Of a stretch of 64,000 nucleotides of DNA, positions 1 to 64,000 are shown in pieces. Below the pieces are notes generated by a model. That model had not been told where the DNA came from. It searched no databases and worked only from the letters and a program-made list of their open reading frames with translations. Every line of letters starts with the position of its first letter. Position 1 is the stretch's first letter. A program made the position numbers and the translations under genes. Origin of the DNA: Candidatus Dormiibacterota bacterium (GTDB lineage Bacteria > Chloroflexota > Dormibacteria > Aeolococcales > Aeolococcaceae). The stretch is from the NCBI GenBank assembly GCA_963709585.1, contig CAVPXI010000014.1, positions 288,001 through 352,000 of the forward strand, written 5' to 3'.

Positions 1-589
1 CGACCGGCACGCCGAGCGCACCCGGGGGCGGTGCGCTCTCGTGGTCGAGGGTGTTCTCCTGAGCGGCCCACGCCGCGCGCGGCCGCACCCCGGGGTCGAG
101 GACTTCGCGTCCGGTCTGATCGGCGCCCGCGCCCACCGGGCTCGCCGGGCCCTGCGCCTGCGCGAAGCCGGGCCACAACTCGAGCAGCTCGGCTTTGGTG
201 ACAACGGTTCGCTCGCGGCGGTAATCGGCGAGCTCGAAACGCGGTCCGAGCGTGATCGCCTCGGTCGGGCATGCCTCGGCGCAGTAGCCGCAGTAGATGC
301 AGCGCATGAGGTTGATCTCGTAGCGCTCGGCGTACCGCTCGCCGGGTGAGATCGGCGCTTTCGGGTCGTTCTCGGCGGCGAGCACGTAGATGCACCCCAC
401 CGGACAGGCGGCGGCGCACAGCTCGCAGCCGATGCAGCGCTCGAGCCCGTTGTCGTACCGGTGGAGGATGTGCCGGCCGCGGTGTCGCGGCGATACCGGC
501 TTCTGCTCCTCGGGCCATTGAACCGTGATCGGGTGCGTCCCCATCTTCTTCAGCGTGAACGCGAGCCCCTTGGCTATCTCCTTGATCAT
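1..589 (-). CDS. nuoI: NADH-quinone oxidoreductase subunit I (runs off the left edge of the window)
   Basis: Manual translation from ATG at 589 gives MIKEIAKGLAFTLKKM...RCIGCELCAAACP...CIYCGYCAEACP, i.e. two 4Fe-4S motifs. Follows nuoH. Confidence 0.95.
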   Translation of the reverse strand, partial: MIKEIAKGLAFTLKKMGTHPITVQWPEEQKPVSPRHRGRHILHRYDNGLERCIGCELCAAACPVGCIYVLAAENDPKAPISPGERYAERYEINLMRCIYCGYCAEACPTEAITLGPRFELADYRRERTVVTKAELLELWPGFAQAQGPASPVGAGADQTGREVLDPGVRPRAAWAAQENTLDHESAPPPGALGVPV

Positions 590-608
590 CGCTGCACCCT
601 CGCCACGG

Positions 609-1619
609 CTATGCCCGGAGCGCGACGACCGCGCCGGTGACGACGATGTTGATCAGCCCGAGCGGCAGCAGCACCTTCCACCCGAAGTTCATGAGCCGGT
701 CGTAGCGGAGCCGCGGCAGCGTCCAGCGCACCCAGATCATCACGAAGAGGAGCACGAACACCTTGCCGAGGAACCAGATCGGGCCCGGGATCCAGTCGAA
801 GGGATGGAAGGGCAGGAGCGGCAGCCAGCCGCCGAGGAATAGCGCCGTGGCGATCGAACAGACGGTCACCATGTTGATGTACTCGCCGAGGAAGTAGAGA
901 CCGAATCGCATCGCCGAGTACTCAGTGTGGTACCCCGCGATGAGCTCCGTCTCCGCCTCGGGTAGGTCGAACGGCAAGCGGTTGGTCTCGGCGAACGCGG
1001 CGGTGAAATACAGGATGAACGCGAGCGGCTGGAGGACGATGAACCAGAGTCCCGACTGCGAGCCCACGATCTTCTCGAGGTCGAGCGAACCGGAGAGGAT
1101 GACGACACCGATGAGCGCGAACGAGACCGCCATCTCGTAGGAGATGAGCTGCGCCGACGAGCGCAGGCCGCCGAGCAGCGAGTACTTGCTGTTGGAGGCG
1201 AATCCACCGAGGAACAGCGAGTACACGCCGAGCGACGTGATCCCGAGGATGAAGAGCAGCCCGACGTTGATGTGGGCGATGTCCCAATGGAAGACGTGTC
1301 CAAACCAGCTGTTGGTGCCCCACGGAATCACCGCGTAGGCGAGCAGCGCAGCGCCGCCCGCGAGGCTCGGTCCGACCAGGTAGAGGACCTTGTCGCGCTG
1401 GGCGGGAGCGACGTTCTCCTTGAAGAACAGCTTCAAGCCGTCGGCGGCGGGCTGGAGCATCCCGAAGGGACCGACCCGGTTGGGACCGTAGCGAAGCTGA
1501 ATGCGCGCCGAGATCTTGCGCTCGGCCAGCGTCAGATACGCGAATGCGGTCAGCAGGAAGACGACCAGGACGCCGCTCTTGATGAGCAGGACCCACCAGA
1601 GATCGTCGGGCCCGATCAC
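609..1619 (-). CDS. nuoH: NADH-quinone oxidoreductase subunit H
   Basis: ERKI..RYGPNRVGPFG..QP.ADGLK and ETNRLPFDLPEAE motifs; hydrophobic. Confidence 0.97.
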   Translation of the reverse strand: MIGPDDLWWVLLIKSGVLVVFLLTAFAYLTLAERKISARIQLRYGPNRVGPFGMLQPAADGLKLFFKENVAPAQRDKVLYLVGPSLAGGAALLAYAVIPWGTNSWFGHVFHWDIAHINVGLLFILGITSLGVYSLFLGGFASNSKYSLLGGLRSSAQLISYEMAVSFALIGVVILSGSLDLEKIVGSQSGLWFIVLQPLAFILYFTAAFAETNRLPFDLPEAETELIAGYHTEYSAMRFGLYFLGEYINMVTVCSIATALFLGGWLPLLPFHPFDWIPGPIWFLGKVFVLLFVMIWVRWTLPRLRYDRLMNFGWKVLLPLGLINIVVTGAVVALRA

Positions 1620-3559
1620 GCGACTGCCTCGGCGGTGAAGAGCGCCCGTCCGCCGTTGCCCGCGCGCCCGTACGCGGGAAACTCCTCGCGCATCAGCCGG
1701 TTGACCGCAAGCGGATCACCCGATCCCCACCCGACGGCTCCCATCTCCCCGGCGAGGGTGGTCAGGACACGCGTCTCCACCGGGCTTGCGGTCGCCGGCG
1801 GCAGGCCGGCGCGGATCCGTTGCACCCGCCCTTCGAGATTGGTGACGCTCCCCGCCTTCTCGAAGATCGCGTGGCCGGGAAAGAGCACGGTGGCGTAGCG
1901 AGAGACGACACCCGGACGCGTGTCGAACGCCACCACGCAGGCGGCCTTGCGCACGGCGCGCTCGAGCAGCTCGCCGGCGGCTTCGAGTGCCGGGTTGGGT
2001 CCGAGGACGAGCAGACCGTGCATCTCCCCCGCGGCGAGACCCTCGAGGATCTGGCGGCCGTTCTTGCCCGGTTCCGCGATCGACGCATACGCCGGGCCGA
2101 CATTGGGGAGCAATCCGAGGTCCTTGGCGCCCCGCCCGTTCATGCCGCGCGTGATCGTGAGGCGGCGCACCGAACCGATCGCGGCGAGCGCGGTTGCCAG
2201 TTCGGCGGCATGCACGCGATTGGTCTCGTCGGCGATGAGACCGATCCGGGACGAGCCGGAGGCGGCGGCGACCGCGTCGGCTACCGCGACGTCGCTGCTC
2301 AGGCGGATCACGCGCGCACCCTTCTTTCGCTCGGCCTTGTACAGGCGAAGCGTGAGCACCGGTGCCTGCTCTTCCGGCTCGGTGCCGAGCACCACCAGCG
2401 CATCGCAATCCTCGATCTCGGCGATCGCGAGCCCGTGCTCGGCGGCCGAGAGCCCGTCGAACGGCTGGAGTTGATGGTCGACGTGCGGGGTGCCGATCAC
2501 CTGGCGGGCGATCCGCTCGAGCAGGAACAGCTCCTCGTTGGTGCTGGCGCTCGAGCCGAGCACCCCGATCGATGCGGGGCCGTACTCGTCAGCGATCTCG
2601 CGCAGCCGCCGCGCGGCCTGGGTGATCGCCTCGGGAACCGAGACGTCGCGCAACTCGTCGTCGCTGCGAACCACCGGACGGCGGACCCGGTCCGAGCTGT
2701 TCCAGCGATCGAAGCTGTAGCGACCGCGATCACAGAGCCACATGTCATCGACCATCGGGTTGTCGCGCGATGCGAAGCGGCGCACCTCGAAATCACGACT
2801 GTCAACGTTGATGTTGCATCCGTACGAGCATTCGGGACAGATGCTCGCGGTCCGCTGCAGGTCCCAGGGACGCGAGACAAAGCGGTACTTCCGGTGCGTG
2901 AGCGCGCCCACGGGACAGACCTCCGGAAGGTTGCCCTGAAACTTCGACTCCAGCTGCCGGTCGTCGAAGGTCGCGACCAGCGTGTCAACGCCGCGCTGCT
3001 GGAGGACGATCTCCTTCTCACCGGTGATCTCGTCGTAGTAGCGAACGCAGCGCCAGCACAGGATGCATCGCTCCTGGTCGAGTTCGATGTGCTCGGAGAG
3101 CGGCACGGCCTTCTTGAAGTGGACCTTCTCGGTGATCGGAAAACGCGAGATGCCCGGGCCGTAGCGGAAGGTGAAGTCCTGGAGGTCACACTCCCCGCCC
3201 CGGTCACACACCGGGCAATCGAGCGGGTGGTTGAGGAGGAGGAACTCGAGCATCCCCTCGCGGAGCTTGGTCACCTCAGGAAGGTCGGTACGCACGACCA
3301 TGCCGTCGCCGGCAACCGTCGCACATGCCGGCTGGGGCTTCGGAAACTTCTCGATGTTGACGAGGCACATCCGGCACACCGCGACCGGGTCCATCTTGGG
3401 GTGGGCACAGTAGATCGGGATGTGGATACCGGCCTCGGTGGCCGCGTCGAGCACCAGCGTTCCCTTGGGAACACGGAGCTGCCGTCCGTCGATGCTGATG
3501 CCGACGCGGCCGTCGTCCGGCTGCTCGGGCGGCGTTCCCGTCTCCGCCACCGCGGTCAC
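1616..3559 (-). CDS. nuoG: NADH-quinone oxidoreductase subunit G
   Basis: CRMCLV, HPLDCPVCDRGGECDLQ and CILCWRCVR Fe-S motifs; position in the operon. Confidence 0.95.
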   Translation of the reverse strand: MTAVAETGTPPEQPDDGRVGISIDGRQLRVPKGTLVLDAATEAGIHIPIYCAHPKMDPVAVCRMCLVNIEKFPKPQPACATVAGDGMVVRTDLPEVTKLREGMLEFLLLNHPLDCPVCDRGGECDLQDFTFRYGPGISRFPITEKVHFKKAVPLSEHIELDQERCILCWRCVRYYDEITGEKEIVLQQRGVDTLVATFDDRQLESKFQGNLPEVCPVGALTHRKYRFVSRPWDLQRTASICPECSYGCNINVDSRDFEVRRFASRDNPMVDDMWLCDRGRYSFDRWNSSDRVRRPVVRSDDELRDVSVPEAITQAARRLREIADEYGPASIGVLGSSASTNEELFLLERIARQVIGTPHVDHQLQPFDGLSAAEHGLAIAEIEDCDALVVLGTEPEEQAPVLTLRLYKAERKKGARVIRLSSDVAVADAVAAASGSSRIGLIADETNRVHAAELATALAAIGSVRRLTITRGMNGRGAKDLGLLPNVGPAYASIAEPGKNGRQILEGLAAGEMHGLLVLGPNPALEAAGELLERAVRKAACVVAFDTRPGVVSRYATVLFPGHAIFEKAGSVTNLEGRVQRIRAGLPPATASPVETRVLTTLAGEMGAVGWGSGDPLAVNRLMREEFPAYGRAGNGGRALFTAEAVA

Positions 3560-4846
3560 GCCACCAGAGCCGTGGCCTGCGCCCTCACCGGGCAGCGTCC
3601 GGCACCACAGTGCGCTTCGAACTCGTCGCGGAAGTACTTGTATGCCGACATCACGAACCAGGTGGCGGTGTCACCGAGCGGACAGAAGCAGCGGCCGTCC
3701 ATGTTCGAGCAGATGTCCGCAAGGCTGGCGAGCTCCGCCCGTGTCGCCTGACCGGATTCGAGCCGGTGCATCAGCTCGGATTCGAAATAGGTCCCCTCCC
3801 GGCAGGGCACGCATTTGCCGCACGAACTCGTGGCGATAGAAGTCGACCAGTCGCATCGACACGTCGACGAGGCAGGTGCTTTCGTCCATGAAGATCATCG
3901 CGCCCGCGCCAAGCGACGACCCCGCCTCCTGGACGGCGTTCATGTCGAGGGGCAGATCGACGTGCTCGGGGAGGAGCACCTGCATGGATCCTCCACCCGG
4001 CTGGAACGCCTTGAGCGTCCGGCCGTGCCACATGCCGCCGCATTCTTCGTCGAGGAGCTGGCGGATCGGCGTGCCGAGCAGCATCTCGTAGTTTCCCGGG
4101 CGATTGATGTGGCCACTGCAGCAGAACACCCTGGTCCCCGCGCTCTTCTCGGTGCCGAGTGACTTGAACCAGTCGCCACCGCGCTGCACGATGTGGGGCA
4201 TGTTGCACAACGTCTCGACGTTGTTCACCACGGTCGGCTGCCCGTAGAGGCCCTTGATCGCGGGGAACGGTGGTTTGAGCCGCGGCTGGCCTCGAAGACC
4301 CTCCAGCGATTCGATCAGCGCCGTCTCCTCGCCGCAGATGTAGGCACCCGCGCCGCCGTGCACGATGACGTCGCAATCGAAACCGCTGCCGAGGATGTTC
4401 CTGCCGATGTACCCCGCCGCGCGCGCCTCCTCGACGGCCCGCTCGAGGAGGAGTCGCTGGTCGTAGTACTCACCCCTGATGTAGATGAACGATATGTTCA
4501 CCTGGAGTGCGTACGACGCGATCAACAATCCCTCGATGAGTTGATGCGGGCTCTCGTCGATGAGGTACCGGTCCTTGAAGCACCCCGGCTCCAACTCGTC
4601 GGCGTTGCAGCAGAGGTAGCGCGGAAACACGTCCTTCGGCAGGAAGGACCACTTCATCCCGGTCGGGAATCCCGCCCCTCCCCGACCGCGGATATTGCTC
4701 GTCTTCACCTCGGCAACCAGCGCCTCGGGCGTGAACTTCTTGAACGCATCACGAAGCGCCTGATATCCGCCAACCCCCTCGTACCCCTTGAGCGTCTGAA
4801 GCGCCTCCGCGCCGAAATCCTTGGTGAGCAGCTTGTACTCAGCCAT
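3556..4846 (-). CDS. nuoF: NADH-quinone oxidoreductase subunit F, with a +1 frameshift near 3827
   Basis: GRGGAGFPTG and GAGAYICGEETAL motifs. HESCGKCVPCREG is restored by removing one T from GAGTTCGTGC. Confidence 0.93.
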
Positions 4847-4893
4847 CGGCGCTCGCATGGTCCAGTGCGGATCTACCCATTGGCCGCTGCATC

Positions 4894-5631
4894 CTACTGA
4901 CCAGCCTTACCGCGACGCTGCGTGCGCTTCCTGACGTCCGGGGGTGTCGCTTCCGTGCTCGTCGCTTCAGGCGCCCCAGCGGGAGGCTCGGTGGTCGCGG
5001 GTCCTGTCGTCGCGGGGCCCCTCGCCGCCGCGCGGCCGGGTCTCCTTTCGGAGTCGGCTTTGCTGGAGGGTGACGCATCCTCGGAGCCCGGCCGCGCGGC
5101 GGCGCTGCCCCCCGCGACGCCACCCGCCTTCACCGCTTGCTCCTCGTGGGGCGCCGGCGCCTCTCTCAGGGCTCCGAGGATCTGGTCCACCCGGTCCGGG
5201 GTCAGGTTCTCGGCGAAGTGGTGGTCGACTTGCATGGTTGGGGCGCCGCCGCATCCGCCGAGGCACTCGACGGTGCTCGACCAGGTGAATGCGCCGTCGG
5301 CGGTGGTCTCGCCGGACGGGCAGCCGAGGGTGCGTTCGAGGTGGTCGACGATGCCCTCGGCGCCGCGGAGGGCGCAGGAGACGTTGATGCAGACGATGAC
5401 TTCGTGGCGACCGTGCGGGTGCTGGAAGTACATCGAGTAGAAGGTCGAGACCCCCTCGACTTCGCTGGGGGCGACCTGCAGGATGCCGGCGATCTCGGTC
5501 ATCGCGTCCGGCGTGATCAGCCCGCGCTCGTGCTGCACCGCCCACAGCGCTGGGAGGATCGCGCTGCGCGCAAGTGGGTAGCGATCGCGGGCATGCTCGA
5601 TGGCGGTCCGCGTCTCCGCCTGCAGGGTCAC
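4894..5631 (-). CDS. nuoE: NADH-quinone oxidoreductase subunit E with a low-complexity C-terminal tail
   Basis: STFYSMY, CINVSC and ECLGGC 2Fe-2S ligands. Confidence 0.94.
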   Translation of the reverse strand: MTLQAETRTAIEHARDRYPLARSAILPALWAVQHERGLITPDAMTEIAGILQVAPSEVEGVSTFYSMYFQHPHGRHEVIVCINVSCALRGAEGIVDHLERTLGCPSGETTADGAFTWSSTVECLGGCGGAPTMQVDHHFAENLTPDRVDQILGALREAPAPHEEQAVKAGGVAGGSAAARPGSEDASPSSKADSERRPGRAAARGPATTGPATTEPPAGAPEATSTEATPPDVRKRTQRRGKAGQ

Positions 5632-5668
5632 GCGCGGGGCCCGCGAAATCGCCGTGGCCTGGCGTAGG

Positions 5669-6961
5669 TCATCGGTCGACGTCCCCGAGCACGATGTCGA
5701 TCGAGCCGATCACGGCCACCACGTCGGCGATCAGCTCGCCCCTGACCATGTGGGGGAGCGCACTGAGATTGCTGAACGATGGGGCGCGAACCTTGCATCG
5801 GTACGGCCGGTTGGTCCCGTCGCTCACCAGGTAGAAGCCCAGCTCGCCTCGTGGCGATTCGATCGCCTGGTAGACCTGACCGGCGGGGACGCGCATCCCC
5901 TCGGTCACGAGCTTGAAGTGATGGATGAGCAACTCCATGCTGGTGTTGAGCTCATTGCGTGGCGGAAGCGCGACCCGCCGGTCGGTGGTGTTCACGGGAC
6001 CGTCGGGAAGGTTCTCGAATGCCTGGGTGATGATCTTCAAGGACTCGCGCATCTCCTGCATGCGCACGAGATAGCGGTCGTAGACATCCCCGGTGCGGCC
6101 GATCGGAACGTCGAAATCGAAGTGGTCGTAAGAGCTGTACGGCTGTGCCTTGCGCAGGTCGTAGGCCACGCCACTGCCGCGGAGCACGGGACCGGTGGCG
6201 CCGTACGCCATCGCGTCCTCGGGGCTCAGCCGCCCCAGGCCCACGGTCCGCTGGCGCCAGATCGGGTTCTTGGTGATCAGCAGCTCGTGTTCGTCGATGA
6301 GCTTGGGAAACGTCTTGATGACCGCCCCGACCATCTCGTAGAAGGGATCGGGGACGTCCGCGAGCAGACCGCCGACCCGGATGAACGACGTGTGCATGCG
6401 CACGCCGCTGACCAGCTCGTTGATGTCGAGGAGCTTTTCTCGATCGCGCCATGCGTACACGAAAGCCGTGGTGGCTCCGAGGTCGAGCGCGCTGGTGCCG
6501 TACCAGAGGAGATGGCTGGCGAGTCGGCAGAGCTCGCACATGATCACGCGCAGGTACTGCCCGCGCAGCGGCACCTCGATGCCGAGCAGACGCTCGACTG
6601 CCAACGAGAAGCCGAGATTGTTGAAGAGGGGCGACAGGTAGTCCATCCGGTCCGTGTACGGGATGCACTGCTGATAGGTGTGGCGCTCGAAGTCCTTCTC
6701 GAACCCGGTATGGAGGTAACCGATGTCGGGACGGCACTCGCGCACCACCTCGCCGTCGAGGTTGAGCACCAAGCGAAGCACCCCGTGCGTCGAGGGGTGC
6801 ATCGGCCCCATGTTCAATTCCATGGTGCTGTCGCCGATCTCGACGAGATCGATCGCATCGAGGCCGGGTTCGATGCCGAGCCGCTCGCGGCCGGCTTCGT
6901 ACTGCTCGCTGAGCGGGTCGAGCGGCGCCGTCGGTGTCCCCCGAGGCGGCAGCGCGGTCAT
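5669..6961 (-). CDS. nuoD: NADH-quinone oxidoreductase subunit D
   Basis: NMGPMHPSTHGVLRL, GYLHTGFEK and a C-terminal DIVLGDVDR. Confidence 0.96.
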   Translation of the reverse strand: MTALPPRGTPTAPLDPLSEQYEAGRERLGIEPGLDAIDLVEIGDSTMELNMGPMHPSTHGVLRLVLNLDGEVVRECRPDIGYLHTGFEKDFERHTYQQCIPYTDRMDYLSPLFNNLGFSLAVERLLGIEVPLRGQYLRVIMCELCRLASHLLWYGTSALDLGATTAFVYAWRDREKLLDINELVSGVRMHTSFIRVGGLLADVPDPFYEMVGAVIKTFPKLIDEHELLITKNPIWRQRTVGLGRLSPEDAMAYGATGPVLRGSGVAYDLRKAQPYSSYDHFDFDVPIGRTGDVYDRYLVRMQEMRESLKIITQAFENLPDGPVNTTDRRVALPPRNELNTSMELLIHHFKLVTEGMRVPAGQVYQAIESPRGELGFYLVSDGTNRPYRCKVRAPSFSNLSALPHMVRGELIADVVAVIGSIDIVLGDVDR

Positions 6962-7524
6962 CGCGACCCTCCGGGCATGTCCCGCGGCCGCTCCTGCGCA
7001 GGCAGGGCCCACTCGAGGTTGTGCGTGAACGCGATCGGCTCGCCGAAGGATGCGTAGTCCTTGCGGAGTGGGTGACCGTCCCAGTCGGTGGGCAGCAGGA
7101 TCCGCTTCAGGTCGTGATGGCCGATGAACGTGATGCCGAGGAGGTCGAAGCACTCGCGCTCGTGCCAGTCCATGCCGGCGAAGACGCCCTCGAGCGTCGG
7201 CACGTTGGGATCGTCCTCGGTGAGCTGCACGATCAGCCGGCAGACATCGTTGTACTGCAGTGACCGGAGCATGTAGACCATGTCAAAGCGTGGTTCGGCG
7301 GGCTCGCGATCGGGCCAGTCCACCGCGGTGACGAAGACGGGCGTCGTGTAGGCCGCGTCCGGATGGTCGCGCAGCAACGTGCAGACACCGACCAGGTCGG
7401 CACGATCGATCCAGACCGTCACCTCGCCGAATCCGGCGTCGCGACGGCGCACCGCGGTCGGAAGCTCCCGCTCGAGGAGGTCCGCTGCCCGCGCGCCGCT
7501 CATGGGCGATCCCACGGCGGTCAC
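6958..7524 (-). CDS. nuoC: NADH-quinone oxidoreductase subunit C
   Basis: WHERECFDLLGITF.GH and GHPLRKDY motifs. Confidence 0.95.
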   Translation of the reverse strand: MTAVGSPMSGARAADLLERELPTAVRRRDAGFGEVTVWIDRADLVGVCTLLRDHPDAAYTTPVFVTAVDWPDREPAEPRFDMVYMLRSLQYNDVCRLIVQLTEDDPNVPTLEGVFAGMDWHERECFDLLGITFIGHHDLKRILLPTDWDGHPLRKDYASFGEPIAFTHNLEWALPAQERPRDMPGGSR

Positions 7525-7528
7525 GGCA

Positions 7529-8110
7529 TTACCCGAGCAGCGAGCCGGGGAGCTCCCCGGCGATCTTCTGCTGCAGCTTCATGACCGCGTCCAGCAGCCC
7601 CTCGGGGCGGGGTGGACAGCCGGGGATGTAGACGTCGACCGGAACCACCTTGTCGACGCCCTGCACGATCGCGTAGTTGTTGAACATGCCCCCGCTGGAG
7701 GCGCACGCGCCCATGCTGATCACCCACTTGGGCTCCGGCATCTGGTCGTAGATGTGCCGAAGGACGGGCGCCATCTTCTGCGAGACCCGACCGGCGACGA
7801 TCATCAGGTCGGACTGGCGCGGTGACGCCCGGAAGACCTCACACCCGAAGCGCGACATGTCATAGCGCGCGGCGCCGGTGGCCATCATCTCGATCGCGCA
7901 GCAGGCGAGCCCGAAGAGTGCCGGCCACAGCGAGCTGTACCGACCCCACTGGATCACCTTGCCCAGCGTGGTCGTGACGAACCCGCTCTGCAGCGCGGTA
8001 CGTTCGGCTGCCCCGGTTTGGGGGAGGGCGATGGTTCCGGCGTCCGCGTCCGCAAGCAAGATGCTCCGGCCCCCGGTGCGCGGAACGATCAGCTCGTTGT
8101 TCAATCCCAT
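7529..8110 (-). CDS. nuoB: NADH-quinone oxidoreductase subunit B
   Basis: [10 protein letters not shown] and [13 protein letters not shown] motifs. Confidence 0.96.
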
Positions 8111-8457
8111 CGGAGCGCCCCCTTGCGCCAGACGTACAGCAATCCCACCAGCAGCGTCGCGATGAAGATTCCCATCTCGACGATGCCGAAGACCTTGAGC
8201 TCTCGGACGATCGTCGCCCACGGGAAGAGGAAGATCGATTCGACGTCGAAGATGATGAAGAGCATCGCGGTGACGTAGAAACTCACCGAGAAGCGGCGCC
8301 GTGCGCTCTCCCTCGGGACCATGCCGAACTCATAAGGAAGGTCCTTGGTCGGCGAGGGACGCTTTGGACCGAGCACCGCGTTGAGCAGCTGTGCGAAGAC
8401 AGCAAACGCCGCGCAGATGCCGAAGAAGAAGAGGATCGGCGCGTAGCCCGACAGCAT
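8101..8457 (-). CDS. nuoA: NADH-quinone oxidoreductase subunit A
   Basis: PYEFG, FIIFDVE and WRKGALRWD motifs. Confidence 0.95.
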
Positions 8458-8627
8458 CGCGGCCGATCGTAACAAACGATCCGCGATTGACGAAGTCGCC
8501 TTCGCCCCGCTCGCACGGCGTTCGGCGACCCCGGCGCGACCATCGAGGCGAGGCGCGTCGATCGTCTCGAACACCCCCGCGACGAGATCCCATGGGTCCC
8601 TGGGGCGACTTTAGTAGGCTTCGGCTC

Positions 8628-11292
8628 GTGACTGTGACCGCTCTCGACCGACCGCCTCTCCAGGACAATCTCACCGAATCGGACGCCAAGGCTCGTGCCG
8701 CACTACTGTCCAATCTCTCGTACGAGGTTTCGCTGGTGCTCAGCGACGACCCGGCGGTCAAGACCTTCCAGAGCGCGACGACGATCCTCTTCGACGCTGC
8801 GCACGAGGGATCGGAAACCTTCATCAATATCGCGGCACAATCGATCGACGAGTGCACCCTGAACGGCAAGCGCCTCACCGAGGCGCAGCACAGGTTCAAC
8901 GGCAATGTCCTGTGGCTTAGCGGTCTTCGCGCCGGCTCCAACCGGCTGTCGGTGACCGCGCAGTGCGAATACCAGCACACCGGCGTCGGCATGCACAGGC
9001 TCCGCGACCCGGTGGACGACGAGGTATACGTGTACACCCACTTCGAGCCCTTCGATGCGCACAAGGTCCTGGCGTGCTTCGATCAGCCGGACCTCAAGGC
9101 CGGCGTGACCATGAGCGTGACCGCCCCGAGCGCGTGGCGGGTCTGCGGGAACGGCCGCGTCCTGCGCATCGAGCCTCGCGGTGACTTGAAGACCTGGCAC
9201 TTCAACACGACGCCTCCGCTCCCGCCCTACCTCATCGCCGTCGTCGCCGGCAAGTACCACACGGTCGAGCGCAAGCACCGCGACATCCCGATGGCGTTGT
9301 GGTGTCGCGAGTCACTTGCCACCTGGGTCGACGCCCAGGCGGATGAGATCTTCGAGATCACGGCCGCCGGGCTCGATTTCTTCGAGAAGTACTTCGGGCT
9401 GACCTATCCGTTCGACGAGTACAACCAGTTGTTCGTGCCCGAATTCAACATGGGCGCCATGGAGAATCCGGGCTGCGTCACCTTCAACGAGGCGTACATC
9501 CACCGCGGTCAGGCGAGCGAGGCCCAGCTCCAGCGGCGGGCGGAGACGATCCTCCACGAGATGGCGCACGTCCATGGTTTCGGCGACGTCACCACGATGC
9601 GCTGGTGGGGCGACCTGTGGCTCAACGAGACGTTCGCGACGTACATGGCGAACCTCGCGATGGAGAAGTCGACCCGCTTCACGAACGCGTGGGTCGACTT
9701 TGCCAACAGCGTCAAAGCGATCGCGGCGCGCCAGGACCAGCTGGTCACCACCCATCAGATCGCCGACCACGTTCCCGACACCGTTTCGGTGCGCCAGAAC
9801 TTCGACGGGATCACCTACCACAAGGGCGCGTCGGTGATGCGCCAGCTTGTGGCGTGGGTCGGCGACGACGCGTTCAAGCGCGGCGTGCAGGACTATTTCA
9901 AGCGGTACCGCTGGGGCAACGCGGACCTGCAGGAATTCCTGGACTGCCTGCGGCGCGCGTCGGGTCGCGACCTGACGCGCTGGGGCCAGGACTGGCTGCA
10001 GACCACCGGGTTGAACACATTTCATGCTCTCCTCGCGGAGCAGAACGGCAGGTACACCGCCTTCGCGGTCGAGCAGACCGCCCTCCCGGAGCATCCAACG
10101 TTGCGCGCCCACCGCGCCGGCGTCGGCCTCTACGACCGCGACGCGAAAGGGGTCGTGCGCCTCCGCCGCCATATCGAGATCGACCTCACCGGAGCGATCA
10201 CCCCGATCACCGAGTTCATCGGTGAGCGCGTCTGCGATTTCGTGCTCCTCAATGACGGTGACCTCACCTTCGCCAAGCTTCGGTTTGACCCCCGTTCGCT
10301 GCAAACGCTCAAGACCGACCTGTCCAACCTTGCGGACCCGCTTGCGAGGGCTCTGTGCTGGGCAGCGCTCTGGGACCTCACGCGCGACTGTGAGATGCCG
10401 ACTCGCGAGTTCGTCGAGCTCGTCGCTCGCCACGCGCCGACGGAGAAGGACCCGCTGCTCGTTGAGCGGGTCACCAGTCAGGCACGTTCGGCGATCGACC
10501 TCTACGGGGATCAGGACAACCGCACCCTGGCCCGGGAGCTGCTGCACCAGGTGGCCGTCGAGCAGGCGAACAGCCACACGCTGTCCATCGAATTGCGGCT
10601 CATCTGGGCACGCATCCTGATCGCCACCGCCGCCTCTGAAGACTCGCTCCGGAGAGTGGCGGCCATGCTCGACGGCAGCGAAAGCATTCCCGGCATCGAC
10701 GTGGATACCGATCTCCGCTGGCTGATCCTGGGCCAGCTCTCCGAGGAGGGGCACGCGGACGCCGCTCTGATCCAGGCGACCATGGCCGCGGACCCGAGCG
10801 ACATCGGACGGCGTCGGGGCACCGCCTGCCTCGCGGCCCGGCCGACCGCGACCGCCAAGGAAGAGGCGTGGCGGCGCGTCGCCGAACTCGAGCGCGCCGA
10901 TGCCGAAGGCCTGGAAGGGCGCGACCGACGGGGAGCTCTCCGTCGCCTCGATGGCGGCGATCCTTCGTGGCTTCTACATCGGATCGGTCGGTGTCGGCGG
11001 CATGATGGCCCACGGACCGAGACCCGAGCTGCTCCGGCCGTACGTCAAGCGCTACTTCGACGCGCTTCCCGCGATGTGGGCGGAGCGCACCATCGACGAA
11101 GCCGAGATCTTCACCGAGTGCCTCTACCCCAACTATCTCGTCGACGACCAGGTGATCGCGGCCATCGACCGCGCCCTCGAAGAGGGCGATCTCCCTGGTC
11201 CGGCGGTGCGCATCCTGCGCGAAGGCCGTGACGGGTCGTTGCGGGCTCAACGCGCCCGCGAAGTGGATCGAGCGGCCGGCGCCGCTAGCTAG
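8628..11292 (+). CDS. pepN: Aminopeptidase N (M1 family), with a frameshift near 10890
   Basis: GAMENPG and HEMAH..(x18)..E motifs. The C-terminus continues in ORF 10900..11292. Confidence 0.92.
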
Positions 11293-12592
11293 CCGCGCTG
11301 CTCATCAGGGCAACGGCCTCGTCGTCCTCATAGCCACACGGGCTTCCGGACGGCTGGCCCTCAACGCTGATGCGGTCGTAAATCGCGGCGAGGCGATCCA
11401 CCGCGCGGAGCCAGGTGAAGCGACCGGCGCGACGGCGCGCCTCATCGCCCATCTCGGCCTTGCGAGCGGGGTCGTCGAGCACGTCGGCAACGGCGCGGGC
11501 GTAGTCCTCTGGGTCGTGGCCTTCGACGAGAAAGCCGGACACGCCGTCCTCCACGACCTCGCGCAGGCCGCCCACCGAGGCGGCAACGACCGGGGTCCCG
11601 AGCGCCTGTGCCTCGAGAGCCACGAGGCCAAAGCTCTCGGTCAGCGAGGGGACGACGCACACATCCGCCATCGCGTAGTACACGGCGAGCTGGTCGTGCG
11701 GCACGGCGCCCACAAATCGAACATGGTTGCCGAGCCCGATACGCGCCGCGTGGCGCTCAAGGCGGTTTCGTTCGCCGCCGCGTCCATCGTTCGCGCCGTC
11801 GCCGCTGTCGTCGCCCGCGACGACCACGGCAAGGTCCGCGAAATCGCTCCGCGTCCTGAGGATCGCTGCGGCGTCGAGCAGGATCTGCGCGCCCTTCAGT
11901 GGTTCGAGCCTGCCGGCGAACAGCGCCACGCGGGCATCTTCGAGACCCAGCCTTCGCCGCAGCCCGGAGCCGTCGTGCTCGGCGAAGAGGCGCGGGTCGA
12001 CGCCGGGTTGGGCAACGCAGATGCGGTCTCTGGACGCGCGATACAGCCGGATGAGGTCTTTGGCCTCGGCCGCGCTCGCGGCGACGAGGCGGTCAGCCTG
12101 GGCGGCGAGCTCACCCTCGGCCTGAGCGCGGAGCGCATCCAGCGGCAGGCCGGCGCGTGCCTTGGTCAGCGCCAGGGTGTGAAACGACTGCACCCACGCA
12201 ACGTCCCACGCCTCTCGAAGCTGCCGGCCCACCAGGCCGCCGTGCCAGTAATGGCCGTGGATGGCCCGATAGGAGCGACGTTCCGACGCCGCGTGACGGA
12301 TGGTCGCGCCGGTGAAGTCGTCGAGCAGCGCCCGGACAGCCTCCTTGCGGAGTGGCTGCGGCGGCCCCACGGGGAGGCGAACCAGCCTGCTCAGCGGCGC
12401 GATCAACTCCTCGTCGGGGCCGGGTCCGTCGCGACGCACGAACACGTCGGTGGGTACGCCTCGAAGCGAGAGTCCCTCGCACAGCCTGCGGATGGCGAGG
12501 TTCATCCCGCCGTTCTCCCCGCTGCCCAGATCCGACAGCGGCGAGGCGTGCACGGAGATGACGGCGACCGCCCGCGGGCCGGCTTGGAGCAT
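11285..12592 (-). CDS. mshA: GT4 glycosyltransferase, MshA-like (D-inositol-3-phosphate glycosyltransferase)
   Basis: VISVHASPL...[17 protein letters not shown] and [12 protein letters not shown] motifs. Confidence 0.75.
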
Positions 12593-12664
12593 GGCCTCAA
12601 GTGTACCCACCGGCCCCTTGACGAATCCGCCGGGACCCGGCGCATACTCGACGGCCACATCTGA

Positions 12665-12815
12665 ATAACGCTCCGGGTGACGGGAAGCCGGTGACAATCC
12701 GGCGCTGTCGCGCAACTGTGAGCGGGGAGCCGGCGGCCATCGTGCCACCGGGAGGGCGACCTCCCGGGAAGGCGGCCGTGGTCGGTGTTGATCCGCAAGC
12801 CAGGAGACCGATCCG
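12665..12815 (+). promoter_or_regulatory. Cobalamin (B12) riboswitch
   Basis: GGGAAGCCGGTGACAATCCGGCGCTGTCGCGCAACTGT, GCCACCG...GGGAAGG and the B12 box AAGCCAGGAGACC, upstream of an ECF operon. Confidence 0.93.
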
Positions 12816-12915
12816 AGGCGTCGACCTCCACCCCCGCGCACGACGGGAGGAAACCTCATGCGGCGAGGACAACTCCGGCAAGGGTGGAGTTCCCTTCGCC
12901 GCGTGGGGTGCCGAC

Positions 12916-15152
12916 ATGGGCAGGACCAGGAGGGTCGCCGCACTGGCGACCACTGGAGCGACGGGCGCAGCGCTGCTCGCCTTCGCCATTGGAACCGGCA
13001 GCGCGGCCACGCAGGTCGATCCCCTGTCGAGGACGATCGAATACCTGCAGGGGCAGCAGTCGGGGAGTGACGGATCGATCCCGGTGGGGGCGAGCACGGA
13101 CGCGGTCAGCGAGGAGTACGCGATCGGGGCGGCCGCCGCCGGTTACGACCCCAACGCGCTGCGCCACGGCGCCGGCCCCTCGGTCATGGCCTATCTCGCT
13201 GCCCACGCCGCCTCCGCCTGCGCCGCCGCCGGGGCGTGTGGTGAGCTCCTCCAGGCGGTCGCCGCCGCCGGGCTCAACCCCGCCTCCTTCGGGGGCGTCG
13301 ACCTGCTCACCACCCTCAACGGCTTCTACGCGGCCGGCACCGGCGTCTTCGGCGACGGTGAGGCATTCACGCAGACCCTCGCCATCCAGGGGCTGGTCGC
13401 CGCCCATCAGCCGGTCCCGGCGGCGGCCCTCGGCCATCTCATCACCGCCCAGGACAGCGACGGCGGCTGGGACTTCAAGCTCGTCAAGAACGACACCGGC
13501 TTCGACACCAGCGACACCAACTCCACGGCCATGGTGCTCATGGCCCTGGACGCCGCCGGGATGCACAGCCGGGATGGTTCCGCGCTCGCCTGGCTGCACA
13601 CCCAGCAGGACCTGACGAGCGGCGGCTTCCCCTACCAGGCCGGCTCGGGCACCGACCCCGATTCCACCGCGCTCGTCCTCCAGGCGCTGCTCGCCACCGG
13701 CCAGAACCCGGACGGACCCGCTTGGGCACCCGGCGGCCACGCGCCGCTCGCCGAGCTCATCGCCACCCAGAACAGCGACGGCGGCTTCGCCTTCCCCGGC
13801 AACCCCACCCCCGATCCCTTCACCACCGCTCAGGTCCCGCCGGCGCTGGCGATGCAGCCCTATCCGGCGCAGGTGGTCTTCACCCGGGGTCTCACGCCGG
13901 CAGCGGAAGCGCACGCAGCGACCGCCTCGCTGCTCTACCTGCAGGGGCAGCAGTCGGGGAGTGACGGATCGATCCCGGTGGGGGCGAGCACGGACGCGGT
14001 CAGCGAGGAGTACGCGATCGGGGCGGCCGCCGCCGGTTACGACCCCAACGCGCTGCGCCACGGCGCCGGCCCTCGGTCATGGCCTATCTCGCTGCCCACG
14101 CCGCCTCCGCCTGCGCCGCCGCCGGGGCGTGTGGTGAGCTCCTCCAGGCGGTCGCCGCCGCCGGGCTCAACCCCGCCTCCTTCGGGGGCGTCGACCTGCT
14201 CACCACCCTCAACGGCTTCTACGCGGCCGGCACCGGCGTCTTCGGCGACGGTGAGGCATTCACGCAGACCCTCGCCATCCAGGGGCTGGTCGCCGCCCAT
14301 CAGCCGGTCCCGGCGGCGGCCCTCGGCCATCTCATCACCGCCCAGGACAGCGACGGCGGCTGGGACTTCAAGCTCGTCAAGAACGACACCGGCTTCGACA
14401 CCAGCGACACCAACTCCACGGCCATGGTGCTCATGGCCCTGGACGCCGCCGGGATGCACAGCCGGGATGGTTCCGCGCTCGCCTGGCTGCACACCCAGCA
14501 GGACCTGACGAGCGGCGGCTTCCCCTACCAGGCCGGCTCGGGCACCGACCCCGATTCCACCGCGCTCGTCCTCCAGGCGCTGCTCGCCACCGGCCAGAAC
14601 CCGGACGGACCCGCTTGGGCACCCGGCGGCCACGCGCCGCTCGCCGAGCTCATCGCCACCCAGAACAGCGACGGCGGCTTCGCCTTCCCCGGCAACCCCG
14701 CCCCCGATCCCTTCACCACCGCTCAGGTCCCGCCGGCGCTCGAGCGCGGCGCCTACCCGTTGACCTGCGGGAGCGCCCGCTGTTTCCAGCCGGACGCGAC
14801 GCTGAGCGGGCCGTCGCCGGCGCCAACGCCGAGGCCGACGCCGGCACCCACCCACACGCCCCATCCGGCCGCGACGCCGACGCCGGTCTCCGCTACCGGC
14901 GGGGCACCGTCTCCGGCCCCGACCGGTTCCGTTTTGGGAGCCGCCGCGACGCCGACACCCCAGCCCACGAGCATCACGACCACGGCGCCCGCGCCGCCGA
15001 GCCCGAGCGCGAGCGCACTGCCGCCTCTGGCGACGTCTCCCGCAACCGCGAGCGGTTTTCCGACGGCCGCCATCTACGTGATCGCGGCGCTTGCGGCGGC
15101 TGTCGTGGTGGCCGGCGTCGTCCTCGGCACGCGCCGCCGGCGGGGAGCATGA
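12916..15152 (+). CDS. Secreted, C-terminally anchored prenyltransferase/squalene-oxidase-repeat (alpha6/alpha6 barrel) protein with a duplicated domain; 1-nt deletion near 14070
   Basis: Signal peptide; repeated Q.SDGGW/F and D..STA.V.QAL motifs; Pro/Thr linker; TM helix followed by an RRRR tail. Confidence 0.8.
13042..14740 (+). repeat. Direct repeat of ~806 bp (13042-13847 and 13936-14740)
   Basis: By eye the copies are identical except for a 1-nt deletion (~14070) and one A/G change (PTP versus PAP). Confidence 0.93.
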
Positions 15153-15159
15153 GCCTCGA

Positions 15160-15960
15160 GTGATCCGTCGCCTGCTTCGCTTCGCGCTCGCCCTGCCCGT
15201 GATGGCGGTCGGTCTCGGTGCCGCGTCGAGCGCCGCCAGCGTGGGACCGGCGGCGCCGCTCTGCGCCCAGGCGGCGGTCGCGCACCGCGCGGGTGTGGTC
15301 GTCGAGCACGGAGATGGGCGCGTGATCCGGCGCTGCGTGGGCTTCAGCACCGCCACGGCCACGGCGCTCGCGGTGCTGCAGGGAAGCGGGCTCGAGGTGG
15401 GAATCTCGTCGTATGGCGGAGGGCTCGGTGCGGCCATCTGCCAGATCGACGACGAGCCCTCGACCTACCCGCCAGGCTGCTTCACGTCCACCGGCTCGTA
15501 CTGGGTGCTCTTCGTGTCCCGCGCCGGCGGCGCATGGACCGTCTCCGATCTCGGCGCCTCGAACGTCGCGGTCGGCAATGGCGACGACATCGGCTTCCGC
15601 TACAACTCGCAAAACGGTGCCGACCCGCCGCCGCCATCGCCGGCCGGGACCTGCCCCGTGGTCACGCAGCCACCCGCGCGAACACCGACGCCCGCGGCCA
15701 GAGCGACTCCTCCGCCACGAGCCACGCTCTCGCAGTCCGCCACGTCAACAGCGCACCCGGCAACACCACCGGCACCCACGACACCGACGGCCGGGGTGCT
15801 CGGTGTTGCGACTCCCGGCGCGACGCCGATAGCGGTGGGATCGCTCAGATCGGCGAGCGCCCCGCCTGGCGTCAACGTCGGGGTGCTGCTCGCAGTAGTC
15901 GGGGCGGGAGGGCTGCTCGGGCTGCTCGGCGCTCGAGTTCTGCGACGGCGCCGCGAGTGA
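15160..15960 (+). CDS. Secreted, membrane-anchored DUF4430/SCO2322-like protein
   Basis: Signal peptide; AICQID..P..C...YW motif; Pro-rich linker; C-terminal TM helix followed by RRRR. Confidence 0.7.
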   Translation: MIRRLLRFALALPVMAVGLGAASSAASVGPAAPLCAQAAVAHRAGVVVEHGDGRVIRRCVGFSTATATALAVLQGSGLEVGISSYGGGLGAAICQIDDEPSTYPPGCFTSTGSYWVLFVSRAGGAWTVSDLGASNVAVGNGDDIGFRYNSQNGADPPPPSPAGTCPVVTQPPARTPTPAARATPPPRATLSQSATSTAHPATPPAPTTPTAGVLGVATPGATPIAVGSLRSASAPPGVNVGVLLAVVGAGGLLGLLGARVLRRRRE

Positions 15961-16781
15961 ACCCTCGCGCGCTCGCCGCCTGGTCGGTCGCGGGCATCAC
16001 GATCGCGCTCGCATCGGGCAACCCCGTGTACCGCGTGCTGGTGCTGCTCTGCGCGCTCAACGTCCTGGTCGCCTTGCGCCGGCCGGATGTCTCGCTCCGC
16101 GGCATGGCGATCGCGCTTTCAGTCGCGGCGCTCATCGCCATCGTCATCACCACGCTCGCGAGCCACACCGGTGATCACGCGTTCCTGGTGCTGCCCGCCG
16201 GAATCCCGGTGTTCGGCGGCTCGTTGACGATCGAGGCGGCGCTGTTCGGCGCGTCGATCGGCCTGGGGATCGCCGCAGCCGTGGTGGCGGCGGCGCCGCT
16301 CTCGCTCGTGTTGATGCCGAATTCGCTGGTTGACGCCCTCCCGAGCGCGCTCGCGCGGACCGGGGCAGCGATCGGCACGGCGCTCAACCTGATCCCCGCA
16401 ATCGCGCGGAGCGCCACCGAGATTCGCGACGCGCAACGCATGCGTGGGTGGCGTCCCCGCCGCGTTCGGGAATGGCCGGACCTGGCGGTGCCGGTCGTGC
16501 TCACCGCGCTCGAGAGCTCGATCACACTCGCCGAGGCGATGGAGGCGCGCGGCTACGGGTCGGGGGCGCGAACCCATTACACCGACGTCGTGTGGCGCGG
16601 GGCCGATGTTGCGGTGGGCGTGGTCGCCGCGCTGGCCGCGGTCGCCTTTGTGCTGCTCCGCGTCGCCGGTGTCATCGGCGACTGGTACCCGTTTCCCGCC
16701 CTATCGGTGCCGCCGGTCAACGTCATCGGCGTGGCGTGCTGTCTTGCCCTGGCGATGCCGGCGCTGGTGTGGCGGCGATGA
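15957..16781 (+). CDS. ecfT: ECF transporter transmembrane T component
   Basis: AQRMRG and AEAMEARGYG motifs. Confidence 0.88.
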   Translation: MNPRALAAWSVAGITIALASGNPVYRVLVLLCALNVLVALRRPDVSLRGMAIALSVAALIAIVITTLASHTGDHAFLVLPAGIPVFGGSLTIEAALFGASIGLGIAAAVVAAAPLSLVLMPNSLVDALPSALARTGAAIGTALNLIPAIARSATEIRDAQRMRGWRPRRVREWPDLAVPVVLTALESSITLAEAMEARGYGSGARTHYTDVVWRGADVAVGVVAALAAVAFVLLRVAGVIGDWYPFPALSVPPVNVIGVACCLALAMPALVWRR

Positions 16782-18145
16782 CGCGGCCGTCGGTCGCAGC
16801 GCTGTCGGGCTTCACGTATCGCTATCCCGCGGGCCAGACCGACGCACTCGACATCGCCGAACTGCGCGTCCACGAAGGCCTGACCGTGATCACGGGCGCG
16901 TCGGGCTCCGGGAAGTCGTCGCTCCTTCGGGTGTTCAACGGGCTGGTGCCGCATTTCCACGGCGGCACCGTCGGTGGGAGCGCCGTGGTGCGCGGCCGCG
17001 ATGTCATCACCACCCCGACCCGCGTGCTCGCGACCGAGGTCGGCTTCGTGTTCCAGGATCCCGAGCTGCAGTCGGTGTACCCGACGGTTGAACGCGACGT
17101 CGCGTTCGGGCTCGAGAACACCGCCACGCCGCCGGCAGCGATGCCGTCACGGGTCGCCGAGGCGCTGGAGCAGACCGGCATCGCGCACCTGCGCGGCCGT
17201 GCGGTCGCCACGCTCTCCGGCGGCGAGCGTCAGCGCCTCGCCCTCGCCGGCGTCCTCGCCATGCGTCCTCGGGTGCTCGTGCTCGACGAGCCGCTCTCCC
17301 AGCTCGACGAGGATGGCGCGCGATCGCTGGTGGCCATCCTCGCAGCGCTCGCCCGATCGGGCACCGCGGTGGTGGTCGCCGAGCATCGCCTCGACCAGCT
17401 CGGTCTGCTCGATGGACGCCGGCTCGCGGTGCAACGCGGGCGCGTCGCCGACGCGGCGACAGGAGGCCAGGGCCGGATCGCCGAGATGCCCACATTCCCC
17501 CCAGCCGCGCAGCCGGCACCTTCCCGGGTCGCCTGGCAGCTCAGTGGCGTCACGACCGGACCGGCGGGCATCCCCATTCTCGAGCCGGTCTGCCTGCAAG
17601 GCCGCGCGGGCGAGGTCGTCGCACTCGTCGGCCCCAACGGTGGTGGCAAGACGACGCTGCTGCGCACCATCGCCGGGCTGCTCGCACCCCTCTCCGGGCA
17701 GGTGCATCGCGAGCCCGGGAGGGTTGCGTTCCTGCCGCAGAATCCGATGGCCCTCCTCCACCGCGCGACCGTCGCCGCCGAGGTGGCGTGGACGGTGCGC
17801 GGCGATCCACGGAGCGATGACGCTCACACGATCATTGCCGACCTCGGTCTCGCCGACCTGGCCGAGCGAGATCCACGCGATTTGAGCACGGGCGAGCGTC
17901 AGCGAGCGGCCATCGCCGCGGTCCTCGCCGGTGAACCGCGCATCGCACTCCTCGATGAACCGACTCGCGGCATGGACGACGCGGCACGCGACGCACTCTG
18001 CCGTGCCATCGGCCGCCTGCGCGCGGCGGGCAGCTCCGTCGTTATTGCCACTCACGACAAGAACCTGGCTGCTGCGCTGGCGGATCGGACGCTTGCCGTG
18101 GGTGCCGGGCTGGTGCGGGAGCTCACTCCGGTGGCGGTGGCGTGA
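16778..18145 (+). CDS. ECF transporter duplicated ATPase
   Basis: Two Walker A motifs (GASGSGKS, GPNGGGKT), plus FQDPE, LSGGE and LDEP. Confidence 0.9.
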   Translation: MTRPSVAALSGFTYRYPAGQTDALDIAELRVHEGLTVITGASGSGKSSLLRVFNGLVPHFHGGTVGGSAVVRGRDVITTPTRVLATEVGFVFQDPELQSVYPTVERDVAFGLENTATPPAAMPSRVAEALEQTGIAHLRGRAVATLSGGERQRLALAGVLAMRPRVLVLDEPLSQLDEDGARSLVAILAALARSGTAVVVAEHRLDQLGLLDGRRLAVQRGRVADAATGGQGRIAEMPTFPPAAQPAPSRVAWQLSGVTTGPAGIPILEPVCLQGRAGEVVALVGPNGGGKTTLLRTIAGLLAPLSGQVHREPGRVAFLPQNPMALLHRATVAAEVAWTVRGDPRSDDAHTIIADLGLADLAERDPRDLSTGERQRAAIAAVLAGEPRIALLDEPTRGMDDAARDALCRAIGRLRAAGSSVVIATHDKNLAAALADRTLAVGAGLVRELTPVAVA

Positions 18146-18921
18146 GAGTCGGCGCGATCTCGATCGCGGGGCTGGCACTGTTTCTGTGGCCCTTCGTGGC
18201 TGCGGACACGCCGCCGGCGGCCACATCCCTGGTCCTCAGCCTCGGCGTCGTCGCCGTGCTGATCTTCGTCGAGGCATCGACGCGACGGCTGGATGCACGG
18301 CGGTTTGCCCTGCTGGCGGCGATCGCCGCGGTCGACGCCGGACTGCGACTCGTGCTCGTCACCGGGTTGGGCGGATTCAGCCCGATCTTCTTTCTGATTC
18401 TCGCCGCCGGCTACGTGTACGGACCGTCCTACGGGTTCCTCGCCGGGTCGGTGGCGCTGCTCGCGTCGGCGGTTGCGACCGGCGGGATCGGATCGTGGCT
18501 TCCCTACGAGATGGTGGGGTGCGGTTTCGTGGGGCTGGTTGCGGGCCTGGCGGGCCTGCGCCGTTCCGGGCCCGTGACCTGGCGGGACATCGTGATCCTG
18601 GCGATCGTCGGAGCGATCACCGGCTTCGCCTATGGCGCCCTCCTCGATGTCTGGGACTGGACCACCTTCTACCGGGGAGCGCCGGGCTTCGGATGGCAGC
18701 CGGGGCTCTCGCTGACCACAGCGCTCGCTCGGTTCGGTCGTTTCTACGTGGCGACGTCTCTGGTGTACGACAGCTTCCGGGCTGCGGGCAATGCACTCGC
18801 GGTGATCTTCCTGGGTGCGCCGGTGCTCGCCGGGTTGCTGCGCATGCGGTCGCGTTTCAGCGTGACCGTCCTGGACAGCTCGGCCCACGCTTCGGTGCCA
18901 TCGCCATTCAGCCCGAGCTGA
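18142..18921 (+). CDS. ECF transporter S component (putative cobalamin-specific)
   Basis: Hydrophobic; PIFFLIL.AG...GP..GF and GIG.WLP motifs; operon context. Confidence 0.85.
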   Translation: MRVGAISIAGLALFLWPFVAADTPPAATSLVLSLGVVAVLIFVEASTRRLDARRFALLAAIAAVDAGLRLVLVTGLGGFSPIFFLILAAGYVYGPSYGFLAGSVALLASAVATGGIGSWLPYEMVGCGFVGLVAGLAGLRRSGPVTWRDIVILAIVGAITGFAYGALLDVWDWTTFYRGAPGFGWQPGLSLTTALARFGRFYVATSLVYDSFRAAGNALAVIFLGAPVLAGLLRMRSRFSVTVLDSSAHASVPSPFSPS

Positions 18922-19282
18922 GCGCTAGCACCGCGAAGACGACCGCGACGATGGCGCCGATCAACAGCGGCAGCTTCGACAGCGGCCACGGCATTCGCCG
19001 GCCGACCGCGAAGGTCACACCGAGCGTGACCGCCATCCCAGCTCCGTAGAGATAGTGCTGGGGTGCGTGCGTGGGACGGTGGCCCATGAGATACAGGGCT
19101 CCACCCAGGACCACCTGAACGGCGACCGCCAGCAGCAGCAGCCGCAGGTAGATCTTGAGAACGATTCCCACGAGCGGCGTCACCAGCGAGATCAGCGCCA
19201 CGAGCGCGCCGAGCACCGCTGCAACCACGAGGATGAATCCAAGCTTCTGATGCAGGGTCACCCAATCGATCGAGGCGATCAT
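18908..19282 (-). CDS. Small 4-TM membrane protein
   Basis: Hydrophobic ORF containing HYLYG; start overlaps the upstream stop. Confidence 0.7.
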   Translation of the reverse strand: MIASIDWVTLHQKLGFILVVAAVLGALVALISLVTPLVGIVLKIYLRLLLLAVAVQVVLGGALYLMGHRPTHAPQHYLYGAGMAVTLGVTFAVGRRMPWPLSKLPLLIGAIVAVVFAVLALSSG

Positions 19283-20034
19283 CAATCCGGCCAGTACTGC
19301 TCTTCGCGAATCGCCTTGTTGTCGAAGCCGGCGCGACGCATGATCGCCCGAGCGCCGCTGATCATCCCGGGGTGACCGCACAGGAAGACCCCGCCGTTGC
19401 CCGGGCGCATTCCCGCGGCGTCAGCGTACTTGCGCATGACGTCCTCGACCCGCCCCCACTCGCCGTGCCATTCGGGGTCCTCCCACGGCCGGCTCACCGT
19501 CGGCACGTAGGTGAGCCAGTCGAACTCCCGCTCCAGGGCCACGAGCTCGTCGGCGTACCCGAGCTCGACGGAGCGCGCGGCGCCCTGGATGGTGACGACC
19601 GGTACCGGGGTCCAGTCGCCGGCTCTCGCCCGCGATGCGAGCGTGCGCAACAGGCTGACGAACGGCGCGATCCCGGTCACGGTGGCGACGAACAGGTGCG
19701 GCTGGTCCAGCAGCGGTGCCTCGCGAAGGAAGAGTCCCTTGGTACGCCTGCGCACGATCAGGTCGCCGCCGACGCCGAGGGCGAACAGCGGATCGGAGAG
19801 CTCGCCGTCCGGGACCCGCTCGATGAACAGCTCGATCTCGTCCTCGAGGGGCGACGAGCAGATCGAATACGGGCGCTCGATCACCCTGCCGTTCGACTGC
19901 AGCCCGAGGGTCACGTACTGGCCGGGGCGGTACGGAAGCTCCGTGTCGGGACGTATCCGGATGATCCAGAGGTCCGGAGCGGGGTCGCGACGTGACACGA
20001 CTGTCGCGGACGTGTATTTTTCCGGATCCATCAT
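19282..20034 (-). CDS. Ferredoxin--NADP+ reductase family protein
   Basis: RPYSICS, ATVTGIAPF, LCGHPGM and a C-terminal EQYW. Confidence 0.88.
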   Translation of the reverse strand: MMDPEKYTSATVVSRRDPAPDLWIIRIRPDTELPYRPGQYVTLGLQSNGRVIERPYSICSSPLEDEIELFIERVPDGELSDPLFALGVGGDLIVRRRTKGLFLREAPLLDQPHLFVATVTGIAPFVSLLRTLASRARAGDWTPVPVVTIQGAARSVELGYADELVALEREFDWLTYVPTVSRPWEDPEWHGEWGRVEDVMRKYADAAGMRPGNGGVFLCGHPGMISGARAIMRRAGFDNKAIREEQYWPD

Positions 20035-20106
20035 GAGCGCGCTGAGAGTGTAGGGGGAAGTACGCGGCGCGCCTCTTCTCCCCGAAGGGTGGAGACTGTT
20101 CGTCCA

Positions 20107-20814
20107 ATGTACGGTCCACTCGCTCTCGTCGGCGGCGACGAGTTCCACCCCGGCAACGAGCACCAGGACGAGATTCTTCGCGATGCGTGTGCCGGACGAC
20201 CGGCCTTCGTGGTCGCGACCGCGGCGCAGGACTTCGCGTCGGGAGCCGTCGACGCAGCCCGGCGCTGGTTCGCGGGCCTGGGCCTCGACGTGCACGAGCT
20301 GCGCATCCGGACCAAGGACGACGCCAGCTCGCCCGAGGTCGTGGCGGAGGCCGCCGGAGCGGGGCTCGTCTACATCGCCGGTGGCGATCCCGGGTGGGTC
20401 GTCGAGGTGCTCCGTGCGAGCCCTGTCTGGAAAGCGATCGCCGCGGCATGGCGAGCCGGTGCGGCGCTCGCCGGGTCGTCCGCCGGCGCGATGGCGCTGT
20501 GCCAGTGGTGCCTCGTCCAGACGAGTTGGCCCGGCGAGATCCACGAGCGCTCGGTCGATGCCCTGGGCCTCGTCCCGGGCTGCGCGATCCTCCCCCACTT
20601 CGACGTCCTCGGCGACGCGTGGATTCCGTGGGCACAGGAGGGCCTCGCCCAGGAGGCGCAGGTCATCGGCATCGACGAGCGCACCGCCGCCGTGCTCCGC
20701 GAAGGCAGGTGGGAGGTGTTCGGCCCGGGCGCGGTGACAATCCTGCAGGGGCAGGTGCGCCACCGCCACATCGAAGGCGAGCGCATCGAGCAGATGTCCA
20801 ATCCGGAACCCTAA
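20107..20814 (+). CDS. Peptidase S51 / cyanophycinase-like protein
   Basis: LVGG, IAGGD, GSSAGAM, PHFD and GIDERT motifs. Confidence 0.82.
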   Translation: MYGPLALVGGDEFHPGNEHQDEILRDACAGRPAFVVATAAQDFASGAVDAARRWFAGLGLDVHELRIRTKDDASSPEVVAEAAGAGLVYIAGGDPGWVVEVLRASPVWKAIAAAWRAGAALAGSSAGAMALCQWCLVQTSWPGEIHERSVDALGLVPGCAILPHFDVLGDAWIPWAQEGLAQEAQVIGIDERTAAVLREGRWEVFGPGAVTILQGQVRHRHIEGERIEQMSNPEP

Positions 20815-20915
20815 GGCCGCGCAGTCCGTAATCCGAACGTAACCCTGGTCCGTTTACTTGTATGACAGCGTGGATAACCTGATCAGCGAAGGCATCACGT
20901 GAGACAACGAGCGAC

Positions 20916-21254
20916 ATGAGCTTCCAAGGCGCAATCACTGACATGGACGCGGCGAAAGCGCGCGCCGAAGATGCGAAAGCCCGCCGCAGGCTGCGTATCC
21001 AGCATATTCGCCGGCTCGAACGCGTACTCGACACTGTCGAGAACCACAACCTGCAGCGTGATCGCCAGGTGCCGCCGGACATGTGGCGGCAGCTCGCAGA
21101 GCTCGAGGTCGTCCTGCCCGTCCCCGCACCCGCGGCGCTCTGGCAGGCACGCAACACCGCCCGGCTCCATGACGCGCTGCTCGATTGGGAAGCCGACCTC
21201 CTCGACGAGGTCGCACCGCACCGCGTCGCGTACGACGACACCCACGACGACTGA
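20916..21254 (+). CDS. Hypothetical protein
   Basis: Compact 112-aa ORF with host-like codon use filling an intergenic gap. Confidence 0.6.
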   Translation: MSFQGAITDMDAAKARAEDAKARRRLRIQHIRRLERVLDTVENHNLQRDRQVPPDMWRQLAELEVVLPVPAPAALWQARNTARLHDALLDWEADLLDEVAPHRVAYDDTHDD

Positions 21255-21291
21255 GCTCACCGTCTGACGCTCGTCTGGCACACTCAGCGGC

Positions 21292-22419
21292 GTGACCACC
21301 GCTGAACGCATGGCGCTCGTCGAGCGCCACACCGCCGAGGTCATCGGCGCCGACGAGCTGCCGCCGCTGATGGACGCCGGGCTCGAGTTGCGCCAATACA
21401 TCGGATTCGAGATCTCCGGCAAGGCTCACCTCGGCACCGGGCTGATGAGCATGGCGAAAGTGCGCGATCTCACCGCGGCCGGCGTGCACTGTTCGATCCT
21501 CCTCGCCGACTGGCACACCTGGATCAACGACAAGCTCGGCGGTGACCGCGAGTTGATCCGCCGTATCGCGACCGGCTACTTCACCGAGGCGATCCGCGCC
21601 TCAATCCTGTGCGTCGACGCCGACCCGGGATCGGTCGAGTTCGTACTGGCGTCGGACCTGTACAGGGACGACGACGAGTACTGGGCGACGGTGATCGAGG
21701 TGAGCAAGAACACGACGCTGGCGCGGATGCAGCGCAGCATCAGCATCCTCGGCCGCCAGGAACGGGAGAGCGTCGATTTTGCCAAGCTCATCTACCCGGC
21801 CATGCAGGCCGCCGACATCTTCGCGCTCGGTGCGCATATCGCCCACGCGGGTATGGATCAGCGCAAGGCGCACGTGATCGCCCGCGACGTCGCCATGCAG
21901 ATGCGCATCCACGCCCTTCGTGGCGTGAGCGGGGCACCGATGAAGCCGGTTGCGCTGCATCACCCGCTGCTGCTCGGGCTCCGCCGCCCCCCGGTGTGGC
22001 CCGTGCCGCCGGAGGCGGCGCGCGACGTGTTCGCAGCCATGAAGATGAGCAAGAGCGATCCCGGTTCCGCGGTGTTCGTTCATGACAGCCCTGACGAGAT
22101 CACGGGCAAGATCAGAAAGGCGTTCTGTCCGCCTGGCGAGGTCACCTTCAATCCGATCATGGACTGGATCGAGAAGGTTGTCTTCGATATCGCCGGGGGT
22201 CCCTTCATCGTCGACCGGTCGGAGGCCAACGGCGGCCGGGTGAGCTTCGACGCCTATGACGAGGTGATCACCGCGTACATCAGTGGCGCACTCCATCCGA
22301 TGGACGCCAAGGCCGGGCTCGCCGCCCGGCTCATCGATCTGCTCGAGCCGGCGCGCCTGCATTTTTCGAAACCCGAGGTGCACGCGATGCTCGACGAGGT
22401 CGACGCCGCGATCGCGTAG
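21292..22419 (+). CDS. tyrS: Tyrosine--tRNA ligase, archaeal/eukaryotic type
   Basis: YIGFEISGKAHLG, LADWHTWINDKLGGD, YPAMQAADI, GMDQRKAH, KMSKS..AFCP; 375 aa with no S4 domain. Confidence 0.9.
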   Translation: MTTAERMALVERHTAEVIGADELPPLMDAGLELRQYIGFEISGKAHLGTGLMSMAKVRDLTAAGVHCSILLADWHTWINDKLGGDRELIRRIATGYFTEAIRASILCVDADPGSVEFVLASDLYRDDDEYWATVIEVSKNTTLARMQRSISILGRQERESVDFAKLIYPAMQAADIFALGAHIAHAGMDQRKAHVIARDVAMQMRIHALRGVSGAPMKPVALHHPLLLGLRRPPVWPVPPEAARDVFAAMKMSKSDPGSAVFVHDSPDEITGKIRKAFCPPGEVTFNPIMDWIEKVVFDIAGGPFIVDRSEANGGRVSFDAYDEVITAYISGALHPMDAKAGLAARLIDLLEPARLHFSKPEVHAMLDEVDAAIA

Positions 22420-22423
22420 GCGA

Positions 22424-23431
22424 TCAGCGCAGGCCCACGGCCTCCTGCACGCGCCGCAGCGTCGCGTCTGCCACGACATGCACCCGCGCGGCGGAATCCG
22501 CGAGCAGGCGGCGGAGGGCAGTGTCGTCGCTGCGCAGCTCCGCGTATCGCGCCTGGATGGGGCCGAGCGCGTCGACGACGGAATCGGCGACGGCACCCTT
22601 CAGCACGCTGTAGGTTTTTCCTTCGAAGGCACCCAAGGCCACGTCGGCGCTGATTTCATGGAGGGCTGCGTAGATCTCGAGCAGGTTGGCGACGCCTGCA
22701 CCGAGCGGTTTGTGGACAGCCGGCTCGGTGTCCGTGGTCGCGCGGGCGATCTTGCGGCGCACGACCTCCGGCGGATCGAGCAGCAGCACCGCATGTCCCG
22801 GACGATCCACGGCAATGCTCTTGCTCATCTTCTCGTCGGGCGTGTCGAGTCCCATCACCCGAGCGCCCACCTCGCTGATCAAGGCTGCGGGCACCTTGAA
22901 CACATCGCCGCGCTGCGAGTTGAGCCGGTTGGCGAGGTCGCGGCAGAGCTCGATGTGCTGGCGCTGATCCTCACCGACGGGGACGAAGTCGGCGTCATAC
23001 AGCAGGATGTCCGCAGCCATGAGCACGGGGTAGGTGAAGACCCCGGTGTTGATCCGCTCGCGTCCCTGCGCCTGGATGCGCGCCTTGAACTGGGTCATCC
23101 GGTCGAGCCAGCCCATGGGAGTGAGCGTCTCGAGAATCCAGCAGAGCTGGGTATGCGCCGGAACGTGCGATTGGACGAAGATCTCGCAGCGATCGGGGTC
23201 CAGGCCGCAGGCGATGTACATCGCGGCCAGCTCCATGGTCAGCGAGCGCAGCCGCTCGGGGTCCGGGTGCTGCGTCAGCGCGTGAAGGTCGACGATGCAG
23301 AAGTAGTTCTCGAACCGATCCTGGTCGCGGGCCCAGTTACGCAGCGCACCGAGGTAGTTGCCGAGGTGCAGGCCGAAGTCCGGTTGGATGCCGCTCAGGA
23401 CACGGGGGCGTGGGGCAGCGGTCGGCGACAT
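22424..23431 (-). CDS. trpS: Tryptophan--tRNA ligase
   Basis: SGIQP..HLGNY, YPVLMAADIL, PVGEDQ and KMSKS motifs. Confidence 0.95.
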   Translation of the reverse strand: MSPTAAPRPRVLSGIQPDFGLHLGNYLGALRNWARDQDRFENYFCIVDLHALTQHPDPERLRSLTMELAAMYIACGLDPDRCEIFVQSHVPAHTQLCWILETLTPMGWLDRMTQFKARIQAQGRERINTGVFTYPVLMAADILLYDADFVPVGEDQRQHIELCRDLANRLNSQRGDVFKVPAALISEVGARVMGLDTPDEKMSKSIAVDRPGHAVLLLDPPEVVRRKIARATTDTEPAVHKPLGAGVANLLEIYAALHEISADVALGAFEGKTYSVLKGAVADSVVDALGPIQARYAELRSDDTALRRLLADSAARVHVVADATLRRVQEAVGLR

Positions 23432-23450
23432 CTCGGGCACCAGCCTAGCG

Positions 23451-24323
23451 TCAGGCGCTGCGACGGCGCTGGCGGCGCGGCTTCGCGACCGCCCGCGGTG
23501 ACCAGCACTCCGCGACGAATCCAGCGATCTCCGCGGTGAGCCGTTCCGGCCGGAGGCGCAGCTCGAGGATGTTCGACGCCTCGACGAGACGCGCATGCGG
23601 GAGCTCGCCGGTGAGCACGCCGGCGTCGGAGAAAGGATGCACCGGATCGATGTGGTGCCCGATCACCAGCGCCGGCATGGTCAGCTCACGCCGCTGCGCG
23701 CTGTACGGGGCGATGTGGCTGAAGAACAAGCCCTGGAGCAGCGCGGCGCTCGGACCGGGGTCCTGGCGGACCACGTCAAGCGCGACATTGCCCCAGAAGG
23801 GGACGAGGCGCCGCGGGATCCTGCGAAGCCCCGCAGCGACCGGCCGCATGAGGCGCTCGCCGAAATGCAGCGCCACCAGGAGCGGACCGAATGCGATCAC
23901 CGACGCCACCAGTGCGTTCTCCAGCACCGGCATCTCGATGATCATGCCGCGCACCCGCCGCGGCGCCGCGTGCGCGATCTCCAGGGTCACGTTCGCGCCC
24001 AGGGATGTGCCCCCGATCACGGCCTCGTCGATGTCGAGGTGGTCCAGCAGCGCGATCGCGTCGCTCGCGAACGACTCGATCGAATACTCCGCCATCTCAC
24101 TGGGACGGTCGGAGCGCCCGTGCCCAAGCGGGTCGAGGGTGAGCACATGCGCCCCATTCGCGGCGAGCGCCATCGCAAGGTGTTCCTGCATCAGCGCCGG
24201 GATGAGCAGCCCGGGCAAGAGCAGCACCCAGCGCTTGCCGTCGCCGAACTCCGTGTACGCCAGGCGATGGCCGCGAGTCGTGAACGCCGACGGCACGACC
24301 GGCGGGGGGCGATCAGCGGACAT
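23451..24323 (-). CDS. Alpha/beta hydrolase
   Basis: D..GHGRS and the GTSLG nucleophile elbow. Confidence 0.85.
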   Translation of the reverse strand: MSADRPPPVVPSAFTTRGHRLAYTEFGDGKRWVLLLPGLLIPALMQEHLAMALAANGAHVLTLDPLGHGRSDRPSEMAEYSIESFASDAIALLDHLDIDEAVIGGTSLGANVTLEIAHAAPRRVRGMIIEMPVLENALVASVIAFGPLLVALHFGERLMRPVAAGLRRIPRRLVPFWGNVALDVVRQDPGPSAALLQGLFFSHIAPYSAQRRELTMPALVIGHHIDPVHPFSDAGVLTGELPHARLVEASNILELRLRPERLTAEIAGFVAECWSPRAVAKPRRQRRRSA

Positions 24324-24360
24324 CGCCGCGAACTATGCCCCAAAAACGGCGCGAGCGCCG

Positions 24361-24573
24361 CTACTCGTTCTCGTACTTGAACGAGACGTTGAGGCGGGTG
24401 CGGAACCGCGCGACCTTGCCGTTCTCGACGGTCAGATCGAGCTTGACCACCTCGGCGATGCGCAGGTCGCGCAACGATGAGGATGCGGTCTCGATGGCGA
24501 TCTGGGCTGCCTTCTCCCAGGACTCGGCGCTGGTCCCGACGAGCTCGGTGACGCGGTAGACGCTCTCAGCCAT
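24361..24573 (-). CDS. Dodecin family protein
   Basis: MAESVYRVTELVGTS.ESWE.A...VSFKY, 70 aa. Confidence 0.9.
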   Translation of the reverse strand: MAESVYRVTELVGTSAESWEKAAQIAIETASSSLRDLRIAEVVKLDLTVENGKVARFRTRLNVSFKYENE

Positions 24574-24678
24574 GCAGGTACCCCCTGGACAATGGACGCA
24601 GGAGCGCCATTCTGACCGCCGAGGCGCGCGACCGGTCGCGCGGTACAAGTGACCTAGACATCCCACGGGGATAAGTCG

Positions 24679-25893
24679 TCAAGCAGCAGCCTGACGGATG
24701 GGTGGCCAGGCCACGCGTTCGGAGTAGCAGCAGCGATGTTCGAGACAGCCGTGGAGGATGCCGACGAGACGGTTGGCGAGGGCACGCAGCGCCTGATGGT
24801 GGGTGTGGCCGCGGGCACGATGAGCCGCGTAATAGGCACGTGCGCCCGCTGAATGCGTCAGGGTGCAGAAGGCCCACAGGTAGAGCGCATCGGCGAGACG
24901 GCGGTTGCGCGTCACACGCGCCAGGACCACCGACCGAGTGCCTGAGGCACGAGTGATCGGAGCGCTGCCGGCATAGCAGCGTCGCGCTCTGGCATTCTCA
25001 TAGCGGGTCCGGTCGTCACCGAACTCCGCCAAGACCCGGGCGCCGAGGATCACACCAAGTCCGGGCAGACTGCGCAGGATCTCGGCGTCCGGGTGATCTT
25101 CAAAAGCCTCGGCAAGCTCGGCCTCGAGGGTGGCGATCTGCGCATTGAACTCGCTGATCACGCGCACCATGGCCAGCACCGAGCTGCCATACGCCCTGGC
25201 GAGCAGCGGCGGCGGCGCCAGTTGCGGCGCACGCAGTGCGCGTTGCAAGGCCGCAGCGCGGGGGGCGATCCCGCGACGGCGCCCGCTACGCGCCAGCACC
25301 ACCCGGAGCTGGTTGAGAGTCAGCCGCCGTCCTTGCTCGGGCGTGGGTGCTCGGCTGAGCAACGCCAGTGCGTCCCGACCGGCCAACTCCGTGCCCAGCG
25401 CGTCCAGTGCAGCGGGATAGAACTCCCGCAGCGCGCTGCGCAGCTGATTGGCATGCCGGACGCGCGCCCACACCAACGTCTGATGGGTGCGGGCGAGCAC
25501 TTTCAGACTCTCCGCGAGCTCGCTGTCGCCCGCCATCGGGCGATGGTTCTGGCGATCGGTGCGGACCAACTCGGCCAACACCTTGGCGTCGCCCGGATCC
25601 GACTTCGCCCGCGACACGGTATGGCGATCGCGGTAGCGACTCACCGCGAACGGATTCAGGGCATACACCTGATACCCGGTGGCCACCAACCCTTGCACCA
25701 GCAGACCGCGGTCGGTTTCGATGCCAACCACCACGGTCTCGGGTTTCGAGGTGTGCGCCCCGACCAGCTCATGGATGCGTGCCAGGCCTTCGATCCCATC
25801 GGGGACGCGCGCCTTGTCGAGACGGGCTCCTGCCTCGTCAAGGAGACACACGTCGTGGTGCGCCTCCGCCCAATCGATGCCGAGGTAGACCAT
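24679..25893 (-). CDS. IS110 family transposase/recombinase
   Basis: YLGIDW, GIET and KSDPGDA (DEDD RuvC-like); SLPGLG; YAGSAPITRASG (serine wedge). Confidence 0.96.
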   Translation of the reverse strand: MVYLGIDWAEAHHDVCLLDEAGARLDKARVPDGIEGLARIHELVGAHTSKPETVVVGIETDRGLLVQGLVATGYQVYALNPFAVSRYRDRHTVSRAKSDPGDAKVLAELVRTDRQNHRPMAGDSELAESLKVLARTHQTLVWARVRHANQLRSALREFYPAALDALGTELAGRDALALLSRAPTPEQGRRLTLNQLRVVLARSGRRRGIAPRAAALQRALRAPQLAPPPLLARAYGSSVLAMVRVISEFNAQIATLEAELAEAFEDHPDAEILRSLPGLGVILGARVLAEFGDDRTRYENARARRCYAGSAPITRASGTRSVVLARVTRNRRLADALYLWAFCTLTHSAGARAYYAAHRARGHTHHQALRALANRLVGILHGCLEHRCCYSERVAWPPIRQAAA

Positions 25894-25929
25894 GTGGCGC
25901 TCCTCCTGTGTGAACGCGACAACGAGCCG

Positions 25930-26110
25930 GAGGAGCATCGCGGCGCCCTAATGGATCAGTGCTCGGGGCACGACATCCCACCGGCCGTCTTGTCTCCTCG
26001 CCAACCGTCGGGGCCACGGTCTAGGCCTGGAGCTCAGCGCTCTGAGTCGAAGAGTGGTCACCCGCCGGCGGCTCGGGAGCAGCTTGCTCCTCAGCCGAGC
26101 TGCTCGCCAC
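25930..26110 (-). ncRNA. Putative IS110 bridge RNA (boundaries approximate)
   Basis: 5' hairpin at 26077-26105; target-guide matches at 26051-55 and 26021-25; donor-guide matches at 25972-81 and 25948-54. Confidence 0.8.
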
Positions 26111-26128
26111 CCATTAGAGTCTGGAGCC

Positions 26129-26521
26129 ATGCGAACGCTCATACGAACCGTCGGCCGCCTCTGCATCTCCGGGATCTTCGTTTACTCCGGCTACGGGATG
26201 ATCAAGAATTCGGAGCGCTACGCAAAGCTGGCGGCGGCTGCGCTGCCGGTGCCCGAGGACCCGATGATCGCCAGAGCCCAGGGCGCGACCATGATGGTGG
26301 CCGGTTCCACCCTCGCCCTCGGCATCCTGCCGAAAACGTCTGCCCGACTCCTCGCGCTCACATTGATCCCCAACACATTCGTCGGCCATCCGTTCTGGAA
26401 AGCCCAGAAACCCGAGGATCGGCGCAGTCAGCTCGTCCACTTCCTGAAGAACGCGGGGCTCTTCGGTGGCCTGCTCTATGTGGGCGCGGACAAGCGGACC
26501 GAGCCCCGTCTCGAGGACTGA
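26129..26521 (+). CDS. DoxX family membrane protein
   Basis: GRL..SGIF, HPFW and HFLKN.GL.GG motifs. Confidence 0.85.
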   Translation: MRTLIRTVGRLCISGIFVYSGYGMIKNSERYAKLAAAALPVPEDPMIARAQGATMMVAGSTLALGILPKTSARLLALTLIPNTFVGHPFWKAQKPEDRRSQLVHFLKNAGLFGGLLYVGADKRTEPRLED

Positions 26522-26523
26522 CG

Positions 26524-27381
26524 TCAGCGCGGACCTCCGGCCTCGGCGCTCGCCAGGTAGGCCCGAAGCCCTTCCTGCCAGTCGGGCAGCAGCGGTTCGC
26601 CGAGGTCGCGCCATCCACGGTTCTCGAGCACCGAATAAGCGGGGCGCGCCGCCGGGGTCGGGTACTCCGCGGTGGTGATCGGGACGACGTCGACCGCCAG
26701 ACCGCGGGCACGGATGGCGGCGACTGCCAGGTCGTACCAGGTGGTGGCCCCGCTGTTGGTGAGGTGGTAGGTCCCGGTGGCGCCGAGGTCGAGCAGGCGG
26801 AGCATCGCGGGCGCGAGGTGGCCCGTCCAGGTCGGTGCGCCGTGCTGGTCGGCGACGACCCGAAGCGGCCGGCCCTCGGAGGCGAGGCGCAGCATGGTGA
26901 GCACGAAATTCGGACCCCGGCGCCCGTAGAGCCAGCTGGAGCGCACGATGACATGGTCGGCGCACCGCTCGCGCACTGCGAGCTCGCCGTGCCATTTGGT
27001 CCGCCCGTACGCCGATCGCGGCGCGGGCGCCGCGTTCTCGGGGATGGGCGACGTCGCGGTGCCGTCGAACACGTAGTCAGTGCTCACATGACAGCATCGA
27101 ATGCCGGCGGCCGCGCACGCGCCGGCCACGATGCCGGCGCCGGTCGCGTTCACTGCCTCAGCCTCGGCCTCGTGCTTCTCGGCGGCGTCGACCAGCGTCC
27201 ACGCCGCGCAGTTGATGACCGCGTCGGGCCGCGCCGCGTCGATCGCACCCGTGACCGCGACGGCGTCGGTGATATCGCACGCCTCGCGGCTCAGGCCGAC
27301 CATGTCGTACCCGTGGCGCGCGCCCTCGTCGACGAGGTCGCCGCCGAGCTGTCCGGGCGTGCCGAGCACCAGATACTTCAG
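26524..27381 (-). CDS. rfbD: dTDP-4-dehydrorhamnose reductase (start uncertain, CTG or indel)
   Basis: G..GQLG, NCAAWT.VD.AE, STDYVFDG, YGRTK and DQ.G.PT motifs. Confidence 0.92.
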   Translation of the reverse strand: MKYLVLGTPGQLGGDLVDEGARHGYDMVGLSREACDITDAVAVTGAIDAARPDAVINCAAWTLVDAAEKHEAEAEAVNATGAGIVAGACAAAGIRCCHVSTDYVFDGTATSPIPENAAPAPRSAYGRTKWHGELAVRERCADHVIVRSSWLYGRRGPNFVLTMLRLASEGRPLRVVADQHGAPTWTGHLAPAMLRLLDLGATGTYHLTNSGATTWYDLAVAAIRARGLAVDVVPITTAEYPTPAARPAYSVLENRGWRDLGEPLLPDWQEGLRAYLASAEAGGPR

Positions 27382-27439
27382 CGCCGCTCACCATGCGACC
27401 GACCGGCCGCGGGCTCGCCGGCCACAAGCGCCGTCGCCG

Positions 27440-28501
27440 TCAGAGCTCGACGCGCGAGTGGTCGCCGAGCATGAGGCGAACCGCGGTCGGACGAGCCGGC
27501 GACTTGCAGACCTCGCACTCCTTGCCGATGAGCGACCCGTCGATCTTGCCGGCGATGTCGTGGATGCGAGTGCCCTCGAGGACGATGCTGTTCTCGATCT
27601 CGGCGTTGCGCACGACGCAGTCGAAGTAGATGGACGTGAACGGGCCGATGTAGGCGTTGTCGACGACTGTCCCGCTGCCGATGATCGCGGGTCCGCGGAC
27701 GACGCAATTGCGCAGCGTCGCCCCCTCCTCCACCACGACCTTGCCGTGGAGCCGGACGTCCTCACCCACGGTGCCGTCGCAGCGGGCTTCGAGCGTGTCG
27801 AGGATCATGCGATTGGCCTCGAGGATGTCGTCGAGGCGACCGGTATCCTTCCACCAGCCTTCGATGATGTACGGCATGACCCGCTTGCCCGTGTCGATCA
27901 TGCGCTGGATCGCGTCGGTGATCTCCAACTCGCCGCGTGCACTCGGCTCGATCGCGTCGATGGCCTCGAAGATCAGCGAAGAGAACAGGTAGACGCCCAC
28001 CAGCGCGAGGTCTGAGCGGGGCACCGACGGCTTCTCCACCAGCGAGATCACGCGTCCGTCCTCGAGCTCCGCGACCCCGAAGCGCTGCGGCTCGGGGACC
28101 CGGGCCAGCAGGATCATGGTGTCGGCTTCGGAGCGCTGGAACTCGTCGACGAGCGTGCCGATCCCCTGGGCGATCAGGTTGTCGCCGAGGTACATGACGA
28201 AACTGTCCCCGGCGAGAAAGTCGCGGGCGATGCCCACCGCGTGGGCAAGACCGAGCGGCGCCTCCTGGGCGATGAAGGTGACCTCGGCGTCGAACTTCGA
28301 CCCGTCACCCACCGCTGCGCGCACCTCGTCCGCGGTGTCCCCGACGATGATCCCGATGTCGTGGATCCCGGCCTGGGTCAGCGCGTCGATTGCGTAGAAG
28401 AGAATCGGCCGGTTGGCGACGGGGATGAGTTGCTTCGCGCCGGTATGGGTGATCGGCCGCAGCCGCGTCCCCTTGCCGCCGCTGAGGATGAGCCCCTTCA
28501 T
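27440..28501 (-). CDS. rfbA: Glucose-1-phosphate thymidylyltransferase (long form)
   Basis: LILSGGKGTRLRP.T, RGELEITDA and WKDTG motifs; C-terminal hexapeptide repeats. Confidence 0.92.
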   Translation of the reverse strand: MKGLILSGGKGTRLRPITHTGAKQLIPVANRPILFYAIDALTQAGIHDIGIIVGDTADEVRAAVGDGSKFDAEVTFIAQEAPLGLAHAVGIARDFLAGDSFVMYLGDNLIAQGIGTLVDEFQRSEADTMILLARVPEPQRFGVAELEDGRVISLVEKPSVPRSDLALVGVYLFSSLIFEAIDAIEPSARGELEITDAIQRMIDTGKRVMPYIIEGWWKDTGRLDDILEANRMILDTLEARCDGTVGEDVRLHGKVVVEEGATLRNCVVRGPAIIGSGTVVDNAYIGPFTSIYFDCVVRNAEIENSIVLEGTRIHDIAGKIDGSLIGKECEVCKSPARPTAVRLMLGDHSRVEL

Positions 28502-28731
28502 CGGAGGCTCGGAGCTCGCATAGCCGCAGCGTACCAGCAGCTCACCGGGTCAGCCGGTGGGGCAACGGATCGGCAACGACGTCAGATGCCCCGGTTTCGA
28601 TGGTGGTGGCGCTGCAACGGGCCGCAAAGATCGGTCTGACGAACGCTCCAAACGCCTCGCATCCCCCTACGCTGAGTCCGGCGACGCTCCGAGAGGGGGA
28701 GCGCCGCTCCTACCCCTTGTAGGATGCGCCG

Positions 28732-30429
28732 ATGGGTCGCCATCTCATCACGAGCGCCTTGCCGTATATCAACGGCGTCAAACACCTCGGCAACCTGGTC
28801 GGTTCGATGCTCCCCGCCGACGTGTATGCGCGCTACATGCGCCTGCGTGAGCACGAGGTCCTCTTCATCTGCGCGACCGATGAGCACGGCACACCGGCCG
28901 AGCTCGCCGCGGCGGCTGCGGGGCTGAGCGTTGCCGAGTACTGCGCCGAGCAGCACCAGATCCAGGCCGACCTCGCCCGGCGCTTCGGGTTGTCCTTCGA
29001 CCATTTCGGGCGCAGCTCGTCGGCGCAGAACGCCGAGCTCACCCGGCACTTTGCCGAGCAGCTCCGAGCCAACGGCATGATCGAGGAGCGCGTCACCGAC
29101 CAGGTGTACTCGCTCGATGACGAGCGCTTCCTGCCCGACCGCTACATCATCGGAACCTGCCCGCACTGCAGCTACGATCGTGCCAATGGTGATCAGTGCG
29201 AGAACTGTGCACGGCTGCTCGAGCCGTCGGATCTGATCAACCCGCGGTCCGCGATCTCGGGCAGCACCCGGCTCGAGGTACGCGCCACCCGCCATCTCTT
29301 CATCCGCCAGTCTTTGATGGCCGACCGGGTTCGCGCCTGGATCGACTCACACACCGACTGGCCGATCCTGGTGTCATCAATCGCGCGCAACTGGCTCAAT
29401 GTCGGGCTCGAGGATCGCAGCATCACGCGCGATCTCAAATGGGGCATCCCGGTGGGATGGCCGGGATTCGAGGACAAGGTCTTCTACGTCTGGTTCGACG
29501 CGCCGATCGAGTACATCGGCGCAACCAAGGAGTGGGCCGACCTCGACCCCGGGGTCCGGGACTGGCGCTCCTGGTGGTTCGACGCCGGCGACGTCCGCTA
29601 CACCGAGTTTCTCGGCAAGGACAACATCCCCTTTCACACCATCAACTTCCCGATCACGCTCATGGGATCGGGTGAGCCCTGGAAGCTGGTGGACTATGTC
29701 AAGGGCTTCAACTACCTCACCTACTACGGCGGCAAGTTCTCGACGAGCCAGCAGCGCGGCGTGTTCATGGACGCCGCCATCGAGTTGCTGCCGGCCGACT
29801 ACTGGCGATATGCGCTGCTCGCCTCGGCGCCGGAGTCGGACGACGCCGAGTTCACCTGGGAAAGCTTCGCGCTAACCGTCAACAAAGACCTGGCCGGCAT
29901 CTTCGGCAACTTCGTCCAGCGCACCCTCAAGCTGACCGAGAAGCTCTTCGGGATGACCGTTCCGGACGGAGGCGAGCCGGGTCCGGAGGAGGCGGAGCTC
30001 GCCGCCTCGCTCGACGCGGCGCTGGCGGCGTATGCGGGGGACATGGACGCGATGCGCTTCCGGCCCGCCGCGTTTGCCCTGCGCAGTCTCTGGACGCTCG
30101 GGAATCAGTACCTCGATCGCTGCGCGCCCTGGCACGAGACTGACATGGCGCGGGTCGCGTGCATCCTGCGCACGGCCATCAACGTCGCGCGCATCGAGGC
30201 GATCGTGTCGGCTCCGTTTGTGCCCTTCGGCTGCGATCGGCTCGCTTCGATCCTCGGTCTTCAAGCCGGCGAGCGCTCGTGGCCTGGCGCCGCGACCGAC
30301 GAGCTGCTGACGCTCGGGCCCGGGCGCACCCTGCAGATGGGCGATCCCCTGTTCCCGAGAATCGGCGACCGAAGCACGCTCGCAACCTGGGTCGCCGAGA
30401 TGGAACAGCGTTTCGGCGGCCCTACCTAA
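28732..30429 (+). CDS. metG: Methionine--tRNA ligase
   Basis: [33 protein letters not shown] and KFSTS motifs. Confidence 0.95.
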
Positions 30430-30495
30430 CGTTTGGCGCTTCTGGTGCGTTAGTAACCTTTTCGACAGGTCTCCGAGGTATTCTGTTGGGTACAG

Positions 30496-31344
30496 ATGCC
30501 ATCCGATTTCCCGGCACCACCACCGCCTCCTCCGCCGCTGGCCGAGTCCCTGGGTAAGGGAACCGGTCGAATTCGGCTGTTCGTGATCGGGCTGGCCATT
30601 GCGGTCGTCGGTGCCACCACAGGGTTCATCGTGACTCACGCCGCATCACCGAACTCGGCGAACACCGCCGCGGTGACCAAACCGAGCCCTTCGCCGTCAG
30701 CGCACAAGCCCTCGTTCGGCGGCCACAGCCCAGGCGGTTCGATGTGCGGAGCACCGTTTGCAGGCGACGGGTTTGGCGGACCGTCGTTCTTCTGCGGCGG
30801 GGAGACCGGCACGGTCATCAAGATCAGTGGATCGACGCTGACATTGCGGACGCTCGCGGGCACGGTCACGGTCACCACCACTTCGTCGACCACCTACAGC
30901 CGTGAAGAGCAGCAGGTACACCTCAGCGCCGTCAAGGTCGGCGACGTCGTTGCGGTGCGCGGGAGCCGGACCGGCACGTCGCCGACTGTGACCTCACCGA
31001 TCGCAGCGACAGCCATCACCGTCGAGGTACCGAGCATCTCGGGGCGCGTGCAGTCGGTGAGCGGCAAGACCGTCACGCTCGTTACCGGCGATGGGCAGCT
31101 CGCATACATCACCATCTCGAGCTCGACTGCGTATCACGGCGTCCGAGGCGCGACTGCGAAAAGCAGCTCGGTCAAGGCCGGGGTGTACATCGTGGCGCAG
31201 GGAACGCAGGTCGGCCTGACGACGCTCAACGCAGACAACGTCCAGGTGCTCGGGGCGTTGAGCTTTACTCCACACGGCTTCCCTGGCCATTCCAGCACTG
31301 TGCCCGAGCCCGCACAGTCAGGGAGCCAGGCCACCGCCGCTTAG
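30496..31344 (+). CDS. Membrane-anchored DUF5666-like repeat protein
   Basis: N-terminal TM helix; two G.V..ISG.T.T...VKVG..V.V.G beta repeats. Confidence 0.65.
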   Translation: MPSDFPAPPPPPPPLAESLGKGTGRIRLFVIGLAIAVVGATTGFIVTHAASPNSANTAAVTKPSPSPSAHKPSFGGHSPGGSMCGAPFAGDGFGGPSFFCGGETGTVIKISGSTLTLRTLAGTVTVTTTSSTTYSREEQQVHLSAVKVGDVVAVRGSRTGTSPTVTSPIAATAITVEVPSISGRVQSVSGKTVTLVTGDGQLAYITISSSTAYHGVRGATAKSSSVKAGVYIVAQGTQVGLTTLNADNVQVLGALSFTPHGFPGHSSTVPEPAQSGSQATAA

Positions 31345-31410
31345 GCTTGCGCCACGCCGAGCGCCTCGATGAGCGTTCAGGCACAGACGTCCTCCCAGGG
31401 CACGGCCGGG

Positions 31411-32443
31411 TCATGGTGACCGCTGCCGCATCGCGCGCGCCCGGCGGCGCAGCTCGCGACGCTGCTCAGCCTTCGCCCGGAGGTCACGGGCACTGTCGAG
31501 GCGCTCCTGCTCGCGTTCGAGCTTGCGCTTCGAACTCGAGGCGCGCGAGCACGGTCGGGTCGCCGGCCGCGGCGTCGCGCACCGCGCATCCGGGTTCCTT
31601 TTCGTGCTTGCAGTTGCGGAATCGGCAGTGCGCTGCAACCTCGGTGAGGTCGCCGAACACCTCGTCGATACCCGCGCCGGCGTCCCACAGACCGAGCTCC
31701 CGTGTGCCCGGCGTGTCGATGATGAGCCCGCCCCCCGGGAGCTCGATCAGCTCCCGGCGCGTGGTCGTGTGCCGGCCTTGCCGTCCGCGCGCACCTCGCC
31801 GGTGGCCAGCGTCTCGTTACCGGACAGCCGGTTGACCAGCGTCGACTTACCGGTACCGCTGGGCCCGACCAGGACGGCGACCAGGCCTTCGAGCAGCACC
31901 TCGCGCAGCCGCGCAAGCCCCGCGCCGGATGCGCTGACCGCGATGACCTCGGTGCCTCCCGCGACCGAACGTGCGGCGCGAAGATCGGCGTCGACATCGG
32001 CGCTCAGGTCCGATTTGGTGAGCAGCACGACCGGTGCCGCTCCGCTGGACCATGCCATGGCGAGCGCCCGTTCAATGCGCCGGAGGCTCAGTGGAGCGCC
32101 GAGTGCGACGGTGATGAAGACGAGGTCGATGTTGGCCGCAACCGCCTGGCCCGCGGTCGCGATCCCGGCAGCGCGACGCATCAACACGCTCCGTCGCGGG
32201 AGCAGATGCACGGCGACGCCGCCTTCGATGACGAGCCAGTCACCGGTGGTGATGCCGCCGTCGTCGGGCACGCCGGACAGTGCTGCCGCCAGCGGCGCGC
32301 GTTGCTGGCCGGCATCGGTCAGAACCGTCACTACACGTCCGTCGACGCGGATGACGAGGCCGCGGCGGCCGTCGCGAGTGGCCTCAGCGAATGCCGTTTC
32401 GAGTGAGCCGTTCCACCCTAGCGCGGTGAGACGGTAAGGTCAT
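31411..32443 (-). CDS. rsgA: Ribosome small subunit-dependent GTPase A paralogue (frameshifts near 32430, 31775 and 31540)
   Basis: AANID, LTKSD, GPSGTGKSTLVN, HTTT, DTPG and C.F.NC.H motifs spread across frames. Confidence 0.85.
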
Positions 32444-32559
32444 GGGACAAGTGGGAACTCCATGCTGCAGTGAGAGCCCGGAGCCCCGTGTGCAGTCCCG
32501 CACCAGCGCGTGGCGCGGAATCAGCGGACGATCAGGCGGCGGAGCCGCCGGGTACGACA

Positions 32560-32598
32560 TCAGAGGGTGGGCGCTGCAGGCGCAATCACAAGTGTCAT
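32560..32598 (-). CDS. Putative leader peptide MTLVIAPAAPTL upstream of rsgA
   Basis: GGAGG (32608-12) lies 9 nt before the ATG; 12 codons plus TGA; GC-rich leader follows. Confidence 0.5.
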   Translation of the reverse strand: MTLVIAPAAPTL

Positions 32599-32646
32599 GT
32601 CTGTTGCCCTCCGGTGGTCGTCTGGATCTATCGACTGCATCGTACC

Positions 32647-33336
32647 TCACGCGGGGAATGCAGGCATCATGCAGCTCGGGTCACCCGCATCACGAGGACA
32701 GAGGTCAGCCCCGGCGAGCACAAGGCCGCCGGCCACGTCGGCAAGGTAGTGCTGTTTCACGAGGACGGTCGACGCGACGATCAGCGCGGCCCAGATTGCG
32801 GCTGGGAGGCCGATCCGCCGGTCGACGCGCCACCAGTGCAGGGCGATGATCGTCGACAGCGATGTGTGCAGGCTCGGGAAGTCGTTGTAGGGCTGATCGG
32901 ACGCGTAGATGCTTCGGATCAGCCCGGAGAACGGGTCGGTGCCGACGACCTGCGGCCGTGCGACGTACGACTGCAGGAAGAAGTAGAAGGCGTAGCTGAT
33001 GAACCACACGATGATCATCGTCAGCGCGGCGGACCGGTAGACGCGTACGCGAAAGAAGAGAAACGCGATGAGGCTGACGACGATGTAAGGAATCAGCGAC
33101 ACGTAGGGGATGGCGAAGATCGGCACGACCGGCAGCGCTCGGTCCAGCGGCGTCTGCAGGAAGATGCGGTTGGGACCATGGTTGAGTGACCCGTAGATGA
33201 GGTTGGTCCCGAGGATCGCGGGGATGAGCAGCAGGCTCACGGTCAGGCCCCAGCCGCGTTCGGGGAGGATCCCGCGGCCGAGGTGGGTGTTCAGCCACGT
33301 GGAAGGCGGCGCGGGCGTTTCGGCTACCTCGCTCAT
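32647..33336 (-). CDS. PAP2-family membrane phosphatase/transferase (C-terminus probably frameshifted)
   Basis: NDFPSLH and STVLVKQHY..DV..G motifs. Confidence 0.8.
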   Translation of the reverse strand: MSEVAETPAPPSTWLNTHLGRGILPERGWGLTVSLLLIPAILGTNLIYGSLNHGPNRIFLQTPLDRALPVVPIFAIPYVSLIPYIVVSLIAFLFFRVRVYRSAALTMIIVWFISYAFYFFLQSYVARPQVVGTDPFSGLIRSIYASDQPYNDFPSLHTSLSTIIALHWWRVDRRIGLPAAIWAALIVASTVLVKQHYLADVAGGLVLAGADLCPRDAGDPSCMMPAFPA

Positions 33337-33422
33337 GTGGCTCCTCCCGGTTCACCCGATTGCGCGGTGAGCCTACCGCGGCACCGTCGCCTGCGCCGAA
33401 TGGCGGGTACCATGGTCGGGAC

Positions 33423-33499
<77 letters not shown>

Positions 33500-33500
33500 T

Positions 33501-33845
33501 TCGCCTGAGCGCTATCAGCGCGTCCGGCCAGCGGACGCCCGGGGCAACAGGATCTTCCTCGCGGCCAGGCGTGATGCCTTCGGCGAGTACGCGCCGCTGA
33601 CAACCAGCGGCGTCCTCCAGCTCCTCCGTGGCGCGGCCGACCGCGCCGCGATCACACGGCATGTGCACCCGCACCTCCTCCGGCATTCGTTCGCGACCGA
33701 GGCGATGCGCCGCGGCATGAACCCGGTGCAACTCGCCCAACTCCTCGGACATAGCGGTCTGCGCATGATCGAGCAGGTCTACGCTCACCTCAACGCGGCT
33801 GACGTCTACGAGGCAGTGATGCGCACGCTCACGGTCCAGAAATAA
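33501..33845 (+). pseudogene. C-terminal fragment of a tyrosine recombinase/integrase
   Basis: HLLRHSFAT..LLGHS..Y motifs; no N-terminal half, and the frame runs straight into the tRNA. Confidence 0.85.
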
Positions 33846-34220
33846 CCGGAAAACCCAGCCCGCCAGACACACACAGAACCAGCTCGCTCCCTTGGTACCG
33901 CTCCTCACTGACACATCAGCCCTTCATCCCACTTCGTTGTGGCAGTGAGGAGCGGGAGCTACGGACAGCAACGCTGGCCGGGGCAAGGGGAGCGAGCGGC
34001 CGCCTGTTGAACTGAAATGTCCGTCGGAGGCGCGCCGGCGTCGCTTTCAGTGGGGTGGCTAGTTCGACTAGCCACCTGAGTAGCCGGGGCCCTTTCGAGA
34101 TTTGAGCACCTACCATGCCGGGCAAAGCAGCGAGCCCGGCGGTCGTCCGCCCATTGTCAGAGGTCGCGTTCCCACGTCAGCAAGGGAAACGCGCCGCAAC
34201 GGGTTCGTGATCGACTGGTG

Positions 34221-34236
34221 ATAGCATCTGTGCTAT
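34221..34236. promoter_or_regulatory. Palindromic operator ATAGCA-N4-TGCTAT at the toxin start
   Basis: Perfect 6-bp inverted repeat overlapping a TAGCAT -10-like hexamer and the ATG. Confidence 0.6.
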
Positions 34237-34582
34237 GGGTTGGGGCACGGTCGAACTCGAGCCGGAAGTAGATGAGTGGCTCTTCGGGCTCGACGACGAG
34301 TTGTTCGGCCGCGCCGCCTTCCACATCGACCGCTTAGAGGAGAAAGGAGCCCTACTTGACGAGCCGTACACCCGCCAACTCGACGGCAAGCTACGCGAGT
34401 TGCGCTTCTACCTTGGCGGCCAGCCGACACGGGTCAGCTACTACATCGCTCACGGCCGGAGGATCGTTCTCTTGACCGTGTTTGCGAAGACGAGGCAACA
34501 AGAGAAGCGGGAGGTCGCTCGAGCCAAACGAGTGATGGCTCGGTGCATTGCCGAAGGACATGTCGAGGAGGATTCACGATGA
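34235..34582 (+). CDS. Type II TA toxin, RelE/HigB (Gp49-like)
   Basis: L.EPY.RQL.GKLRELR..R..Y...IVLLTVF.K motif. Confidence 0.88.
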   Translation: MGWGTVELEPEVDEWLFGLDDELFGRAAFHIDRLEEKGALLDEPYTRQLDGKLRELRFYLGGQPTRVSYYIAHGRRIVLLTVFAKTRQQEKREVARAKRVMARCIAEGHVEEDSR

Positions 34583-34866
34583 GCAGGAAGACATGGCAGG
34601 AAGTCCGGGCCAATCGACTGGCGACGCCGGCGGCGCGGGACGCATACTGGCGCGCCCAGCGAGCATTTCAGATCGGCGAGGAGGTGCGTCGGCTCCGCAT
34701 CGCCGCCGGCCTTTCCCAGCGACAGCTAGCGGACAAGATGGGTTCGAGCCAGTCCGTCATCGCGCGCCTCGAGGCCGGCGGCGTCGAGCCAACGCTTGCT
34801 ACGCTCGATCGGGTGGCGAGCGCCCTCGGCGCAGATCTCGATATCCACTTTGCTGCGATTGCTTAA
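34579..34866 (+). CDS. XRE HTH antitoxin (HigA-like)
   Basis: GLSQRQLA.KMG.SQS.IARLE.G; downstream of the toxin with an ATGA overlap. Confidence 0.88.
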   Translation: MSRKTWQEVRANRLATPAARDAYWRAQRAFQIGEEVRRLRIAAGLSQRQLADKMGSSQSVIARLEAGGVEPTLATLDRVASALGADLDIHFAAIA

Positions 34867-34875
34867 CGTCGGCTC

Positions 34876-37009
34876 GTGCGGCCGGGAGGTGTTGGCTTGA
34901 GGTTTCAGAGCATCGATATCCGGAACTTCCGTGCTATTCAGCAGTTCTCCGTCGGAGATCTAAGCGACCTAATCCTCATTGCTGGACCAAACGGCTGTGG
35001 CAAGTCATGCATCCTCGACGCGATACGACTGCTCAAGAGTGTCTACGGCGGATACCAAACGAACGAGTGGATGCAGTGGTTCGGCGAATTTCAGGTGAAT
35101 CTCAATGACCCGAACAACCTCAGCGGAGTCTTCCGCGACAAGCAAATACCCATACAGATATCGGCGGTTATTCAGTTAGCTGCGGCTGAAACCGCGTTTT
35201 TGGCGGAGCACGCGTATCCATTATGCGAGCCAATCATCTGGGCCGAGGTCACGCGTCTCCCCATGGAGGCATACCTGTACTCCCCCCTTGCGTACGCGGC
35301 TCAGTACCCCGCACTCGTGCCTGAGGTCGCTCAACGCTGTACGGATACTGCCGCCGAGCTACAGAGCGAGGTCGCAAAGGCTACTCACTCGCTCTCGTTG
35401 ACACTGTTTCCGACCGGCCAACTCCTTACGTCGCCCTCCCTCGTCGCGAAGGTCATCTTTCAGACTTACGATCCTGAGCACCTCGGGATCATCGACTTCC
35501 ACAGTGCGTCCCGTACCTATGCTCGCGAGGCAATCGGTGGCATTTAATCTGGACGTGAAGGCTCTCGAGACTCAGCGGCGGACACAGACGTTGTACAACT
35601 GGCAAGCAAAATACCAGAACATCAAGTCCGAGTTGGTCACGATGTATGTGCGCTCGCTGGTGTCTCAACAGGCGGGCGGTCCCGACAACGCATCGCAAAC
35701 CCTCGACGAAACCCTGAAGGAGCTTTTCTGTACCTTTTTTCCAGAGAAGGAATACCTCGGCGTGCAGGCATCCGAGGACGGAAGCATCGAGCTTCCCGGT
35801 TCGCCTCTCGACCGGGGAAACGCACGATATCAATGACCTCAGCTCTGGAGAGAAGGAGGTCTTGTACGGTTACCTTCGTCTACGCGGTTCGACGGCGGGC
35901 AACTCCACGATCCTGCTCGACGAGCCAGAGCTCCACCTGAACCCGGGGCTTCTCCAGGGCTTTCCGGACTTCTACTTCAGGCACCTCTCGAGAGGGCTCG
36001 GCAACCAACTCTGGCTGGTGACGCACTCCGATGCGCTGTTACGGCAACGGTCGGGAACCCAAATTTCAGCGTGTTCCACATGACCAGTGCAACAAACGTT
36101 GCACACGGTTCAAATCAGGCAGTTGCGGTCGCCGAGGACGAAATGGAAGCGGCGTTGCTCGACCTCGTCGGTGACCTGGCCGCCTATCGACCAACGGGCA
36201 AGGTCCTCATTTTCGAGGGAGGCGGGGATCGCGATTTCGACGTCAGCGTAGTACGGCGGCTTTTCCCTGACCTCGGCGCGCATGCGAACTTGATTAGCGG
36301 CGGATCAAAGGGGCGCGTCCGCGATCTGTATCGCGCCCTCCAGCGCCTGGCGGAACAAACCGGGTTGGCCGACCGATACTTCGCGATCACGGACCGCGAC
36401 AGCGAAACTCAGGTCGACGACTTGCCCGAAGGCCACGTGTTGTCTTGGGACGTCTACCACATCGAGAACTACCTTCTGGATCCGGAGTTCGTCTTCCGAG
36501 CCTACGCCGCTGTGGTAGCGACCCCAGTTCTTGATGAACCCGCCGCGACGGCGGATGCCTTGAAACGTGTTGCGGAGCGAAGCATTAGCAGGGTGGTTCT
36601 CGTACAGCTGCAAGAGCGAGTGAATAACGAGCTGATGGAGAGCATATCGATAGGGGCGGCACCCGACACCCCGACACCGGCTCGAGACCTCCTGCCTTCT
36701 ATCGAAGCCTCTCTAGACCGAGTCACCGCGTTGAGGGCGTCAGTTGGAAATGCAGCGATTCTTGACGAGTGGGCCACGAGCTACACGGAGGAGTTGCGAG
36801 CGACGATTGCCGACGGAAATTGGCTTGGTCATGTCCCGGGTCGAACCATCCTTCACGCGTTCGTTAACGAGTATCTCGGAGGGGCTGTGACGTACGACGG
36901 TTTCGTCAACCTCATCATTAACCAGATGGTCGCGGTCGGTCATCAGCCGGCAGCCATGAGCGCGGTTCTGGCGCGTGTAACCGCCACCCATCCCCGCCCC
37001 GAAGTTTAG
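34876..37009 (+). CDS. ABC-type ATPase fused to a TOPRIM/DUF4435-like nuclease (PARIS/OLD-like); 3 apparent frameshifts
   Basis: NFRAI, GPNGCGKS, LSSGEKE, LLDEPELHL and VTHS, followed by FEG..D, ISGG, TDRD and YHIENY. Indels near 35545, 35790 and 36048. Confidence 0.75.
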
Positions 37010-37707
37010 CGGGCGCCGTCTGACAGCAGCCCGCCAGCTGCATTGATGATGAGTTGCCCTGCTTCTAGGCCTTCATGGCAGAGCCTCTTGGTGCGTTCAA
37101 TCGCTCGCGGTCTGCGCGCTCGGTCGCCTCTCTTCTCCGTCCGCTGTAGGTCAAGTTCGTGGGAGACTTGGTTTCGGGCAATGAACAAGTCCTTGAGCTG
37201 CCTAATCCGCTCGCGCAAAGTACGTGCGTCGATCCCAAGCGCGCCCGCAATTCTGTCCACCTCATCGGCCGATTGGAGGCTAGATCCCGTCAGTTCGTAC
37301 ACGTAATCTTCAATGAGTTGGCTCCGGGGGTCCGGGCTGGTCAGATAGCGTGCGACCGACTTCGAGTCAGCGAGGTCGCCAATCCCGAGCTTGCTAGCGG
37401 CAAACGCCTCAAACTTATCGTGGGCTTGACGGCTTACTGCCAGAAGGCTTGGCAGCGTGTCGCGGATCAAACGCTTCAGACTTGCATCGAGGCCCGCTCC
37501 AGTGAAGACGATCGCCGCTCGAAGAAGATCCTCTTCGTTAGCCGGGAGGCGGCCCTTAAGTAGCGTGCCCTTGGCTTTCCGAAGCGCACGGATAGTCGCA
37601 AGGACGTCAAAAACGGCCTCTACCGAGTTGAAGGCGCTCGCCAAATATCGCTGCGCCGTCTCAGTCCCGGGTTCACCGCTTGCCGGCGGAAGCGGAGGTA
37701 GATGCAC
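37006..37707 (-). CDS. HEPN-domain protein (RiboL-PSP-HEPN-like)
   Basis: DLLRAAIVF..A.LD helix and RNQVSH (Rx4H) motif. Confidence 0.7.
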   Translation of the reverse strand: MHLPPLPPASGEPGTETAQRYLASAFNSVEAVFDVLATIRALRKAKGTLLKGRLPANEEDLLRAAIVFTGAGLDASLKRLIRDTLPSLLAVSRQAHDKFEAFAASKLGIGDLADSKSVARYLTSPDPRSQLIEDYVYELTGSSLQSADEVDRIAGALGIDARTLRERIRQLKDLFIARNQVSHELDLQRTEKRGDRARRPRAIERTKRLCHEGLEAGQLIINAAGGLLSDGAR

Positions 37708-37915
37708 GCTTCCGATCGTACATAGACTTCGAGGACGCGTAGTGAATCCAACTTATCAACGTCGAGCTGCGCAGATTCCTTGGCGCCTACGACCTGAAGA
37801 CGTCGCAAGTGGCACTCCCTACACGGGCGCTGCGCCGGCACCGAAGCCTGGCGCCGGGGGTAGGTTGGCGCCGAACATCAAGACACATGATTGCGCGAGG
37901 CTGCCGCTCCTAAGC

Positions 37916-37944
37916 AGAGCAGCGTCGCAAGCTGACGCTGCTCT
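37916..37944. terminator. 11-bp stem-loop, possible terminator
   Basis: AGAGCAGCGTC-N7-GACGCTGCTCT. Confidence 0.4.
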
Positions 37945-38311
37945 TGAATTCAGGACTGGACCAATTTCGACCCGAATGAAGAACGCAACTCTTCCAAGCT
38001 GGATGTCGCAAGTTCGAATCTCGTCTCCCGCTCCAACTTTGTCCAGGACCTGACCTTCAGCAAGCACTTTCATGGATGGGTGCGATGGCGTCATGGACAC
38101 GCCGCGGGCGGTGGCACGCGAACTAACACGCATGGAAGAGGATGCTCCAGCGGTGCAGCAGTTCAACGCGCACCGACTGGCCACGCTACGGCGGTCGGGG
38201 TATCGGGTCCGGGAGCGTTGGCACCGTTTCGAGAACTTCCTCGCGGAGGTTCGAGAATGTCCTCCCGGGCTCTCTGTGGACCGTGGACACACGGTGGCTC
38301 CCACCGCGGTG

Positions 38312-39181
38312 TCAGTTGTCCTTGGTTAGGACGTCGCGCAGCTTGTGGGCGAAGGCTTCGGGCTGGCCGGCGTAACCGAATTCGCCGCCTGCGAAGCCCG
38401 CGTGATGGCTGGGGAAGACCGTCGCCTGCTGACCGAGTAGTTCGGCTGTGGCCACCGAGGTGCGTCCGGTGAAGGTCCCAGCGGACTCTTCGCCCACAGC
38501 GATTACGATGCGTGTCGGCGCGGCCACCAGCGCTTCGACGTCAGGGCGATAGCTGCTGACCTCCGTGGAACGCTCGGAGAGCAGGGGGTTGTCCCGGGAG
38601 CCGTCGTCCTCGCTCGGCATCCCGAACTGGGCGGGATCCGGTGTCGCTTGCGCGAAGTATTCCTCGGTGAACTCTCCCTGCCACGACGTCATGGCAATGA
38701 AGGCCGCCATCCCGAAACCCTGCCCCTTAGCCGCGTACGCGTCCCGAAATTGCGCCATGGCGCGGTCGGCGGCCCCCGCATCCGGAAGCACCGGCACCAG
38801 CGGCGGCTCGTGTGCCACCAGCACGGCGACGTCGTTGGCATATGCCTCCACAAGGGCGAGCGAGGTGACCGCGCCGCCACTGCTCGCGAACATCTCGACC
38901 GGCCCGACGTCGAGAGCCCGGATGACGGCGTGCACATCGCCCGCCTGGACGGCGGGCACGTTGTCGACCCGGCCGTCTTTGCGGATGCTGCGACCGAGAC
39001 CGCGCGGGTCATAGGTGACGACGGTGCGGTCGGGGAAGTACGACGCCAACGTTCGGAAACCGCTGGCATCCATGGGCTGCCCGATCATGAAGAGTGGTGG
39101 GCGTCCGTCGGCGGTGGGCAGCGGGCCCTCGACGTCGTAGACGATTGCGGCCTCCGCTGTTTCAAGTGTGTGTGTCTTCAC
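38312..39181 (-). CDS. Alpha/beta hydrolase
   Basis: YDPRGLGRS, ASSGGA and AHEPP motifs. Confidence 0.85.
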   Translation of the reverse strand: MKTHTLETAEAAIVYDVEGPLPTADGRPPLFMIGQPMDASGFRTLASYFPDRTVVTYDPRGLGRSIRKDGRVDNVPAVQAGDVHAVIRALDVGPVEMFASSGGAVTSLALVEAYANDVAVLVAHEPPLVPVLPDAGAADRAMAQFRDAYAAKGQGFGMAAFIAMTSWQGEFTEEYFAQATPDPAQFGMPSEDDGSRDNPLLSERSTEVSSYRPDVEALVAAPTRIVIAVGEESAGTFTGRTSVATAELLGQQATVFPSHHAGFAGGEFGYAGQPEAFAHKLRDVLTKDN

Positions 39182-39196
39182 ACCGGCCCCTCTCCG

Positions 39197-39700
39197 TCAA
39201 TCCACGAGCAACCGCTCGAGCTTGTCGAGCTGCTCGGACCAGCCCTGCTCGGCACCGGCCATCGCCTCGGCGGGCGGCATCGGCTCGAAGTAGGACTGTC
39301 GCATGGTGAGCGCGGTGCCCCCGTCGCGATCCTCAAGGGTCACCTCAATGAGCGTCGCGAACAGCTCCCCCTGCTCGTCATTGACGGCCCGGCCGCTCAT
39401 GACCAGGCGACGCGGACGGTCGATCTCGTAGTACTCGCCACCCATGTAGTGGGAGAACCGGGCGTCGGCGGGGATGGCGTCCGGCCACTCCATCGCGAGC
39501 CGGTACGTCCCCCCGACGCGAAGGTCGACCTCTGCGGCGGGGCATGTGAAGCCGTTGGGCCACCACCATTTCTTGAGCTGGTCCGGGTCTGTGAAGGCGT
39601 CAAAGACCCGCTCCGGCGAGGCCTTCAGGGTGCGCTCGATGACGAGCTGCTTGCTCGGAGTCGCAGATCGGACGTCCACGGCGGTGCGGGTCTCAGGCAT
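39197..39700 (-). CDS. SRPBCC (AHSA1/START-like) domain protein
   Basis: ERVFDAFTDP..LKKWW, DLRVGG.Y and GW...LDKL motifs. Confidence 0.88.
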   Translation of the reverse strand: MPETRTAVDVRSATPSKQLVIERTLKASPERVFDAFTDPDQLKKWWWPNGFTCPAAEVDLRVGGTYRLAMEWPDAIPADARFSHYMGGEYYEIDRPRRLVMSGRAVNDEQGELFATLIEVTLEDRDGGTALTMRQSYFEPMPPAEAMAGAEQGWSEQLDKLERLLVD

Positions 39701-40049
39701 CGGGGTTCTCCTCCGTAATGGTTGACTCGGTTTGGGCGGCAAGATGGGCGTCGAGACGGTCGAGGCGGTCGGACCATTCGGCGTGGGCACGACGGAGCCA
39801 GTCGTCCACCGGGAGCAGCCCCTCAAGCTGAAGTCGCGCCGGGCGGCGCTGGCCGTCGCGGGCCCGACCGATCAGGCCCGCCCGCTCGAGCACCTTGAGG
39901 TGCTTGGTGATGGCAGGCTGCGTCAGTGTGGAGGCATCTGCGAGCTCGACCACGCCGGCTTCCCCGGCCGCGAGGCGCTCGAGGATCGCCCTGCGGGTGG
40001 GGTCGGCAAGGGCCGCGAAGGCGCGGCTCAGGGAGTCCTTCATATCCAT
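39693..40049 (-). CDS. ArsR/SmtB family regulator
   Basis: FAALADPTRRAIL and TKHLKVLERAGLI motifs. Confidence 0.9.
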   Translation of the reverse strand: MDMKDSLSRAFAALADPTRRAILERLAAGEAGVVELADASTLTQPAITKHLKVLERAGLIGRARDGQRRPARLQLEGLLPVDDWLRRAHAEWSDRLDRLDAHLAAQTESTITEENPDA

Positions 40050-40078
40050 TACCAAGAGGTTATATTACCAGATGGTAA
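40049..40078. promoter_or_regulatory. Tandem ArsR operator candidates
   Basis: TTACCA-GA-TGGTAA (40065-78) and an imperfect TTACCA-AG-AGGTTA (40049-62). Confidence 0.55.
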
Positions 40079-40121
40079 AAGTCAACGGTGTGTCGACCTG
40101 CCGGCTGTCACCGTCCCGTCG

Positions 40122-41564
40122 TCATGGTGGACCGAACCAGGAAGTCAGGGCGTCATGCAGTCCCGTATCGGTGCCTTCCCCCACCCAGGCGACATGTCCG
40201 TCGGGCCGGATCAACGCGGCAGTGGGAGCGGTGACCGCGCCAAGTACCGGAAGTTCCCACAGCCCGGCATGTTCAGCATCGATCACCTGGACCCGGTCCG
40301 CCCACGGTGCGATGTCGAAGCCGCCGGGCGCACCGAGGTTGAGCAGCACCGGCTTGGCGTCGTGCAACAACGAGAACACCCGCACGGTGCCATCCGCAGT
40401 CGCGAGATCCAGGTCGGGCATGCGGCGCCCCAAGAGCGGATGTCCCTCACCGAGGTCATACGCAACGTCGAGGCCCGCGATCATGGCGGCGATGTGCTTG
40501 CGCGGCTCGTCCATGCGCAGCAGCTCCATCACCGTATCGCGCAGTGCAACGGACCGGTCGTCCGTTGCGCCGAGCGCCCTCTGCGCCATGGTGTTCCGCA
40601 GCACCCGCGCACCAACCGGGTGGCGTTCGGCTTGATACGTGTCGAGCAGGCTCACCGGTGATGTCCCGCTGACCACCTGGGCCAGCTTCCAGCCCAGGTT
40701 GACCGCATCCTGAACGCCAATGTTCAACCCCTGGCCTCCGATCGGTGCGTGCACGTGTGCCGCGTCTCGCGCAACCAGCACGCGCCCGCTGCGATAGGCC
40801 ACCGCCTGACGTGTCATGTCGGTAAAGCGAGAGATAAAGCGCGGGCTGTGCGCCCCGTGGTCCGTTCCGTCGACGCGGATGAGCGCTGCGCGGAGATCTT
40901 CCAGAGTAGGCTCGTCGGTGCGGTTCACCTCGGGTTCGATCAGGGTGACGCCCACGCGTCCCTCCTCGGCAGGGCCGATGCCACCACCGCCACGCAGGCC
41001 GAATTCCGGCATCTCCTCCATCTCGACCTCGGCAATGATCCAGCGCGTGGTTGGATCCCAGCCCGCGAAATCGATGCCGGCCGCATTGCGCACAACGCTG
41101 CGGCCCCCGTCGCAACCAACCAGATACTGCGCCCGCAGCGATGTGCCGTCGGACAACACGACATCGACACCGCTGTCGTCCTGCGTCAAACCCGTCACCT
41201 CGCGCTCGCGCAGGATGGGAACGCTCAGCTCATCGAGCCAGCCGGACATGATGCGCTCGAAGTGGCTCTGCAACAGCGCCATCCCGTAGTTGTGGCGGGT
41301 GGGGAAATCGCTGATGTCCATCGGGACTCCACCGAATGCCTGCACCTGCACCGTCTTTCCCTCGGCGAGAAAGCGATCAACGACGCCACGCTGATCGAGC
41401 ACTTCGATGGTGCGCGAGTGCAGACCTCGCGAGCGCGGGCTTTCGAGCTTGAAGCTGGCACGTCGCTCGACGATGACAACGTCGGTCCCCGCCAATGTCA
41501 GCTCTGCCGCCAGCATCATCCCCGTCGGACCGGCTCCGGCGATCACCACCGCATGCTCGCTCAA
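40122..41564 (-). CDS. FAD-dependent monooxygenase, Rox (rifampicin monooxygenase)-like
   Basis: GAGPTG, GCDGGRS.VR, DAAH.H.P.GGQGLN.G.QDA.NLGWKLA, YDLGEGHPLLGRR; upstream RAE. Confidence 0.8.
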   Translation of the reverse strand: MSEHAVVIAGAGPTGMMLAAELTLAGTDVVIVERRASFKLESPRSRGLHSRTIEVLDQRGVVDRFLAEGKTVQVQAFGGVPMDISDFPTRHNYGMALLQSHFERIMSGWLDELSVPILREREVTGLTQDDSGVDVVLSDGTSLRAQYLVGCDGGRSVVRNAAGIDFAGWDPTTRWIIAEVEMEEMPEFGLRGGGGIGPAEEGRVGVTLIEPEVNRTDEPTLEDLRAALIRVDGTDHGAHSPRFISRFTDMTRQAVAYRSGRVLVARDAAHVHAPIGGQGLNIGVQDAVNLGWKLAQVVSGTSPVSLLDTYQAERHPVGARVLRNTMAQRALGATDDRSVALRDTVMELLRMDEPRKHIAAMIAGLDVAYDLGEGHPLLGRRMPDLDLATADGTVRVFSLLHDAKPVLLNLGAPGGFDIAPWADRVQVIDAEHAGLWELPVLGAVTAPTAALIRPDGHVAWVGEGTDTGLHDALTSWFGPP

Positions 41565-41721
41565 ATTCGCACCTCCGCGGTGATGGTCCGAAACCGTACC
41601 GCGGGCCCCACCATCGGTTCGACGTCCGCACGCGAGCCATACATCGACAACAGCACCCGCACTGCGCGCCTCCCATTTCCGCAGATTTCTGCCCCAGGTC
41701 AGCGATTCTGCGGCAGGCCCC

Positions 41722-41740
41722 GGGTGTTGCCGCAAGCCCC
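41722..41740 (-). promoter_or_regulatory. Rifamycin-associated element (RAE)-like motif
   Basis: Minus strand GGGGCTTGCGGCAACACCC versus the RAE consensus GGGGCTTGCGGCAAGGCCC (recalled): 17/19 match. Confidence 0.75.
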
Positions 41741-41863
41741 CGGTGCGCTGATACAATTGAGGTGAAGGGAGTGGGTGCTCCTTGCACGTAGCCGCCTAGT
41801 GCTTGACTCGGGGCACCAGTTTTGCGCAGATGACCTGTGGCCGCGCCTGTCAGGTCCGATGAA

Positions 41864-42415
41864 TCACCCCGGCTCAATCAACCTGCCGTTCTTTGACAGG
41901 TTTGGGTCGGTGCATGAGGCAAGGTTGAAACAGCAGGGCCGTCGCTTCCCGCTTTTCATCTTCGAGATGCTTACTTCAACTCGTCGTTTGCGCGTATCGG
42001 GGTTTTGAGTTGCATTGACCCAGCGAACCCATTCCCAGCGCGCCATCGGCGTTATGTCTCTCCATACGTCTTGGATCTTCTGTGGGGCAGTTGCCAGGGC
42101 TGTCTCAAGATCCTGCGGCACGATCGGCTCCGGCCAGTCTTTGCGTGACTCGATTTCCAGCGTCGCGGTGTCACCCGCGCGTAACGCAGCGGTTTGTCGC
42201 AGCGTTTCATCAATCACCATCCAATGGCCAAAAGAGCCATCTGGTTCCAGCACCGTCTGGAACCCATGGCCATTGAGGGTTCCTCGTACCGCCACCTGCC
42301 CGCGCGACGGCAGTTTCCCGCTCGCTTCCTCGGGCAAACGCAAAATAGTCCGTTGGTCGATCGTGTACAGCGTGGCGTCAAAACGAATTGTTGGCGCCGC
42401 TGTGCGCTGACTCAT
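41864..42415 (-). CDS. DUF1905 + YdeI/OmpD-associated domain protein
   Basis: LPSRGQV.V.GT.NG and WVRWVN......TR.RR motifs. Confidence 0.75.
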   Translation of the reverse strand: MSQRTAAPTIRFDATLYTIDQRTILRLPEEASGKLPSRGQVAVRGTLNGHGFQTVLEPDGSFGHWMVIDETLRQTAALRAGDTATLEIESRKDWPEPIVPQDLETALATAPQKIQDVWRDITPMARWEWVRWVNATQNPDTRKRRVEVSISKMKSGKRRPCCFNLASCTDPNLSKNGRLIEPG

Positions 42416-42616
42416 AGTAGTCACCTATTGTGCAGTCCTACCACCACGATCTCAAGGGGCATAGCCGTCCGATCGCGGCACGGTACGGGGCGGGGACGAG
42501 CCCTCGCGGCCGTCAGTCAGTGGACATCGGTCCACCGAAGCGAGCCGACTTAGACATACTGTCCGCTGATCACGGTTGACCGGTCGGCGCTGCTCTTGCC
42601 CCGAGGAGGATGTTGA

Positions 42617-43234
42617 ATGGGTGTCTATCAGGATCATCTCCTGCCGCGCCTTCAGGATAGGGCCATGGACCGGAAGGCGAATCGCGCGGTGCGCGCTCGC
42701 GTCTGCACTGGGCTGCTTGGCGATGTCGTGGAGATCGGGTTCGGCACCGGACTCAACGTGCCGTATTACCCGTCGGGGGTTACAAGGGTTTTGGCTATCG
42801 AGCCGTCGTCGGTGTGTATGCGGATTGCTGAACCGCGGATCGCTCGGTCGACGGTCCCGGTGGTGCCGGCGGGCCGCAACGGCGAACGCCTGGAACTCCA
42901 ATCCGAAGCGTGCGACGCAGTGCTCTCGACGTGGACGCTTTGCACGATTCCCAACCTCAGCGCTGCACTCGGAGAGATGCGCCGCGTGTTGAAACCGGGC
43001 GGTTCGCTACATTTTGTCGAGCATGGGCACGCCCCCGATCCGCCAGTCGAGCGATGGCAGCGCCAACTCGAACCGCTGAATAAACAACTCGCGGGCGGGT
43101 GTCACCTCACCCGGAACATCCCACAATTGATCGAGGAAGCAGGCTTCGTGGTTGAGAAGCTCGACACGTATTACTCCGAGGGCGAGCCGAAGCCGTTCGG
43201 CTACACGTTCGAAGGACGAGCCATCAAGCGCTGA
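42617..43234 (+). CDS. Class I SAM-dependent methyltransferase
   Basis: VEIGFGTGLN, WTLCTI and RRVLKPGG motifs. Confidence 0.9.
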   Translation: MGVYQDHLLPRLQDRAMDRKANRAVRARVCTGLLGDVVEIGFGTGLNVPYYPSGVTRVLAIEPSSVCMRIAEPRIARSTVPVVPAGRNGERLELQSEACDAVLSTWTLCTIPNLSAALGEMRRVLKPGGSLHFVEHGHAPDPPVERWQRQLEPLNKQLAGGCHLTRNIPQLIEEAGFVVEKLDTYYSEGEPKPFGYTFEGRAIKR

Positions 43235-43241
43235 GGAATTG

Positions 43242-43989
43242 CTAGCGCCTCTCGTATTCGTCGTGGCGGCGGAGCCAGAGTTGAGGCGAGTTCGGCTTCA
43301 TCGCGACCGTTGGGGGCACGGTCGAGGATTGGGTAATACCCCATCAAGAACTCCAGCCCACGGGAGGTGGTGGAGTAGACGTGGTAGACGGCACCCTCGT
43401 CGAGGACGAAAGCGCTGAAGCCCGGGCCCTCGGACAGGTAGCCGACCACGTCTGTTCCGGAGGCGCTCGCGAGGTGATCCACGACTGGCGGCATCCCCGC
43501 CTCGATCATCGGCTTGATCCCCTCGCGGGTCTGTTCCTCTGTCCGTGACATGCCGAAGTCGAAATTGAAGTCGCTCTCGGCCGATGAGACCCAGGGAAAG
43601 CTCCAGCCCATCCGGCGCTCATAGGCCTGGAGCTTCGCCAGCGGAGCGCGCGAGACGTAGACCATGGTCACATCCCGTGCGTTGAGATGCGGAAGAACGC
43701 CGTTGACTGCGTCGGCGCTCGAGGAGCAGGTCGGGCAGCCCGCCTCGTAGCTCGGCCCGAACATGAAATGGTAGACAAGAAGCTGTGACCGACCGCCGAA
43801 CAGCTCGGCGAGCGTCCGGATACCTTCGTCGGTCTGAAACCGGTACTCCTTCTCGACCCGGACCCACGGTAGCTCGCGCCGTTGCCTCGCGAGCTCGTCA
43901 CCCATCCGCGTGTGCTCCTTCTCGCGCGCGAGCAGCGCCTCGCGAGCGGACAGCCACTCCTCTCGGCTTGCCACCTTGTGATCAGTCAT
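43242..43989 (-). CDS. DUF899 thioredoxin-like protein (frameshift near 43290)
   Basis: RRELPWV, YHFMFGP..CPTCS; the WLRRHDEY terminus is in the shifted frame. Confidence 0.85.
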
Positions 43990-44135
43990 GCGTGTCCTCC
44001 CATCGAATATCCGCCCATCCGGCCGCTTCCCGCTGTGCTGCCCGGATTTTGATACATGCAGGGTGCAACACCGGCGTTGCAAAGTCGCCACCAGACCGCT
44101 GCAGACGGCGCGATTTCGCAGGCGATCGTACGTTG

Positions 44136-45221
44136 ATGAACGAGCGAGGCATCCATATACCGGGCCTCGACGGGCTTCGCGCCGTGGCGGTGCTGGCCGT
44201 GGTGGCCTCCCACAGCTGGCCTCAGATGCTGATCGGTGGGTGGGCGGGGGTCGACATCTTCTTCGTGCTCAGTGGGTTCCTGATTACCTCCATCCTCCTT
44301 GCCGAGCACGAAAGGAGCGGCCGAATTTCCTTCCAGCGCTTCTACATGCGCCGTGCGCTACGTCTCCTCCCGGCGCTGGCGGTTACGCTGCTGCTCGGCG
44401 TCCTGATCGCACAGGTGATCTACCCGAAGTCAGCCGGCGACACCGTCCACGAGGCGTTGGCCGCCGCCCTCTACGTAGCCAACTGGGTCGTCGCGTTCGG
44501 GCAGGTGCACTCGGGACTGCTCATTCACACATGGACGCTCTCGATCGAGGAGCAGTTCTACTGGACCTGGCCGCTCGCGCTCGCCGTGTTACTTCGCATC
44601 GGCGGCCGGCGGCTCGCGCTCAGAGTAACCATCGCGATGATCGCGGTCGTTGTCATTCACCGCCTGATGGGTGTGCAGGGCGCTTACTTTCGAACTGACA
44701 CTCGCGCGGATTCACTCCTGATCGGATGTGCCGTGGCGATAGCAGCATCCATGGGTGCCTTCGAGCGGCTGAACCGGCGCGCCATGTGCATCGCAACGCT
44801 CATTGGAACGCTTGCACTTGGCTTCGTGTTTGCCTTCGCGCAGCAAGCGTCCCCATTCATGGAGGGTGTGGGGTACACGCTCGTTGCCCTCGCATCCGCG
44901 ACCATCGTCATCGCCCTTGCCGTTCGCCCGCTGCGCCCAGTTACGGCAACGCTGGGTTGGCGCCCGCTCACGTGGATCGGTCAACGTTCGTATGGCGTCT
45001 ACCTGTACCACCCACTGTGCCTTGCGGTGGTCGCGACGCGTCTGGGCATGGTTGGTCCCGCCACACTCGTGACCACCACGGCACTCTCCGTGGCAGCGGC
45101 GGCTGTGTCGTACCGCTACCTGGAGACTCCATTCCTCCGGCTCAAGGATCGAAAGGAGGAATCGACAGCGCGCCCGCGCGCTCACCCAAAGGTGCGGCCG
45201 ACACAACCGAGCCGGTTGTGA
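44136..45221 (+). CDS. Acyltransferase-3 (OafA-like) membrane protein
   Basis: LDGLRAVAV, GVDIFFVLSGFLIT, HTWTLSIEEQFY and SYGVYLYH motifs. Confidence 0.92.
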   Translation: MNERGIHIPGLDGLRAVAVLAVVASHSWPQMLIGGWAGVDIFFVLSGFLITSILLAEHERSGRISFQRFYMRRALRLLPALAVTLLLGVLIAQVIYPKSAGDTVHEALAAALYVANWVVAFGQVHSGLLIHTWTLSIEEQFYWTWPLALAVLLRIGGRRLALRVTIAMIAVVVIHRLMGVQGAYFRTDTRADSLLIGCAVAIAASMGAFERLNRRAMCIATLIGTLALGFVFAFAQQASPFMEGVGYTLVALASATIVIALAVRPLRPVTATLGWRPLTWIGQRSYGVYLYHPLCLAVVATRLGMVGPATLVTTTALSVAAAAVSYRYLETPFLRLKDRKEESTARPRAHPKVRPTQPSRL

Positions 45222-45290
45222 AGAACCGCGACGGCGATGGCGGTCGACTACCATGGCCAGCGCGACCGGCGTCGCCACCTGGAGGAGGCC

Positions 45291-45815
45291 ATGGACTTCG
45301 CACTCGAGCCTGGCAAGGAAGTGTTACGCCGCACGCCGGATATCGTGCGGGCGATGCTCTGGGACCTCTCCGATGGTTGGATCGCCGGCGACGAAGGACC
45401 GGAAACATGGTCTCCGTACCAAGTGGTCGGGCATCTCACCTACATCGAGGAGCACGACTGGATCGATCGGACGCGCGTGATCCTCGAACATGGCACTGAA
45501 CGCGTCTTCGAACCGGTGGACCGAGAAGCCGGGTTTACGCAATTCAGGGGCTGGACGCTACCTGATCTCCTGGATCGGCTTGCCGCGGTGCGGATCGCAA
45601 ATCTCGAGACGCTCGACGCGTTGATCGAAGTCGAGGATCTGCAACGAAGGGGTGTCCACCCGACGTTTGGAGAGGTGACGATCGGTCAGCTCCTCGCCAC
45701 ATGGGTGGTGCACGATCTGAATCATCTGGGCCAGATCGTCAAGACCATGGCCAAGCAGTACACCGAGGCGGTCGGCCCTTGGCGCGAGTTCCTCCCCATC
45801 ATCGACGCGCCCTGA
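45291..45815 (+). CDS. DinB family protein
   Basis: WSPY.VVGHL and WVVHDLNHLGQ motifs. Confidence 0.85.
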   Translation: MDFALEPGKEVLRRTPDIVRAMLWDLSDGWIAGDEGPETWSPYQVVGHLTYIEEHDWIDRTRVILEHGTERVFEPVDREAGFTQFRGWTLPDLLDRLAAVRIANLETLDALIEVEDLQRRGVHPTFGEVTIGQLLATWVVHDLNHLGQIVKTMAKQYTEAVGPWREFLPIIDAP

Positions 45816-45835
45816 ACTGGCTCGGCGAATCGCGT

Positions 45836-46496
45836 CTATGCGGAGGACGCCTCAGACCAGAGGAGACCCGATAGTTCGTCGGCACTGTGAGCGACACCGA
45901 ACAGCGTGCCCTCGGGCCCCGGAGCCACGCCGGCTTCGAGTGTCCCGGCACCGACGGCGTCGAATCCAAGTCGATCGATGAGCTGCATCACGGCTGCAAC
46001 CGCAGCGCGGTCATCGCCGGCCGCGGCGAGTGCGATGCGGCCCGGCGTGCCACGCGGACGCCTGTCCTCCTGGAATTCGTAGTAGCCCAGGTGATTGAAC
46101 TCTTCACCACGCGCGCCGACGTGAAGCGCTGTTGGACGACGACGCTCGTGCCCATCTGCGCGGTGGCGAGCTCCTCGTCGACGCCGTCGATCTCCTCCCA
46201 GAAGTTCATCGCATCGACGAGGATCTTGCCGTCAAAGAGATCGCGGGGAAGTTCTCGAAAGCGGTGCATGGGAACTGCCAGGATGATGAGGTCGGCGAAA
46301 CCGACGACCTCATCCGTCGCCACCGCACGAGCGCCGGGAGCGAGCACGTCGACGATCAGCGCAATGCGGTCGGCAGGTCCCGATCCCGATATCGCCACGT
46401 CGTATCCGGCTGCCACTGCGGCACGGGCGATGGTCGTACCGACCTTGCCGGCCCGACGATGCCGAGACGCCGCTCGGCCGATTCCCCGCTAGACAC
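45836..46496 (-). CDS. NADPH-dependent F420 reductase-like oxidoreductase (frameshifts near 46453 and 46095)
   Basis: GIVG/AGKVG Rossmann motif, LAVP, DAMN and AGDD..GFDAV..G.L. Confidence 0.75.
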
Positions 46497-47586
46497 TGGA
46501 GAATCCAGCGACCGCCGCCGGCAGTCTGATGGCATCCGCCTCCGCCACAGGATGCGCGAGCAACTCCCGGACCCGCGGAATCACCTCTCGTCCGTACAGC
46601 TCGATGGTCGCCATCCGCTGCTCATGGGGTACTCGCCCGGTCGCGTACGCCCAGTCGAACCGGCTGAGACCGAGCTGGCGAATGACGCCCGCTATCTTGG
46701 TCGCAACCGTTTCCGGCGAACCGAGATACAACGAACCATCGTCGATCTCGGCCTGAAAGCGTTCTCTCGTGGGACGCGCCCACCCCCGCTCGGCTGCCGC
46801 ATTCTCGAATATCTCCGCCCAGTACGGCCACTGGATCTCAGCGGCCTCCGTGTCGGTCCTGGCGACGTAGCCGTGTGAGTGCATGCCGATCGGAAGCTGC
46901 GCGTGTCCGTACTTGTCGAGCGCGCGTTTGTAGAGTTGAACCAACGGTGCGAATCGGCTCGGACTCCCGCCGATGACCGCCAGCATGAGCGGCAGCCCGT
47001 AGCGGGCAGCGCGGATCACCGACTGCGGACTGCCACCGACACCAACCCATGTGGGCAGGTGTCCCTCAGGGAGCGGAGGACTCACGTACTGGTTGGTGAG
47101 CGGTGAACGGAAGGTGCCGGACCAGGTGACCGGTTGGTCGCGCAGCAAGTGCGTGAGCAGGTCGAGTTTCTCCTCGAAGAGTTCCTCGTAGTCGGCGAGG
47201 TCGTATCCGAACAACGGGAACGACTCGGTCAGCGAACCGCGACCGACGATGAGTTGTGCACGACCGTTCGACACCGCGTCGAGGGTGGCGAAATTGGTGT
47301 ACACCCTCACGGGGTCCTGGGTGCTGAGCACGGTGACGGCGGTACCGAGGCGGATGCGTTGGGTTCGACCGGCGATCGCGGCCAGCATCACGTGCGACGC
47401 GGAGTCCATCATGTCGGGCCGGTAGTGCTCGGCGATGTTGAACGAGTCGATGCCGACAGCATCGGCGAGGACCGCCTCCTCGACGGTGTTCCGAATAACC
47501 GCATCACCGCTGAGTTGTCGACCGGATTCGTCGACACTGACGTAGACGAACGAATCCAATCCGAATTCAATGTCCGGAGTGATCAT
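46489..47586 (-). CDS. LLM-class flavin-dependent oxidoreductase
   Basis: AEHY, IRLGTAVTVLST.DPVR and GRGS..ESFPLFG motifs. Confidence 0.9.
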   Translation of the reverse strand: MITPDIEFGLDSFVYVSVDESGRQLSGDAVIRNTVEEAVLADAVGIDSFNIAEHYRPDMMDSASHVMLAAIAGRTQRIRLGTAVTVLSTQDPVRVYTNFATLDAVSNGRAQLIVGRGSLTESFPLFGYDLADYEELFEEKLDLLTHLLRDQPVTWSGTFRSPLTNQYVSPPLPEGHLPTWVGVGGSPQSVIRAARYGLPLMLAVIGGSPSRFAPLVQLYKRALDKYGHAQLPIGMHSHGYVARTDTEAAEIQWPYWAEIFENAAAERGWARPTRERFQAEIDDGSLYLGSPETVATKIAGVIRQLGLSRFDWAYATGRVPHEQRMATIELYGREVIPRVRELLAHPVAEADAIRLPAAVAGFSSV

Positions 47587-47618
47587 GGGTTGCTCCTCAG
47601 CTCCGGCATCGAACACGC

Positions 47619-48116
47619 TCAGGCCGGACATGTGGGTGGTTCCTCGGCAACGTCGCAGGGAGGCACCGACACTCCCGCCGCGCGGACCAGCAGGTCGTAG
47701 AGCGTTGCCCGCTCCTCTGCGCTCAGGGCGCTGAACAGGTCATCCTCGACAAGACGCAGCCGGGCGTAGGCGAGACAGAGCTCGCTCCCGCCCAGCGCGG
47801 ACAGCTCGACGATGTGGCGGCGGCGATCGACCGGATCGCGGCGGCGCGTGACCAGTTCGCGCTCCTCCAACTCATTGAGCAGTCCGACGACATTGCTCGG
47901 ATCCAGGCTCAGCGAGTCCGCGAGCCCCTGCTGATTCGCAGGCCCCTGTTCGCTGAGGAGCCTCAGAGCGATCAGGTGACGGGGGCGAAGCCCCCCGGGC
48001 GCCAGCGTTGCCTCGCCGGCGTTCCGACCGACACGCGCGAGGTGCTCAAGCAGGGGCAACAGCAGGTTGTCAACGGATGTCGTAACTGCCCTGGTCTCGC
48101 CCTTGGAGGTTGCCAT
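47619..48116 (-). CDS. MarR family regulator
   Basis: LA..L.LD...V..LE...LV.R..DP.DRR motif. Confidence 0.9.
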   Translation of the reverse strand: MATSKGETRAVTTSVDNLLLPLLEHLARVGRNAGEATLAPGGLRPRHLIALRLLSEQGPANQQGLADSLSLDPSNVVGLLNELEERELVTRRRDPVDRRRHIVELSALGGSELCLAYARLRLVEDDLFSALSAEERATLYDLLVRAAGVSVPPCDVAEEPPTCPA

Positions 48117-48218
48117 TGACCAATAATACATCGACTACCGGCTATTTGCAATACAGAAATGATTAGTGCTATACCATGTATGTCGCAGTCCGCGTCGTGA
48201 TCAAAAGGTACTGATCCA

Positions 48219-48761
48219 ATGAATCGAAGTCTGAGCGCGCGAGACCTCGCCCTCTTCGCCTTGCGCATGGGGGTCGGTGGGGCACTCGTAGCCCACGGCG
48301 CGCAGAAGCTGTTCGGTTGGTTCGGCGGCGCCGGCCTGGAACAGACGAGCGCGACGTTCGCCAGGCTGGGGTTTCGCCCGGGCACCCTGAACGCGATCGC
48401 GGCCGGCCTGGGCGAAGCCGGCGGCGGCGCCCTCCTGGCGGTCGGCCTGGCGACGCCAGGGGCCGGCGCCGCCGTGGCCGGGACGATGATCGTCGCCTCC
48501 TCGATGCACGTCGACAAGGGCTTCTTCAACGGCAAGGGAGGTTTCGAGTACCCAGCATTGTTGGGGTGGAGCGCCGCATCGCTGGCTCTCACGGGCCCCG
48601 GCAGACTGTCGCTCGACAGTGCGCTTGGGCATCGATTGAACCGATCCTGGATGCGCAACCTCGCGCTGGCTGCCGCCGCGCCGGCCGCGCTCGCGGTCAT
48701 CGCCAGACGACGCCGTGCCGTCACCGCCGCGCAGGCCGCGCAGCCGGGTGCCGCGGCGTAG
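48219..48761 (+). CDS. DoxX family protein
   Basis: HGAQKLFGWFGG.G, GGFEYP and GPG.LSLD motifs. Confidence 0.9.
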   Translation: MNRSLSARDLALFALRMGVGGALVAHGAQKLFGWFGGAGLEQTSATFARLGFRPGTLNAIAAGLGEAGGGALLAVGLATPGAGAAVAGTMIVASSMHVDKGFFNGKGGFEYPALLGWSAASLALTGPGRLSLDSALGHRLNRSWMRNLALAAAAPAALAVIARRRRAVTAAQAAQPGAAA

Positions 48762-49097
48762 GAAACAAGCGCCTGACCATCAGCGCCGCATCCGAGCTGT
48801 CCGCTGACGGAGGCCGTGTGTGCGCCTGCGGACTGACAGGGTCGGCGATCTGCCTTCAAGCTCGACTTCTCGGAGACATGACGGAGTGCGCTTCCAGCCC
48901 ACGTGCGTACTGCGTCCATACAACTTCGAGTACGACGGAGCTGCACGCGAGCTCCACGATCTGAAGGGTGTGGCCGCCCCTGGAGCGTCTCTCCCCCTCC
49001 CGCTCCGGGCGGCCATACCTCGATCGTGACCGGTGCGAACGGGCATAATCCGGCCGCCGGCCTGCAATCGCCGCCGGCTTCAAGCGAGGAGACGCTG

Positions 49098-49304
49098 ATG
49101 GCACGAATCGATGAGTTGACCGACGAAAAAGCGGCCGAATTCGGACGCACGTTCATACGGTGGCTGACGGACGAGGATCCCGCTGGGGTCGCGAGGTTCT
49201 TTCCCGACCTCGATCCACACGCTATCGAGGACTTGGAAGCCTCGGACATCGGCCGAGCCGTCCTCGAGGATCTCGTCGCCGAACGCTTCGTGCAGCCGCG
49301 CTAG
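49098..49304 (+). CDS. Small hypothetical protein
   Basis: GAGGAG RBS; MARIDELTDEK..., 68 aa. Confidence 0.55.
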   Translation: MARIDELTDEKAAEFGRTFIRWLTDEDPAGVARFFPDLDPHAIEDLEASDIGRAVLEDLVAERFVQPR

Positions 49305-49384
49305 GCGCCCGAGGCCTTTCCCGCCCCGATCGAGACGTCGATCCGCCCAGGGTGACTGGCGCCGGCGCCTGCCGGCGGCGCTGG

Positions 49385-50333
49385 TTAGATGGCGCCTGGT
49401 GTGGCCGTCGGCGTCGGCGCCCCCGCCGGGGTACCGCCGCTGCCATACCCGCCGGGGGGCACCGCGGTCGTCAAGCTCGACCAGGCGACGGCGCCGGTGG
49501 GCGCACTCACCGACGGCGCCGTGCCCCAGGCGCTGAAGGTGGTCGTGGATGTCAGGACCACGACGCCGACGGAGATCGTGGACGTATCGATGATCGGCAG
49601 GTCGGTTCTCGGAGCGACGTCGAGTGTTCCGGTCCCGGCAGGGAGGTTGTTCGTGGGTGGGACGGCTCCGGAGATCCTCGTGGCCGTGACACCTCCCGCG
49701 TCAGTGACTCTGGTGCTGGACTTCAGGGGTCAGCGCCAGAGTCAGTTTCGCCTGACTGCCGGCCGTGATACCCGGCTGGAGGATGGTGTACGGACCGTTG
49801 CCGCCCACCACGGAGACCCACTTGCCGTCAACGCTCGTGGCTGACGCCGCGGACACGCCGAGTTGATCCTCGATTGCCGGGACGTTGCCCTTGAAGTAGA
49901 CCGTGGTGCCGACGAGAAGCAGTGTGAACTGCTCGGCACCGTAGTTCGAATCGAAGGTGATCGCCTGACTTCCCCCCGACTGCCCGGCATCACCCACGAT
50001 GGTCTGGGGATAACCACCCGCGGTCACGGCCACGTAGTGGAAACCGGTCGAGGCGCGGGTCGACGCCACCGCCTGCTGGTAGAGCGCGCGTGCCTCCGCA
50101 GCGCTACCAGTCGTCGCCGGCACGGCCGTCGGTGAGCCCGAGGTCGATTGAGTGCCCTGGATATGGCGCACCAGGAGCACGCTGCCAACGCCGATGCCGG
50201 CGGCGATGATCCCGGTGGCGGCGAAGAGGGCAACGACCGCGAGGATCGGCGAGGTGCGCCTGGGCGGCGTGGTCGACGGCGCGGGTGGCCATGCCGGTGG
50301 CTGGGGGGGAAATGCCCAGCGGTCATCGTTCAT
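49385..50333 (-). CDS. Membrane-anchored exported protein, LppX/LolA-like fold suspected (frameshift near 49715)
   Basis: Pro-rich N-terminus, TM helix, beta-rich G.TVY.KG and GKWV, C-terminal FS.WG. Confidence 0.55.
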
Positions 50334-50438
50334 CGCACACCATGGTGAACGGTCGGGCCTTTCTGTTCGCTTGCATGGAGAAGCCTGAGTTCGATACTAG
50401 TCGACGCCACTGCGCCCACCGCCACGAAGGAGAAGCCC

Positions 50439-50831
50439 ATGAGCGACGCAGCCATGGCGGCCGTCTTCGACCATTTCCACGCGAGGCGGAGGCAGGATCT
50501 CGACGCGATCGCCGCTGGTCTCGATCCGGATGTGGTGCACCAGGGGGTCCGCCCTGAACTCGTCTGCAATGGGCGGCCGGCGGTTCTGGAGCGCATCGGC
50601 GCCTCCTTCGAAAGCGGCGAGACCGGCATCGAGCGGCTCGAGTTGCATGCGGCCGGCGAGAGCGTGATCGTCGGCATCGCCGGCCCTCGCTTCCGGGAGA
50701 TTCCGTTCCTCGACGGTGAGATCTTCATGGTCTTCACGCTGCGTGACCGGCTGATCCTGCGCATCGACGACTACCGGACCCGCGAGGAGGCCTTCCGTGC
50801 GGTGGGGGCGATGTCACCCGACCGCGGCTAG
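50439..50831 (+). CDS. SnoaL/NTF2-like protein
   Basis: AAGGAG RBS; LDPDVV and VFTLRD.LI.RI.DY..REEA motifs. Confidence 0.75.
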   Translation: MSDAAMAAVFDHFHARRRQDLDAIAAGLDPDVVHQGVRPELVCNGRPAVLERIGASFESGETGIERLELHAAGESVIVGIAGPRFREIPFLDGEIFMVFTLRDRLILRIDDYRTREEAFRAVGAMSPDRG

Positions 50832-50861
50832 CCGCAGCACCGGGGAAGGGCGGCACGGCTG

Positions 50862-51137
50862 TCAGCTCGAGCTTGACGGCCCCTCGGGGAGCGAAGCCAG
50901 TTCATGCTCGGCAGCCGGCACCGGCTGCACCGGAGCCGGGGCGGGCGGCTCCCCCGGCGTCTCCGTCTCCGTCGCCCTGCGCACCGCTTCGCGGGTTTCG
51001 GCCGAAGCTTTCCGGAACTCACGGATGCCGCGTCCGGCTGCGGCGCCGACGTCGGGAAGCTTGCCCGGTCCCCAGATGATCAGGATGACCACCAGAACGA
51101 TGATCAGCTCGGGGATGTGTCCCGCAAACAAGTCCAT
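50862..51137 (-). CDS. tatA: Twin-arginine translocase TatA/E subunit
   Basis: ELIIVLVVILIIWGPGKLP..G...GRGIREFR. Confidence 0.88.
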   Translation of the reverse strand: MDLFAGHIPELIIVLVVILIIWGPGKLPDVGAAAGRGIREFRKASAETREAVRRATETETPGEPPAPAPVQPVPAAEHELASLPEGPSSSS

Positions 51138-51313
51138 TCCAATCTCCAGACTAGCGCTGCTGCGCAGACGCGAATGAGGCGTCTGCAGTGACACGGGCAG
51201 CGTTCGGTCGGATCCAAACGACAAAGCCGTCGCAATGGGGTTGACCGTTCGGAGGATGCCTGTTACGGTCGGGGACCGTTCACCTGTTCGGTTTCATCTC
51301 ACGGAGGCACTCG

Positions 51314-52438
51314 TTGCTCGCTCGCCGCGTGTCTCTCGCCGCCTCGGCCGGCGCGATCGCACTGCTGGTGGTCGGCTCCCCGTTCAGTCAAAGGACTGCG
51401 CTTGCTGATCAGTTCACGCAGCAGATCCAGGCGCTCTCAGCGCAGGCAGGTGCGCTCAATCGCGCGATCGCATCGCTGAGCAACGCGAGCTCGGCCGCGC
51501 TGGGGAATGCACTCTCATCGTCGCAGGCGATCGCGACCACGCAGGGGAAACTCGCGCAGGCACAGCTCGAGCTCGACCAGGCCAACAAGAACCTGGCGAA
51601 CACGAGCGCGCAAGTGCCGATCGTCCACAGTGAATACACAGCAGATCAGGCCGATCTTGCCAATATCCTCGTGCACGTCTACGAGCTGACCGATGACGGA
51701 TCGGTCACCGCAATTCTCGTCGACAGCAAGAGCTTCATGGACGCGATGGACGCGCTGACCAGCGCTGACCACGTGAGCGCGCGCGTCCAGCAGTTGGTGA
51801 CCCAGATCCAGGGCAAACGCGACCAGCTGGACCGACTGCAGAAACAACAGGAGCTCGATCAGCTGCACGCGAATGCGCTGGTCGCCAGCCTCCAGACGCT
51901 GTCCGGGCAGCAGCAGACCGAGGAGGTCGCATACCGTCAGCAGGCCTCGTCGCTGAAAGGCAAGGCCGCGACGCTGCTGGCGCAACTCCAGGGAGTGCAC
52001 GCGAAGATCGCCGAGGTACGTCGCGAGCAGGAGGCGGCTGCTGCTGCTGCGGCGGCGGCGGCTGGGGCCGGCGCCGCACAGGTCGACGGGAACGCGCTGC
52101 GGCCCTTCGCATTCGGGCCACGAATGGACGACTATCCATGGGGACAGTGCACGTGGTACGTCGCCTCACTGCGCGACGTCTACTGGAGTGGCAACGCGTG
52201 GGAGTGGGCCTACACGGCGGGCGCAGCCGGCCGACCCGAGGGCATGAGGCCGCGGGTCGGAAGCCTGGTGGTGTTCGGACCCGGCCACGGCTACAGCCAG
52301 TTCGGACACGTGGCGTACGTCGTCGGCGTGCAGGGCTCGACGAGCTTCACGGTCGATGAGGCGAACATGCTCGGTCTGGGCGTCGTCGATCAGCGCCACA
52401 TCACGTCGCTCCACGACGTCGAGGCGTTCATCTACTAG
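51314..52438 (+). CDS. Secreted coiled-coil + CHAP domain peptidoglycan hydrolase (PcsB/CwlO-like)
   Basis: Signal peptide, coiled coil, YPWGQCTWYV, GHVAYV, EAN and a terminal FIY. TTGACC-17-TACGGT lies upstream. Confidence 0.88.
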   Translation: MLARRVSLAASAGAIALLVVGSPFSQRTALADQFTQQIQALSAQAGALNRAIASLSNASSAALGNALSSSQAIATTQGKLAQAQLELDQANKNLANTSAQVPIVHSEYTADQADLANILVHVYELTDDGSVTAILVDSKSFMDAMDALTSADHVSARVQQLVTQIQGKRDQLDRLQKQQELDQLHANALVASLQTLSGQQQTEEVAYRQQASSLKGKAATLLAQLQGVHAKIAEVRREQEAAAAAAAAAAGAGAAQVDGNALRPFAFGPRMDDYPWGQCTWYVASLRDVYWSGNAWEWAYTAGAAGRPEGMRPRVGSLVVFGPGHGYSQFGHVAYVVGVQGSTSFTVDEANMLGLGVVDQRHITSLHDVEAFIY

Positions 52439-52461
52439 CTGGCACCGGCGCGAGTACGCAC

Positions 52462-53364
52462 CTGAGACGAACCCCCGCTGCGAGCGGTCTGCTGTACGGG
52501 CTCGGCGCGTACGTGCTGTGGGGTCTCTTTCCGCTCTTCTGGCCGCTGCTCGAGCCCGCGACACCCCTCGAGATTCTTTCGTGTCGCATCGTTTTCTGCT
52601 TCGCCCTCATCGCCGTCCTGCTCGCTCTTCGTCACGAGCTCCGCGGCCTGCGCGAGTTGGACCGCGGCACCGTGCTGCGCCTTTGCGCCGCCGGTATCGC
52701 GATCGCGGTCAACTGGGGCGTCTACATCTGGGGCGTGAACAACGGCCATGTCATCGAGACGAGCCTCGGGTACTTCATCAATCCGCTCGTGACCATCGGG
52801 CTCGGAGTTGTGATCCTTCACGAGCGGCTTCGCGCGGTGCAGTGGGCGGCGGTGGGACTTGGCGTCGTCGCGGTCGTGGTTCTGAGCGTCGACTTCGGCC
52901 GACCGCCGTGGATCGCGTTGGCCCTGGCGTGCTCGTTCGGTACCTACGGATTCCTCAAGAAGGGCGTGCGAGCCTCGCCGCCGGAGGGCCTGTTCATTGA
53001 GGGTGCGGTGACCAGCCTCCCGGCGCTGATCGTGCTCGCGGTCCTCGCCTTCGCCGGGGACGCGACCTTCGTCGGGCACGCAGCAACCCCGGACCACCTC
53101 ATCCTGCTCATCGCGGCGGGGCCGGTGACGGCGCTTCCGCTGCTGTTGTTCGCCGCTGCCGCCACCCGGCTCCCACTGTCCAGCATGGGCCTGCTCCAGT
53201 ACGTCACCCCGGTCATGCAGTTCGCAATCGGCGTGCTGATCCTCCGCGAGACCACATCCTTCGCGCTGCTCAGCGGGTTTGCGCTGGTCTGGATAGCCCT
53301 CGGGATGCTCGGATTCGACGGTCTCCGCCACCGGCGTCAAGCGTCCGCTGAAGTGCCCGCGTAG
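52462..53364 (+). CDS. rarD: EamA-family RarD permease (start uncertain)
   Basis: AY.LWGLFP, ETSLGYFINPL and GLLQY.TP motifs. Confidence 0.88.
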   Translation: MRRTPAASGLLYGLGAYVLWGLFPLFWPLLEPATPLEILSCRIVFCFALIAVLLALRHELRGLRELDRGTVLRLCAAGIAIAVNWGVYIWGVNNGHVIETSLGYFINPLVTIGLGVVILHERLRAVQWAAVGLGVVAVVVLSVDFGRPPWIALALACSFGTYGFLKKGVRASPPEGLFIEGAVTSLPALIVLAVLAFAGDATFVGHAATPDHLILLIAAGPVTALPLLLFAAAATRLPLSSMGLLQYVTPVMQFAIGVLILRETTSFALLSGFALVWIALGMLGFDGLRHRRQASAEVPA

Positions 53365-53533
53365 GCCAGCCGGCTCTCGGATTCACGCCGCGAACCGAGG
53401 CTCGGGGAACCATTGCTCCGCGAATCTCCCAATCCCGGCGATTTCGCCGGTGATTTTCAGACCTTTACTGCATTTTGGCTAAGTACCATAAACATTGATA
53501 AGAGCTGTCAAGGCGGATAAACTTCGTTGATCC

Positions 53534-54700
53534 ATGGATGAGCTGGCAAACCCGTACCGCCCCGGCGCTGGGACGCCGCCTCCTGCGCTGACCGGACGCG
53601 ATGACCTCATCAACCGCTTCGGGATCGCGTTCCGTCGCGCCGTCGCCGGGCGACCCGGGAAGAGCCTGCTGATGATCGGACTGCGAGGGGCGGGCAAGAC
53701 CGTCCTGCTGAACCGGTTCGCCGAGATCGCGGAGCAGGAGGGCTTCCGGGTCGGGATCATCGAGGCGCCGGAGCACGGTCATTTCCCGTCGCTGCTGGCG
53801 GCGCGGCTCCGCCGGATCCTCCTCCCGCTCAGCAGCAACGTCGTCTCGACGGCCGTGACCCGAGCGCTGCGGGTACTCAAGACCTTCACGCTGCAGCTCC
53901 CCGACGGGACACGCGTTTCGATCGACGTCGAGGCGCTCAGGGGCCTTGCGAACTCCGGGAACCTCGCGGACGACGTCACCGACCTGCTGGTCGCCTGCGG
54001 CGAGGCGGCGAGGGACCGTGGGACGGGCATCGTGCTCGCCGTCGACGAGCTGCAATATGTGGGCTCCGAGGAGCTCTCCGCGTTGATCGTCGCGATCCAC
54101 CGGACCAATCAGCTCAGCCTGCCGGTGATCGTCACCGGCGCCGGGCTTCCGCAGCTGCGCGGGCTGGCGGGAGAGGCCAAGTCCTACGCGGAGCGCCTGT
54201 TTGACTTCCCCGAAATCGGGTCGCTCGATGCCGACGATGCTCGACGGGCACTTGCCGTGCCGGCCGAGGAGAGCGGCGCCTCGATCGACGACGCGGCCCT
54301 GGACATCATGGTCGAGCGATCGCACGGCTATCCGTACTTCCTGCAGGAGTGGGGCTACCACGTCTGGAACGTGGCGCCGCAGAGCCCGATCACCGCCGAT
54401 GACGTCGATCGCGCGGCGCCGCGGGTTCAAGACCAGCTTGACCAGAACTTCTTCCGGGTTCGCCTCGACCGGCTCACGCCGCGGGAACGGGAGTACCTCG
54501 TCGCCATGGCATCGCTCGGCCCGGGACCGCACCGCTCCGGGGACATCGCCGCAGCGCTCGGTGTGCGTGTCGAGTCGGTCGCGCCACGCCGTTCGGCGCT
54601 GATCGCCAAGGGGATCCTGTACAGCCCTGCGCACGGAGACACGGCGTTCACCGTGCCGCTCTTCGACGAGTTCCTCAAGCGGGTGGACGGTCGCGATTGA
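53534..54700 (+). CDS. Stand-alone AAA/STAND-like ATP-binding protein with a C-terminal winged helix
   Basis: NPYRPGAG.PP.L.GR, GLRGAGKT, VDELQ and GYPYFLQ motifs. Confidence 0.85.
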   Translation: MDELANPYRPGAGTPPPALTGRDDLINRFGIAFRRAVAGRPGKSLLMIGLRGAGKTVLLNRFAEIAEQEGFRVGIIEAPEHGHFPSLLAARLRRILLPLSSNVVSTAVTRALRVLKTFTLQLPDGTRVSIDVEALRGLANSGNLADDVTDLLVACGEAARDRGTGIVLAVDELQYVGSEELSALIVAIHRTNQLSLPVIVTGAGLPQLRGLAGEAKSYAERLFDFPEIGSLDADDARRALAVPAEESGASIDDAALDIMVERSHGYPYFLQEWGYHVWNVAPQSPITADDVDRAAPRVQDQLDQNFFRVRLDRLTPREREYLVAMASLGPGPHRSGDIAAALGVRVESVAPRRSALIAKGILYSPAHGDTAFTVPLFDEFLKRVDGRD

Positions 54701-54737
54701 GCCCGCCGGTGGCGCACTCCCTGTAGCCTTGCCGATC

Positions 54738-55499
54738 ATGACCGACACCGAGCTCGTCCATCTCGCAATCGACGCCGGCATCGCAACCGTTACGCTCGAT
54801 TCACCCCACAACCGCAATGCGCTCTCTCGCCGGCTCATCACCGAGCTCACCGATCACCTCCGCACCGCCGGCGCTGATGGCGACGTCCGCGCGGTCGTGC
54901 TCACGCATACTGGGACCACCTTCTGCGCGGGCGCAGACCTCGCCGAAGCATCGACGGGCCCGATGACCGGAACCGCGAGCGGCCTGCTCGCCCTGCTGCG
55001 CGTGATCGTCGAGCTGCCTCGTCCCGTTATTGCCAACATCGACGGTCACGTGCGGGCCGGCGGCATCGGGCTGCTCGGCGCGTGCGATATCGTGGTTGCG
55101 GGGCCGCGGAGCACGTTCGCGATCACCGAGGCCCGACTCGAAGTCGCGGCGGCGGTCATCTCGGTGACCGTGCTGCCCCAACTCGACGAGCGCTCCGCGG
55201 CGCGCTACTACCTCACCGGCGCGACCTTCGACGCCACCGAGGCGCAACGCGTCGGCCTGGTCACGATCGCGACCGACGACGTCGACGGCGCTGTCGGAGC
55301 CCTCACCGCCGACCTGCGCCTGGCATCACCCCAGGGACTCGTCGAGTCGAAGTTCCTTGCGAACCGCAGCGTTCGGGAGGCGATCGAGCGGCATGGGGAC
55401 GCGATGGTGGAGCTGTCAGCGCGCCTCTTCGCGTCGGAGGAGGCGAACGAGGGCATGACCGCGTTCCTCGAGCGGCGACCGCCCCGGTGGTCCGCCTGA
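54738..55499 (+). CDS. Enoyl-CoA hydratase family protein
   Basis: NRNALS, FCAGADL and EGM.AFLE.R.P motifs. Confidence 0.9.
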   Translation: MTDTELVHLAIDAGIATVTLDSPHNRNALSRRLITELTDHLRTAGADGDVRAVVLTHTGTTFCAGADLAEASTGPMTGTASGLLALLRVIVELPRPVIANIDGHVRAGGIGLLGACDIVVAGPRSTFAITEARLEVAAAVISVTVLPQLDERSAARYYLTGATFDATEAQRVGLVTIATDDVDGAVGALTADLRLASPQGLVESKFLANRSVREAIERHGDAMVELSARLFASEEANEGMTAFLERRPPRWSA

Positions 55500-55534
55500 C
55501 CACACCGACCGGGGCCGAGGACATAATCCGCGCG

Positions 55535-56518
55535 GTGACCAGCGAGCCCTGGGGATCTCAGCCGTCCTCCACCGGCGCCGGCGCAAGTCCCTCGGCGGCG
55601 CTGCGCCACGTGCTTCTCTGGGCTTCGCGGCGCAGTCAGATCAAGCGGGCGGTGACATCGGCGCCGGTGACTCGGCAGGTGGTCCGTCGCTTCGTCGCCG
55701 GCGAGACCATCGAGGACGCCGTCCGCGTGACCCGGGACCTGACCGCCGGCGGGCTGCAGGTCTCGCTCGACCATCTCGGCGAGGACACCCGCGACGCCAC
55801 GACGGCACGTGCCGCGGTGGACGCATACCGCGCCCTCGCCGCCCGCCTGGCCGAGGACGGCCTTGCCACCGTCGCGGAGATGTCGGTGAAACTCTCCGCG
55901 GTGGGGCAGGCCCTCGACGAGTCCATGGCCCTCGACAACGCGCGTGTGATCTGCGACGCCGCCCGCGCCGCCGGCTCGTTGGTGACCATCGACATGGAGG
56001 ACCACACCACCACCGATTCGACGCTGCGTCTCGTCGCCTTGATTCGCCAGGACTTCCCGTCGACCGGGGCGGTGCTCCAGGCGTCGCTCCACCGGACCGA
56101 GGACGACTGCCGTGCCCTGGGGGTGCCGGGTTCGCGTGTTCGTCTGTGCAAGGGTGCATACCTGGAGCCGCCGTCCGTCGCCTGGCAACGCCCCGACGCC
56201 ATCCGTGCTGCGTACATCAACTGCCTGAGCACGCTGATCGCCGGCGGCGCGCTGCCGATGGCTGCCACGCACGACCCTAAGCTCGTCGAGGCGACCGGCC
56301 GCCTGGTCCGCGACATCGGCGGACCAGGATTCAAACACGAGTATCAGATGCTCTTCGGGATCCGCCCCGGTGAGCAGCACCGCCTCGTCGCGGCCGGTGA
56401 GACGGTGCGCGTCTACGTGCCGTTTGGCGTGCAGTGGTATGGATATCTCATGCGCCGCATGGCCGAGCGACCGGCCAACACCGGGCTCTTCCTGCGCGCG
56501 CTGATGAGCAGGCGCTGA
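55535..56518 (+). CDS. Monofunctional proline dehydrogenase
   Basis: RFVAGE, IDMED, RLCKGAY, ATHD and YLMRRMAERP motifs. Confidence 0.92.
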   Translation: MTSEPWGSQPSSTGAGASPSAALRHVLLWASRRSQIKRAVTSAPVTRQVVRRFVAGETIEDAVRVTRDLTAGGLQVSLDHLGEDTRDATTARAAVDAYRALAARLAEDGLATVAEMSVKLSAVGQALDESMALDNARVICDAARAAGSLVTIDMEDHTTTDSTLRLVALIRQDFPSTGAVLQASLHRTEDDCRALGVPGSRVRLCKGAYLEPPSVAWQRPDAIRAAYINCLSTLIAGGALPMAATHDPKLVEATGRLVRDIGGPGFKHEYQMLFGIRPGEQHRLVAAGETVRVYVPFGVQWYGYLMRRMAERPANTGLFLRALMSRR

Positions 56519-57462
56519 TGGCCGCGTCACTGCACGGCACCCGCGTCGTCGTCACCGGCGGCGCCGGCTTCATCGGCGTCCACAGCGTCGAGGCATTGCT
56601 CGAATCCGGAGCGGAGGTGCTGGTCGTCGACGACCTGCGTCACGCCTCGTACCGGCCGCTCCCCGGCGGCGCGGGTCTCGAGGTGGTGGATGTCGGCGAG
56701 GCCGCGTCGCGCGCCGCTATCGAGGGCTGGAAACCCACGGCGATCCTCCATCTCGCCGCGCAGGGCGGCGTCAACCGATCCTGGCGCGAGCCGGCGGCGG
56801 ACGCCCGAATCAACGTGCTCGGGACCGTGAGCGTGCTCGCGGCGGCGATCGCCGCCGGGTGCCGGCGGGTCGTCGTCGCGTCATCCGGCGGAGCCCTCTA
56901 TGGAGCCGCGCGCCGCCTGCCGACACCCGAGGACGAACCGGCACAGCCACGATCGCCGTACGGCACCGCAAAGCTCAGCATCGAGCACTACCTCGGCCAT
57001 TTCACGCGGGCCGGCGCCGTCGATGCGCTGGCGCTCCGCTACGGGAACGTCTACGGCCCGGGGCAGGACGGCACCGGCGAAGCGGGTGTCGTGGCGATCT
57101 CGAGCCACCGGTTGCTCGAGGGCCGGGCGCCGGTGATCCGGGGCGACGGCGCCCAGACCCGGGATTTCACCTACGTCGGGGATATCGTCGCCGCGAACGT
57201 TCTGGGGCTCACCTCGAACGTGACCGGCGCGCTCAACATCGGCACCGGCCGCGAGACCGCGGTCGGCGATCTGGTCCGCCGCCTCTGCGCGCTCGCCGGC
57301 TATGGCGGGGAGCCCGAGCGCGAGCTGCTTCCACCCGGCGAGGTGGCGCGCAGCGCCCTCGACAACTCGCTGGCCGCCGATCGCCTCGGATGGAGCCCGA
57401 GTGTCAGCCTCGACGATGGGCTGGCGCAGACGCTGGTGAGCTTCCGCGACCAGGTCCGGTGA
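56518..57462 (+). CDS. NAD-dependent epimerase (GalE-like)
   Basis: TGGAGFIG, YGTAK, RYGNVYGP and QTRDF motifs. Confidence 0.9.
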   Translation: MAASLHGTRVVVTGGAGFIGVHSVEALLESGAEVLVVDDLRHASYRPLPGGAGLEVVDVGEAASRAAIEGWKPTAILHLAAQGGVNRSWREPAADARINVLGTVSVLAAAIAAGCRRVVVASSGGALYGAARRLPTPEDEPAQPRSPYGTAKLSIEHYLGHFTRAGAVDALALRYGNVYGPGQDGTGEAGVVAISSHRLLEGRAPVIRGDGAQTRDFTYVGDIVAANVLGLTSNVTGALNIGTGRETAVGDLVRRLCALAGYGGEPERELLPPGEVARSALDNSLAADRLGWSPSVSLDDGLAQTLVSFRDQVR

Positions 57463-58689
57463 TCAGACCGCGGTGTGGGCGGCGGTGATCAGGCCGGACA
57501 CATCGAGCACCAAGGCGAGCGCCACCAGCGCGCCGATCACCGTGGCGCGTGTCGTCGAAAGCGGCCCGGTCCGCCGCCACGCGATCGTCCACGCGGTAAT
57601 CGGTGCCGCCGCGGCGACCGCGACGAGCAGGTAGCGCGCCTGCGGCTGAAGATCGAACGTGGCCGAGTTCAACACCGACTGAATCGCCGCAACCAGCAGC
57701 GCGCCGAGGAGGAGGATCGCGACCCTCCGCCGCACCGGGTCCCATCTCGCCCAGGAACGCGCCACCGCGACGCAGGCGGCGATGGTGATCACGGCGACGC
57801 CGGCGATCGCGACCGTGGCGGGCAGCGGCCGAACTCCGAGGATCGAGATCGCCACGAGATGCGCGCCGTCTCCGTACATGCCCACCAGGCTCACCGCCGT
57901 GGCGGCGAGATAGCCGCGCACCTGCGCGAATGAGTCGAAGACCTGGCGCTGCGCGGTGATCGGGTGCAACGGTGGGAGCGGACTCCCGAACTCCACGGCG
58001 TTGCGCACGAACCACCACCCTGCGAGCACGATCGTCGGCACGAGCAGCGCGGCCGCGTGGAGAGCGCGAAGCTGGCGGCCACATCGCACCACGACCAGTA
58101 CCAGGAGCAACAGCGCCAGGATCCAGACCGTCTCCTTGGCGAGCACGGCGAGGGCGACCGCAAGCCCGGCCCCGAGAGCGAGACGCGGCGTCACCACCTC
58201 GCTCTGCACCACGACGACCCCGGCGAGCACGAGCAGGGCGCCGGCGAGCCAGGCGAGGTTGTCGTCGTTGATCGCTCCTGCCAGGTACTGCGCCTCGGGG
58301 AGGAGCGCGACCAGGGCCGCGGCTCCCACGGCCAGCGCCGGCCGGAGTGGGAAGAGGCGCCGCGACACCGCGTAGACGGTGAGAATCGTGAGCACCCCGA
58401 GGACCACGGAAACCAGCCGGATGAGGTGCGGATCGTCCCCGCTCAGCCTGGCGACGATCGCCCCCAGGAGGTAGTAGAGCGGCGGTTGCTGACGTTCGGG
58501 CTCGCCAGCCGGCGGCAGCCGGAGGTGATCTGCGATGCCGTTGATGTAGTGGAGGTGGGACAGCTCGTCGGGCGACGCGCCGACCGGCGTGATCCGGGTG
58601 TAGGCGACCGCGAATCCTGCGAAGACCGCGATCACGGTCCCGAGGAGGATGCGATCAACGCGCAGCCGCTCGCCGCGAGCGACACTCAC
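57463..58689 (-). CDS. GT-C (PMT/ArnT-like, family 39/83) membrane glycosyltransferase
   Basis: PDE..H loop, QPPLYY, multiple TM helices and QARY. Confidence 0.78.
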   Translation of the reverse strand: MSVARGERLRVDRILLGTVIAVFAGFAVAYTRITPVGASPDELSHLHYINGIADHLRLPPAGEPERQQPPLYYLLGAIVARLSGDDPHLIRLVSVVLGVLTILTVYAVSRRLFPLRPALAVGAAALVALLPEAQYLAGAINDDNLAWLAGALLVLAGVVVVQSEVVTPRLALGAGLAVALAVLAKETVWILALLLLVLVVVRCGRQLRALHAAALLVPTIVLAGWWFVRNAVEFGSPLPPLHPITAQRQVFDSFAQVRGYLAATAVSLVGMYGDGAHLVAISILGVRPLPATVAIAGVAVITIAACVAVARSWARWDPVRRRVAILLLGALLVAAIQSVLNSATFDLQPQARYLLVAVAAAAPITAWTIAWRRTGPLSTTRATVIGALVALALVLDVSGLITAAHTAV

Positions 58690-60222
58690 GGGAGGGTCTG
58701 GGCGGTGTCGGCCCGGACCCACACGGTGTCCGGGTAGCTGTGGTACTCGTTCACGTATTCGCCGCCGGCGAGCAGCTTGCCGATCTCCGGGAAGAGCACC
58801 TGCGCCTGGGCGTCGACGATGATCAGCGCCGGGCGCTGCTTGGCCACGTACTGCTCGACGGGGCCGCCGTACCCGAGGAGGACCTCGTCGTTGTAGATCG
58901 GAGGCGTTGGCATGTCGACCTGCAAGTTTGCGAGGGCATAGACCCACGCGTCATAGGACCAGACGACGGCGGTGTCGCCGCTCAACCCCCGGGATGTGAT
59001 CCAGGCTGCCGCGTTCGCGTCGCCCGCCACCCGGTAGTCGAAGTCGTTCAGCCATCGTGCCCTCCAGGTCGGATCGAACGCGGCGGCGGCCGCGCCGCCG
59101 TAGTAACCGCTGAGGGTGTGCGAGTTGGTCGCCGACGGCGGGATCGGCAGCCAGTCGATACCGGCGACCTTCGCGGTCAGTATCGCGATCGCCAGGCCGC
59201 CGATCTGCAGGACCGGACCGACCAGCGAGCGCCGGCCGCCGGCACGGAACCGCTTCGACGATGGTACCGAGGCCCCCACGAGCAGCAAGGTGAGCGGCGC
59301 CACCGCTGGCTCGAGGAAGTGGGGGTAGGGTTGCCCGGCGACCGCGGTGACCACCAGGGTGGCACCTGCCCAGAGCGCGAGCACCCAGTCGAACTCGCGG
59401 GCGGCGACGGCTGGCGATCGCTCCGGCAGCGATCAGCAGCGCCGCACCGGCGGCGAGGCCGAAATGCGCGACCCCGCCTGCGGCGCTCGCCGGCAGAGCC
59501 TTCTGCGTGTAGCTCACGTAGAAGCCGGCGAGCGCGAACGCGACGGTGCCGGCGCCGGCGGTGATGACCGCCGCGGTCAGCCAGGCCACGGTGATGGCCG
59601 CGACCGTGGCCAGGAAGACGAAGGCGTCGCGGCGGCGCAGGTTCGGGGCCAGCAGCATCGCGAAGAAGAACGCCGAAGTCTCGGCCACCGCAGTCTGCTG
59701 ATAGGCGATCGCGGCGGCCATGAGCACGCCGACCGCGAGCGGCCAGCGCGGGATGCCGGGCGGGACGGCGTCTCGGTCCCCGCGAAGAATTCGCACCAGG
59801 ACGATGGCGCCCGCCCAGCTCAGGGGCGCGATCATCAGGCTCTCCGGTAGCGCGAGCTCGGCGTCGAGGAAGGGCGGGCCCAGGATCACCGCGGCAATCA
59901 CCCCCGCCACGAGCGCGCGTCGAGGCGTGTACAGACGGCCCGCTGCCCAGACGATGGCCGCGATGGTGAGCATCCCACTGATCAGCGTCAGGACGTGCAG
60001 TCCGACCTCGCTCGACCCGAAGAGCTTCACCTCCAGCGCGATCGTCCAGAGCATCCCCGGTGGCTTGTTGTTCCAGGTCTGCGAGTAGAGGACCTTGCCG
60101 CCGAGCAGTTCGCGAGCGACGTTCACGTACCCCGCCTCGTCCGTGTACCAGTGCGGCTCCATGAGTGACGGCAAACGAAGGATCACCAGCGTGACCAATC
60201 CCGGAACCGCCGCTCTCCGCAT
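58686..60222 (-). CDS. GT-C (ArnT/PMT-like) membrane glycosyltransferase (frameshift near 59400)
   Basis: WYTDE..Y, LY...W.NKPP, multiple TM helices and YPH; continues in ORF 58686..59384. Confidence 0.75.
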
Positions 60223-60966
60223 CTAGGCTCGCTCCCGGTGCGCGCCCTCCGGTCGCCAGGTCATCGCCAGCGAGACGCGAAGACGGATCACGTCGCGCAT
60301 CGCTCGGGCGACAGGGATGAGACGCCCGCCGGAGCGGCGCCCGGCGAGCCGGGGAAGATGCTCGACGCGGATCTGGATCACCCCCAATCCCAGCCGGTGG
60401 GCTTTGAAGAACATCTCGGGATTGAACACCGCCGAGCGAGCGCGGATAGGAGTGACGCCGTCCCACACCTCGCGCGTGAACGCCTTTAAGCCGCAGTCGA
60501 AATCGAGCTCGCGGATGCCGAAGGCGATGCGGACCACCCGGTTGTAGACGGCGCTCACGAATGACCGATACCAGGGGTCGGCGCGTCGAGCGCGAATGCC
60601 GGCAACCATGTCCGCATGATCGAGCGCGGCGATCACGCGACCGAGGTCGGGTGGGTCGAACTGGCCGTCGCCGTCCATGAACGCGAGGATCTTCCCCCGC
60701 GATGCCCGCAGCCCGTCGCACACCGTGATGGCGTAGCCGCGCTGCTGTCTGTGGGTCACGACGGTGAGGTTTGATGCCGCCTCCCCCATCGCGATCCGCG
60801 CCGCACCGGCGGTGTCGTCCTGGCTCGCGTCATCAACCAGGACGATCTCGTAAGTGCGACCGCCTTCGGCGAGCACCGGCATCACGTCCCGGAGGACGCG
60901 CCCGATGTTCTCAGCCTCGTTGTGGACTGGGATCGTCAGGCTGACGTCGACTTCGGCGAGCGCCAC
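60223..60966 (-). CDS. GT2 polyprenol-phosphate glycosyltransferase (Dpm1/GtrB-like)
   Basis: IPVHNE, VDDASQD, MDGDGQ and D.DCG.K motifs. Confidence 0.87.
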   Translation of the reverse strand: MALAEVDVSLTIPVHNEAENIGRVLRDVMPVLAEGGRTYEIVLVDDASQDDTAGAARIAMGEAASNLTVVTHRQQRGYAITVCDGLRASRGKILAFMDGDGQFDPPDLGRVIAALDHADMVAGIRARRADPWYRSFVSAVYNRVVRIAFGIRELDFDCGLKAFTREVWDGVTPIRARSAVFNPEMFFKAHRLGLGVIQIRVEHLPRLAGRRSGGRLIPVARAMRDVIRLRVSLAMTWRPEGAHRERA

Positions 60967-60971
60967 CGGCG

Positions 60972-62258
<1,287 letters not shown>

Positions 62259-62412
62259 TTATGAGCTCGGATTATGCCTACACGGTCCGTCCACTGGCCA
62301 CACCGAACCATCAATGCCCGCCTGAAAACCAGCGAACGCTGAGAAATCAGCGTGCCTACCCCTGTGCAAACCATCGACCCCGGAGCGGACAAAAGAGCGA
62401 CAATCAGCTTTC

Positions 62413-63477
62413 GTGTCGATCTCGGGTTCTGCTCGCCGTGGGCGTCTGCTCCGGGCGGCGATCACCAGCGTCGTCACCGTCCTGGTGCTTCTGCTCGTCT
62501 GGCGGCTGTTCGGCGGGAACCACCTCCGCTGGCAGGGCATCAACCCGTCGGTTGGATCGATCGCGCTGGCCGCCTTCGGCGCCTCATGTTTCCTCGTGGG
62601 CCGCGCGTGGCGGTTCGCGGCGCTGCTCCCGAGGCGCCGGGGGAGTTCGCGAGAGCTGCTCGGCGCCACGGCGGCATCGTGGGGAGCCGGCCTGTTGCTG
62701 CCCGGACCATCTGCCGACATCACGTTCGTCGCCCTGGCGAGGACACGATTCGGCGTCGGCGTCGCGCGAGGGTCGGGAAGCGCGATCGTGGCTCGAATCC
62801 TCGACGTCGTCAGTCTCTCCCTGATCGCGGTTGTCGCGGCCATCTTCACGGGAGCCCATGTCCACCCCGCGGTCATCCTGGCGGCCGCACTGGCGTTCGG
62901 CGTCGGTCTGGGCGTGCTGCTCTCGCTGATCATTCCCGGACCTCGGTCCCTGGTGACAAGGCTTGCGGCGCGGATTCCGAGGCTCGCCGGCGTCGCCGCC
63001 CGTGCTGAGGCCGAGCTCGATGTGCTCAACAGCCGCGCACGGTGGGCGAACCTGGTCGGCAGCACGATCTTCTGCCGGGTCGCCACCGTCATCCAGTACG
63101 CGGCGCTGATGAGCATGGTCGGGCTGCATCTGGGGTTCTGGCAGACGTGGTTCGTCCTGTCGATCCGGACGCTGCTCCTGACCATCCCCATCCAGGGCAT
63201 CGCGGGCATCGGCACCGGTCAGGCGTGGTGGGCTGGAGCGCTGCTCCTCGAAGGCGTCAACGGTTCGCTCGCCGTCGCGGCCGGGTTGACGCTGCAGGCG
63301 ATCGACCTTGCGGTCTCCCTGCCGGTGGCGGGCATCGGCAGCACGCTGCTCTTCCGCCGCAACCGGGACCGCTCTGCCGAGGACCCCGGCGACGACGACG
63401 TCAGCGATGAGAAGCCGGGGCGTGACGTGGTGGGGACGCCAACCCCGCCGTCACGCGAGCCCCTTCACGTCGCCTGA
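62413..63477 (+). CDS. Lysylphosphatidylglycerol-synthase-TM / flippase-like membrane protein
   Basis: R..D and P..G..G.G motifs; ~8 TM helices; divergent from sqdB. Confidence 0.68.
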   Translation: MSISGSARRGRLLRAAITSVVTVLVLLLVWRLFGGNHLRWQGINPSVGSIALAAFGASCFLVGRAWRFAALLPRRRGSSRELLGATAASWGAGLLLPGPSADITFVALARTRFGVGVARGSGSAIVARILDVVSLSLIAVVAAIFTGAHVHPAVILAAALAFGVGLGVLLSLIIPGPRSLVTRLAARIPRLAGVAARAEAELDVLNSRARWANLVGSTIFCRVATVIQYAALMSMVGLHLGFWQTWFVLSIRTLLLTIPIQGIAGIGTGQAWWAGALLLEGVNGSLAVAAGLTLQAIDLAVSLPVAGIGSTLLFRRNRDRSAEDPGDDDVSDEKPGRDVVGTPTPPSREPLHVA

Positions 63478-63513
63478 GACCGCTCAAGCAACTCACCACC
63501 TGGAGGCGCACCC

Positions 63514-64000
63514 ATGCCCTTGATCGATCGCGACGGTGAATACGACGTTGTCGTCGTCGGGGCAGGATCGACCGGCGAGAACGTCGCGGGGCGCATCGTC
63601 AAGGGCGGGCTGACCTGCGCGGTGGTCGAGAACGAGCTGGTCGGCGGTGACTGCTCGTACTGGGCGTGCATGCCGAGCAAGGCACTGCTCCGGAGCGGTC
63701 AGGTGCTTCGTGCCGCGCTGGCGGTGGACGGCGCCCGCCAGGCCGTGACCGGGACGATCGACAGCGCGGCCGTCCTCAAACGGCGGGACAGCTTCGCTTC
63801 TCACTGGAAGGACGACAGCCAGGTCCAGTGGCTGGAACGGCACCACATCGATCTCGCCCGCGGGCGGGGACGGCTGGCCGGCGAGCGCCGGGTCACCGTC
63901 ACCCCACCAGACGGACCCGAGTACACGCTCAGCGCCCGCTACGCGGTGGCCCTCTGCACTGGCAGCAGGGCGGCGATCCCACCGATTCCGGGCATCGAAA
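63514..64000 (+). CDS. Pyridine nucleotide-disulfide oxidoreductase (partial)
   Basis: Manual translation gives GAGSTGE and GGDCSYWACMPSKAL. Confidence 0.88.
   Translation, partial: MPLIDRDGEYDVVVVGAGSTGENVAGRIVKGGLTCAVVENELVGGDCSYWACMPSKALLRSGQVLRAALAVDGARQAVTGTIDSAAVLKRRDSFASHWKDDSQVQWLERHHIDLARGRGRLAGERRVTVTPPDGPEYTLSARYAVALCTGSRAAIPPIPGIE

Follow-up and report, generated by a model that had tools for sequence, protein, structure and literature searches.

Organization of the locus

A 1,458 bp insertion sequence of the IS110 group is located on the minus strand of the window (the whole 64,000 nt stretch of DNA that was analyzed), between a dodecin gene (24364-24573, minus strand) and a gene for a DoxX protein (26129-26518, plus strand). 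It consists of a recombinase gene with a non-coding left end of 222 nt and a non-coding right end of 21 nt, and has no terminal inverted repeats. On the minus strand the left junction reads ..CCAGACT-CT and is followed by the element start AATGGG at 26115, while at the right junction the element end ..GTGGGATGT at 24658 is followed by CT-AGGTC. All sequence strings quoted in the initial annotation were found on the minus strand at the positions given there. The features of the element are listed in Table 1.

Table 1. Features of the IS110-group element and of its insertion site, ordered from the left to the right flank
Feature	Position in the window	Strand	Evidence
Left target flank GACT	26118..26121	-	Common to 3/3 insertion sites
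Left CT core dinucleotide	26116..26117	-	Sequence read and 3 copies; single CT in empty site
Whole IS110-group element, 1,458 bp, CT cores excluded	24658..26115	-	Same junctions in 3 genomic copies; empty sites in relatives
Structured core of predicted bridge RNA (5' stem-loop, target-binding loop, donor-binding loop)	25942..26105	-	RNAalifold, 65 sequences; pair counts
5' stem-loop (GAGCAGCT / AGCTGCTC)	26077..26105	-	7 of 8 pairs tested, 7/7 change on both sides (compensatory)
Target-loop basal stem, 5' strand	26054..26076	-	19 pairs, 11 compensatory
Left target guide GACT + core-binding C (corrected position)	26044..26048	-	Homologous columns match left flanks of relatives; all 3 sites here
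Target-loop distal hairpin GAGC, loop GCTGA, GCTC	26030..26042	-	4/4 pairs compensatory, 2-24 sequences each; also in MFE fold
Right target guide GGCCT + core-binding AG	26021..26027	-	Reverse complement matches right flank +1 to +5
Predicted target-loop handshake AC	26019..26020	-	Position from IS621 (PMC11208158, available part); complementary to the last two bases of the right end, GT
Target-loop basal stem, 3' strand	25996..26017	-	Pair counts in the same 65-sequence alignment
Left donor guide GTGGGATGT + core-binding C (= GTGGGATGTC)	25972..25981	-	Identical to right end + C
Donor-loop distal hairpin GTGC, loop CCCGA, GCAC	25959..25971	-	4 pairs; 98.5% paired cells, largely invariant, one compensatory pair
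Right donor guide CCATT + core-binding AG	25948..25954	-	Reverse complement of CT+AATGG
Predicted donor-loop handshake GG	25946..25947	-	Can pair with the last two left-target bases C, T (G-C, G-T)
Possible hairpin sequestering the ribosome-binding site, GCTCCTCC (25936-29) with GGAGGAGC (25906-25899)	25899..25936	-	MFE fold
Recombinase gene, 404 aa + stop	24679..25893	-	Pfam, NCBIfam and profile matches; conserved D7, E59, D99, D102, S317-G318
TTGACG, -35-like hexamer in right end, holds recombinase stop TGA	24677..24682	-	Right-end tails of relatives
Right CT core dinucleotide	24656..24657	-	Sequence read and 3 copies; single CT in empty site
Right target flank AGG	24653..24655	-	Common to 3/3 insertion sites

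Genomic copies and empty sites

The host genome (3.52 Mb in 24 contigs, 88.8% complete, 66.8% GC) contains three copies of the element, which are 99.9% identical and have 1-2 differing positions each. The ORFs are intact in all of them, with one missense change per copy, in agreement with the earlier description of an intact element from a high-GC lineage. All three copies have identical junctions and are flanked by GACTCT and CTAGG; their flank sequences are otherwise unrelated.

The empty site was searched for with the DoxX-side flank in 40 relatives, and the flank was matched in 24 of 24 same-genus genomes. In six of the nine loci retrieved from relatives, the dodecin gene lies 81-118 nt from the flank without an intervening element; in the remaining three (L089, L091 and L093) there was no adjacent dodecin match. 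Five of six same-genus relatives contain the empty site GACTCTAGG once between the DoxX and dodecin genes, in the context ..AAGACT-CT-AGG.. with one CT, and the sixth, L088, reads GACTTTAGG at this locus. The core dinucleotide CT is thus present once in the empty sites of relatives and on both sides of the element in the three copies. The boundaries and the empty target had originally been deduced from the window, and it had been proposed to check the site on other genomic copies, with different boundaries in an empty-site allele named beforehand as a possible refutation. All three copies sit in GACT-CT-AGG, and the single-CT sites of relatives agree with the deduced boundaries.

The insertion point is the 81-nt divergent DoxX-dodecin intergenic region. 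The element sits past the GGAG that precedes DoxX, at a distance of ~11 nt upstream of its start codon (window 26116-26135), and probably cuts DoxX off from its own promoter. Another copy, L003 (contig C7), is located ~17 nt from an opposite-strand start codon. It has an extra A at element position 68-69, within the left target guide (TTCGAACTC vs TTCGACTC), and therefore the RNA of L003 itself would mismatch GACT at position -4, despite its GACTCTAGG site.

Unoccupied GACTCTAGG was not found in the 3.52-Mb assembly, where all three instances are split by an element. This is unremarkable, because about 0.6 sites are expected by a maximal-order estimate; the assembly contains six ACTCTAGG and two GACTCTAG sites, while CTAG occurs 1219 times. 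The 14-mer of the circle junction was absent from the assembly. Similarly, the contigs of four DNA runs contained neither the circle junction nor a join of 24656/7 to 26116/7, although contigs cannot show rare circles. Contigs of the element from these runs end at 24653 and 26121, where the repeated sequence has its edges, as would be the case if the repeat had collapsed in assembly. Two weak joints in the contigs, 24574 to 26115 and 24574 to 26169 (with sides of 20-30 nt), are uninterpretable.

The recombinase

The protein encoded by the element contains both domains of the family, DEDD_Tnp_IS110 (PF01548, 1e-37) and the C-terminal Transposase_20 (PF02371, 2.9e-15) with its serine. It scored 204 bits with the NCBIfam model NF033542 'IS110 family RNA-guided transposase' (cut-off 140). 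Since a phmmer search of the recombinase against PDB sequences gave no match, a profile of 26 relatives was used, which matched the transposases of ISCro4 (9t56, 3e-15) and IS621 (8wt6, 1.1e-14) over both domains. Residues D7, E59, D99, D102 and S317-G318 are invariant across the 26 relatives. In the profile alignment D7, D99, D102 and S317-G318 fall on D11, D102, D105 and S241-G242 of IS621, whose catalytic roles are described in the available part of PMC11208158. The invariant E59 is two columns off the aligned E60 of IS621, and is presumably its equivalent.

It should be mentioned that the Rfam family RF02464 (Ms_AS-4, an actinobacterial antisense sRNA family) matched the plus strand at 24988-25069 with 54.8 bits (gathering score 50). 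The match lies in antisense orientation opposite the part of the recombinase gene that codes for the conserved LPGLG..FGDD, and conservation of the coding sequence, not an actual sRNA, may account for it.

The element has recently been active. The three copies could also be relics of a past burst of a bridge-RNA element that is no longer mobile in this host, and both the lack of an unoccupied GACTCTAGG or a circle junction and the extra A in the guide of L003 would suit such a history. We consider it improbable, however, given 99.9% identical copies with intact ORFs and a single missense change each, and a complete set of catalytic residues; moreover, contigs do not detect rare circles and the genome is only 88.8% complete.

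A predicted conserved two-loop RNA in the left end

To reveal the structure of the left end we used 80 loci of 515 confirmed relatives. The nearest among the loci listed (83-94% protein identity) belong to MAGs labelled Dormibacterota, and the other listed loci (~57-66% identity) mostly to Acidimicrobiia and other Actinomycetota. Loci with too short an upstream sequence (L010 and L045) and with non-canonical or misaligned left ends (L034, L054, L065 and L075) were left out. After removal of duplicates the alignment comprised 65 distinct sequences, on which the RNAalifold structure and the 5' stem-loop were tested.

Common to the left ends are a 5' stem-loop and, 3' of it, two internal loops that both have a basal stem and a distal hairpin (Table 1). 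Over 41 tested pairs, 93.4% of cells were paired, vs 31-47% when the partners were slid. Changes on both sides were revealed in 25 of the 41 pairs vs 15.3 +/- 1.7 in shuffles, and none of 500 shuffles reached this number. In addition to the helices shown in Table 1, the donor-loop basal stem has three pairs, two of them compensatory. The guide segments are located on the two strands of the internal loops between the helices. Thus, folding and alignment of homologous ends, proposed earlier as a check of the layout, gave covarying stems and placed the guides on internal-loop strands.

Two details of the earlier layout had to be shifted, the left target guide (see below) and the distal hairpin of the target loop: instead of CTCAG/CTGAG, both the family and the MFE fold support GAGC/GCTC, with strands at 26042-39 and 26033-30 of the minus strand. 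The corresponding GTGC/GCAC strands of the donor loop are at 25971-68 and 25962-59. A further helix in the RNAalifold structure joins GGAT, within the left donor guide, to ATCC adjacent to the right one (96.5% paired, 0/4 compensatory). With such pairing the donor 'loop' of the free RNA might be partly closed.

The single-sequence MFE fold of the left end was no better than shuffles (z -0.97). A search of 24400-26400 with Rfam 15 at permissive thresholds revealed no bridge-RNA family, and the Ms_AS-4 match was the sole one above its gathering score.

Donor guides match the ends of the element

Both strands of the second loop correspond to the ends of the element itself, with 10 of 10 and 7 of 7 matching bases within the window. 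These matches are also found in relatives. For the A/G variant of the left donor guide, guide and right-end DNA are concordant in 57 of 59 loci. The guide variant CTATTAG goes together with CTAATAG left ends in three classes, the common type comprises 24 classes, and L022 is the only exception. The donor guides GTGGGATGTC and CCATTAG therefore stand where they were originally placed, and their variants track the element ends.

To estimate the role of chance, 5000 dinucleotide shuffles of the 222-nt left end were analyzed. The GTGGGATGTC 10-mer was found in 0.0002 of them and CCATTAG in 0.0026, compared with 0.11 for CCTAG, 0.15 for ACTCT and 0.37 for GACTC. Since only the donor matches beat chance within one window, the target guides were tested comparatively.

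Two observations concern the donor loop in other sequences. The left end of L075 (1200-1300) lacks its own first 6 nt, in place of which it has the 3' part of another copy's donor loop (..CCATTAGGAAGCTGCTGGG joined to left-end position 7), possibly as a product of nested or aberrant recombination. In soil metagenomes the summed depth of the contigs peaks over the donor-binding loop, at 25928-26001 (e.g., 261 vs ~6-10 in run X5), where many short contigs continue into unlike sequence, as expected if many different soil elements share the donor loop.

Target guides covary with the insertion sites

For the comparative test, the homologous columns of the target loop were compared with two 12-nt flank segments, one preceding CT-AATGG and the other following the right-end CT. 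In total we analyzed 75 loci with 60 distinct target loops; the left flank was available for 60 classes and the right flank for 45. At left-flank positions -1 to -6 the observed match was 0.89, 0.82, 0.86, 0.77, 0.57 and 0.52, vs 0.50, 0.28, 0.32, 0.29, 0.28 and 0.25 in permuted data. At right-flank positions +1 to +5 it was 1.00, 0.96, 0.83, 0.89 and 0.69, vs 0.73, 0.43, 0.30, 0.42 and 0.32, and it fell to the null level at +6 to +8. On summation, left-flank matches reached 5.15, where the null was 2.42 with a maximum of 3.12; right-flank matches reached 5.14, with a null of 3.00 and a maximum of 3.49. None of 2000 permutations was as high in either case. The two strands of the first loop thus covary with the target, one corresponding to its left half (bottom strand) and the other to its right half (top strand).

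The left target guide lies directly 5' of the distal hairpin, and its conserved terminal C reads the first core base. At the three sites of the host genome GACT and AGG match in every case, and positions +4 and +5 match or are G-T-capable at two of them. This gives 4+1 matching guide bases on the left and 3-5+2 on the right, small numbers that, taken alone, are within chance. Among relatives, the four nearest (L004-L007, with 83-94% protein identity) have different loops that match their own different flanks (e.g., 6/6 and 7/8 bases of the right flank). This is a case of natural retargeting.

The right target guide CCTAG at 26025-21, as initially proposed, was borne out by flank matching across relatives. 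The left one had been assigned to ACTCT at 26055-26051, in a loop closed by CTCAG/CTGAG; the homologous guide proved to be GACTC at 26048-26044, 7 nt further 3'. ACTCT was rejected as a candidate, since its ACT is identical in 60 of 60 classes and matches the own flank no better than permuted flanks (0.25, 0.38 and 0.14 vs 0.25, 0.38 and 0.13). ACT is invariant because it is part of a conserved stem motif, GGTGAGCACT. It is true that ACTCT coincides with the last three left-flank bases plus CT at all three copies, that the CTCAG/CTGAG pairing is possible in the window sequence, and that the left guide of IS621 spans both core bases (PMC11208160, available part). Nevertheless, A55 and C54 are paired in the basal stem of the target loop, the covarying GAGC/GCTC hairpin occupies the other register, and ACTCT arises readily in shuffles; we therefore regard this exact layout as very unlikely.

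Least probable of all is that the protein itself chooses the site (e.g., by a CTAG-containing motif) and the left end serves only as a leader for recombinase expression: CT+AG is indeed common to most sites of the family, even the null match at +1 amounts to 0.73 and the left end has a 3' part able to sequester the ribosome-binding site, but loops and flanks agree by identity or complementarity over ~11 variable positions in 60 different loops, a predicted handshake base covaries with the flank, and L004-L007 fit their own different flanks with closely similar proteins.

The target and donor loops of a guide RNA, which we prefer, are further supported by one of the predicted handshake bases. 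In IS621 the two bases 3' of each right guide are handshake guides, as described in the available part of PMC11208158. The dinucleotides predicted by homology at 26020-19 and 25947-46 were absent from the initial annotation. The first donor-loop handshake base forms a Watson-Crick pair with left-target position -1 at a frequency of 0.84 (null 0.53; 0/2000 permutations), and the second base gives a weak signal of 0.41 (null 0.25; 3/2000 permutations). In the target loop the first handshake position is occupied by A, and the last position of the right end by T, in each of the 59 loci for which the right end was mapped; both being invariant, they are uninformative for covariation.

Possible expression signals

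The right ends contain a conserved -35-like motif. All 53 distinct right-end tails analyzed have TTGAC at a distance of 18-19 nt from the core, and in 46 of 53 distinct right ends the stop codon TGA of the recombinase gene is inside TTGAC(G/A). TTGACG may have a promoter role. The best -10 across the joined ends is TCTAAT, with a spacing of 17-18 nt and without the usual A at position 2. A simple scan of the integrated element for promoters and terminators gave 0 and 0. According to the available parts of two reports, excision rebuilds a promoter across the core (PMC11208160) and integrated copies express bridge RNA weakly (PMC13626964). The conserved TTGAC and the lack of promoter matches in the integrated copy would, by analogy, fit this picture.

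Downstream of the donor loop, GCTCCTCC can pair with GGAGGAGC, the ribosome-binding site just before the recombinase start (Table 1). Comparable duplexes beat shuffles (p<=0.05) in 21 of 65 relatives; for the one in the window p=0.095.

Proposed mode of action

The data presented above point to an intact IS110-group insertion sequence, the left end of which encodes an IS621-type two-loop bridge RNA; we assign this reading a probability of about 90%. The same layout with a CT core had been recognized initially, and is now supported by the protein family, the covarying loops and the matches of guides with flanks and element ends. From the homology with IS621 we infer transcription of the left end, the RNA ends, a circular intermediate, RNA-protein binding and activity today.

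It can be hypothesized that the left end is transcribed into a bridge RNA composed of the 5' stem-loop, a loop for target binding and one for donor binding. The target loop would carry the guides GACT+C and GGCCT+AG with the handshake AC, and the donor loop the guides GTGGGATGT+C and CCATT+AG with the handshake GG (positions in Table 1). Dimers of the DEDD/Ser recombinase would bind both RNA loops, as in IS621. The donor loop would then pair with both strands of the joined ends ..GTGGGATGT-CT-AATGG.. in the circle, and the target loop with the genomic site GACT-CT-AGG(CC). The serine would cut beside the CT core; strand exchange would be aided by handshake pairing and followed by resolution of the Holliday junction, so that the circular element would be inserted with CT left on both sides.

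The element was initially considered possibly reprogrammable, and the finding of 60 different target loops on a near-constant donor loop speaks in favor of this suggestion.

Significance

The element contributes one more well-documented natural bridge recombinase, originating from an uncultured soil lineage with high GC. It leaves the known mechanism unchanged. The rules established for IS621 hold at roughly 60% protein divergence and in other phyla, with departures that include shorter guides and half-core left guides. The ~60 natural retargetings of one scaffold represent a free mutational scan of the specificity-carrying positions of the loop. Tool builders obtain a distant orthologue in which both the guides and the target have been mapped, with proof from the empty site.

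A near-invariant donor loop and near-invariant element ends are common to at least 60 target loops in MAGs of Dormibacterota, Acidimicrobiia and other Actinomycetota; therefore, the RNA-protein complex of any member might mobilise the circle of another. It may be tentatively proposed, though we think it rather doubtful, that the clade is a naturally modular and more compact bridge system, characterized by cross-mobilisation, a target code of ~11-13 bp, half-core left guides and doubly gated expression. If so, the -35 element with the stop codon would meet its -10 only in the circle, while the hairpin would hide the ribosome-binding site.

Comparison with known systems

The closest described system is IS621 of Escherichia coli, a bridge recombinase with a 177-nt bridge RNA (Durrant et al. 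2024, PMC11208160, and Hiraizumi et al. 2024, PMC11208158, here and below in their available parts). In each element the encoded protein combines a RuvC-like DEDD domain with a Ser-Gly-containing Tnp domain; the left end is long, the right end is short, and the core is CT. In both, the RNA of the left end comprises a 5' stem-loop, then a target loop, then a donor loop; the left guides read as the top strand and the right guides as the reverse complement including the core. A variable target loop combined with a conserved donor loop is also shared; the handshake bases after the right guides and the -35 element in the right end of IS621 have predicted counterparts here.

At the same time, several differences were revealed. 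The protein described here has 404 aa vs 326-328 in IS621, and was found by profile only. Of the core, the left guides of the present element read the first base alone (C, followed by A or G and not by T). The target guides are shorter, with covariation extending over ~6 bases on the left and 5 on the right (4 and 3-5 matching at the sites of this genome), whereas the left guide of IS621 has nine bases including the core. The basal stem of the target loop has ~19 pairs, the stop codon is inside the -35-like hexamer, and the host is a soil bacterium with 66.8% GC.

Among solved structures, the ISCro4 transposase (PDB 9t56) was the best profile match (E 3e-15, two stretches covering both domains); the relationship is distant, and the comparison with ISCro4 concerns the protein only. 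Elements of the IS1111 group and seekRNA elements of the IS110 family share the recombinase family and the RNA-guided choice of target and donor (PMC11208160 for the group; PMC13604230, available part, for the name seekRNA). In these elements, however, the RNA is located in the long right end and there are sub-terminal inverted repeats of 7-17 bp, whereas here the left end of 222 nt contains the RNA and the right end has 21 nt. The element does not fall into the IS1111 group because its structured RNA is upstream of the gene and its long end is on the left.

The donor-loop strings of the clade gave only one chance match, to a synthetic oligo, in the searchable parts of the supplements of PMC11208160. 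Among the matches listed for literature pairing bridge RNA with Dormibacterota or Acidimicrobiia, the clade was not mentioned. Judged by its sequence, the element has the defining features of the IS110 group in its protein domains, ends and core, RNA fold and guides. Bridge RNAs have been predicted in 85.7% of IS110-group elements (PMC11208160), and being common in this group, they make the element described here a further case of a known system.
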